DNA of 64,000 bases from Squalus acanthias (lineage: Eukaryota): positions 744,001 through 808,000 of the forward strand of contig JASTWF010000187.1 in NCBI GenBank assembly GCA_030390025.1, given 5' to 3'. The notes beneath the pieces were generated by a model. It did no database searches. It saw only the letters and a list, made by a program, of their open reading frames with translations, and was not told the origin of the DNA. This document shows, piece by piece, positions 1 to 64,000 of this stretch. The position numbers were made by a program, and so were the translations under genes. Each line of letters opens with the position of its first letter. Position 1 is the stretch's first letter.

Positions 1-3000
1 ATTCACTGTGTAATGATATACCGTGTCCTGATACAATGTGTCCTGATATACTGTGTCCTGATATATTGTGTCCTGATACACTGTGTCCTGATATACTGTG
101 TCCTGATACACTGTGTCCTGATATACTGTGTTCCTGATACACTGTGTACTGATATACCGTGTCCCTGATTCACTGTGTCCTGATACACTGTGTCCTGATA
201 TACTGTGTCCTGTTACACTGTGTCCTGATATACTGTGTTGGAAGGACTGTGTCCTGATGTACTGTGTCCTGATACACTGTGTCCTGATATACTGTGTCCT
301 GATACACTGTGTCCTGATATACTGTGTCCTGATACACTGTGTCCTGATATACTGTGCCCTGATACACTGTGTCCTGATACACTGTGTCCCTGATATACTG
401 TGTCCTGATATACTGTGTCCTGATATACTGTGTCCCTGATACACTGTGTCCTGATACACTGTGTCCTGATATACTGTGTCCTGATATACTGTGTCCTGAT
501 ACACTGTGTTCCTGATACACTGTGTTCTGATATACTGTGTCCCTGATACACTGTGTCCTGGTACACTGCTTCCTGATATGACTGTGTCCTGATACACTTT
601 GTCCTGATATACTGTGTTCCTGATACACTGTGTAATGATATACCGTGTCCTGATACAATGTGTCCTGATATACTGTGTCCTGATATATTGTGTCCTGATA
701 CACTGTGTCCTGATATACTGTGTCCTGATACACTGTGTCCTGATATACTGTGTTCCTGATACACTGTGTACTGATATACCGTGTCCCTGATTCACTGTGT
801 CCTGATACACTGTGTCCTGATATACTGTGTCCTGTTACACTGTGTCCTGATATACTGTGTTGGAAGGACTGTGTCCTGATACACTGTTTCCTGATATAGC
901 GTGTCCCTGATACACTCTCTCCTAATACACTGTGTCGCTGATACACTGTGTCCTGATATACTGTGTCCTGATATACTGTGTTCCTGATACACTGTGGCCT
1001 GATATACTATGTCCCTTGTACACTGTGTCCTGATATACTGTGTCCTGATACACTGTGTCCCTGATACACTGTGGCCTGATATACTATGTCCAGATACACT
1101 GTGTCCCTGATATACTGTGTCCTGATACACAGTGTCCTGATATACTGTGTTCTGATACACTGTGTCCTGATACACTGTGCACTGATATACCGTGTCCCTG
1201 ATTCACTGTGTCCTGATACACTGTGTCCTGATATACTGTGTCCTGATACACTGTGTCCTGATATACTGTGTCCTGATACACTGTGTCCTGATATACTGTG
1301 TTCCTGATACACTGTGTACTGATATACCGTGTCCCTGATTCACTGTGTCCTGATAAACTGTGTCCTGATATACCGTGTCCCTGATACACTGTGTCCTGAT
1401 ATACTGTGTCCTGATACACTGTATCCAGATATACTGTGTCCTGATATATTGTGTCCTGATACACTGTGTCCTGATATACTGTGTCCTGATACACTGTGTC
1501 CTGATATACTGTGCCCTGATACACTGTGTCCTGATACACTGTGTCCCTGATATACTGTGTCCTGATATACTGTGTCCTGATATACTGTGTCCCTGATACA
1601 CTGTGTCCTGATACACTGTGTCCTGATATACTGTGTCCTGATATACTGTGTCCTGATACACTGTGTTCCTGATACACTGTGTTCTGATATACTGTGTCCC
1701 TGATACACTGTGTCCTGATACACTGTGTCCTGATACACTGTGTCCTGATACACTGGGTCCTGATATAGTGTGTCCCTGATACACTGTGTCCTGATATACT
1801 GTATCCTGATACACTGTGTTCCTGATACACTGTGTCCTGATATACTGTGTCGCTGGTACACTGTGTCCTGGTACACTGTGTCCTGATACACTGTGTCCTG
1901 ATACACTGTGTCCCTGATACACTGTGTCCTGATATACTGTGTCCTGATAAACTGTGTCCTGATATACAGTGTTCCTGATACACTGTGTAGTGATATACCG
2001 TGTCCTGATACATTGTGTCCTGATATACTGTGTCCTGATATACTTTGTCCTGATACACTGTGTCCTGATATAATGTGTACCTGATACACTGTGTACTGAT
2101 ATACCGTGTCCCTGATATACTGTGGCCTGATACACTGTGTCCAGTTATACTGTGTCCTGATGTACTGTGTCCTGATACACTGTGTCCTGATATACTGTGT
2201 CCTGATACATTGTGTCCTGATATACTGTGCCCTGATACACTGTGTCCTGATACACTGTGTCCCTGATATACTGTGTCCTGATATACTGTGTCCTGATATA
2301 CTGTGTCCCTGATACACTGTGTCCTGATACACTGTGTCCTGATATACTGTGTCCTGATATACTGTGTCCTGATACACTGTGTTCCTGATACACTGTGTTC
2401 TGATATACTGTGTCCCTGATACACTGTGTCCTGGTACACTGCGTCCTGATATGATGTGTCCTGATACACTTTGTCCTGATATACTGTGTTCCTGATACAC
2501 TGTGTAATGATATACCGTGTCCTGATACAATGTGTCCTGATATACTGTGTCCTGATATATTGTGTCCTGATACACTGTGTCCTGATATACTGTGTCCTGA
2601 TACACTGTGTCCTGATATACTGTGTTCCTGATACACTGTGTACTGATATACCGTGTCCCTGATTCACTGTGTCCTGATACACTGTGTCCTGATATACTGT
2701 GTCCTGTTACACTGTGTCCTGATATACTGTGTTGGAAGGACTGTGTCCTGATACACTGTTTCCTGATATAGCGTGTCCCTGATACACTCTCTCCTAATAC
2801 ACTGTGTCGCTGATACACTGTGTCCTGATATACTGTGTCCTGATATACTGTGTTCCTGATACACTGTGGCCTGATATACTATGTCCCTTGTACACTGTGT
2901 CCTGATATACTGTGTCCTGATACACTGTGTCCCTGATACACTGTGGCCTGATATACTATGTCCAGATACACTGTGTCCCTGATATACTGTGTCCTGATAC

Positions 3001-6000
3001 ACAGTGTCCTGATATACTGTGTTCTGATACACTGTGTCCTGATACACTGTGCACTGATATACCGTGTCCCTGATTCACTGTGTCCTGATACACTGTGTCC
3101 TGATATACTGTGTCCTGATACACTGTGTCCTGATATACTGTGTCCTGATACACTGTGTCCTGATATACTGTGTTCCTGATACACTGTGTACTGATATACC
3201 GTGTCCCTGATTCACTGTGTCCTGATAAACTGTGTCCTGATATACCGTGTCCCTGATACACTGTGTCCTGATATACTGTGTCCTGATATACTGTGTCCTG
3301 ATACACTGTATCCAGATATACTGTGTCCTGATATATTGTGTCCTGATACACTGTGTCCTGATATACTGTGTCCTGATACACTGTGTCCTGATATACTGTG
3401 CCCTGATACACTGTGTCCTGATACACTGTGTCCCTGATATACTGTGTCCTGATATACTGTGTCCTGATATACTGTGTCCCTGATACACTGTGTCCTGATA
3501 CACTGTGTCCTGATATACTGTGTCCTGATATACTGTGTCCTGATACACTGTGTCCTGATACACTGTGTCCTGATACACTGTGTCCCTGATATACTGTGTC
3601 CTGATACACTGTGTCCTGATATACTGTGTCCCTGATACACTGTGTCCTGATACACTGTGTCCCTGATATACTGTGTCCTGATATACTGTGTCCTGATATA
3701 CTGTGTCCCTGATACACTGTGTCCTGATACACTGTGTCCTGATATACTGTGTCCTGATATACTGTGTCCTGATACACTGTGTTCCTGATACACTGTGTTC
3801 TGATATACTGTGTCCCTGATACACTGTGTCCTGGTACACTGCATCCTGATATGATGTGTCCTGATACACTTTGTCCTGATATACTGTGTTCCTGATACAC
3901 TGTGTAATGATATACCGTGTCCTGATACAATGTGTCCTGATATACTGTGTCCTGATATATTGTGTCCTGATACACTGTGTCCTGATATACTGTGTCCTGA
4001 TACACTGTGTCCTGATATACTGTGTTCCTGATACACTGTGTACTGATATACCGTGTCCCTGATTCACTGTGTCCTGATACACTGTGTCCTGATATACTGT
4101 GTCCTGTTACACTGTGTCCTGATATACTGTGTTGGAAGGACTGTGTCCTGATACACTGTTTCCTGATATAGCGTGTCCCTGATACACTCTCTCCTAATAC
4201 ACTGTGTCGCTGATACACTGTGTCCTGATATACTGTGTCCTGATATACTGTGTTCCTGATACACTGTGGCCTGATATACTATGTCCCTTGTACACTGTGT
4301 CCTGATATACTGTGTCCTGATACACTGTGTCCCTGATACACTGTGGCCTGATATACTATGTCCAGATACACTGTGTCCCTGATATACTGTGTCCTGATAC
4401 ACAGTGTCCTGATATACTGTGTTCTGATACACTGTGTCCTGATACACTGTGCACTGATATACCGTGTCCCTGATTCACTGTGTCCTGATACACTGTGTCC
4501 TGATATACTGTGTCCTGATACACTGTGTCCTGATATACTGTGTCCTGATACACTGTGTCCTGATATACTGTGTTCCTGATACACTGTGTACTGATATACC
4601 GTGTCCCTGATTCACTGTGTCCTGATAAACTGTGTCCTGATATACCGTGTCCCTGATACACTGTGTCCTGATATACTGTGTCCTGATATACTGTGTCCTG
4701 ATACACTGTATCCAGATATACTGTGTCCTGATATATTGTGTCCTGATACACTGTGTCCTGATATACTGTGTCCTGATACACTGTGTCCTGATATACTGTG
4801 CCCTGATACACTGTGTCCTGATACACTGTGTCCCTGATATACTGTGTCCTGATATACTGTGTCCTGATATACTGTGTCCCTGATACACTGTGTCCTGATA
4901 CACTGTGTCCTGATATACTGTGTCCTGATATACTGTGTCCTGATACACTGTGTTCCTGATACACTGTGTTCTGATATACTGTGTCCCTGATACACTGTGT
5001 CCTGATACACTGTGTCCTGATACACTGTGTCCTGATACACTGGGTCCTGATATAGTGTGTCCCTGATACACTGTGTCCTGATATACTGTATCCTGATACA
5101 CTGTGTCCTGATACACTGTGTCCTGATATACTGTGTCCTGATACACTGTGTCCTGATACACTGTGTCCTGATCTACTGTGTCCTGATGTACTGTGTCCTG
5201 ATACACTGTGTCCTGATATACTGTGTCCTGATACACTGTATCCAGATATACTGTGTCCTGATATATTGTGTCCTGATACACTGTGTCCTGATATACTGTG
5301 TCCTGATACACTGTGTCCTGATATACTGTGCCCTAATACACTGTGTCCTGATACACTGTGTCCCTGATATACTGTGTCCTGATATACTGTGTCCTGATAT
5401 ACTGTGTCCCTGATACACTGTGTCCTGATACACTGTGTCCTGATATACTGTGTCCTGATGTACTGTGTCCTGATACACTGTGTCCTGATATACTGTGTCC
5501 TGATACACTGTGTCCTGATATACTGTGTCCTGATACATTGTGTCCTGATATACTGTGCCTGATACACTGTGTCCTGATACACTGTGTCCCTGATATACTG
5601 TGTCCTGATATACTGTGTCCTGATATACTGTGTCCCTGATACACTGTGTCCTGATACACTGTGTCCTGATATACTGTGTCCTGATATACTGTGTCCTGAT
5701 ACACTGTGTTCCTGATACACTGTGTTCTGATATACTGTGTCCCTGATACACTGTGTCCTGGTACACTGCGTCCTGATATGATGTGTCCTGATACACTTTG
5801 TCCTGATATACTGTGTTCCTGATACACTGTGTAATGATATACCGTGTCCTGATACAATGTGTCCTGATATACTGTGTCCTGATATATTGTGTCCTGATAC
5901 ACTGTGTCCTGATATACTGTGTCCTGATACACTGTGTCCTGATATACTGTGTTCCTGATACACTGTGTACTGATATACCGTGTCCCTGATTCACTGTGTC

Positions 6001-9000
6001 CTGATACACTGTGTCCTGATATACTGTGTCCTGTTACACTGTGTCCTGATATACTGTGTTGGAAGGACTGTGTCCTGATACACTGTTTCCTGATATAGCG
6101 TGTCCCTGATACACTCTCTCCTAATACACTGTGTCGCTGATACACTGTGTCCTGATATACTGTGTCCTGATATACTGTGTTCCTGATACACTGTGGCCTG
6201 ATATACTATGTCCCTTGTACACTGTGTCCTGATATACTGTGTCCTGATACACTGTGTCCCTGATACACTGTGGCCTGATATACTATGTCCAGATACACTG
6301 TGTCCCTGATATACTGTGTCCTGATACACAGTGTCCTGATATACTGTGTTCTGATACACTGTGTCCTGATACACTGTGCACTGATATACCGTGTCCCTGA
6401 TTCACTGTGTCCTGATACACTGTGTCCTGATATACTGTGTCCTGATACACTGTGTCCTGATATACTGTGTCCTGATACACTGTGTCCTGATATACTGTGT
6501 TCCTGATACACTGTGTACTGATATACCGTGTCCCTGATTCACTGTGTCCTGATAAACTGTGTCCTGATATACCGTGTCCCTGATACACTGTGTCCTGATA
6601 TACTGTGTCCTGATATACTGTGTCCTGATACACTGTATCCAGATATACTGTGTCCTGATATATTGTGTCCTGATACACTGTGTCCTGATATACTGTGTCC
6701 TGATACACTGTGTCCTGATATACTGTGCCCTGATACACTGTGTCCTGATACACTGTGTCCCTGATATACTGTGTCCTGATATACTGTGTCCTGATATACT
6801 GTGTCCCTGATACACTGTGTCCTGATACACTGTGTCCTGATATACTGTGTCCTGATATACTGTGTCCTGATACACTGTGTTCCTGATACACTGTGTTCCG
6901 ATATACTGTGTCCCTGATACACTGTGTCCTGATACACTGTGTCCTGATACACTGTGTCCTGATACACTGGGTCCTGATATAGTGTGTCCCTGATACACTG
7001 TGTCCTGATATACTGTATCCTGATACACTGTGTTCCTGATACACTGTGTCCTGATATACTGTGTCCTGATACAATGTGTCCTGATACACTGTGTCCTGAT
7101 ACACTGTGTCCTGATACACTGGGTCCTGATATAGTGTGTCCCTGATACACTGTGTCCTGATATACTGTATCCTGATATACTGTGTTCCTGATACACTGTG
7201 TAATGATATACCGTGTCCTGATACAATGTGTCCTGATATACAGTGTCCTGATATATTGTGTCCTGATACACTGTGTCCTGATATACTGTGTCCTGATACA
7301 CTGTGTCCTGATATACTGTGTTCCTGATACACTGTGTACTGATATACCGTGTCCCTGATTCACTGTGTCCTGATATACTGTGTCCTGATATACTGTGTCC
7401 TGTTACACTGTGTCCTGATATACTGTGTTGGAAGGACTGTGTCCTGATACACTGTGTCCTGATATAGCGTGTCCCTGATACACTCTCTCCTGATACACTG
7501 TGTCGCTGATACACTGTGTCCTGATATACTGTGTCCTGATATACTGTGTTCCTGATACACTGTGGCCTGATATACTATGTCCCTTGTACACTGTGTCCTG
7601 ATATACTGTGTCCTGATACACTGTGTCCCTGATACACTGTGTCCTGATACACTGTGTCCTGATACACTGTGTCCTGATATACGTGTCCCTGATTCACTGT
7701 GTCCTGATACACTGTGTCCTGATATACTGTGTCCTGATACACTGTGTCCTGATACACTGTGTCCTGATATACTGTGTCCTGATATACTGTGTCCTGATAC
7801 ACTGTATCCTGATATACTGTGTCCTGATATACTGTGTCCTGATACACTGTGTCCTGATATACTGTGTCCTGATACACTGTGTCCTGATATACTGTGCCCT
7901 GATACACTGTGTCCTGATACACTGTGTCCTGATAAACTGTGTCCTGATATACTGTGTCCTGATACACTGTGTACTGATATACCTGTGTCCTGATACATTG
8001 TGTCCTGATATACTGTGTCCTGATATACTGTGTCCTGATACACTGTGTCCTGATATAATGTGTACCTGATACACTGTGTACTGATATACCGTGTCCCTGA
8101 TATACTGTGGCCTGATACACTGTGTCCTGTTATACTGTGTCCTGATTACTGTGTCCTGATACACTGTGTCCTGATATACTGTGTCCTGATACACTGTGTC
8201 CTGATATACTGTGCCCTGATACACTGTGTCCTGATACACTGTGTCCCTGATATACTGTGTCCTGATATACTGTGTCCTGATATACTGTGTCCCTGATACA
8301 CTGTGTCCTGATACACTGTGTCCTGATATACTGTGTCCTGATATACTGTGTCCTGATACACTGTGTTCCTGATACACTGTGTCTGATATACTGTGTCCCT
8401 GATACACTGTGTCCTGGATACACTGTGTCCTGATATACTGTGTCCTGATACACTGTGTCCTGATATACTGTGTTCCTGATACACTGTGTCCTGATATACT
8501 GTGTCCTGATACACTGTGTCCTGATATACTGTGTCCTGATATACTGTGTCCTGATACACTGTGTCCTGATATACTGTGTCCTGATACACTGTGTCCTGAT
8601 ATACTGTGTTCCTGATACACTGTGTCCTGATATACCGTGTCCCTGATACACTGTGTCCTGATACACTGTGTCCTGATATACTGTGTCCTGATACACTGTG
8701 TCCTGATATACTGTGTCTGAAGACTGTGTCCTGATACACTGTGTCCTGATACACTGGGTCCTGATATACTGTGTCCTGATACACTGTGTCCTGATATACT
8801 GTGTCCTGATACATTGTGTCCTGATATACTGTGCCCTGATACACTGTGTCCTGATACACTGTGTCCCTGATATACTGTGTCCTGATATACTGTGTCCTGA
8901 TATACTGTGTCCCTGATACACTGTGTCCTGATACACTGTGTCCTGATATACTGTGTCCTGATATACTGTGTCCTGATACACTGTGTTCCTGATACACTGT

Positions 9001-12000
9001 GTTCTGATATACTGTGTCCCTGATACACTGTGTCCTGGTACACTGCTGTCCTGATATGATGTGTCCTGATACACTTTGTCCTGATATACTGTGTTCCTGA
9101 TACACTGTGTAATGATATACCGTGTCCTGATACAATGTGTCCTGATATACTGTGTCCTGATATATTGTGTCCTGATACACTGTGTCCTGATATACTGTGT
9201 CCTGATACACTGTGTCCTGATATACTGTGTTCCTGATACACTGTGTACTGATATACCGTGTCCCTGATTCACTGTGTCCTGATACACTGTGTCCTGATAT
9301 ACTGTGTCCTGTTACACTGTGTCCTGATATACTGTGTTGGAAGGACTGTGTCCTGATACACTGTTTCCTGATATAGCGTGTCCCTGATACACTCTCTCCT
9401 AATACACTGTGTCGCTGATACACTGTGTCCTGATATACTGTGTCCTGATATACTGTGTTCCTGATACACTGTGGCCTGATATACTATGTCCCTTGTACAC
9501 TGTGTCCTGATATACTGTGTCCTGATACACTGTGTCCCTGATACACTGTGGCCTGATATACTATGTCCAGATACACTGTGTCCCTGATATACTGTGTCCT
9601 GATACACAGTGTCCTGATATACTGTGTTCTGATACACTGTGTCCTGATACACTGTGCACTGATATACCGTGTCCCTGATTCACTGTGTCCTGATACACTG
9701 TGTCCTGATATACTGTGTCCTGATACACTGTGTCCTGATATACTGTGTCCTGATACACTGTGTCCTGATATACTGTGTTCCTGATACACTGTGTACTGAT
9801 ATACCGTGTCCCTGATTCACTGTGTCCTGATAAACTGTGTCCTGATATACCGTGTCCCTGATACACTGTGTCCTGATATACTGTGTCCTGATATACTGTG
9901 TCCTGATACACTGTATCCAGATATACTGTGTCCTGATATATTGTGTCCTGATACACTGTGTCCTGATATACTGTGTCCTGATACACTGTGTCCTGATATA
10001 CTGTGCCCTGATACACTGTGTCCTGATACACTGTGTCCCTGATATACTGTGTCCTGATATACTGTGTCCTGATATACTGTGTCCCTGATACACTGTGTCC
10101 TGATACACTGTGTCCTGATATACTGTGTCCTGATATACTGTGTCCTGATACACTGTGTTCCTGATACACTGTGTTCTGATATACTGTGTCCCTGATACAC
10201 TGTGTCCTGATACACTGTGTCCTGATACACTGTGTCCTGATACACTGGGTCCTGATATAGTGTGTCCCTGATACACTGTGTCCTGATATACTGTGTCCTG
10301 ATACACTGTGTCCTGATACACTGTGTCCTGATATACTGTGTCCTGATACAATGTGTCCTGATACACTGTGTCCTGATACACTGTGTCCTGATACACTGTG
10401 TCCTGATATAGTGTGTCCTGATACACTGTGTCCTGATATACTGTATCCTGATATACTGTGTTCCTGATACACTGTGTAATGATATACCGTGTCCTGATAC
10501 AATGTGTCCTGATATACAGTGTCCTGATATACTGTGTCCTGATACACTGTGTCCTGATATACTGTGTCCTGATACACTGTGTCCTGATATACTGTGTCCT
10601 GATACACTGTGTACTGATATACCGTGTCCTGATTCACTGTGTCCTGATATACTGTGTCCTGATATACTGTGTCCTGTTACACTGTGTCCTGATATACTGT
10701 GTCTGGATACACTGTGTCCTGATACACTGTGTCCTGATATACTGTGTCCTGATATACTGTGTCCTGATATACTGTGTCCTGATACACTGTGCCTGATATA
10801 CTATGGTCCTGATACACTGTGTCCTGATATACTGTGTCCTGATACACTGTGTCCTGATACACTGTGGCCTGATACTATGTCCTGATACACTGTGTCCCTG
10901 ATACACTGTGTCTGATACACAGTGTCCTGATATACTGTGTCCTGATACACTGTGTCCTGATACACTGTGTCACTGATATACGTGTCCTGATTCACTGTGT
11001 CCTGATACACTGTGTCCTGATACACTGTGTCCTGATACACTGTGTCCTGATACACTGTGTCCTGATACACTGTGTCCTGATATACTGTGTCCTGATACAC
11101 TGTATCCTGAATAACTGTGTCCTGATACACTGTGTCCTGATACACTGTGTCCTGATATACTGTGTCCTGATACACTGTGTCCTGTATACTGTGTCCCTGA
11201 TACACTGTGTCCTGATACACTGTGTCCTGATAAACTGTGTCCTGATATACTGTGTTCCTGATACACTGTGTCGTGATATACTGTGTCCTGATACACTGTG
11301 TCCTGATATACTGTGTCCTGATATACTGTGTCCTGATACACTGTGTCCTGATATACTGTGTCCTGATACACTGTGTACTGATATACTGTGTCCCTGATAT
11401 ACTGTGGCCTGATACACTGTGTCCTGTTATACTGTGTCCTGATATACTGTGCCCTGATACACTGTGTCCTGATACACTGTGTCCCTGATATACTGTGTCC
11501 TGATATACTGTGTCCTGATATACTGTGTCCCTGATACACTGTGTCCTGATACACTGTGTCCTGATATACTGTGTCCTGATATACTGTGTCCTGATACACT
11601 GTGTTCCTGATACACTGTGTTCTGATATACTGTGTCCCTGATACACTGTGTCCTGGTACACTGTGTCCTGATATACTGTGTCCTGATACACTGTGTCCTG
11701 ATATACTGTGTCCTGATACACTGTGTAATGATATACCGTGTCCTGATACAATGTGTCCTGATATACTGTGTCCTGATATATTGTGTCCTGATACACTGTG
11801 TCCTGATATACTGTGTCCTGATACACTGTGTCCTGATATACTGTGTTCCTGATACACTGTGTACTGATATACCGTGTCCCTGATTCACTGTGTCCTGATA
11901 CACTGTGTCCTGATATACTGTGTCCTGTTACACTGTGTCCTGATATACTGTGTTGGAAGGACTGTGTCCTGATACACTGTTTCCTGATATAGCGTGTCCC

Positions 12001-15000
12001 TGATACACTCTCTCCTAATACACTGTGTCGCTGATACACTGTGTCCTGATATACTGTGTCCTGATATACTGTGTTCCTGATACACTGTGGCCTGATATAC
12101 TATGTCCCTTGTACACTGTGTCCTGATATACTGTGTCCTGATACACTGTGTCCCTGATACACTGTGGCCTGATATACTATGTCCAGATACACTGTGTCCC
12201 TGATATACTGTGTCCTGATACACAGTGTCCTGATATACTGTGTTCTGATACACTGTGTCCTGATACACTGTGCACTGATATACCGTGTCCCTGATTCACT
12301 GTGTCCTGATACACTGTGTCCTGATATACTGTGTCCTGATACACTGTGTCCTGATATACTGTGTCCTGATACACTGTGTCCTGATATACTGTGTTCCTGA
12401 TACACTGTGTACTGATATACCGTGTCCCTGATTCACTGTGTCCTGATAAACTGTGTCCTGATATACCGTGTCCCTGATACACTGTGTCCTGATATACTGT
12501 GTCCTGATATACTGTGTCCTGATACACTGTATCCAGATATACTGTGTCCTGATATATTGTGTCCTGATACACTGTGTCCTGATATACTTTGTCCTGATAC
12601 ACTGTGTCCTGATATACTGTGCCCTGATACACTGTGTCCTGATACACTGTGTCCCTGATATACTGTGTCCTGATATACTGTGTCCTGATATACTGTGTCC
12701 CTGATACACTGTGTCCTGATACACTGTGTCCTGATATACTGTGTCCTGATATACTGTGTCCTGATACACTGTGTTCCTGATACACTGTGTTCTGATATAC
12801 TGTGTCCCTGATACACTGTGTCCTGATACACTGTGTCCTGATACACTGTGTCCTGATACACTGGGTCCTGATATAGTGTGTCCCTGATACACTGTGTCCT
12901 GCTATACTGTATCCTGATACACTGTGTTCCTGATACACTGTGTCCTGATATACTGTGTCCTGATACAATGTGTCCTGATACACTGTGTCCTGATACACTG
13001 TGTCCTGATACACTGTGTCCTGATATAGTGTGTCCCTGATACACTGTGTCCTGATATACTGTATCCTGATATACTGTGTTCCTGATACACTGTGTAATGA
13101 TATACCGTGTCCTGATACAATGTGTCCTGATATACAGTGTCCTGATATATTGTGTCCTGATACACTGTGTCCTGATATACTGTGTCCTGATACACTGTGT
13201 CCTGATATACTGTGTTCCTGATACACTGTGTACTGATATACCGTGTCCCTGATTCACTGTGTCCTGATATACTGTGTCCTGATATACTGTGTCCTGTTAC
13301 ACTGTGTCCTGATATACTGTGTTGGAAGGACTGTGTCCTGATACACTGTGTCCTGATATAGCGTGTCCCTGATACACTCTCTCCTGATACACTGTGTCGC
13401 TGATACACTGTGTCCTGATATACTGTGTCCTGATATACTGTGTTCCTGATACACTGTGGCCTGATATACTATGTCCCTTGTACACTGTGTCCTGATATAC
13501 TGTGTCCTGATACACTGTGTCCCTGATACACTGTGGCCTGATATACTATGTCCAGATACACTGTGTCCCTGATATACTGTGTCCTGATACACAGTGTCCT
13601 GATATACTGTGTTCTGATACACTGTGTCCTGATACACTGTGCACTGATATACCGTGTCCCTGATTCACTGTGTCCTGATACACTGTGTCCTGATATACTG
13701 TGTCCTGATACACTGTGTCCTGATACACTGTGTCCTGATATACTGTGTCCTGATATACTGTGTCCTGATACACTGTATCCAGATATACTGTGTCCTGATA
13801 TACTGTGTCCTGATACACTGTGTCCTGATATACTGTGTCCTGATATACTGTGCCCTGATACACTGTGTCCTGATACACTGTGTCCCTGATATACTGTGTC
13901 CTGATATACTGTGTCCTGATATACTGTGTCCCTGATACACTGTGTCCTGATACACTGTGTCCTGATATACTGTGTCCTGATATACTGTGTCGTGATACAC
14001 TGTGTTCCTGATACACTGTGTTCTGATATACTGTGTCCCTGATACACTGTGTCCTGATACACTGTGTCCTGATACACTGTGTCCTGATACACTGGGTCCT
14101 GATATAGTGTGTCCCTGATACACTGTGTCCTGATATACTGTATCCTGATACACTGTGTTCCTGATACACTGTGTCCTGATATACTGTGTCGCTGGTACAC
14201 TGTGTCCTGGTACACTGTGTCCTGATACACTGTGTCCTGATACACTGTGTCCCTGATACACTGTGTCCTGATATACTGTGTCCTGATAAACTGTGTCCTG
14301 ATATACAGTGTTCCTGATACACTGTGTAGTGATATACCATGTCCTGATACATTGTGTCCTGATATACTGTGTCCTGATATACTTTGTCCTGATAAACTGT
14401 GTCCTGATATAATGTGTACCTGATACACTGTGTACTGATATACCGTGTCCCTGATATACTGTGGCCTGATACACTGTGTCCAGTTATACTGTGTCCTGAT
14501 GTACTGTGTCCTGATACACTGTGTCCTGATATACTGTGTCCTGATACATTGTGTCCTGATATACTGTGCCCTGATACACTGTGTCCTGATACACTGTGTC
14601 CCTGATATACTGTGTCCTGATATACTGTGTCCTGATATACTGTGTCCCTGATACACTGTGTCCTGATACACTGTGTCCTGATATACTGTGTTCTGATATA
14701 CTGTGTCCCTGATACACTGTGTTCTGATATACTGTGTCCCTGATACACTGTGTCCTGATACACTGTGTCCTGATATACTGTGTCCTGATAAACTGTGTCC
14801 TGATATACTGTGTCCTGATACACTGTGTCTGATATACTGTGTCCTGATACAATGTGTCCTGATATACTGTGTCCTGATACACTGTGTCCTGATACACTGT
14901 GTCCTGATATACTGTGTCCTGATACACTGTGTCCTGATATACTGTGTCCCTGATACACTGTGTCCTGATATACTGTGTCCTGATACACTGTGTCCTGATA

Positions 15001-18000
15001 CACTGTGTCCTGATATACTGTGTCCTGATACACTGTGTCCTGATATACTGTGTCCTGATACACTGTGTCCTGATACACTGTGTCTGATACACTGTGTCCT
15101 GATACACTGTGTCCTGATATACTGTGTCCCTGATACACTGTGTCCTGATACACTGTGTCCTGATATACTGTGTCCTGATACACTGTGTCCTGATATACTG
15201 TGTCCTGATACACTGTGTCCTGATATACTGTGTTCCTGATACACTGTGTACTCATTTACCGTGTCCCTGATTCACTGTGTCCTGATAAACTGTGTCCTGA
15301 TATACCGTGTCCCTGATACACTGTGTCCTGATATACTGTGTCCTGATATACTGTGTCCTGATACACTGTATCCAGATATACTGTGTCCTGATATACTGTG
15401 TCCTGATACACTGTGTCCTGATATACTGTGTCCTGATACACTGTGTCCTGATATACTGTGCCCTGATACACTGTGTCCTGATACACTGTGTCCCTGATAT
15501 ACTGTGTCCTGATATACTGTGTCCTGATATACTGTGTCCCTGATACACTGTGTCCTGATACACTGTGTCCTGATATACTGTGTCCTGATATACTGTGTCC
15601 TGATACACTGTGTTCCTGATACACTGTGTTCTGATATACTGTGTCCCTGATACACTGTGTCCTGATACACTGTGTCCTGATACACTGTGTCCTGATACAC
15701 TGGGTCCTGATATAGTGTGTCCCTGATACACTGTGTCCTGATATACTGTGTCCTGATACACTGTGTTCCTGATACACTGTGTCCTGATATACTGTGTCCT
15801 GATACACTGTGTCCTGATACACTGTGTCCTGATACACTGTGTCCTGATACACTGTGTCCTGATATACTGTGTCCTGATACACTGTGTCCTGATATACTGT
15901 GTCCTGATATACTGTGTTCCTGATACACTGTGTAATGATATACCGTGTCCTGATACAATGTGTCCTGATATACTGTGTCCTGATATATTGTGTCCTGATA
16001 CACTGTGTCCTGATATACTGTGTCCTGATACACTGTGTCCTGATATACTGTGTTCCTGATACACTGTGTACTGATATACCGTGTCCCTGATTCACTGTGT
16101 CCTGATACACTGTGTCCTGATATACTGTGTCCTGTTACACTGTGTCCTGATATACTGTGTTGGAAGGACTGTGTCCTGATACACTGTGTCCTGATATAGC
16201 GTGTCCCTGATACACTCTCTCCTGATACACTGTGTCGCTGATACACTGTGTCCTGATATACTGTGTCCTGATATACTGTGTTCCTGATACACTGTGGCCT
16301 GATATACTATGTCCCTTGTACACTGTGTCCTGATATACTGTGTCCTGATACACTGTGTCCCTGATACACTGTGGCCTGATATACTATGTCCAGATACACT
16401 GTGTCCTGATATACTGTGTCCTGATACACAGTGTCCTGATATACTGTGTTCTGATACACTGTGTCCTGATACACTGTGCACTGATATACCGTGTCCCTGA
16501 TTCACTGTGTCCTGATACACTGTGTCCTGATATACTGTGTCCTGATACACTGTGTCCTGATACACTGTGTCCTGATATACTGTGTCCTGATATACTGTGT
16601 CCTGATACACTGTATCCAGATATACTGTGTCCTGATACACTGTGTCCTGATACACTGGGTCCTGATATAGTGTGTCCCTGATACACTGTGTCCTGATATA
16701 CTGTATCCTGATACACTGTGTTCCTGATACACTGTGTCCTGATATACTGTATCCTGATACACTGTGTTCCTGATACACTGTGTCCTGATATACTGTGTCG
16801 CTGGTACACTGTGTCCTGGTACACTGTGTCCTGATACACTGTGTCCTGATACACTGTGTCCCTGATACACTGTGTCCTGATATACTGTGTCCTGATAAAC
16901 TGTGTCCTGATATACAGTGTTCCTGATACACTGTGTAGTGATATACCATGTCCTGATACATTGTGTCCTGATATACTGTGTCCTGATATACTTTGTCCTG
17001 ATAAACTGTGTCCTGATATAATGTGTACCTGATACACTGTGTACTGATATACCGTGTCCCTGATATACTGTGGCCTGATACACTGTGTCCAGTTATACTG
17101 TGTCCTGATGTACTGTGTCCTGATACACTGTGTCCTGATATACTGTGTCCTGATACATTGTGTCCTGATATACTGTGCCCTGATACACTGTGTCCTGATA
17201 CACTGTGTCCCTGATATACTGTGTCCTGATATACTGTGTCCTGATATACTGTGTCCCTGATACACTGTGTCCTGATACACTGTGTCCTGATATACTGTGT
17301 CCTGATATACTGTGTCCTGATACACTGTGTCTGATATACTGTGTCCCTGATACACTGTGTCCTGATACACTGTGTCCTGATATACTGTGTCCTGATACAC
17401 TGTGTCCTGATATACTGTGTTCCTGATACACTGTGTCCTGATATACCGTGTCCTGATACACTGTGTCCTGATATACTGTGTCCTGATATATTGTGTCCTG
17501 ATACACTGTGTCCTGATATACTGTGTCCTGATACACTGTGTCCTGATATACTGTGTTCCTGATACACTGTGTACTGATATACCGTGTCCCTGATTCACTG
17601 TGTCCTGATACACTGTGTCCTGATATACTGTGTCCTGTTACACTGTGTCCTGATATACTGTGTTGAAGGACTGTGTCCTGATACACTGTGTCCTGATATA
17701 CGTGTCCCTGATACACTGTGTCCTGATACACTGTGTCCTGATACACTGTGTCCTGATATACTGTGTCCTGATATACTGTGTCCTGATACACTGTGTCCTG
17801 ATATACTGTGTCCCTGATACACTGTGTCCTGATATACTGTGTCCTGATACACTGTGTCCTGATACACTGTGTCCTGATATACTGTGTCCTGATACACTGT
17901 GTCCTGATATACTGTGTCCTGATACACTGTGTCCTGATATACTGTGTCCTGATACACTGTGTCCTGATACACTGTGTCCTGATATACTGTGTCCCTGATA

Positions 18001-21000
18001 CACTGTGTCCTGATACACTGTGTCCTGATATACTGTGTCCTGATACACTGTGTCCTGATATACTGTGTCCTGATACACTGTGTCCTGATATACTGTGTCC
18101 TGATACACTGTGTCCTGATATACTGTGTCCTGATACACTGTGTCCTGATAAACTGTGTCCTGATATACTGTGTCCCTGATACACTGTGTCCTGATATACT
18201 GTGTCCTGATATACTGTGTCCTGATACACTGTGTCCAGATATACTGTGTCCTGATATACTGTGTCCTGATACACTGTGTCCTGATATACTGTGTCCTGAT
18301 ACACTGTGTCCTGATATACTGTGCCCTGATACACTGTGTCCTGATACACTGTGTCCCTGATATACTGTGTCCTGATATACTGTGTCCTGATATACTGTGT
18401 CCCTGATACACTGTGTCCTGATACACTGTGTCCTGATATACTGTGTCCTGATATACTGTGTCCTGATACACTGTGTTCCTGATACACTGTGTTCCTGATA
18501 TACTGTGTCCCTGATACACTGTGTCCTGATACACTGTGTCCTGATACACTGTGTCCTGATACACTGGGTCCTGATATAGTGTGTCCCTGATACACTGTGT
18601 CCTGATATACTGTATCCTGATACACTGTGTTCCTGATACACTGTGTCCTGATATACTGTGTCCTGATACAATGTGTCCTGATACACTGTGTCCTGATACA
18701 CTGTGTCCTGATACACTGTGTCCTGATACACTGTCCTGATATACTGTGTCCTCGATAAACTGTGTCCTGATATAACTGTGTTCCTGATACACTGGGTCTT
18801 GATATCTGTGGTCATGATTCCACCTGTGTCCTGATTTAACGTGTCCTGATTCACTGTGTCCTGATAAAACTGTGTCCTGATATACGTGTCCCTGATCACG
18901 GTTGTCTGATATACTGTGTCTGATATACTGTGGCCTGATACACTGTGTCCAGATATCTGTGTCCTGATATACTGTGTCTGATACACTGTGTCCTGATATT
19001 ACTGTGTCCTGATACTCTGAGTCCTGATATTACAGTGCCGGTACACCATTACACTTGTGTTCCTGATTAAACTGTTGACCCTCGATATACTGTGTCTATC
19101 TACTGTGTCCTGATTTACTGTGTCCCTGATTCACTGTGTCCTGATACACTGTGTCTGATATACTGTGTCCTGATTATTAACGTGTCATGATAAACTGTGT
19201 TCCTGATACACTGTGTTCTGATATACTGTGTTCCCTGATACACTGTGTCCTGATTACTGTGTCCTGATACATGTAGTCCTGATACACTGTGTCCTGATAT
19301 ACTGTGTCCTGATACACTGTGTCCCTGATATACTGTGTCCTGATACACAGTGTCCTGATATACTGTGTTCTGATACACTGTGTCCTGATACACTGTGCAC
19401 TGATATACCGTGTCCCTGATTCACTGTGTCCTGATACACTGTGTCCTGATATACTGTGTCCTGATACACTGTGTCCTGATACACTGTGTCCTGATATACT
19501 GTGTCCTGATATACTGTGTCCTGATACACTGTGTCCTGATATACTGTGTCCTGATATACTGTGTCCTGATACACTGTGTCCTGATATACTGTGTCCTGAT
19601 ATACTGTGCCCTGATACACTGTGTCCTGATACACTGTGTCCTGATATACTGTGTCCTGATATACTGTGTCCTGATATACTGTGTCCCTGATACACTGTGT
19701 CCTGATACACTGTGTCCTGATATACTGTGTCCTGATATACTGTGTCCGTGATACACTGTGTTCCTGATACACTGTGTTCTGATATACTGTGTCCCTGATA
19801 CACTGTGTCCTGATACACTGTGTCCTGATACACTGTGTCCTGATACACTGTGTCCTGATATACTGTGTCCCTGATACACTGTGTCCTGATATACTGTGTC
19901 CTGATACACTGTGTTCCTGATACACTGTGTCCTGATATACTGTGTCCTGATACACTGTGTCCTGATACACTGTGTCCTGATACACTGTGTCCTGATACAC
20001 TGTGTCCCTGATACACTGTGTCCTGATATACTGTGTCCTGATAACTGTGTCCTGATATACTGTGTCCTGATACACTGTGTCCTGATATACTGTGTCCTGA
20101 TACACTGTGTCCTGATATACTGTGTCCTGATATACTTGTCCTGATACACTGTGTCCTGATATACTGTGTCCTGATACACTGTGTCCTGATATACTGTGTC
20201 CCTGATATACTGTGTCCTGATACACTGTGTCCAGATATACTGTGTCCTGATATACTGTGTCCTGATACACTGTGTCCTGATATACTGTGTCCTGATACAC
20301 TGTGTCCTGATATACTGTGCCCTGATACACTGTGTCCTGATACACTGTGTCCCTGATATACTGTGTCCTGATATACTGTGTCCTGATATACTGTGTCCCT
20401 GATACACTGTGTCCTGATACACTGTGTCCTGATATACTGTGTCCTGATATACTGTGTCCTGATACACTGTGTTCCTGATACACTGTGTTCTGATATACTG
20501 TGTCCCTGATACACTGTGTCCTGATACACTGTGTCCTGATACACTGTGTCCTGATACACTGGGTCCTGATATAGTGTGTCCCTGATACACTGTGTCCTGA
20601 TATACTGTGTCCTGATACACTGTGTTCCTGATACACTGTGTCCTGATATACTGTGTCGCTGGTACACTGTGTCCTGGTACACTGTGTCCTGATACACTGT
20701 GTCCTGATACACTGTGTCCCTGATACACTGTGTCCTGATATACTGTGTCCTGATAAACTGTGTCCTGATATACAGTGTTCCTGATACACTGTTTACTGAT
20801 ATACCGTGTCGTGATACATTGTGTCCTGATATACTGTGTCCTGATATACTTTGTCCTGATACACTGTGTCCTGATATATTGTGCCCTGATACACTGTGTC
20901 CTGATATACTGTGTTCCTGATACACTGTGTACTGATATACCGTGTCCCTGATTCACTGTGTCCTGATACACTGTGTCCTGATATACTGTGTCCTGTTACA

Positions 21001-24000
21001 TTGTGTCCTGATATACTGTGTTAGAAGCACTGTGTCCTGATACACTGTGTCCTGATATAGTGTGTCCCTGATAAACTCTCTCCTGATACACTGTGTCGAT
21101 GATACACTGTGTCCTGATATACTGTGTCCTGATATACTGTGTTCCTGATACACTGTGGCCTGATATACTATGTCCCTGGTACACTGTGTCCTGATACACT
21201 GTGTCCTGATATACTGTGTCCTGATACACTGTGTCCTGATATACTGTGCCCTGATACACTGTGTCCTGATACACTGTGTCCCTGATATACTGTGTCCTGA
21301 TATACTGTGTCCTGATATACTGTGTCCCTGATACACTGTATCCTGATACACTGTGTCCTGATATACTGTGTCCTGATATACTGTGTCCCTGATACACTGT
21401 GTCCTGATACACTGTGTCCTGATACACTGTGTCCTGATACAGTGGGTCCTGGTATAGTGGGTCCTGATATAGTGTGTCCCTGATACACTGTGTCTGATAT
21501 ACTGTGTCCCTGATACACTGTGTCCTGATACACTGTGTCCTGATACACTGTGTCCTGATACAGTGGGTCCTGATATAGTGTGTCCCTGATACACTGTGTC
21601 CTGATATACTGTGTCCTGATACACCGTGTTCCTGATAAACTGTGTCCTGATATACTGTGTCGCTGGTACACTGTGTCCTGGTACACTGTGTCCTGATACA
21701 CTGTGTCCTGATACACTGTGTCCCTGATACACTGTGTCCTGATATAATGTGTCCTGATACACTTTGTCCTGATATACTGTGTTCCTGATACACTGTGTAA
21801 TGATATACCGTGTCCTGATACAATGTGTCCTGATATACTGTGTCCTGATATTTTGTGTCCTGATACACTGTGCCCTGATATACTGTGTCCTGATACACTG
21901 TGTCCTGATATACTGTGTTCCTGATACACTGTGTACTGATATACCGTGTCCCTGATTCACTCTGTCCTGATACACTGTGTCCTGATATACTGTGTCCTGT
22001 TACACTGTGTCCTGATATACTGTGTTGGAAGGACTGTGTCCTGATACACTGTGTCCTGATATAGCTTGTCCCTGATACACTCTCTCCTGATACACTGTGT
22101 CGCTGATACACTGTGTCCTGATATACTGTGTCCTGATATACTGTGTTCCTGATACACTGTGGCCTGATATACTATGTCCCTTGTACACTGTGTCCTGATA
22201 TACTGTGTCCTGATACACTGTGTCCCTGATACACTGTGGCCTGATATACTATGTCCAGATACACTGTGTCCCTGATATACTGTGTCCTGATACACAGTGT
22301 CCTGATATACTGTGTTCTGATACACTGTGTCCTGATACACTGTGCACTGATATACCGTGTCCCTGATTCACTGTGTCATGTTAAACTGTGTCCTGATATA
22401 CCGTGTCCCTGATACACTGTGTCCTGATATACTGTGTCCTGATATACTGTGTCCTGATACACTGTATCCAGATATACTGTGTCCTGATATACTGTGTCCT
22501 GATACACTGTGTCCTGATATACTGTGTCCTGATTCACTGTGTACTGATATACAGTGCCCTGATGCACTGTGTCCTGATACACTGTGTCCCTGATATACTG
22601 TGTCCTGATATACTGTGTCCTGATATACTGTGTCCCTGATACACAGTGTCCTGATACACTGTGTCCTGATATACTGTGTCCTGACATACTGTGTCCTGAT
22701 ACACTGTGTTCCTGATACACTGTGTTCTGATATACTGTGTCCCTGATACACTGTGTCCTGATACACTGTGTCCTGATACACTGTGTCCTGATACACTGGG
22801 TCCTGATATAGTGTGTCCCTGATACACTGTGTCCTGATATACTGTATCCTGATACACTGTGTTCCTGATGCACTGTGTCCTGATATACTGTGTCGCTGGT
22901 ACACTGTGTCCTGGTACACTGTGTCCTGATAAACTGTGTCCTGATAAACTGTGTCCTGATATAGTGTTTCCCTGATACACTGTGTCCTGATTAACTGTGT
23001 CCTGATACAATGTGTCCTGATATACTGTGTCCTGATATACTGTGTCCTGATACACTGTGTTCCTGATACACTGTGTCCTGATAAACTGTGTCCTGATAAA
23101 CTGTGTCCTGATAAACTGTATCCTGATACACTGTTTCCTGATATACTGTGTCCTGATACACTGTGCCCTGATACACTGTGCCCTGATACACTGTGTCCCT
23201 GATATGCTGTGTCCTGATAAACTGTGTCCTGATAAACTGTGTCCTGATATAGTGTTTCCCTGATACACTGTGTCCTGATATACTGTGTCCTGATACATTG
23301 TGTTCCTGATACACTGTGTCCTGATATACTGTGTCCTGATACACTGTGTCCTGATATACTGTGTCCTGATACACTGTGTTCCTGATACACTGTGTCCTGA
23401 TACATTGTGTCCTGATAAACTGTGTCCCTGGTACACGGTGTCCTGATACACTGTGTCCTGATACACTGTGTCCTGATACACTGTGTCCCTGATACACTGT
23501 GTCCTGATATACTGTGTCCTGTTACACTGTGTCCTGATATACTGTGTTCCTGATAAACTGTGTACTGATATACTGTGTACTGATATACCGTGTCCCTGAT
23601 ACACTGTTTCCTGATAAACTGTGTCCTGATACACTGTGTCCTGATACAGTGGGTCCTGGTATAGTGGGTCCTGATATAGTGTGTCCCTGATACACTGTGT
23701 CCTGATATACTGTGTCCCTGATACACTGTGTCCTGATACACTGTGTCCTGATAAACTGTGTCCTGATACAGTGGGTCCTGATATAGTGTGTCCCTGATAC
23801 ACTGTGTCCTGATATACTGTGTCCTGATACACCGTGTTCCTGATAAACTGTGTCCTGATATACTGTGTCGCTGGTACACTGTGTCCTGGTACACTGTGTC
23901 CTGATACACTGTGTCCTGATACACTGTGTCCCTGATACACTGTGTCCTGATATAATGTGTCCTGATACACTTTGTCCTGATATACTGTGTTCCTGATACA

Positions 24001-27000
24001 CTGTGTAATGATATACCGTGTCCTGATACAATGTGTCCTGATATACTGTGTCCTGATATATTGTGTCCTGATACACTGTGCCCTGATATACTGTGTCCTG
24101 ATACACTGTGTCCTGATATACTGTGTTCCGGATACACTGTGTACTGATATACCGTGTCCCTGATTCACTGTGTCCTGATACACTGTGTCCTGATATACTG
24201 TGTCCTGTTACACTGTTTCCTGATATACTGTGTTGGAAGGACTGTGTCCTGATACACTGTGTCCTGATATAGCGTGTCCCTGATACACTCTCTCCTGATA
24301 CACTGTGTCGCTGATACACTGTGTCCTGATATACTGTGTCCTGATATACTGTGTTCCTGATACACTGTGGCCTGTTATACTATGTCCCTTGTAAACTGTG
24401 TCCTGATATACTGTGTCCTGATACACTGTGTCCCTGATACACTGTGGCCTGATATACTATGTCCAGATACACTGTGTCCCTGATATACTGTGTCCTGATA
24501 CACAGTGTCCTGATATACTGTGTTCTGATACACTGTGTCCTGATACACTGTGCACTGATATACCGTGTCCCTGATTCACTGTGTCATGATAAACTGTGTC
24601 CTGATATACCGTGTCCCTGATACACTGTGTCCTGATATACTGTGTCCTGATATACTGTGTCCTGATACACTGTATCCAGATATACTGTGTCTTGATATAC
24701 TGTGTCCTGATACACTGTGTCCTGATATACTCTGTCCTGATACACTGTGTCCTGATATACAGTGCCCTGATACACTGTGTCCTGATACACTGTGTCCCTG
24801 ATATACTGTGTCCTGATATACTGTGTCCTGATATACTGTGTCCCTGATACACAGTGTCCTGATACACTGTGTCCTGATATACTGTGTCCTGATATACTGT
24901 GTCCTGATACACTGTGTTCCTGATACACTGTGTTCTGATATACTGTGTCCCTGATACACTGTGTCCTGATACACTGTGTCCTGATACACTGTGTCCTGAT
25001 ACACTGGGTCCTGATATAGTGTGTCCCTGATACACTGTGTCCTGATATACTGTATCCTGATACACTGTGTTCCTGATACACTGTGTCCTGATATGCTGTG
25101 TCGCTGGTACACTGTGTCCTGGTACACTGTGTCCTGATAAACTGTGTCCTGATAAACTGTGTCCTGATATAGTGTTTCCCTGATACACTGTGTCCTGATT
25201 GACTGTGTCCTGATACAATGTGTCCTGATATACTGTGTCCTGATATACTGTATCCTGATACACTGTGTTCCTGATACACTGTGTCCTGATAAACTGTGTC
25301 CTGATACACTGTGTCCTGATAAACTGTATCCTGATACACTGTTTCCTGATATACTGTGTCCTGATACACTGTGCCCTGATACACTGTGCCCTGATACACT
25401 GTGTCCCTGATATACTGTGTCCTGATAAACTGTGTCCTGATAAACTGTGTCCTGATATAGTGTTTCCCTGATACACTGTGTCCTGATATACTGTGTCCTG
25501 ATACATTGTGTTCCTGATACACTGTGTCCTGATATACTGTGTCCTGATACACTGTGTCCTGATATACTGTGTCCTGATACACTGTGTTCCTGATACACTG
25601 TGTCCTGATACATTGTGTCCTGATAAACTGTGTCCCTGGTACACTGTGTCCTGATACACTGTGTCCTGATACACTGTGTCCTGATACACTGTGTCCCTGA
25701 TACACTGTGTCCTGATATACTGTGTCCTGATACACTGTGTCCTGATATACTGTGTTCCTGATAAACTGTGTACTGATATACTGTGTACTGATATACCGTG
25801 TCCCTGATTCACTGTGTCCTGATAAACTGTGTCCTGATATACCGTGTCCCTGATACACTGTGTCCTGATATACTGTGTCCTGATACACTGTGGCCTGATA
25901 CACTGTGTCCAGATATACTGTGTCGTGATATACTGTGTCCTGATACACTGTGTCCTGATATACTGTGTCCTGATACACTGTGTCCTGATTTACTGTGCCC
26001 TGATACACTGTGTCCTGATACACTGTGTCCTGATATACTGTGTCCTGATATACTGTGTCCTGATACACTGTGTTCCTGATACACTGTGTTCTGATATACT
26101 GTGTCCCTGATACACTGTGTCCTGATACACTGTGTCCTGATACACTTTGTCCTGATACACTGGGTCCTGATATAGTGTGTCCCTGATACACTGTGTCCTG
26201 ATATACTGTGTCCTGCTACACTGTGTTCCTGATACACTGTGTCCTTATATACTGTGTCGCTGGTACACTGTGTCCTGGTACACTGTGTCCTGATACACTT
26301 TGTCCTGATACACTGTGTCCCTGATACACTGTGTCCTGATATACTGTGTCCTGATACACTGTGTCCTGACATACTGTGTTCCTGATACACTGTGTACTGA
26401 TATACCGTGTCCTGATACATTGTGTCCTGATATACTGTGTCCTGATATACTGTGTCCTGATAGACTGTGTCCTGATATACTGTGTCCTGATACACTGTGT
26501 CCTGATATACTGTGTTCCTGATACACTGTGTACTGATATACCGCGTCCCTGATTCACTGTGTCCTGATACACTGTGTCCTGATATACTGTGTCCTGTTAC
26601 ACTGTGTCCTGATATACTGTGTTAGAAGGACTGTGTCCTGATACACTGTGTCCTGATATAGTGTGTCCCTGATACACTCTCTCCTGATACACTGTGTCGC
26701 TGATACACTGTGTCCTGATACACTGTGTCCTGATATACTGTGTTCCTGATACACTGTGGCCTGATATACTATGTCCCTGGTACACTGTGTCCTGATATAC
26801 TGTGTCCTGATACACTGTTTCCCTGATACACTGTGGGCTGATATACTATGTCCCTGGTACACTGTGTCCTGATATACTGTGTCCTGATACACTGTGTCCC
26901 TGATACACTGTGTCCTGATATACTGTGTCCCTGATATACTGTGTCCCTGTTATACTGTGTCCCTGATATATTGTGTCCCTGATATACTGTGTCCCTGATA

Positions 27001-27270
27001 TACTGTGTCCCTGATACACTGTTTCCCTGATACACTGTGTCCCTGATATACAGTGTCCTGATACACTTTGTCCCTGATACACTTTGTCCCTGATAGACTT
27101 TGTCCCTGATACACTGTGTCCTGATATACTGTGTCCCTGATACACTGTGTCCTGATCCACTGTGTCTTGATACATTGTGTCCTGATACACTGTGTCCCTG
27201 ATACCCTGTGTCCTGATATACTGTGTCCCTGATACACTGTGTCCTGATAAACTGTATCCCTGATACCAGT
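1..27270. repeat. 15-bp satellite array (consensus CTGATAYACTGTGTC, frequent 16-bp variants), ~1,750-1,800 monomers, extends beyond the left edge
   Basis: Continuous tandem periodicity; recurring variant landmarks such as GTTGGAAGGACTG; array ends at ...ctgtatccctgataccagtgtagg near 27270. Confidence 0.99.
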
Positions 27271-27837
27271 GTAGGTCACACAGTCGGTCGTTATTGATGT
27301 TCGCTGCAATGATTTGGATGCCGGGATTTGCTGATCGCATTGTCGGTTCTCATTCACCAGCTTCTCTCTTAAAAAGCTGATCTGAAGCGGGCGGGCCTCA
27401 CATTCTTATGTATCTCTGTCAACTCACTCCTTAATTATCAGCCAAGCGGACTTCTTCTGCAGCTAATTTTATAAATAACTGCCTTAGGGTCACAGACTAT
27501 GCAATGCAATTTGAGAAACTTGTATAATGTGAGGTGTTTGCACTCATCTCCAGACCCAAATCGTGCAGCTATAGTCATCCACATTGTAAATGCAATCACA
27601 TTACCCATCTCCCGCATTCAGTTACATAGACCTAAAGCAATTCATATTACAAGGGATACTTTATTGGTGCAGAGTGAAGGAATAGGTACCGGGAGATGGA
27701 GTAACACACACTGGCATTCTCTTTGACCTTGATAATGTAATTCAATCTTACAGATTCACTCCTCCTGTAAATAGTGAGGAAATTAAGGGATTAATTTACA
27801 GTCCTGATATGAGTCCCTTCTGTTGGTGATGTGGAGG

Positions 27838-27925
27838 GTGTGACGTGGCTCCAGTAGCCGCCTCTATCAGGGAATCAATAGGCGGCGCCTGTAACATCGC
27901 CCCCATCTGCCGGGTATTTAACTGC
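27838..27925 (+). promoter_or_regulatory. Putative VH promoter: CRE/ATF-like TGACGT (27841), E-box CATCTG (27904), TATA-like TATTTAA (27915)
   Basis: Motifs lie about 100-175 bp upstream of the leader ATG. I saw no exact octamer (ATGCAAAT), consistent with octamer-less elasmobranch VH promoters. Confidence 0.5.
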
Positions 27926-28013
27926 CGGTCACTGGGACCGCACTACAACAGTCCGGGAGCGGGTTTGCTCAGTGAGTTCTTGCCAGAACAATTTACCACA
28001 CATTGCCAGAAGG

Positions 28014-28059
28014 ATGAGGTCGGCGATTTCTCTCGGTCTGTTGCTGGCTTTCTTATCTG
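28014..28059 (+). CDS. IgH leader exon (MRSAISLGLLLAFLS-G)
   Basis: ATG at 28014, hydrophobic signal peptide, phase-1 donor G|GTGAGT, 128-bp intron to the V exon. Confidence 0.93.
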
Positions 28060-28187
28060 GTGAGTAGTTTTTATTGTCCTGGTCTCTCACTGTTACTGTC
28101 TCAGTGTTAGTCTCTCTCTGGAATGTTACAGAGTCAGGAATCATTTCACCAGGGTTAATCCTCGGGGTTTTTGATTTTTTTTTACAG

Positions 28188-28553
28188 GTATCCAGTCAGA
28201 TGTCGTGTTGACTCAGCCAAAGGCAGAGACCGGGCATCCCGGAGGCTCCCTGAGACTGACCTGTAAAACCAGCGGGTTCGATCTTGACAGATACTACATG
28301 CATTGGGTCCGATAGGTTCCCGAACAGGGGCTGGAGTGGCTGGTTAGCTATCGCAGTACATCGAACAACGTCTATGCCCCAGCGATTTTGAGCCGATTTA
28401 CTGCATCCAAATACATTTCAGACAGAATCTTCGCGTTGAACATGAAGACCCTGAGGACCGAAGACACCGCCATCTATTACTGTGCAAGAGAAACTATGCG
28501 GCACAGGGTCATGGGCCACTGGGGAGAAGGGACCATGGTGACGGTGGCTGCAG
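28188..28553 (+). pseudogene. IGHV: Pre-joined VH-D-JH exon: (G)[51 protein letters not shown]...[31 protein letters not shown]
   Basis: Acceptor tttacag|; both Ig Cys, FR2 Trp, YYC and J motif WGxG in one frame (366 nt); donor G|GTAAGA; in-frame TAG at 28313-28315; no heptamer-spacer-nonamer between V and J. Confidence 0.96.
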
Positions 28554-30664
28554 GTAAGAAACATGCACTCATTCACTAACTGTTGTCTTTGTGTTTTAAT
28601 TTTATATTTCTGTTTAATTTAATAATTATTTCATTCACTGAAACTTGGGTTCGGTGGATTATGTATTGACATGTTTTGCAACGTTTCATTTGATTCTGCT
28701 GCAAAGGGATCATAGATTTAAACTGTTTCTCCACTGAAAATGTTGTTGAGGGATTGAGCCCCTGATTGATTTGATTTGGTGTTTATCTGCTGAGGAGGCT
28801 GTGTGCCTGGGTTACTTTAAACACCTAACGGTTGTTAAACTGATTAACCTTTCTGCAATTTTTATTCTGCTCTATACGGGATAGAACGATAGACAAAGGG
28901 TAGATTATATCTGAGAGTTATGTTTCATTCTTATTAATATTAAATTGATGAACAATGTCTCTCCTCCATTTGCTCATTAAGTTTCAGTGCAGCAGATGGT
29001 CTGAATGAATTATTCTCGTCCAGTTTTACACAGATCATACTGGAAATTATTTTCAATAAATAGCAGACTATATTTAAAAATGAATTTACGGGCATTCTGT
29101 GAATTACAGGAGTAAAATATAACAGATTATCTGTGTTATTAAATAGCATAGGCTCTGTTACTAACTGCAAACTGCCCGGGTGATTTTTACTTAATAAACA
29201 TATTTTTTCGGGTTACGATTGAGGAGAATATTTCAACTCGAGAGTCCAGCTTTAGTAAACAGGCGGTGTTACAGCCCATCGGTAGTTAGTCAGATTTGAC
29301 CCCAGCCGGATATTGAAATATTTAAAACAATCCACTCCTAAGTCCATAATGTGAACTACACGCTGAGAATACACGGAGATTATGCTATATCAGAAAGTTA
29401 AGATACATGATGAGTTTTAAAAGGTGTAGGTAGCGAACTGGACAGTATTAGAAGTTCGTGATCATTTTTAATTATTCAAATGTGTTTCGATTTAAGTAAA
29501 AATAATATATTTGTCTGATTGTATTTAAGTATTAATATGATGATTAATATTTTAATATTGACGTTTTATCGTGACAATTTAAATAAAAACTTAATATATC
29601 ACAAGTTACCAGTCAGAAACAGGTTAAAAATTTCTAGTAATTAATGTTATTAATAAGGCTGGAGATGACAAATAACACACTGAAATTCAAGCAGATTAAT
29701 TTAATTACACCAGTTCCAGGTGCGGGTGGTTCTGAGGAGGAAGGGCCAGACAGGCTCACAGAATATTTTCAATGATACAGTGTAACATCAGCTAACATGA
29801 GGATTAACTTGGAATATAACATCAGTGCTAATTCATTCAACATAAATGACCACTCAGAATTGCGTTGTATACTGGCCAGGATTACAGTTACTGCAAAATC
29901 TCAAGGGTTGGAGAGAATTTTTAATGAAATCTGAAATTAATCTAGGAAACAATACATTTCTTTCTCAGCTTTGCTCGGCTCGATAACGTGTAGCCGCAGA
30001 TTTTAATGGATTAACTTCGTCTTTCCCTCGATGATTTTAAAGGTTATATTTAATTATAATATTTTACCACATCAGTGGGTAATCGTTTTTCAATGTAACT
30101 GTCTCCTGGTTTGTTAAATTCTTACTCTGCCGCTCAGCCCCGTGTTCCGGGCAGCCAATTACACTGGAATGTGAATTATTTCCAGAGACCTGTTTTCAGG
30201 AAACTTAAATCTTACACGGTTTGCAAGATTGTCGACAGAGAGGGAGAAATTGTTGGATGATGAACAGTTTTTCACATTAATACCAGTTTAATTTCAAAGA
30301 ACGTGCAGAGTTGAGGTGGTCGGAAATTGACAAGAAATAAATTGAAAATCAAACAGCTTGATTGAAATTAACAGATTGAACAGATCTATCTGCCGTGAGC
30401 ACCATTGTTGCACCGTTTGTGTCTGTTCTGTTTCTGTGCGCCTGCTCACAGTGTGAGAATCAGGAGTCCTCCTGACTGGTTGTAAGACTTCTGGTTCGTT
30501 CACCTGTGTTTCAGGGAGTGTAATTTGTCTCAGTTATTTAAGGAACTTGTGTTTGTGGGAAACTTGAACAGTTGACATTGAGGTTGAGGAGGCGTCTCAG
30601 GAATGAGATCAATGACCCAGTTTGTGACATTCAGATGGACCAGTTCAGAAACACTGCAGGGAGA

Positions 30665-32087
30665 CTATGGAAGGAGCTTTAATCAGTTTATAACCCATGC
30701 TGTGCTTTACCCGGAATCTAAACCTTGATACACATGACTCGGAGTGTCTGACAGGGTAGTGTAGAAGGAATTTTACTCGGAATCTAAACCTTGCAATACT
30801 TGACGCGGAGTGTCTGACAGGGCAGTGTAGAGGGAACTTTACTGGGAATCTAAACCTTGCTATATTGACCCGGAGTGTCTGTAAGGACAGTTTACAGGAA
30901 ACTTTACTCGGAATCTAAACCTTGCTATACTTGATCCGGAGTGTCTGCCAGGGCAGTGTAGAGGGAACGTTACTGGGAATCTAAACATTGCTATACTTGA
31001 CGCGGAGTGTCTGATAGGGCAGTGCAGAGGGAACTTTACTCGGAATCTAAACATTGCTATACTTGACCCGGAGTGTCTGACAGGGCAGTGTAGAGGGACG
31101 TTTACTCGGAATCTGAACCTCGCTATACTTGACCCGGAGTGTCTTACAGGGCAGTTTAGAGAGGACATTACTCGGAATCTAAACCTTGCTATATTGACCC
31201 GGAGTGTCTGTAAGGACAGTGTAAAGGAAACTTTACTCGGAATATAAACATTGCTGTACTTGACCCGGAGTGTCTGAAAGGGCAGTGTAGTGGGAACTTT
31301 ACTTGGAATCTAAACATTCCTATTCTTGACCCGGAGTGTCTGACAGGGCAGTGTAGAGGGAAGTTTACCATGAAGCTAAACCTTGCTATACTTGACCTGG
31401 AGTGTTTGACAGGGCAGTGTAGAGGGAACTTTACTGGGATTCTAAACCTTGCTATACTTGACCCGGAGTGTCTGACAGGGCAATGTAAAGGGAATTCTCT
31501 CGGAATCTAAACCTTGCTATACTTGACCCGAATTTCTGACAGGGCAGTGTAGAGGGAACTTTACTCGGAATCTAAACCTTGCTATACTTGACCCGAAGTG
31601 TCTGACAGGGCAGTGTAGAGGGAACTTTACTTGGAATCCAATCCTTGCTCTACTTGACCCGGACTGTCTGACAGAGCAGTGTAGAAAGAACTTTACTCGG
31701 AATCAAAAACTTGATATACTTGACCCGGACTGTCTGACAGGGCAGTGTAGAAAGAACTTTACTCGGAATCAAAAACTTGATGTACTTGACCCGGAGTGTC
31801 TGACAGGGCAGTGCAGAAAGAAATTTACTCGGAATCTAAACATTGCTATACTTGACCCGGAGTGTCTGACAGGGCAGTGTAGAAAGAACTTTGCTCGGAA
31901 TCTAATCCTTGTTATACTTGACCCGGAGTGCTTGACAGGGCAGTGTAGAGGGAACTTTACTGGGAATCTAAACCTTGTTATACTTGACCCGGAGTGTCTG
32001 ACAGGGCAGTGTAGAGGGAACTTTACTCGGAATCTAATCCTTGTTATACTTGACCCGAAGTGTCTGGCAGGGCAGTGTAGTGGGATA
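30665..32087 (+). repeat. 66-bp minisatellite (~21 copies) in the J-C intron
   Basis: Unit CTTGACCCGGAGTGTCTGACAGGGCAGTGTAGAGGGAACTTTACTCGGAATCTAAACCTTGCTATA; seen as 22-aa repeats in the ORF track; related to the 67-bp family. Confidence 0.95.
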
Positions 32088-32321
32088 TTTAATTTCAATT
32101 CAACCGCATTGATTTACACCGCATGACAGAGTAAATCTCCCTTTGCTTTGCCCAATCGTATCTTTCCTGTATCTGACCTGAGAGTATTTGTTGCAACAGT
32201 ATTGAAGGAACCTTAATCGGCATATAACTATCATGATGCAGAGATGCCGGCGTTGGACTGGGGTGGACAAAAATGAGAAGTCGCACAACACCAGGTTATA
32301 GTCCAACAGATTTATTTAAAA

Positions 32322-32361
32322 TTACAAGCTTTCGGAGCTATCCTGCCCCTTCTTCAGGTAA
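32322..32361 (-). ncRNA. Minimal type I hammerhead ribozyme motif (left arm copy)
   Basis: Reverse complement of the 33292-33331 motif. Confidence 0.72.
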
Positions 32362-33291
32362 AGTTACACTGAATGAATCTACAAAAGTTCATAGAATATA
32401 AACACAGATACTACAGAGATACAATCTTTCCTTATATCAAAGAAACACCAAGAGCACAGCCAAGACAATGAGATGTGTCCCAGGGGGTCCAACGTGTCAA
32501 ATCCTGCTGACTGCAGCAGATCTCTCTCCATAACCCTTCCTCTCTCCGTCTTTTTAGGGGTTTGTTTTTTGTGTTTATTTTTTTGTGTTTGTTTTTTAAA
32601 AAACTGGAAAGACAGACAACGATGTCAAGTCACGTTCTGTAGCGTGACATGAACCCGATATCCCTATTGAGGCCGTCCTCATGAGTGCGCAACTTGGCTA
32701 TCAGTTTCTGCTCGATGATTTTGCGTTGTCGTGTGTCTCGAAGGCCGCCTTGGAGAACGCTAACCCGCAGATCCGAGGCTGAATGCCCTTGACTGCTGAA
32801 GTGTTCCCCGAATGGGAGGCAGGATAGTTGCCTCCCAGTCGGGGAACACTTCAGCAGTCAAGGGCATTCAGCCTCGGATCTGCGGGTTAGCGTTCTCCAA
32901 GGCGGCCTTCGAGATACACGACAACGCAAAATCATCGAGCAGAAACTGATAGCCAAGTTCCGCACTCATGAGGACGGCCTCAATAGGGATATCGGGTTCA
33001 TGTCACGCTACAGAACGTGACTTGACATCGTTGTCTGTCTTTCCAGTATTTTAAAAAACAAACACTAAAAAACAAACACAAAAAACAAACCCCTTAAAAA
33101 GACGGAGAGAGAGGAAGGGATATGGAGAGAGATCTGCTGCAGTCAGCAGGATTTGACACGTTGGACCCCCTGGAACACATCTCATTGTCTTGGCTGTGCT
33201 CTTGGTGTGTCTTTGATGTAAGGAAAGATTGTATCTCTGTAGTATCTGTGTTTATATTCTATGAACTTTTGTAGATTCACTCAGTGTAACT

Positions 33292-33331
33292 TTACCTGAA
33301 GAAGGGGCAGGATAGCTCCGAAAGCTTGTAA
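33292..33331 (+). ncRNA. Minimal type I hammerhead ribozyme motif
   Basis: TTAC-CTGAAGA-A-GGGGC(AGGATA)GCTCC-GAA-AGCT-T-GTAA: stem I TTAC/GTAA, CUGANGA core, stem II, GAAA, palindromic stem III AGCT. Confidence 0.75.
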
Positions 33332-33692
33332 TTTTAAATAAATCTGTTGGACTATAACCTGGTGTTGTGCGACTTCTCATTTTTGGCATATAACTAATCA
33401 GACGCGAGTGCTCGAGCCAGATATATAAAGATAGACCCATTTCTTCAGTGAAACAACCGCGCATTAATTGAGTTTAATCGGCTTTCAAAAAAATCTGCCC
33501 CATTTATAATGAATTTAAACATTTAAATATTTTGAGTATCAGATAATGATTGAATGAGATTGGCCTGATCCTGAGCTCACATTCAGAACAATCAGTTTCA
33601 GGAAGTGACTGTAACGCTGCAGCAAGCAGTGCCTGTTCTGATCTGATGGGAGACTGGAAGTTATTTTGACTTTTTAAATAGACATTGTAATG

Positions 33693-33977
33693 CTTTACTC
33701 TGTATCTAACCCATGCTGTACCTGCCCTGGGAGTGTTTGATGGGGCAGTGTAGAGGGAGCTTTACTCTGTATCTAACCCATGCTGTACCTGCCCTGGGAG
33801 TGTTTGATGGGGCAGTGTAGAGGGAGCTATACTCTGTATCTAACCCGTGCTGTACCTGCCCTGGGAGTGTTTGCTGGGACAGTGTTGAGGGAGCTTTACT
33901 CTGTATCTAACCCATGCTGTACCTGCCCTGGGAGTGTTTGATGGGACAGTGTAGAGGGAGCTTTACCCTCTATCTGA
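33693..33977 (+). repeat. 67-bp minisatellite (~4 copies)
   Basis: Unit CTTTACTCTGTATCTAACCCATGCTGTACCTGCCCTGGGAGTGTTTGATGGGGCAGTGTAGAGGGAG; period 67 (33693 to 33760). Confidence 0.95.
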
Positions 33978-33994
33978 CGATTTGCTACTTTGCC

Positions 33995-34165
33995 AATTTT
34001 TGAATCATCTGCGAACTTCGAAATTGTACTCCCTATACCCAAGTCCAGGTCATTTTTATATAACAAGAACAACAATGGTCCTCATACCGATCCATGGCAG
34101 ACCTCAATGCATCATTTTCTACAGTTTGTAAAACATCCGCTCACCGCTACTCTCTGCCTCCTATA
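33995..34165 (-). mobile_element. Degenerate CR1-type RT fragment
   Basis: Minus strand resembles the QGSVLGP..Y.NDLD..SKFADD region of the CR1 copies elsewhere in the window. Confidence 0.55.
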
Positions 34166-35082
34166 GATTTATCATGTTTAAGGATTGCCAATATTAGATA
34201 TTTATAGAAGAAACCTGTCCCCATGTTTAGATTATATTCGATACAATCAGCAACAAGAGGTGCCTGTAACGACCCAGAAAGCAGCTCCTTTTCTCATTGG
34301 TGGGAAGTCGGAAGGTACTTTGGTGAAAGAAATGGGCCATTTAAAGTGACACTTCCAATTAACCGCATTTTGGAGTCATATTTTATTCGGATTATTAATT
34401 GAGCGGGAGAGAGGAGGAAACTCAGGAGACATCCATTCAATAGAATGAGACAGAGCACAAATCACAATGCGTTGAAGTGCATCGCTCTTCCTCAAATACT
34501 GATAATGAAAGAGATAGATTCGAATCAACCCCGATTCAGCTACAGCTTGAATCTTAGAAACTAGGCAGTGGGAAAGTTCCCTGTTCAATTTTATGGTAGT
34601 CCGCTTTGAACTTATGTTTTGCTAATTTTATAAGCACGGATTACGATGTTACATTTGAAGTGTAGTCACTGTTGTTTTGTAGGGAAAAGCAGCAGTCAAT
34701 TGGCACAGGGCAAATTTCCCAAAAAATGCAATGAAATAAATGACCAGAAGTGGCGTTGATTGAGAAATAAATGCTGGCCAAAATATCAGGAAAACGCCTC
34801 TGTTATTCTATTGTAAGATCCAATGAAAGATACCTTACTGAGGTGAGGTGAAAAGGTTCTTATTCCTTTAATGTGATAGAGCTCGGGGACAGAGAGGGGT
34901 GTTCCTGACCAGGGGATCGACAGGTGCGTACGATGGAACTGACAGAAGCTCAAATGCCGATGTAGATTTTGATCGGAAAATGATGGAATGAGATTATCCT
35001 GGAGTCAAATTTCGGGTTGTTTGGTTGTTTGATGAGCACGGATTACAGATTCTAACTTGTTCAATTGGCCATTCTTTCCCAG

Positions 35083-35382
35083 CGACACTGTCTCCTTCCA
35101 CCCTCTACGCCCTGCACTCCTGCTGTCAACAACCCAACACTGACGGCTCCATCACCTTCGGCTGTTTGGCGATGGACTACTTCCCCGAAATCACCAGCCT
35201 TTCCTGGAAGAAAGATAAAGAGCCGCTCACCACTGGATTGAAGACTTATCCGGCAGTGCTCAACAAGATGGGAACCTACACCCTGAGCAGCCAGTTAACC
35301 ATCAACGAGTCAGAGGTGGGGAGCAGCACAATCTACTGCGTGGTTCGACAAAGTGGGGCGGACTGGAGCATCACAATGCCAG
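35083..35382 (+). CDS. IGHM: Cmu1 exon ([36 protein letters not shown]...[19 protein letters not shown])
   Basis: Acceptor ttcccag|, 300 nt, phase 1/1, C1-set Cys/Trp pattern, closely resembles shark Cmu1 as recalled. Confidence 0.93.
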
Positions 35383-35394
35383 GTCTGTGTTGTG

Positions 35395-35500
35395 GGATAC
35401 AGGGGAAAACTGTGAGAAGCAGGGATATTATGTTCAACTTGTACAGAAAATTGGTTAGTCCAGACTTAGAGTATTGTGAACAGTTCTGGGCTCCAGGTCA
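35395..35500 (+). mobile_element. CR1 ORF2 fragment ([19 protein letters not shown])
   Basis: Matches LYRALVRPHLEYCVQFWSP in the CR1 ORFs at 55426-56364 and 61899-62228. Confidence 0.75.
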
Positions 35501-36540
35501 CACTTAGAATATTGTGCTCAGTCCTTGTCACCATATCACATTTGGTGTACTGTGTACAGTCCTGGTCTCCATATCACACTTAGATTACAGTGCACATTCC
35601 TATCTCCATATCACATTTACTGTACTGTGCACAATTCTGGTCTCCATATCACACCTGGAATACTGTGCACAGTCCTGATCTCCGTATCACACTTAGTGTA
35701 CTGTGCTCAGTCCTAGTCTCCATGTCAGACTTAGAGTACAGTGCAGAGTCCTGGCCTCCATATCATACTTAAAATACTGTGCAGGTTCCTGGTCTCCATA
35801 TCACACTTAGAATACTGTGCAGTATCCTGGTCTCCATATCACACTTAGAATACTGTGCAGAGTCCTGGTCTCCATATCACAATTAGAATACTGTGCAGGT
35901 TCCTGGTCTCCATATCACACTTAGAATACTGTGCAGAGTCCTGGTCTCCATATCACACTTAGAATACTGTGCAGAGTCCTGGTCTCCATATAACACTTAG
36001 AATACTGTGCAGGTTCCTGGTCTCCATATCACACTTAGAATAATGTGCAGAGTCCTGGTATCCATATCACACTTAGAATACTGTGCAGTGTCCTGGTCTC
36101 CATATCACACTTAGAATACTGTGCAGAGTGCTGGTCTCCATATCACACTTAGAATAATGTGCAGAGTCCTGGTCTCCATAACACACTTAGAATACTGTGC
36201 AGTGTCCTGGTCTCCATATCACACTAGAATACTGTGCAGAGTCCTGGTCTCCATATCACACTTAGAATACTGTGCAGAGTCCTGGTCCATATCACACTTA
36301 GAATACTGTGCAGAGTCCTGGTCTCCATATCACACTTAGAATACTGTGCAGGTTCCTGGTCTCCATATCACACTTAGAATACTGTGCAGAGTCCTGGTCC
36401 ATATCACACTTAGAATACTGTGCAGTGTCCTGGTCTCCATTTCACACTTAGAATACTGTGCAGACCCCTGGTGTCCAAATCACACTTAGAATATTGTGCA
36501 GAGTCCTTGTCTCCGTATCACACTTAGAGTACTGTGCACA
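35500..36540 (+). repeat. 38-bp minisatellite (~27 copies) derived from the CR1 HLEYCxQFWSPY coding motif
   Basis: Unit GTCCTGGTCTCCATATCACACTTAGAATACTGTGCAGA; homogeneous centre, diverged edges. Confidence 0.93.
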
Positions 36541-36663
36541 AGTCTCTTGAAATGCCAGGTTAATGTGAGCCTGACATTAAAGGACCTCTTAAAATATAAG
36601 GACACTATGCATTTCTTAATCATTTATTTTGCAAGGAATGTCATTAACATGTCTTCTTTTAAG

Positions 36664-36980
36664 GTCCTAACGGGACCCCATCCGTCCAACTGTTATCCTC
36701 ACGGTGAGTTCCAGGGACCAAATCACCAGCAGCAGACATGCAACCGTCGTGTGTTCAATCATGGATTTCCGTCCAAAGTCACTAACCGTGAATTGGCTGA
36801 AGAATGGACGACTCATGCATTCGGGCTTCGTCACCTCTCCCGTCTGTGAAGTGAACGGGACCTTCTCGGCGACCAGTCTGCTGACAGTGCCCGCCGGGGA
36901 ATGGTTCACCGGCTCGGTCTACACCTGCCAGGTCACTCATGAAGGGGTTACCGAAATCAAAAACATCACCAGATCTCAGG
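36664..36980 (+). pseudogene. IGHM: Cmu2 exon, frameshifted near its 5' end
   Basis: Domain frame [28 protein letters not shown]...[15 protein letters not shown]...ITRSQ; acceptor ttttaag|, donor G|GTAAGA; length 317 nt (3n-1); phase-1 entry reaches TGA at 36705. Confidence 0.9.
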
Positions 36981-37279
36981 GTAAGAGACACAGACTCGGG
37001 GAGTTACAGACCATTTCGAGTGCCGATCTGAGTCAGGATTTTATTAGTCCAAAGCACAGAACAATTTCTAATTTACAATCAATCATTTTGGTGTTTCCTT
37101 CCGATGTAAGTGCTAACTCAGGCTTCCTCACGGTTCAGAATTCCATCACTTCGCCAAAGAAGGATTCCCTCAGCTGTAATGTCAGACAGTGAGTGAGGTG
37201 TCCTTGGTCTCACCTTTATCCTGAGTTAGCTCTATTTCTAATGTACAATCATGCAGTTTGTGTTTCCTTCCGATGTAAA

Positions 37280-37697
37280 AGAAAAGAAAGAAATGCATTT
37301 ATACAGCGCCTTTGGCGAGCTCAGACTGTCACAAAGCGCTTGACAGCCAATGAATTACGTATGAAATGTGGCCACTTTAGTAATGTGCAAAATGCGGCAG
37401 AAAATTTGTGCGCAGCAAGCTCCCACAAACAGCAATGTGATAATGACCAGAATTTTTTTTATTTAGTGATATTTGTTGTTTGATAAATATTTGCCACAGC
37501 ACCGGGTGAACTCCCCTGCTCTTCTTTCAAATGGTGCCATGGGATCTCTGATGCCCACTTGAGAGGGCAGACGGATCCTCGGTTTAACACCTCACCCGAA
37601 AGACAGTGCAGCGCGCCTTCAGTACTGCATTGGGAACGTCAGCTTCCATTCTATGTTCAAGTCTCTGGAGTGGGACTTGAACCCACCATCTTCTGAA
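37280..37697 (-). mobile_element. tRNA-derived SINE, Deu-domain/SacSINE1-like
   Basis: Minus strand starts TCAGAAGATGGTGGGTTCAAGTCCCACTCCAGAG (B-box GGTTCAAGTCC) and ends in a simple T-rich (TTTC)-type tail; family assignment from recalled similarity. Confidence 0.7.
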
Positions 37698-37896
37698 TTA
37701 GGATTCCTCACGGTTCAGGATTTAATAACCTCGCCAAAGAAGGTTTCCCTCTGCTCTGCTGTCAAAGAGTGAGTGAGATGTACTTGGGCTCAGGTTTACC
37801 CTGAGTTGGCTGAACATATTCCGAGCGGCAGTAGGTGTCTGGAAACCTTTACTGGTAACTGTCCAGGAACACACTGCTAGAAAGAGCATCTACCCT

Positions 37897-38425
37897 ATTT
37901 AGAGAACTGCGTTCAATTCTGGGCTCTGCACATCAGGCAGGATATACTGTCCTTGGAGGGGGTGCAGCGCAGCTTTACCCAGAATGATATGGGGCTAAAA
38001 GGTTTAAATTATGAGGACAGGTTGTACTGAAGAGGCTTGTATTCCATTGAGTAGAGAAGATTAAGCGGTGAACTAATTAAGATATTTTTTGTAATTAGTA
38101 GGTAGATAGAGTTAAGGTATTTCCTCTGTCAGGGGAGTCCAGCACAAGGGGGCATAACCTTAAAGTTAGAGCTAGGCCGTTCAGGGGTGATGTCAGGAAC
38201 CACTTCTTCGTGCAAAGGGCTGTGGAAATCTCTCTTTCCCAAAAAGCTGTTGAGGATGCGCGTCAATTGAAACATCAAAACTGAGATTGATAGACTTGTT
38301 AGGCAAGAGTATCAAGGGTTACAGAAACAAGGCGGGTAGATGGTGTTGAGGTGCAGATCAGCCATGATCTCATTGAATGTCGGAACAGGCTGGATGGGCT
38401 GAATGACCTCCTCCTGTTCCTGTGT
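37897..38425 (+). mobile_element. CR1 LINE 3' fragment
   Basis: Degenerate LENCVQFW...LEGVQR...RGHNLKVRARPFRGDVRNHFF coding followed by a CR1-type 3'UTR. Confidence 0.85.
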
Positions 38426-38442
38426 GACTATTGCTGCGGTAA

Positions 38443-39906
38443 TGGCCCAGAAATTAATGACGGAGCATTCGTGCGGGGGTAAGGCTTCCCCGCAATATCT
38501 CACTGCGCGCCTGCCTTTTCATTCCGAGCTCGCACGAACTTGATTTTCTAGACAGCAGCTGTGCAGTGCTTCCGTATCCCAGAGGCGCAGTTAATTCGTG
38601 CGAGCTGTGGGATCACGTGATTCAGTTAGAGCCAATGGCAGCACACCATCTTTCATTCATAGTTTTCACAGCAACTGCTGTGAAAGCTATGAATCTATAC
38701 CCCCTCAAAAGAACAGCTAAACCTCAACTAAATTTTAAAAAAAACCATCACATTAATAAAATAAGTATAGTTAAATAAATTAACCACTTTAAACAAAAAA
38801 TTAAACTTTTGAAAAAATTTAAAATCTTTTAAAAAGTTATAAAAATAAACTTACCTTTCTTTAAAGTCTCTAAAAAAGATATACCTGTTGAAAAAAATTC
38901 AAAATAATACTTAATTAACTACTTACCTTGTTAAAAGAGGGTCTTACGCTTCCTTTCTTTATGTGCAAAATCTTCCATGCTTACCTGCGCGTTCAACGCA
39001 CTAAGTGCACTGCGTGCGCGCAGCCTGTAGCGCGCACGCGGTTCACTTAGGAACCGACCCCTTTTGAAATCACCAAGTGCCAGTTTTCAGCGCATGCGCA
39101 GTGCATGCAGAAAACCGGTAATTGCAGACAGAATACGCGAGAGTACACAGTGCGTACTCTCGCGTAGAGACACTGGTCCAAATATTAGTCTTGCTACGCG
39201 AGAGTATGCACTTTGTACTCTCGCGTATTCTGTCTCCAATTGCCGGTTTTCTGCATGCACTGCGCATGCGCTGAAAACCGGCACTTGGTGAACTCAAAAG
39301 GGGGCGGTTCCTAGGTGAACCGCGTGTGCGCTACAGGCTGCGCGCACGCAGTGCACTTAGTGCTTTGAACGCGCAGGTAAGCATGGAAGATTTTGCACAC
39401 AAAGAAAGGAGGTATAAGACCCTCTTTTAACAAGGTAAGTAGTTAATTAAGTATTATTTTGAATTTTTTTCAACAGGTATATCTTTTTTAGAGACTTTAA
39501 AGAAAGGTAAGTTTATTTTTATAACTTTTTAAAAGATTTTAAATTTTTTCAAAAATTTAATTTTTTGTTTAAAGTGGTTAATTTATTTAACTATACTTAT
39601 TTTATTAATGTGATGTTTTTTTTTAAAATTTAATTGAGGTTTAGCTGTTCTTTTGGGGGGTATAGATTCATAGCTTTCACTGAAAACTATGAATGAAAGA
39701 TGGTGTGCTGCCATTGGCTGTAACTGAATCACGTGATCCCACAGCTCGCACGAATTAACTGCGCCTGTGGGATACGGAAGCACTGCACAGCTGCTGTCTA
39801 GAAAATCAAGTTCGTGCGAGCTCGGAATGAAAAGGCAGGCACGCAGTGAGATTACGCGGGGAAGCCTTACCCCCGCACGAAGGCTCCGTCATTAATTTCT
39901 TGGCCA
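38443..39906. mobile_element. 1.46-kb foldback non-autonomous DNA transposon, PIF/Harbinger-related
   Basis: Arms 38443-39167 and 39194-39906 are near-perfect reverse complements; termini TGGCCCAGAAATT...AATTTCTTGGCCA; central motif shared with 52520-52620 and 63925-63975. Confidence 0.85.
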
Positions 39907-40603
39907 CTAATGTTTGGGCCAATATTTCATTCTGACTCTCTGACCAGACATGATAATCGTTCACTACTGACAGAAATTAACAAACTACCTCACGCCGGAA
40001 TTACAAACTATTCCCCACCACAAAAGACCCCTTGGAGCTCCATTCTCCCGACCTATCACCTCTCCTCTGACGGAGGATGCAACTGGTTCCTTCACATTTT
40101 AATCGCCACAAAAATCGCAACAAGACACCAGAAAATTAACTTTTTTCCTGTTGCATCTAAAATCCTGGATTTTGTTTGAAGCTCGTTTTGAACCAGTGTA
40201 ATTTCCGTGTCGAGTTTTTGACCCTGGGGGCGGCGGCATTATAATGAGCGGAGATGTGTTCGAGCTCAAGGATCTATAGACGGGCGTAAGTGAGCAAGGG
40301 ATTTGGGGAATAGCGGTATTCAGTGCGTAACACAATTGTGCCCGAATTTATACATTTTGTTACGCTGGTTATTTGCTTCACAGCCCATTACAGGAGGCTC
40401 TGGGAGCAAATACACAGGAAATGTTAAAGTGTCTCCCGGAATCGTTGCCAATTCCTTATCCTTCAAATAACGATGGTGTTTAAGCAACAGCGAGATGTTG
40501 ATATCTCAAAGGAGATGTATTCTCCTTGTGACATTAATGGCTGATCACTGGCGTCCTGATTCTGAAGATGAAGATTTGCTTGACTTTCATTTCTGTTTCA
40601 CAG

Positions 40604-40912
40604 ATCGTTCCTCCAGCAGCGATCCAGTGATTACTCTTCGGCAACCGTCACTAGAACAGGTCTTACTGGAGGCGACGGTGACCTTAACCTGCGTCGTGCC
40701 TGATGCTCCTTATGGAGTCACGGTGTCCTGGACCCGAGGAAAGGAGATGCTGATATCAGAGATTGCGGTTAAACCCGGAGAGGATCCCAACAGCGTGATC
40801 AGCAAGTTAAACATCTCGACACAAGCCTGGCTGAGTGGGGATAAGTTCACCTGCGTGGTGAGCCATCAGCATATGCCGACTGATGTAAGAGCTTCCATCC
40901 ACAAGGAAACAG
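40604..40912 (+). CDS. IGHM: Cmu3 exon ([30 protein letters not shown]...[28 protein letters not shown])
   Basis: Acceptor ttcacag|, donor G|GTGAGC, 309 nt in frame, C1-set motifs. Confidence 0.95.
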
Positions 40913-41044
40913 GTGAGCGGTGAGATTGTAGCAATAAGTGAGACGTTGTGGCTATTTGCTGTGCTTGTGCCAATTCGTTCTATTAAGAGCTTTAATGGAC
41001 TACTCTGATAATTCAGATTGGTAATTCCACTAATTAAATACTCT

Positions 41045-41215
41045 GGGATCCGAGAGTATGCACTTAAGGGGAAGCGAGATAAGTCCATGAGAGAAAAAGG
41101 AATAGAAGGATATGCTACTGGGGTTAGATGAAGTAAGGTGGGTAGAGTCTCCTGTGGAGCATAAACACCGGCACAGAGCTGTTGGGCCTAATGGCCTGTT
41201 TCTGTGATGTAAATT
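41045..41215 (+). mobile_element. Short CR1-type 3' end
   Basis: Resembles LINE ORF2 end plus 3'UTR (...AATAGAAGGATATG...GGAGCATAAACACCGGCAC...GGGCCTAATGGCCTGTTTCTGTG). Confidence 0.6.
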
Positions 41216-41407
41216 TAACTCTTCAAGCTCTCAGAGAGAAGGATTGCATACCCCTCAGCTGCGGGCTGGAAACCGGACAGGGCCCAGAGGGGAAAAAGAG
41301 AATCCTTTAAAACTCAGCATAACGCCCATTTCTCTCACATCTAACCAGCGGTTTCATTGTCTCTGGAATTCTTCAGTTTATTGTACTTTATTGTAATTGC
41401 CCTGCAG

Positions 41408-41754
41408 CTAAAGATCCGCGGCAACCGTCCGTGTCTGTCCTCCTGCCCTCGGCAGAAGAAGTCTTCGCTCAGAGGTCCGTCGCCCTCACCTGCTTAGTGA
41501 GAGGTTTCTACCCTCGAGAGATCTTCGTCAAGTGGACCGTCAATGATAAGCCGGTGAATTCCAGCAACTACAGGAACACCGAGGTGTTGGCGGAGAACGG
41601 CAGCAGTTCCTTCTTCATCTACAGCCTGTTATCCATTGCAGCAGAAGAGTGGGCCAGCGGCGCTTCTTACTCCTGTGTGGTGGGACATGAAACGATCCCC
41701 TTGAAGATCATCACCAGAACGGTCAATAAATCCAGCGGTAAACAATGTTTGTGA
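41408..41754 (+). CDS. IGHM: Cmu4 exon plus truncated secretory tail (...[15 protein letters not shown]); internal TM donor after 41737
   Basis: Acceptor cctgcag|; [17 protein letters not shown]...YSCVVGHE; G|GTAAA donor gives a 330-nt exon; ancestral tail [16 protein letters not shown] persists out of frame to 41798. Confidence 0.95.
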
Positions 41755-41826
41755 ACATTTCCTTTGTACTGATGGACTCCGTCAATTCTTATCAATGAGA
41801 AACTCTCTATTACATTTAATTTCTTA

Positions 41827-41842
41827 AATAAAAATCAATAAA
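41827..41842 (+). terminator. Secretory-form polyadenylation signals (two AATAAA)
   Basis: AATAAA at 41827 and 41837, about 30 bp after the ancestral tail stop. Confidence 0.8.
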
Positions 41843-42002
41843 AGCCTTTTCTTCTAATCGTGAGTTAAACACACAGCCGCTCAATTAATTTTGTTTCCCA
41901 TTTTTGCCAAGGGGCGAGCTGTTTATCTGAAGTAGGGTGTTTGCGGATCTAGGGCCAAAGGCTTGTAACGCCAGCGCTCCCAGCTCAGATTTCATCACGG
42001 GT

Positions 42003-44375
42003 TAGAACATAAGAACATAAGAAATAGGAGCAGGAGTAGGCCATTTGGAGCTTCGAGCCTGCTCCGCCATTCAATAAGATCATGGCTGATCTTCTACCTC
42101 ATCTCCACTTTCCTGAACTTTCCCCATATCCCTTGATTCCCTTAATATTCAAAAATCTATCGATCTCTGTCTTGAATATACTCAACGACTGAGCCTCCAC
42201 AGCCCTCTGGGGTAGAGAATTCCAAAGATTCACCACCCTCTGAGTGAAGAAATTTCTCCTCATCCCAGTCCTAAATGGCCGACCCCTTATTCTGAGACTG
42301 ACCCCTGGTTCTAGACTCCCCAGCCAGGGGAAACATCCTCCCTGCATCTACCCTGTCAAGACCTGTAAGAATTTTGTATGTTTCAATAAGATCACCTCTC
42401 ATTTTTCTAAACTCTGGAGAATATAGGCCTAGTCTACTCAATCTGTCCCCATCGGACAATCCCCCATCCCACGAACTAGTCTGGTGAAACTTCGTTGCAC
42501 TCCCTCTATGGTAAGTATATCCTTCCTTATGTAAGGAGACCAAAACTGTACACAATACCCCAGGTGTGGTCTCACCAGGGCACGATACAATTGGAGTAAG
42601 ACGTCTTTACTCTTATACTCAAATCCTCTTGTAATAAATCCAAAATACCATTTGCTTTACTAATTGCTTGCTGTACATGAATATTAGCTTTCAGTGATTC
42701 GTGTACAAGGACACCCAGATCCCTTTGAACACCAACATTTCCCAAACTCTCTCCATTTAAAAAATACTCTGCTTTTCTGTTTTTCCTACCAAAGTGGATA
42801 ACCCTTACATTTCTCCACATTATATTCCATTTGCCATGTTCTTGCCCACTCACTTAGCCTGTCTATATCCCCTTGAAGCCTCCTTGCATCCTCCTCACAA
42901 CTTACATTCCCACCCAGCTTTGTATCATCAGCAAACTTGGATATATTACATTTGGTCCCCTCATCCAAATCATTGATGTAGATTGTGAATAGCTAAGTTC
43001 CAAGCACTGATCCTTGAGGCAACCCAGTAGTTACAGCCTGCCAACCTGAAAATGACCCGTTTATTCCTACTCTCTGTTTTCTGTTGGTTAACCGATCCTC
43101 AATCAATGCTAGTATATTACCCCCAATCCCATGACCCATGATTGTGTTTAATAACCTGTTATGTGGCACGTTATCGAATGCCTTCTGAAAATCCAAATAT
43201 ACCACATCCACTGGTTCCCCCTTATCTAATCTGCTAGTTGCAGACTCAAAAAACTCTAACAGATTTGTCAAACAAGATTTCTCTTTCATAAATCCGTGTT
43301 CACTCTGTCCAATCCCATGACCCATAATTTTGTTTAATAACCTGTTGTGTGTCACCTTATCGAATGCCTTCTGAAAATCCAAATATACACATCCACTGGT
43401 TCCCCTTTCTCTATTCTGTTAGTTACAACCTCAGAAAACTCTAACAGATTTGTCAAACACGATTTCTCTTTCATAAATCTGTGTTGACTCTGTCCAATCC
43501 TATTATTATTTTCTAAGTGCCTTGTTAGCACGTCCTTAATAGATTCTAGCATTTTCCCTCCTACTGATGTCGGGCTAACTGGTCTGTGGTTCCCCGTTTT
43601 ACCTCTACCTCCTTTCTTAAATAGCGGTCTTACATTTGCTACCTTCCAATCCGCAGGAACCGTTCTGGAATCTATGGAATTTTGGATAATGACAACCACT
43701 ATCTCTATAGCAAATTCTTTCAAAACCCGCGGATGTAGGCTATCAGGTCCAGGGGATTTATCGGCTTTCAGTCCCATTAATTTCTCCAGTACTACTTTTT
43801 ACCAATACTAATATCTTTAGCTCCGTATTCTCCACTATTTCCAGGAAGTTTTTTGCGTCTTCTTCCGTGAAGACAGACAAAAAGTATTTGTTTAATTTCT
43901 CTGCCATTTCCTTATTCCCGATTATAATTTCTCCGTTCTCAGCCTGTAAGGGACCCACATTTACTTTCGCTAATATTTTCCCTTTAACATACCTATAGAA
44001 GCTTTACAATCTGTTTTTATGTCTCTCCCCATAGTGTACTCTTATATTCCATTTTCCCTTTCCTTTTCAATTTCTTGGTCCACTTTCGCTGAACTCTCAT
44101 ACCCTCCCAATCCCGTGTCTTACTACTCTTTTTGGCAGAATTATAAGCCTCTTCCTTTGAGCTAATGCCATCTTTAACTTCTCTTGTTTGCCATGGTAGG
44201 ACCACTTTTCCTGTGGGGTTTCTGTGCCTCAAAGGAATGTATATTTGTTGTAAATTATGTATTAATTCTTTAAATGCAATCCATTGCTGGTCCACTGTCA
44301 TACCTTTTAATGTAGTTTCCCAATCCAGCTTAGTCAACTCGCCCCTCACACCTATGTCGTTTGCTTTGTTAGAGA
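42003..44375 (-). mobile_element. Degenerate 5'-truncated CR1 LINE
   Basis: Fragmented RT ORFs (KSPGPD, DFQKAFD, PQGSVLG, SKFADD); 3' tail reads (AGAACATA)n on +. Confidence 0.95.
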
Positions 44376-44599
44376 CAGAGTGAAGCTCTCTCACTACAGA
44401 TTTCCTCAAAGTGACTTCAGCAAATTTCCTCCTGCTGGGGGAATCTGAAAAATCCCATTTCAACAAACCAACGCTGCACATTTACATCTCGGTTTCCCTG
44501 TTTCTCCTGTTGTCCATTCCTTCAGAATTGGGGACAGTTTTAAGTTGCAGCATCGCAAACACTGAAGAGAGGGCCACACAGGAACACGAACTGTATCTC

Positions 44600-45990
44600 G
44601 CAATTCCCCGCCAGAGAGAGGGGAAAGAGCAATTGTTAACCCACCGTACCGCCGACTCTCCCACCAGAGAGAGGATAAGGAGCAAATGATTACCCACTGT
44701 ACCTCGCAATCCTCCACCAGAGAGAGGGGAAAGGGCAATTGTTAACCCTCTGTACCCAACAATCTCCCACCAGAGAGAGGGGAAAGGGCAATTGTTAACC
44801 CACTGTACCCCACAATCTCCCACCAGAGAGAGGGGAAAGGGCAACTGTTAACCCACTGTACCCCACAATCTCCCAGCAGAGAGAGGGGAAAGGGCAATTG
44901 TTAACCCACTGTACCCCACAATCACCCACCAGAGAGAGAAGAAAGGGCAATTGTTAACCCACTGTACCCCACAATCTCCCACCAGAGAGAGGGGAAAGGG
45001 CAACTGTTAACCCACTGTACCCCACAATCACCCACCAGAGAGAGAAGAAAGGGCAATTGTTAACCGACTGTACCCCCAGTCCCCCACCAGAGAGAGGGGA
45101 AAGGGCAATTGTTAACCGACTGTACCCCCAGTCCCCCACCAGAGAGAGGGGAAAGGGCAATTGTTAACCCACTGTACCCGCCCTCACCCACCAGAGAGAG
45201 GGGAAAGGGCAATTGTTAACCCACTGTACCTCCCACTCCCCCACCAGAGAGAGGGGAAAGGGCAATTGTTAACCCACTGTACCCCCACTCCCCCACCAGA
45301 GAGAGGGGGAAGGGCAATTGTTAACCCACTAGACCCCCACTCCCCCACCAGAGAGAGGGGAAAGGGCAATTGTTAACCCACTATACCTCCCAATCCCCCA
45401 CCAGAGAGAGGGGAAAGGGCAATTGTTAACTCACTGTACCCGCACTCCCCACCAGAGAGAGGGGAAAGGGCAATTGTTAACCCACTAGACCCCCACTCCC
45501 CCACCAGAGAGAGGGGAAAGGGCAATTGTTAACACCCTGTACCCCCACTCCCCACCAGAGAGAGGGGAAAGGGCAATTGTTAACCCACTAGACCCCCACT
45601 CCCCCACCAGAGAGAGGGGAAAGGGCAATTGTTAACCCACTAGACCCGCACTCCCCCACCAGGGAGAGGGGAAAGGGCAATTGTTAACCCACTAGATCCA
45701 CACTCCCCCACTAGAGAGAGGGGAAAGGGCAATTGTTAACCCACTAGACCCGCACTCCCCCACGAGAGAGAGGAAAGGGCAATTGTTAACCCTCTGTACC
45801 CCCACTCCCCCACCAGAGAGAGGGGAAAGAGCAATTGTTAATCCACTGTACCGCCACTCCATCACCAGTGACCTTGGGGGAAAGGCCAATTATGAACCCA
45901 CTGTACCCTCCACTCCCCCATTAGAGAGCTGGGGAAAGGGCAATTGTTAATCTGCTGTACCTCCCATTTCCCCACCCGAGAGAGAGGGGG
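44600..45990. repeat. 53-54-bp minisatellite (~25 copies) in the Cmu4-TM1 intron
   Basis: Unit CCACCAGAGAGAGGGGAAAGGGCAATTGTTAACCCACTGTACCCCCACTCCC-like; period 53 (44771 to 44824). Confidence 0.95.
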
Positions 45991-47081
45991 GGGGGCGAGT
46001 AAACCAATCTGTACTATATAAAGTCAGTTGTTATTAGTAAAAGTCAGCTTCTAACTCACTGTCCGAAAATGTTAAAATTGCCCCATGGAAATCATATTGT
46101 AAAATAAATATTTTTTCATCGTATTATCTTTAAATAGGTTTTGGGGTAAATATGTCCCTTTTATTCGTAAACTAACATGTTGTATTCTAACAGTCCAGAT
46201 CTAAACTGGTGATTGAATCCTCTCCTGGTTTCTCCCGGTTTTGTTTCTGATGGAGCTGAGGCCCATTGGTTGAAATGTTGCATTCCACCCGCTCTGTGCA
46301 CACTTACACATAAACACACACAGACTTACACACAAACACACATTAACACACTGACACAGAATATTACACATACCCAGATTAAAATACACTCAACACAGAA
46401 ACATAAACTAAAGCAAAACAAGTGATAGTCATACATACATAGGCAAACACTAAAGTGCACAGAAACATCAGGCTATAGAAGAATGTAGAGTTAAAGTGCA
46501 CTTTTTGAACGGGCACAATCTCCAACGATTGTACTGAATAAATAATTCCTGATAACATAACATCTCACATTTCTCTATTCCGGTCCTACACATACACTGA
46601 ATCAAAGTTCCTAGTTGGAAACTGAGACAATTTAATTATGTTCAGAGCATTGCCATAACAAATAAAAATACATAAGCTTATAGCTCACATCTGATCTCTT
46701 ACCCTGTCACCTTGACACTCTCCAAATAAGTAGCTATCTAAACCTATCGTTAAAATAATCGATATCAATCAGTAAACCTGCCTCGATATTTCATCATATT
46801 AGTCCCGAACGATAGATCGTAAGAAATTGATGGAAAATCACGTTTAATAATATCACGTTTTCCAACACGGACTACATGAGGATCGTAAAGGAAGAGCGAC
46901 TGTGGAGTTAGGAACAGAGATAGATGCTGAGAGTTATTCACTTCACACAAGATATATATTGAAAATAAAATTAGAGAAAAAACTAAGACCTTAAGGAAAG
47001 GAAAAGAGAATACATAATAATAAAATGATATCCTGGATTAATAGACGATCTGAATATATTTCCTCCTCTACATCCCCGTAG

Positions 47082-47209
47082 ATTCCTCAGAACACATCTG
47101 GATTGAAGACTTTGAGGACGAGAGCGAAAACATCAGGACAACCGCTTCCACATTCATCATCCTGTTCTTCCTCAGCATGTCCTACAGCGCTGCCGTCACT
47201 CTGGTGAAG
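47082..47209 (+). CDS. IGHM: IgM TM1 exon (DSSEHIWIEDFEDESENIRTTASTFIILFFLSMSYSAAVTLVK)
   Basis: Acceptor cccgtag|, acidic spacer, conserved antigen-receptor TM motif (TASTF..LF.LS..Y...VTL.K), phase-0 donor |GTGAGA. Confidence 0.93.
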
Positions 47210-47349
47210 GTGAGAAGATTCAATCCACTCACACTTCGACCTGACTGAAGCGGTTTGACAAATCTCTAAAAGTTTCATTGATAAAAACCCTGAGCTAAAT
47301 GTCCCAGACCACTAAAACTCTGCTACATTCTTTTATCCCTCTTTCACAG

Positions 47350-47403
47350 GCCAGGAGATGGTTGAATTTTGGACGCCGTGGATTTTCCTCATCTTTTTAT
47401 TAA
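47350..47403 (+). CDS. IGHM: Putative TM2 exon (ARRWLNFGRRGFSSSFY*)
   Basis: Strong polypyrimidine acceptor ctttcacag| 140 bp after TM1; reading frame runs to TAA at 47401. Confidence 0.55.
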   Translation, partial: ARRWLNFGRRGFSSSFY

Positions 47404-48269
47404 CGTCGCTGTGTTCTGAATATAAAATATGTCCTCTTGGTGAATCTCAACGTAAAATGCCCCCAGTTAAAAGATCCGAATCTATAGCTGAGAAAAATAC
47501 AAACGGGATTTCCGTCTTTCTGTTTGAAATGTGTGAGTTAATCGTGGCTATAATGTAAATGTATCTTAGAGTTGTTTGAATATTTCACGTGTAAATAAGT
47601 CACTTTTCTCATTCCTAATTCACAATTGTTCCCTACCCTTTATGCGGAGCCCCTGTTTTCTCTCTCTGGTGTCTGTTGCAGATGTACAGATAGCTGGCAG
47701 CTCAGACCGACCGTGTTCAGTTCTCAATGTGACGCTCAGTTATTATATTCACTTTGTGTTACCTTTTCAAACCGTTCTCTGTAAATCCTACTCTGTGAAA
47801 TTGTTCATAAATCTGGAATGACAAATTGACTAACTTAGACTTTGCTGATTTCCTTTCTCCGAGGTCCTCCACACCACTCTATTTTCCCTCTCGCACTTTC
47901 TTTATTTCCCCGACAGGTATCTTTCATCCGTCCTGTCTGGGTTGTCATTGAACTCAAGTCTCTTCGGTTAAGGAGCCGCTGCGTCACCCAGTGTCCCATC
48001 AGAGAAAATACACCTTTACCCAGACATTTTTATGTCAAGCCCGAAAGGTGCAATGACTGCACAGTGACCAAGTAGTCTCCTCTAATATTATGACCTGTAG
48101 AGTCACATGTCAGGTTCTATTAACGAGCAGGTCGCTGCTCCATCACAGCCTGATACAGTGCAGTACATGGCACAGTAAATCTCCCACTAAACGCCCCATC
48201 AAACACTCCCAGGGCAGGTAGAGCACGGGTCAGATACAGAGTAAAGCTCGTGAACACTGGCCCATCAAA

Positions 48270-48452
48270 AATGATTTAATTTATTGGTCTGCAATTGTAA
48301 AGTACACATGCTTTGTTTTCCATCTATATATGCTCTGGCGATTCTGTATCCAATTTACTTCACCTGAGGAAGGAGCGATAGCTCCGAAAGCTTGTGATTT
48401 CAAATAAAACTGTTGGACTATAACCTGGTGTTGTGCGACCTCTCAATTTTGT
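48270..48452 (+). mobile_element. Penelope-like 3' end fragment
   Basis: Shares GCTCCGAAAGCTTGT...TGTTGGACTATAACCTGGTGTTGTGCGAC with 33315-33373; flanked by direct repeat CCATCAAA (48262, 48453). Confidence 0.8.
48360..48397 (+). ncRNA. Minimal type I hammerhead ribozyme motif
   Basis: TCAC-CTGAGGA-A-GGAGC(GATA)GCTCC-GAA-AGCT-T-GTGA; perfect stems I and II; covaries with the 33292 copy. Confidence 0.78.
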
Positions 48453-50374
48453 CCATCAAACACTCCCAGGGCAGGTACAGCACGGTTAGATACAGAGTAA
48501 AGCTCCCTCTAGACTGTCCCATCACACATTCCCAGGGCAGGTCCAGCACGGTTAGATACGGAGTAAAGCTCCCTCTACACTGTCCCATCTCACATTTCCA
48601 GGGCAGGTGCAGCACGGGTTAGATACAGAGTAAATCTCCCTCTACACTGTCCCATCAAACACTCCCAGGGCAGGTACAGCACGGTTAGATACAGAGTAAA
48701 GCTCCCTCTACACTGTCCCATCTCACATTTCCAGGGCAGGTACAGCAAGGGTTAGATACAGAGTAAATCTCCCTCTACACTGTACCATCAAACACTCCCA
48801 GGGCAAGTACAGCACGGTTTAGATATAAAGTAAATCTCCCTCTACACTGCCCATCAAACACTCCCAGGGCAGGTGCAGCACGGGTCAGATACAGAGTAAA
48901 GCTCCCTCTACACTGTCCAATCAAACACTCCCAGGGCAGGTACAGCACGGGTTAGATACAGAGTAAAGCTCCATCTACACTGTCCCATCAAACACTCACA
49001 GGGCAGGTACAGCACGGGTTAGATACAGAGTAAAGCTCCCTCTACACCGTCCAATCAAACACTCCCAGGGCAGGAACAGCACGGGTTAGATACAGAATAA
49101 AGTTCCCTCTACACTGTCCCATTAAACACTCCCAGGGCAGGTACAGCAAGGTTAGATACAGAGTAAAGCTCCCTCTACACTGTCCCATCTCACATTTCCA
49201 GGGCAGGTACAGCAAGGGTTAGATACAGAGCAAATCTCCCTCTACACTGTACCATCAAACACTCCCAGGGCAAGTACAGCACGGTTTAGATATAAAGTAA
49301 ATCTCCCTCTACACTGCCCATCAAACACTCCCAGGGCAGGTGCAGCACGGGTCAGATACAGAGTAAAGCTCCCTCTACACTGTCCAATCAAACACTCCCA
49401 GGGCAGGTACAGCACGGGTTAGATACAGAGTAAAGCTCCATGTACACTGTCCCATCAAACACTCACAGGGCAGGTACAGCATGGGTTAGATACAGAGTAA
49501 AGCTCCCTCTACACCGTGCAATCAAACACTCCCAGGGCAGGTACAGCACGGGTTAGATACAGAGTAAAGTTCCCTCTACACTGTCCCATCAAACACTCCC
49601 AGGGCAGATACAGCACGGTATAGATACAGAGTAAAACTCCCTCTACAGTGTCCCATCAAACACTCCCAGGGCAGGTACAGCATGGGTTAGATACAGAGTA
49701 AAGCTCCCTCTACACTGTCCCATCAAACACTCCCAGGGCAGGTACAGCACTGGTTAAATACAGAGTAAAGTTCACTCTACACTGTCCCCATCAAACACTT
49801 CCAGGGCAGGTACAGCACGAGTTAGATACAGAGTAAAGCTCCCTCTACACTTTCCCATCAAACAGTCCCAGGCCAGGTATAGTACGGTTCGATATCTGAC
49901 ACAGACACGCCTGGGAGCTCAACACCTGGGAGTGATTCTCAGAGCCTTGTGCCAATCAGACACACAAGCACTACCTCGACCGTTTTCTGTTATACACATA
50001 GACTCTCCATTTTTCAGTAGTACACACAAAGTGTCTCCCGCTTTTAGACCGTATTTGAGACAGATGAGAGGAGGGATCACATCGTGTCCGCGGGTATTTT
50101 TGTGTCTTCTGGGCAAATGGGATATAGGTTGTGTGATAGACGGGCAAAATGCTATTCTGTTTCAATATAATTTTAGTTTTGTTCAGGCCACATTTGCGAG
50201 TGGAACCCTCCTCACGGGCCGGGCTCTATAGAATGTATTTTTTATTGGAATAACCTCTTTAAAGGAGTCGCGAGTCCAAATGTTTTACAAAGACCACGGA
50301 GAAGAGTAATCACTTCCAAAACTTCTCCAATCTCAGCAACACCCATTAACCCTGACCCTCTGTCTCCTGATTCC

Positions 50375-51770
50375 TGATTACCTTTCTCCCTTATCTCCTC
50401 CATTCCCTCTGACACCATCTACCTGATCTCATTGAACCTCACCCCAGGGATCCTTTCTCCCTGCTCTCCTCCAGTCCTTCTGATACCATCTACCTGATCT
50501 CATTGAACATCACCCCAGGGATTCTTTCTCCCTGCTCTCCTCCATTACCTCTGATACCATCTACCTGAACTCATTGATCATCACCCCAGGGATTCTTCCT
50601 CCCTGCTCTCCTCCAGTCCCTCTGATACCATCTACCGGAACTCATTGATCATCACTCCAGGGATCCTTTCTCCCTGCTCACCTCCATTCCCACTTGTACC
50701 ATCTCCCTCACCTCATTGAATATCACCCCAGAAATCCTTTCTCCCTGCTCTGTACCATGCCCCCTGATATCATCTCCCTGAATTCACTGATCATCTCCCC
50801 AGGGATACTTTCTCTCGGCTCTCCTCCATTCCCACTGACACCATCTACCAGAACTCACTGATCATCACCCCAGGGATCCTTTCTCCCTGATCTCCTCCAT
50901 CACCCAGAGAGTGGTGAATCTATGGAATTCTCTTCCACAGAAGGTTGTTGAGGCCAGTTCGCTAAATATATTCAAAAGGGAGTTAGATATAACACTCACA
51001 ACTAAGGGGATCAAGGGGTATGGCGAGAAAGCAGGAATGGGGTACTGAGGTAGCATGTTCAGCCATGAACGCATTGAATGGCGGTGCAGGCTCGAAGGAC
51101 CGAATGGTCTACTCCTGCACCTATTTTCTATGTTTCTATGTTTCTATTCCCTCTGATACCAAATACCTGAACTCACGGATCATCACCCCAGGAATCCTTT
51201 CTCCCTGCTCACCTCCTTTCCCTCTGATACCATCTACCTGAACTCACTGAACGTCACCCAAGGGTTCCTTTCTCCCTGCTCTCCTCCATTCCCTCTCATA
51301 CCATCTACCTGAACTCATTGATCATCACCCCAGGGATCCTTTCTCCCTGCTCTCCTCCATTCCCACTTGTACCATCTCCCTCAACTCACTGAATATCACC
51401 CCATGGATCCTTTATCCCTGCTCTGTACCATGCCCCCTGATACCATCTCCCTGAACTCACTGGTCATCACCCCAGGGATCCTTTCTCCCTGATCTCCTCT
51501 ATTCCCTCTGATACCATCTACCTGAACTCACTGAACATCACCCCAGGGATCCTTTCTCCCTGCTCTCCTCCATTCCCTCTCATACCATCTACCTGAACTC
51601 ATTGATCATCACCCCAGGGATCCTTTCTCCCTGCTCTCCTCCATTCCGTCTGATACCATCTACCTGAACTCAGTTAACATCACCCCAGAGATCCTTTCCC
51701 TCTGCTTTCCTCCATTCCCACTGACACTATCGACCTGAACTAACTGAACATCACCCCAGGGATCCATTCT
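50375..51770. repeat. 71-bp pyrimidine-rich minisatellite (~16 copies) interrupted by a CR1 3' end
   Basis: Unit CATCACCCCAGGGATCCTTTCTCCCTGCTCTCCTCCATTCCCTCTGATACCATCTACCTGAACTCATTGAT; period 71 (50440 to 50511). Confidence 0.93.
50900..51145 (+). mobile_element. 5'-truncated young CR1 3' end
   Basis: Near-identical reverse complement of about 56505-56747; (TTCTATGT)n tail. Confidence 0.93.
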
Positions 51771-52244
51771 GACTTTCGCTCCCTTTTCCCCTGAAGTGTG
51801 AAACCTTGCCCCTCGCTGTCTCATCTTTGTTTCGGAGCCTCCCGACCACGGGAAGATCTCCAGAGATTTCTGGTTAGACCCGAGAATCTTCCGCCAGTTT
51901 CCTTCTGATGTGGCGATGCTTTTCCTCTAAACTCATGGGGCCCAGGCGTGAGGTCTCCTGTAGTAGAAAAGCACAACGAGCTGCGGGAGGGAAAATCAAC
52001 GGATATACTGAAGGGGCTTGGAAGTAAGATTGGGAATGGATGGATTTTGTGATTAAACTCTGTCTCTGCCCAAACTAACTCCCGCCCCTCTAAGCTACGA
52101 TTACCCTTAGCCATCGCTGTTTCTCCCCGTCTCTCTGTTCTGTCTGCAGGCTCGGCTTTTCTCAGGAGGTGCAGGGCATTTTTTAAGAGGCTGCACAAAC
52201 TGGGGCTCTTTATCGCTGGACGAAGGCTGGAGACGGCCCGTGAC

Positions 52245-52504
52245 ACCCTCTGTATCTACTCCATCAAAACAATTCATAATTTTAAAGACCTCTATTAGGT
52301 CACCCCTCAGCCTTCTTTTTTCAAGAGAAAAGTGACAAAACCTGTTCATCCTTCCCTGACAGGTATACCCTCACATTTCTGGTATCATCCTTGTAAATCT
52401 TCTCTGCACCCTCTCCAGTGCCTCAATAAATTTTTTATAATATGACGAACAGACCTGTACAAAGTGCTCCAAGTGTGGTCTAACCAAGGTCCGATGCAAA
52501 TTTA
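52245..52504 (-). mobile_element. CR1 ORF2 fragment
   Basis: LVRPHLEHFVQ...LERVQRRFTRMIPE and FSLEKRRLRGDLIEVFKIM in the ORF track. Confidence 0.85.
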
Positions 52505-53705
52505 GCACCCGAAAATTAGACCTAATACGCGAGAGTACGCACTGTGCACTCTCGCGTATTAGGTCTCGAATTGCCGGTTTCCTGCATGCACTGCGCATGC
52601 GCGGGAAACCGGCACTTCGTGTGGCTTCACCTGAAGGTATCTCCGTGGAATCGCGTGCGCAGGAGATTCTGCGCGTGCGTCAAGAACTTGGATATTTTAC
52701 TGAATGGTGGTAGTGTGTGTAAGCTCCTAGCAATTACACATGTAAAAAGCAGGAGTAAGCCATTTTCGATGGCTCCGGAGACAGCAGGAGGAATAAATCT
52801 TTTAGCAGTGGGATTACTTAAGTGAGCTTTTGTAAATCGGAAAGCCAGCAAAGTCTTAGGTAAGTTTGCAATTTAAAAAAAAGTTTAAAAACGGGTTTTG
52901 ACCATTTGGAGTAGTATAGCAACTGTGGGTGTGTACAAGGCATATTGATTAAGGTTTCTATCATAAATGTGAAAATGAATGTTTAAAAATGAACTATTTA
53001 CATTTCAAAAAGTTTTAAAGATGAAAATGATCGTCAATTATATTCCTCTAAGTAAGTATGTATGTATGTATGTATGTATGTATGAAAATGTTACAGTTCT
53101 GGAAAATCATCTAGGGCCATGAGGCGGGTAGACGTGTTCCCAATCCGATAGTGCACGTTTCCCACCATAGCCAGACCTGATTTTACAGCCACTCACTTTA
53201 CTAAAGTTACTTTAACAACTATTCCCATTTTTTCATTACAACTTTCTGTTTAAAGAGGAAGCCTGTGAGGGAGAAAGATGCCCTTTCACAATCAATTCCT
53301 GTTCCTCTGTGAGATTTTGTATCAGAGAATTTTAGACGCCAGGCGACAAAACAGACGGAGGAACCAAGCCCGTTTCCTCGTGAGAAGGAGAAACTACTAC
53401 CCACCAAATAGAGTGTACAGGGAGAGGCTGTCATTTGAGATGCTGTCGGAGGAGTTGTGTGTGAGGAGGCTGCGCTTCAGTAAAGAGTCAATGGCCGAAT
53501 CTGTGACATGTTAAAGGATCACCTTCAAACACGCTCGAAGAGCCGCACTGCATTATCAGTGAGCATGAAGGTAACCACAGCACTGAACTTCTTTGCAAGT
53601 GGGACTTTTCAGGCAAGCACCGGTGACATTTTCAACATATCCAAGAATGCTGCGAGGGCCAGCATTCACCAGGTCACAGAAGCCATTTTCCGTAGGGCTT
53701 CAGAG
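52505..53705 (+). mobile_element. Truncated PIF/Harbinger DNA transposon: left end plus N-terminal HARBI1-like transposase (53330-53705, frameshift near 53508)
   Basis: RVYRERLSFEMLSEELCVRRLRFSKE / TALSVSMKVTTALNFFASGTFQASTGDIFNISK..A.ASIHQVTEAI; palindromic subterminal motifs. Confidence 0.8.
53057..53084. repeat. (TATG)7 microsatellite
   Basis: Read directly. Confidence 0.95.
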
Positions 53706-53706
53706 A

Positions 53707-54160
53707 TCGTATTTGAATGGATTCACCACATTTTAACTCCGTGTCTCCCATTCATTCTGATTTTGCTGTTCAATGCTCTGACCGTCAGACACATTCTAGC
53801 GGCCAGCAGAGCCCGCAGGAGACTCCGGGCCCACAGCAATGGGGAGAATCAGAGTGACCCAGAGATGGAGAGCCGGAGAAAGTCCATCGTCTTACTCTTC
53901 TGTGTCTCGGGCAATTTCATCCTGTTACATGTGTTATTACTGAGAACTTTCCTCGCTGTCCAGATTGCGAAAGTTACTTATTTCACATGTTCGATTTCAA
54001 TGAATCAAATTTTATTCTGGAGGAAAGCGGATATATGCTTCAGTTTTTGAGTTCCTGCATCAACCCGTTTATTTATGCAGGGACCCAGAGTAAATTCAGA
54101 GAGGAGTTAAATAATGGGGTGAAATATCCACTGAGTCTCATTGTTAAATTATTGAAATGA
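53707..54160 (+). pseudogene. 3' half (TM5-TM7 and C-tail) of a class A GPCR, GPR139/142-like
   Basis: ILTPCLPFILILLFNALTVRHIL...DPEMESRRKSIVLLF; after a frameshift near 53990, GYMLQFLSSCINPFIYAGTQSKFREEL...* containing NPxxY; stop 54158-54160. Confidence 0.82.
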
Positions 54161-56499
54161 TGAAAATAGTAAAGTATATCATGAATTGTTACTTATATTC
54201 CATGTTGTGTCTTCTTGTCCCTGTCAGACATGGCCTCCCCTCCCAGATACACAGCCACTCACTCTAAGATCCTTACCCAATGTGAATTTAATAATGTATG
54301 AGGAACACTGCATCAGCGCACAATTCAGTGTTGTAATCTGTTCTCAGTTAGTTTCCAGTTCTCTTGTCGGTGCTGACTCGGGCCTGGTACATTCCCACCA
54401 GCCCCGAGAGCCCTAGAGTATCTCTACATTCATGTGGAGTCCGACCTCTGATCGGTGATTGGATATCAAGTTTAACTGTTTAATGAAGGGACCCAATGTC
54501 CCTCCTGGGAATGGTTTGGATCTTGAGGCTCGGACACGCTCTGAAATGGCAGCACGCGCTGTCCCCACGCATTGTTCTCCGCTCACTCGGCACCGCCCCA
54601 CAGCCGCACTCCTGTGTCCAGAAACACAGGAACAGAGGAATTGCTGGAGTATTAAGACACTTTCTGCTCTTTTCAGTGGCCAATTGGGATGACACCCACA
54701 GTGTCATTAAACAAACTAAAATTAATCTAACGAACTTTATAAAGGGGCACAAACAATTATCATAAAAATCATACAAATAGGAATCTGATCAAAGTAAATG
54801 AGAATATTATCTTCGCAATCTTTTATACACCCAAGTCTAGTTCGCTTTCTACCATCCTGGTAGTCCCCCGATACAATGATAATAATGTTGACTAATCACA
54901 GCGATCAATCTCTATCGATTAGTCTACAACAGGCCCAGACATGAGGTGAGGAAAACCCCAGTGGTGGAGAGCTTTAGGAAACATTGGACCACAGTCACCT
55001 GTTCCTCCCAAGTACACTGCACTTACCACATGTCATGTCTCTAATTACTCACATGCTGTGTCCCCAAGTGGTATTCCAGGAATGATATCCAATTAATTTG
55101 TATTTGAATGAATCAACACTAACTGCTTCCACCGTCTCCCTAGGCAGCCTGTCCATAGATTGACCACTCACTCACTGAAATACTGTTTCAGCAGATTGGG
55201 TTTGAATTGACCCCCTTCAAGCCCAGGCCGCGTCCTCTGGTTCTACTGTCTGGACAAGGTGAATTAACTTGTCGTGCTCTACATTATCTGCTCCATTTAG
55301 AATTCTAAAAACAGCAATCATATTACATAGAAACATAGAAACACAGAAGATAGGAGCAGGAGTAGGCCATTCGGCCCCTCGAGCCTGCTCCGCCATTTAA
55401 TGAGATCATAGCTGATCATCCAAATTCAGTACCCTGTCCCTGCTTTCTCCCCATATCCCTTGATCTCTTTAGCCTTACGAACTATATCTAACTCCTTCTT
55501 GAATATATTTAATGAATTGGCCTCAACTGCCTTCTGTGGCAGATAATTCCACAGGTTCACCACTCTCTGGGTGAAGAAATTCCTCCTCATCTCAGTCCCA
55601 AATGGCTTACCCCTTATCCTTAGACTGTGACCCCTGGTTCTGGACTTACCCGCCATCGGAATCATGCTTCCTGCATCTAGTCTGTCTAGTCCTGTTAGAA
55701 TTTTACAAGTTTCAATGAGATCCCCTCTCATTCTTCTAAACGCGAGCGAATAAAAGTCTAACCGACCCAATCCCTCTTCATACGTCATCCCTGCCATCCC
55801 GGGTATCAGTCTGGTGAATCTTCGCCGCAGTCCCTCCATGGCAAGAACATCCTTCCCCAGATAAGGCGACCAAAACTGCACACAATACTCAAGGTGTGGT
55901 CTCACCAAGGCCCTGTAAACCTGCAGCAAAACATCCTTGTTCCTGTACTCAAACCCTCTCGCTACGAAGGCGAAAACACCATTTGCCTTCTTAACCGCCT
56001 GCTGCACATGCATGCTTACCTTCAGCGATTGGTGCACAAGGACACACAGGTCTCGTTGCACCGCCCCTTTTCCCAATCTATTGCCGTTCAGATAATAATC
56101 TGCCTTCCTATTTTTGCCAACGAAGTGGATAACCTTACATTTATCCACATTATGCTGCATCTGCCATGCATTTGCCCACTCACCCAACCTGTCCAAATCA
56201 TACTGGAGTTTCTCTGCATCCTCCTCACAACGCACACGCCCACCCAGCTTTGTGTCGTCTGCAAACTTGGAGATATTACATCTAGTTCCCTCGTCTAAAT
56301 CATTAATATATATTGTGAATAGCTGGGGTCCTAGCACCGATCCCTGCGGTACCCCACCAGTCACTGCCTGCCACTCGGAAAAAAGACCCGTTTATTTCAA
56401 CTATTTTCTTCCTGTCTGCCAACCAGTTCTCTATTCAAGTCAGTACCTTACCCCCAATCCCATGTGCTTTAACTTTGCATGCTAATCTCTTATGCGGGA

Positions 56500-59400
56500 C
56501 ATAGAAACATAGAAACATAGAAAATAGGTACAGGAGTAGACCATTCGGTCCTTCGAGCCTGCACCGCCATTCAATGCGTTCATGGCTGAACATGCTACCT
56601 CAGTACCCCATTCCTGCTTTCTCGCCATACCCCTTGATCCCCCTAGTTGTGAGTGTTATATCTAACTCCCTTTTGAATATATTTAGCGAACTGGCCTCAA
56701 CAACCTTCTGTGGAAGAGAATTCCATAGATTCACCACTCTCTGGGTGAAGAAGTTCCTCCTCAGCTCAGTCTTAAATGGCTTCCCCTTAATCCTTAGACT
56801 GTGACCCCTGGTTCTAGTTTTCCCTAACATTGGGAACATTCTGCCCGCATCTAATTTGTCTAAACCAGTCAGGATTTTAAATGTCTCTATAAGATCCCCC
56901 CTCATTCTTCTGAACTCCAGAGGATACAAGTTCAGTTGACCCAATCTTTCTTGATATGTCAGACTGGCCTCACCAAGGCCCTGTACAACTGCAGCATCAC
57001 CTCCCTACTCCTGTACTCAAATCCCCTTACTATGAAGGCCATCATTCCGTTTGCTTTCTTGACTGCCTGCTGCACTTGCATTCCCACCTTCAGTGACTGA
57101 TGTACCATGACGCCCAGGTCTCGTTGCACCTCCCCTTTCCCTAATCTGCCACCATTCAAGTAATAGTCCGCCTCTCTACTTTTACCACCAAAGTGGATAA
57201 CCTCACATTTATCCACATTGTACTTCATCTGCCATACATTTGCCCATTCACCCAACCTGTCCAAGTCACTCTGTAGCCTCCTAGCATCCTCCTCATTGTT
57301 CACACTGCCTCCCAATTTAGTGTCATCCGCAAATTTGGAGATATTACATTTAATCCCTTCGTCCAAATCATTAATATATAATGTAAACAGCTGGAGTCCC
57401 AGCACCGAACCCTGCGGTACCCCGCTGGTCACTGCCTGCCATTCTGAAAAGTACCCATTTACTCCTACTCTTTGTTTCCTGTGTGCCAACCAGTTCTCAA
57501 TCCACGTCAACACATTACCCCCAATCCCATGTGCTTTAACTTTGCTCACCAATCTCTTGTGTGGGACCTTGTCGAAGGCCTTCTGAAAGTCCAAATACAC
57601 CACATCTACTGGTTCCCCCCTGTCCACCCTATTGGAAACATCCTCAAAAAATTCCAGAAGATTTGTCAAGCATGATTTCCCTTTCACAAATCCATGCTGA
57701 CTTGGACCTATCATGTCGCCACTTTCCAAATGGTCTGTTATGACATCTTTAATAATTGCTTCCATCATTTTACCCACGACCGATGTCAGGCTGACCGGTC
57801 TATAATTCCCTGCTTTCTCCCTCCCTCCTTTTTTAAAAAGAGGGGTTACATTGACCACCCTCCACTCCATCGGAACTGATCCAGAGTCTAAGGAATGTTG
57901 GAAAATGATCGTCAATGCATCCACTATTTCCAAGGCCACCTCCTTAAGTACTCTGGGATGCAGACCATCAGGCCCCGGGGATTTTTCAGCCTTCAGTCCC
58001 ATCAATTTTCCCAATACCTTTTCCCGTCTAATAAGGATTTCCCTCAGCTCCTCCCTCTTACCAGATCCTCTGACCCCTTTTATTTCCGGCAGGTTGTGTG
58101 TGTCCTCCACAGTAAACACCGAACCAAAGTACTTGTTCAATTGATCCGCCATTTCCTTGTTCCCCATTACGACTTCCCCTGTTTCCGACTGCAGGGGACC
58201 TACGTTTGTTTTTACTAACCTCTTTCTTTTTACATATTTATAGAAGCTTTTGCAGTCCATTTTAATGTTCTCTGCAAGCTTCCTTTCATATTTTATTTTC
58301 CCTGCCCTAATCAAACCCTTCGTCCTCCTCTGCTCAGTTTTGAAGTTCTCCCAGTCCCCGTGTTTGCTGCTACTTCTGGCCAATTTGTATGCAACTTCCT
58401 TGGTTTTAATACTATCCCTGATTTCCCTTGTTAGCCATGGTTGAGCCACCTTCCCTTTTTTATTTTTACGCCAGACCGGGATGTACAATTGTTGTAGTTC
58501 ATCCATGCGATCTCTAAATGTCTGCCATTGCCCTTCCACTGATAGCCCCTTAAATATCGCTTGCCAATTTAACCTCACCAATTCACGCCTCATACCCTCA
58601 AAGTTGCCCTTATTTAAGTTCTGGACCATGGTCTCTGACTTAACTGTTTCCTTCTCCATCCTAATGTAGAACTCCACCATACTATGGTCACTCTTCCCCA
58701 GGGGGCCTCGTACCACAAGATTGCTGATTAGTCCTTCCTCATTACACAACACCAGTCCAGGATGGCCTCCCCTCGAGTTGGTTCCTCAACATATTGGTTT
58801 AGGAAACCATCCCTTAAACACTCCAGGAAATCCTCCTCCACCGTATTGCTTCCAGTTTGAGTAGCCCAATCTATATGCATATTAAAGTCGCCCATGATAA
58901 CTGCCGTGCCTTTTTTGCACGCACCTTTGATTTCCTGTTTCATACCCTCCCCCACCTCACTACTGCTGTTTGGAGGTCTGTACACAACTCCCACTAACGT
59001 TTTCTGCCCTTTGGTGTTCTGCAGCTCAACCCATATTGATTCCACATCCTCCAAGCTGATGTCCTTCCTAGCTATTGCATTAAAATCCTCTTTAACCAGC
59101 AATGCTACCCCACCCCCTTTTCCTTTTATTCTATCCTTTCTAAATGTTGAATACCCCTGGATATTCAGTTCCCAGCCTTGATTGTTCTGGAGCCACGTCT
59201 CTGTAATCCCAATCACATCGTATCCGTTAACATCTATTTGCACAGTCAATTCATCCACCTTATTACGGATACTCCTTGCATTAAGACACAGAGCCTTTAG
59301 GCTTGTTTTATTAACATCCTTTGTCCTTTTAGACTTATGATTTAGTATGGCCCTTTGTGTTTCTTGCCTTTGTTTACTCGGCCTTCCCCTATTGTTTCTC

Positions 59401-60708
59401 ACCCTTCTAACATTTGTTTCTGACTGCATATTACTTCCCCCTGTTTCGCTACATAGGTTCCCATTCCCCTGCCATATTAGTTTAAATCCTCCCGAACTGC
59501 TTTAGCAAATATTACCCCGAGGACATCGGTTCCAGTCCTGCCCAAGTGCAGACCGTCCCTTTTGTACAGGTCCCACTTCCCCCAGAACTGGTTCCAATGC
59601 CTCAGGAATTTGAATCCCTCCCTCCTGCACCACTGTTCAAGCCACGTATTCAATCTCACTATCCTGTTCTCTCTATTCTGATTAGCACGTGGCCCTGGTA
59701 GCAATCCAGAGATTACTACCTTAGAGGTCCTACTTTTTAATGTAGCTCCTAGCTCCCTAAATTCTGCTTGTAGGACCTCTTCCCGCTTTTTACCTATATC
59801 GTTGGTACCTACATGCACCACGACAGCTGGCTGGTCACCCTCCCTCTTCAGAATGTTCTGCAGCCGCTCCGAGACATCCTTGACCCTTGCACCAGGGAGG
59901 CAACATACCATCCTGGAATCTCGTTTGCGGCCACAGAAACTCCTGTCTATTCCCCTTACAATTGAGTCCCCTATCACTATAGCCCTACCACTCTTTTCCC
60001 GCCCTGCTGTGCAGCAGAGCCAGCCATGGTGCCATGAACCTGGCTGCTAGTGCCTTCCCGTGGTAGGCCATCTCCCCCAACAGTATCCAAAGCGGCATAC
60101 CTGTTTTGGAGGGAGATGACCACAGGGGTCTCCTGCACTACCTTCCTGATATTGCCCTGCTTCTTGGTCACCCATTCACTGTCTGTCCTAGCCTTTACCT
60201 GCGGTGTGGACAACTCACTAAATGAGCGATTCACCGAGTTCTCGGCATCGTGCATGCTCCAGAGTGAGTCCACCCGCAGCTCCAGCACCGCCATGCGGGC
60301 TGTCAGGAGCTGCAGCTGGACACACTTCCCGCTCCACCTATATACGGTAACCAATGAATTGGCCCCGCCCCCTGCCTTTGAAAAAGCCCGCGAAGCTCTT
60401 ACCCCGCTGGGTAAAAAGGCCACGTAGGTGAGTTTATTGACACACCTCAGGCCTCTGCCGCTCCAACCAGGTCCGCTCCTCCTTCCCCGCTGCCGACCGC
60501 TCTGTGGGAGAGAGAAAGAAAGAAAGGCTCCTCCTCCCCCGCTGTCGACGCTGGTCTGAGGCCTACCTGATCCTCGGGCCTCCCTTTATTGACACACCTC
60601 AGGCCTCTGCCGCTCCAACCAGGTCCGCTCCTCCTTCCCCGCTGCCGACCGCTCTGTGGGAGAGAGAAAGAAAGAAAGGCTCCTCCTCCCCCGCTGTCGA
60701 CGCTGGTC
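56500..60708 (-). mobile_element. Near full-length CR1 LINE (element B) nested in A: ORF1 coiled-coil/SGNH esterase and ORF2 APE-RT, disrupted
   Basis: ORF1 IGDSIVRG...HVGTND...DGLHL (59477-59977); APE (58728-59429); RT 597 aa (56959-58752); frameshifts near 58750 and 59977; internal deletion near 56962. Confidence 0.95.
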
Positions 60709-61355
60709 GAAAGGCTTCTGAAAGTCCAAATACACCACATCCACTGGTTCTCCCTTATCAATTCTACCAGTTGCATCCTCAAAAAATTCCAGTCGATTAG
60801 TCAGGCATGATTTACCTTTTGTAAATCCATGTTGACTTTGTCCGATCCTGTCACTGTTTTCCAAGTGCTCTGCTATTACATCTTTTATAATAGACTCTAG
60901 CATTCCCCCCCCCCCCACCCCCTACAGATGTCAGGCTAACCGGTCTATAATTCCCCGTTTTCTCCACCACCTTTTTAAAATAGTGAGGTTACATTAGCTA
61001 CCCTCCAATCCATGGGAACAGTTCCAGAGTCGATAGAATTTTGGAAGATGACCAGCAATGCATCTACTATTTCTAGGGCCACTTCCTTAAGTACCCTGGG
61101 AAGTAGATTATCAGGCCCTGGGGATTTATCGGCCTTCAATCCCATTCATTTCCCGAACACCATTTCCCTGCAAATACTGATTTCATTCAGTTCCTCCCTC
61201 TCATTAAACCCTATGTTCCCCGACCTCTGTGGGATGTTCTTTATGTCCTCATTTGTGAAGACAGAACCAAAGTATGTATTTAATTGGTCTGCCATTTCTT
61301 TGTTCCCATTATAAATTCCTCTGATTCTGACTGCAAGGGACCTACGCTTGACTTC

Positions 61356-62252
61356 ATAGAAACATAGAAACAAAGAAGATAGGAGCAGGCGTAGGCCCTT
61401 CGGCCCCTCAAGCCTGCTCCGCCATTCGATGAGATCATGGCTGATCATCTAAACTCAGTACCCTGTCCCTGCCTTCTCCCCATATCCCTTGATACCTTTA
61501 GCCTTAAGAAATATATCTAACTCCTTCTTGAATATATTTACTGAATTGACCTCAACTGCCTTCTATTGTAGAAAATTCCACAGGTTCACCACTCTCTGGG
61601 AGAAGAAATTCCTCCTCATCTCTGTCCTAAATGGCTTACCCCTTATCCTTAGACTGTGACCCCTGGTTCTGGGCTGACCCGCCATCGGGAACATCCTTCC
61701 TGCATCCAGTCTGTCTAGCCCTGTTAGAATTTTATAAGTTTCAATGATTTCTCCTCTCATTCTTTTAAACTCCAGCGAGTATAAGTCCAATCGACCCAAT
61801 CTCTCCTCATATGTCATTCCTGCCATCCCAGGCATCAGTCTGGTGAATGTTCGCTGCACTCCCTCCAAGGCAAGAACATCCTTCCTCAGATAAGGCGACT
61901 AAAACTGCACACAATACTCAAGGTGTGGTCTCACCAAGGCTCTATACAGCTGCAGCAAGACATCCTTGTTCCTGTACTCAAACCCTCTCGCTACGAAGGC
62001 CAACATACCATTTGCCTTCTTAACCGCCTGCTGTACCTGCATGCTTATTACCTTCAGCGACTGGTGCACAAGGACACCCAGGTCTCGTTGCACTTCCCCT
62101 GCTCCCAATCTATTGTCGTTCAGATAATAATCTGCCTTTCTGTTTTTGCCACCAAAGTGTATAACCTCGAATTTATCCACATTATAATGCATCTGCCATG
62201 CTTCTGCCCAATCACTCAAACTGTCCAAATCATACTGGAGTTTCTATGCATC
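61356..62252 (-). mobile_element. 5'-truncated CR1 (element C) nested in A
   Basis: ORF2 C-terminal fragments 61563-62228; 3' tail reads (CATAGAAA)n on +; very similar to the 3' end of A. Confidence 0.92.
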
Positions 62253-63864
62253 TAATTCACTAATCTTTTTCTATTCGCATATCTATAAAAGCTTTTACAG
62301 TCAGTTTTTATGTTCTCTGCAAGCTTACTCTCATACTCTATTTTCCCACTCTTAATTAATCCCTTTGTCCTCCTTTGCTGTATCCTAAACTGCTGCCAAT
62401 CCTCAGGTTTGCTGCTTTTTCTGGCCAATTTATACGTCTGCTCCTTGGAACTTATGCTATCCCTAATTTCCCTTGTTAGCCACGGTTGAGCCACCTTTCC
62501 TGTTTCATTTTTATGCCAAACAGGGATGAACAAATTCTATAGTTCATCCATGCAATCTTTAAATGTTTGCCATTGCCTATCCACCGTCAACCCTTTAAGT
62601 AACGTTCCCCAATCCATCCTCGCCAACTCGCGCCTCATACCATGTAGTTTCCTTTATTTAAATTCAGGACCCTAGTCTCTCAATCAACTACTTCACTCTC
62701 CATCTGAATGAAGAATTCTATCATATTATGATCGCTCTTCCCCTTGGGACCTCGCACAACAAGATTGTTAATTAATCCTTTCTCATTACATAATACCCAG
62801 TCTAAGATGGCCTGATCTCTCGTTGGTTCCTCGACATATTGGTCCAGGAAACCATCCCGTATACACTCTAGGAATTCCTCCTCCACAGTATTGTTACTAA
62901 TTTGGTTAGCCCAATCTATATGCAGATTAAACTCACCCATGATAACTTCTGTGCCCTTATTGCACGCATCTCTAATTTCCTGTTTAATGCCATCCCCAAT
63001 CTCACCACTACTGCTTGGGGGTCTGTATACAACTCCCACTAACGTTTTCTGCCCCTTGGTATTTCGCATCTCTACCCATACAGATTCCACATCATCCAAG
63101 CTAATATCCTTCCTTACTATTGTGCTAATCTGCTCTTTAATCAGCAACGCTACCCCACCTCCTTTTCCTTTTTGCCTGTCCGTCCTGAATATTGAATACC
63201 CCTGGATGTTGAGTTCCCAGCCTTGGTCACCCTGGAGCCATGTCTCCATAATCCCAATTATATCGTATCCATTTACATCTATTTGTGCAGCTAATTCATC
63301 CACCTTCTTACGAATGCTCCTCGCATTAAGACACAAAGCCTTCAGGCTTGTGTTTTTAACACTCTTAGTCCTTTTAGAATTATTTTTAACTGTGGCCCTG
63401 TTTGATTTACACCCTTGATTTCCCTGCCTTCCATTTTTGCTTTTCTCCTTCCTATCTTTTGCTTCTATCCTTGCTTCCCTTTCCTCTGTCTCCCTGCACA
63501 GGGTCCCAACCCCCTGCCATTTTAGTTTAAAACCTCCCCAACAGCACTAGCAAACACTCCCCCGAGGGCATCGGTCCCGGTCCCGTCCAGGTGCAAACCG
63601 TTCAGTTTGTACTGGTCCCACCTCCCCCAGAACCGGTTCCAAGGTCCCAGGAATTTGAATCCCTCCCCCATGCACCATTCCTCTAGTCACGTATTCATCT
63701 AAAATATCCTGCTATTTCTACTCTGACTAGCACGTGGCACTGGTAGCAATCCTGAGATTACTACCTTTGAGGTCCTATTTTTTTAATTTACCTCCTAACT
63801 TCCTATATTCAGCTTTAGGACCTCATCCCAGTTTTCTGGCCCATTGAATTAAATGTCTGATATA

Positions 63865-64000
63865 ATGTCCCAGAAATTCGACGCTTATCGGGTGAGTACG
63901 CGCTGGGTACTCACCCGTAAGGGCACTTGAAGTGCCGGTTTCCTGCATGCACTGCGCAAGCGCGGGAAACTGGAACGTCCGATCTCGTGAAGGGAGGGGT
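63865..64000 (+). mobile_element. Left end of a Harbinger-related element, continues beyond the window
   Basis: GTCCCAGAAATT terminus-like sequence, hairpin CGGGTGAGTAC..GTACTCACCCG, and GCCGGTTTCCTGCATGCACTGCGC motif shared with 52573 and 39242. Confidence 0.7.

Follow-up and report, generated by a model that had tools for sequence, protein, structure and literature searches.

A probable germline-joined, decayed IgM heavy-chain cluster in Squalus acanthias

How did V, D, and J come to lie fused within genomic DNA of Squalus acanthias, and was this join inherited or made in a lymphocyte? The question is raised by one exon in a 64,000-nucleotide stretch of assembly GCA_030390025.1 (contig JASTWF010000187.1, positions 744,001 to 808,000), which we call the window and from whose first letter all positions are counted. 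A first-pass annotation had described this exon as an in-frame, germline-joined VDJ and had proposed for it a hard-wired antibody specificity. The exon and the elements around it are as follows.

27841 to 27846, + strand: TGACGT, a CRE-like word upstream of the leader
27915 to 27921, + strand: TATA-like TATTTAA, some 100 nt upstream of the ATG
28014 to 28059, + strand: leader exon (MRSAISLGLLLAFLS-G), resembling the horn shark VH leader
28060 to 28187, + strand: leader intron, GT..AG, 128 nt
28188 to 28553, + strand: single VDJ exon, 366 nt, with an AG acceptor, a GT donor, and phase 1 at both ends
28188 to 28491, + strand: VH segment, a V-set match with 72% identity to Heterodontus VH
28313 to 28315, + strand: in-frame TAG in FR2, where paralogues have CAG (Gln)
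28492 to 28517, + strand: inter-segment joint, 26 nt, from the V end to the resumed match with a paralogue J
28518 to 28553, + strand: JH core (W-G-E-G-T-M-V-T-V), placed by comparison with a paralogue J and followed by a GT donor

The V domain is open through YYCAR into J except for one stop, the TAG at codon 58 of the precursor, and the earlier description of an in-frame join is correct in this respect. A Pfam V-set match spans residues 6 to 116 of the 118 residues encoded by the exon (E 1.4e-13). Because this match covers V through J, the exon represents one domain rather than a chance succession of segments. Beside Heterodontus VH, the remaining top V matches in a protein search are shark VH sequences, and the first 40 residues, when searched against the PDB, likewise returned VH-type sequence. 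Upstream of the leader, a CRE-like motif of the kind that has been given a role in shark VH promoters is present, and no octamer was found in 27267-28014.

No heptamer-like word occurs within 28015-29900, and a two-strand scan for recombination signal sequences (RSSs) found no site near the VDJ exon. The claim that V is fused to J without an RSS or spacer is thereby confirmed. Seven RSS-like matches from the same scan, each with three mismatches and far from the exon, were set aside as chance. Thus V, D, and J are fused, RSSs and spacers are excised, and introns are kept, which is the anatomy of a joined IgH cluster.

A somatic-looking joint in inherited DNA could also be accounted for by a retrocopy, or by conversion of a germline cluster on a cDNA template derived from lymphocyte mRNA. 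We consider this origin very improbable. The leader intron, the 6.5-kb intron between J and CH1, and all C introns, which a processed copy would lack, are present, and differences from the paralogues continue into the introns that flank the exon on either side. The first-pass annotation had dismissed a retrocopy on the evidence of the introns, and we agree.

Paralogue sequences were taken from contigs of public sequencing runs (Logan contigs) rather than from a whole-genome assembly. Such contigs are described as the product of Minia3 with SPAdes-type simplification (PMC12424806). Four of 19 listed runs contributed, which represent at most three samples; runs X1 and X3 derive from one sample, possibly the source animal. 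Runs were left out where the word share fell below 0.2, run X5 was covered to 55%, a filter takes out part of the records, and the shares of sampled words in the two best holder runs are only 0.48 and 0.40. None of the runs listed as holders is an RNA run, which says nothing about expression.

In V paralogues from runs X3, X5, and X6, one extra C and then a CACAGCG heptamer follow the position equivalent to 28491, and in runs X1 and X6 a CACTGTG heptamer precedes J. These V and J heptamers indicate that the same family includes split clusters in the same species, and the joined copy is therefore recognized as a RAG-type coding joint. Its V end has been trimmed by 1 nt relative to the heptamer border of the paralogues, and its J RSS is absent. 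The joint itself (61.5% G+C) occurs once in the window, and its last 12 letters match the paralogue J at 4 of 12 positions. The joint would comprise D remnants and N/P letters, and possibly a variant 5' end of J. Up to 26 nt thus lie outside V and the matched J, and part of this stretch must be D.

The CDR3 has 12 residues (36 nt from TGT to TGG). In nurse shark, the CDR3 averages 11.3-11.6 codons and the corresponding stretch of VDJ ranges from 24 to 78 nt, as described in PMC2435157, and by comparison with this average the CDR3 length is ordinary. The first-pass annotation had called the CDR3 fixed and basic. It is indeed basic, but modestly so, with a net charge of +2 over 12 residues when His is not counted, compared to 0 to -2 for seven other junctions among the proteins compared; "fixed" is an interpretation rather than an observation. 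CDR3s of other shark proteins end in SMGY and TLGH, and the final residues MGH may therefore be encoded by J rather than by the junction.

This CDR3 is absent among 17 V-domain protein matches (20 candidates), and comparison of the CDR3-J region with longer proteins gave no candidate, which is weak evidence. Metagenome contigs, a collection not expected to contain shark DNA, yielded no V-domain relative among 169 pattern matches and no match to the exact junction. We found no paper on this locus in the literature searched, whose reach excludes most journals that publish on shark immunoglobulins. Among the proteins compared, gene models named for Rhincodon, Mustelus, Scyliorhinus, and Pristiophorus (P0004, P0016, P0023, and P0026) carry V, CDR3, and J in one chain. 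These four models may be additional germline-joined clusters, or their annotation may splice into the flank of J, and in P0016 an AVGN-like stretch, judged by eye, resembles read-through of a J RSS.

What the fused exon could encode depends also on the remainder of the cluster, where the following elements were located.

35083 to 35382, + strand: Cmu1 exon, intact, 80% identity to the complete shark IgM P0020
36664 to 36980, + strand: Cmu2 exon, 5' end damaged, no usable in-frame acceptor
40604 to 40912, + strand: Cmu3 exon, open, without the N-terminal Cys of 4/4 reference IgM and without one conserved sequon
41408 to 41798, + strand: Cmu4 and secretory tail; Cmu4 open, 87% identity to P0020, without one conserved sequon
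47082 to 47209, + strand: TM1 exon, open, with Arg where 2/3 membrane-form references have Trp
47350 to 47403, + strand: probable TM2 exon, which reads ARRWLNFGRRGFSSSFY* where 3/3 membrane-form references end in VK

Pfam returns one V-set and four C1-set matches on the locus, and CH1 through CH4 are 76-87% identical to P0020 and 71-81% identical to Heterodontus mu. A protein search with CH1 gave seven matches among 261 candidates. Judged by this similarity, the locus is a cartilaginous-fish IgM heavy-chain minilocus with a recognizable secretory tail and TM1.

Several of its exons are damaged. The nearest Cmu2 acceptor (36664) produces a 317-nt exon that is out of frame, upstream acceptors that are in frame run into TAA at 36668, and the only in-frame downstream AGs, at 36852 and 36888, lie deep inside the domain. 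Both sequons lost from Cmu3 and Cmu4 are present in 4/4 references. The secretory tail is frameshifted (KSSGKQCL*, with TGA at 41752-41754); the old tail sits in another frame, with Tyr at the position of the penultimate Cys, which is reported to be a conserved residue with a critical role in multimerization (PMC8692893). A search of 47201-50000 for an exon ending in VK and a stop found none. Lesions thus run from FR2 to TM2 across 19 kb. At least five defects are present, of which the FR2 stop is one; those in the C region were absent from the first-pass annotation. Provided that the assembly is correct, the cluster is a multi-lesion pseudogene that would produce no normal secreted or membrane mu chain. 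Both C-region frameshifts lie on or close to short base runs and may be artifacts of the assembly. The two domain cysteines persist in CH1, CH3, and CH4, and the C domains have 7-10 broken invariant columns, compared to 2-7 for P0020. Because the C cores keep their cysteines and have only slightly more broken invariant columns, the decay is not very old.

The surroundings of the cluster are rich in repeats. Positions 4-27266 of the window are occupied by a 27-kb satellite (15-nt unit, approximately 1794 copies), whose end lies about 750 nt 5' of the ATG; the paralogue contigs cover the promoter up to its edge. It contains 799 perfect CACTGTG words, the RSS heptamer as read on the other strand, versus 5 in the rest of the window, and lacks nonamers. 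A CACTGTG-rich satellite is an unusual neighbor for an Ig cluster, though the association is probably a coincidence. Near-perfect palindromic insertions, foldback- or MITE-like in form, lie in the J-CH1 intron (32268-33385; arms of 279 and 271 nt, 97-98%) and in the CH2-CH3 intron (38440-39909; arms of 474 and 229 nt, 95-96%). Tandem arrays with units of 38-106 nt are found in the introns and downstream (30705-32085, 33692-33975, 35464-36538, 44590-45984, 48450-49894, and 50381-51770). Farther along, at 53484-54160, are two overlapping open frames, which by eye resemble a piece of a Harbinger-type transposase running into a fragment of a 7-TM receptor (CINPFIY motif); these frames gave no Pfam match at E 0.1.

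Whether the joint is inherited was examined by comparing the window with the contigs. Among 15 long paralogue pieces, differences from the window amount to 4.6-13.6% over the leader to the J-proximal intron. Pieces from organism A differ by 8.2-9.3% in the promoter and by 10.9-14.6% in the distal intron, and one organism B piece differs by 4.9% in the distal intron. Divergence over V-J does not exceed that of the flanks, and there is accordingly no divergence peak over V-J.

Other contigs match the window itself. In run X5, which comes from a sample and a study different from those of the best holder, contigs are identical to the distal-intron flank at 29261-29463 and 29495-29668, with no other letters at these positions. 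Exact flanks are also present in X1 and X3, the pair from one sample and perhaps from the source animal, and approximately 750 nt of flank match exactly. For the exact-match contigs at 27382-27781 and 29261-29668, depth in X1 is about 3.3 times that in X3, and for paralogue contigs the ratio is about twofold. None of the 32 pieces listed, of 1393, bridges the junction, nor does the listing give a joint at this position, and the contigs attest presence rather than absence.

Between 27896 and 28771, 28 sites are listed among the best 40 of approximately 397 difference rows. At 19 of these 28, the majority letter is missing from at least one organism A contig. This suggests, but does not prove, inheritance of window-type letters, though the comparison gives departures from the majority letter rather than the letter carried. 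Nine listed letters from the same best 40 rows, including the stop, occur in no contig of the four runs, and all nine lie within this interval. A capture-recapture (Chao) estimate predicts about 4 unseen sites from dropout, versus the 9 observed, and a mild excess of unseen letters over dropout therefore remains. Furthermore, X1 and X3 disagree at 14 of the 28 sites despite representing one sample, which indicates that the contigs drop alleles in a patchy manner.

These unseen letters are also what could be expected if the VDJ exon came from a read of a split cluster in one B (or T) lymphocyte, with the stop and the private letters as marks of a hypermutated, non-productive rearrangement. We judge this origin unlikely. 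The nine letters are confined to the zone of hypermutation while the flanks match exactly, and in X3 there are contigs without the majority letters at 28301-28303, none of which carries the stop. WRC/GYW is the AID hypermutation hot-spot motif. Three of the seven unseen C/G sites fall in such hot spots, but this share is not significantly above the background of 23% (P 0.20). Likewise, the patchy loss of alleles between two runs of one sample and the lack of a divergence peak over V-J both count against a somatic allele, and whatever the origin of the joint, the lesions of the C region mark the cluster as a pseudogene. Shark B cells are described as carrying in-frame VDJ with stops, and non-productive VDJ as being mutated (PMC2435157). 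The same source describes a B cell as rearranging 1-3 clusters, from which lymphocyte reads would be expected to form a small minority per locus.

Somatic hypermutation reaches over 1-2 kb. The lesions described above are spread over 19 kb, beyond this reach, and therefore fit decay in the germ line. Joined IgH clusters are reported to be common in sharks and skates (PMC4279169, PMC5192425, PMC6795676, and PMC2193156), and for nurse shark PMC2435157 states that lymphocyte rearrangement of pseudogene clusters was not seen by Southern blot. Given that joined clusters are common, that a B cell rearranges few clusters, and that no rearrangement of pseudogene clusters was seen, prior expectation favors the germline. 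One point against this reading is that up to 26 nt of the joint are unassigned, compared to the little N addition in germline light-chain joints. Taken together, inheritance of the junction is the likelier reading, as an interpretation rather than an observation. The first-pass label "germline-joined" is thus sound as regards a V(D)J joint in genomic DNA and holds as the likelier reading as regards the germline.

We therefore favor a germline-joined IgM pseudogene of the horn shark and skate kind as the probable identity of the locus. The locus would be one among many shark IgM heavy-chain miniloci, in which the recombination signals of V, D, and J would have been cleaved by RAG in a cell of the germ line. 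The V-D, D-D, and D-J spacers would have been removed, and the coding ends trimmed and joined in frame. The fused VDJ would then have been inherited with its own promoter, introns, and C exons, and the cluster would have decayed along its whole length after joining. RAG joining in the germ line is the mechanism that has been argued for nurse shark light chains (PMC2193156).

The first-pass annotation had gone further and proposed that the hard-wired specificity was probably functional until the FR2 stop appeared. This proposal finds no support. Among the best 40 of approximately 397 difference rows, 10 of 11 changed codons in the V exon are replacements or a stop and only one is silent, a share not significantly different from the neutral quarter (P 0.20). 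On this comparison, the V codon changes give no sign of purifying selection, and the stop is accompanied by other defects. An in-frame join has a one-in-three chance of arising by itself.

A functional product can be imagined in another form. In this scenario, the locus would encode a germline-joined IgM like IgM1gj of nurse shark, in which CH2 is skipped to give VDJ-CH1-CH3-CH4 with a short tail, and the stop would be a recent null allele or a haplotype error. CH1 spliced to CH3 stays in frame to the end of CH4, the three domains retain their cysteines along with 80-87% identity to P0020, the shifted tail regains a penultimate Cys, and IgM1gj is itself described as germline-joined and without Cmu2 (PMC4279169 and PMC5192425). 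Nevertheless, we hold this scenario to be improbable. Decay of CH2 does not significantly exceed that of the remaining C domains (7/52 versus 13/171 broken invariant columns; P 0.26), loss of the Cys at the start of CH3 leaves no hinge-like Cys, both conserved sequons are gone, TM2 is altered, and the V codon changes are nearly all replacements or the stop. It is just as doubtful that other individuals carry a stop-free form, which would be a germline-encoded, CH2-skipped, IgG-shaped neonatal IgM with three C domains and a short tail that bears a cysteine. Such a form would be IgM1gj-like and, in another shark lineage, either of independent origin or still mid-way, with its CH2 exon not yet lost. 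Should the stop prove private and the skipping of CH2 real, the locus would show how an IgM1gj-type antibody evolves.

The preferred reading, a decayed germline-joined IgM cluster, belongs to an arrangement long familiar from sharks and rays and has several known counterparts. Germline-joined IgM VDJ clusters of horn shark and skate were reportedly described by Kokubu et al. in 1988. As in the locus described here, the joined IgM genes of horn shark (Heterodontus) and skate have a joined VDJ in an otherwise complete V-D-D-J-C minilocus beside split paralogues of the same VH family, whereas the present locus belongs to another shark lineage and has another CDR3 and several C-region lesions. Nurse shark is described as lacking canonical germline-joined IgM, and horn shark and skate as having many joined four-domain IgM clusters (PMC5192425). 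For the joined H genes of horn shark, expression was reportedly not detected (PMC2193156 and PMC2435157).

The first-pass annotation had named IgM1gj as the precedent. This choice is apt in that joined IgH clusters do exist in the lineage, but the closest match for the join is found in horn shark and skate. IgM1gj, which we compared by published description rather than by sequence, likewise has a pre-joined, in-frame VDJ on a mu-type gene (PMC4279169, PMC5192425, and PMC6795676), and the unusable Cmu2 of the present locus would, if skipped, give the same layout of three C domains. In contrast, IgM1gj is described as intact, abundant in neonates, and devoid of Cmu2, whereas here Cmu2 is damaged, V carries a stop, and the tail and TM2 are altered. 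The TAG at 28313-28315 interrupts the VDJ and sets the locus apart from the IgM1gj subclass.

Somatic VDJ of shark B cells, including those in frame with stops, have the same joint anatomy and CDR3 length (PMC2435157), but a somatic allele belongs to a single clone and is hypermutated around V only, whereas in the present cluster the defects reach CH2, the tail, and TM2. A further parallel is offered by the NS4 (kappa) light chains of nurse shark, where joined and split genes occur side by side, RSSs are fully excised, and two of six joined genes are pseudogenes (PMC2193156). The NS4 joints are those of a light chain with little N addition (same source), compared to up to 26 unassigned nt in the present joint.

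Finally, if the allele were somatic after all, it would call for caution when Ig loci are annotated in blood- or spleen-derived assemblies. Germline-joined shark Ig genes have been known since the late 1980s, and a specialist would find little surprise in another. As the probable remnant of an inherited join, the locus adds one more decayed, datable case of RAG at work in shark germ cells.
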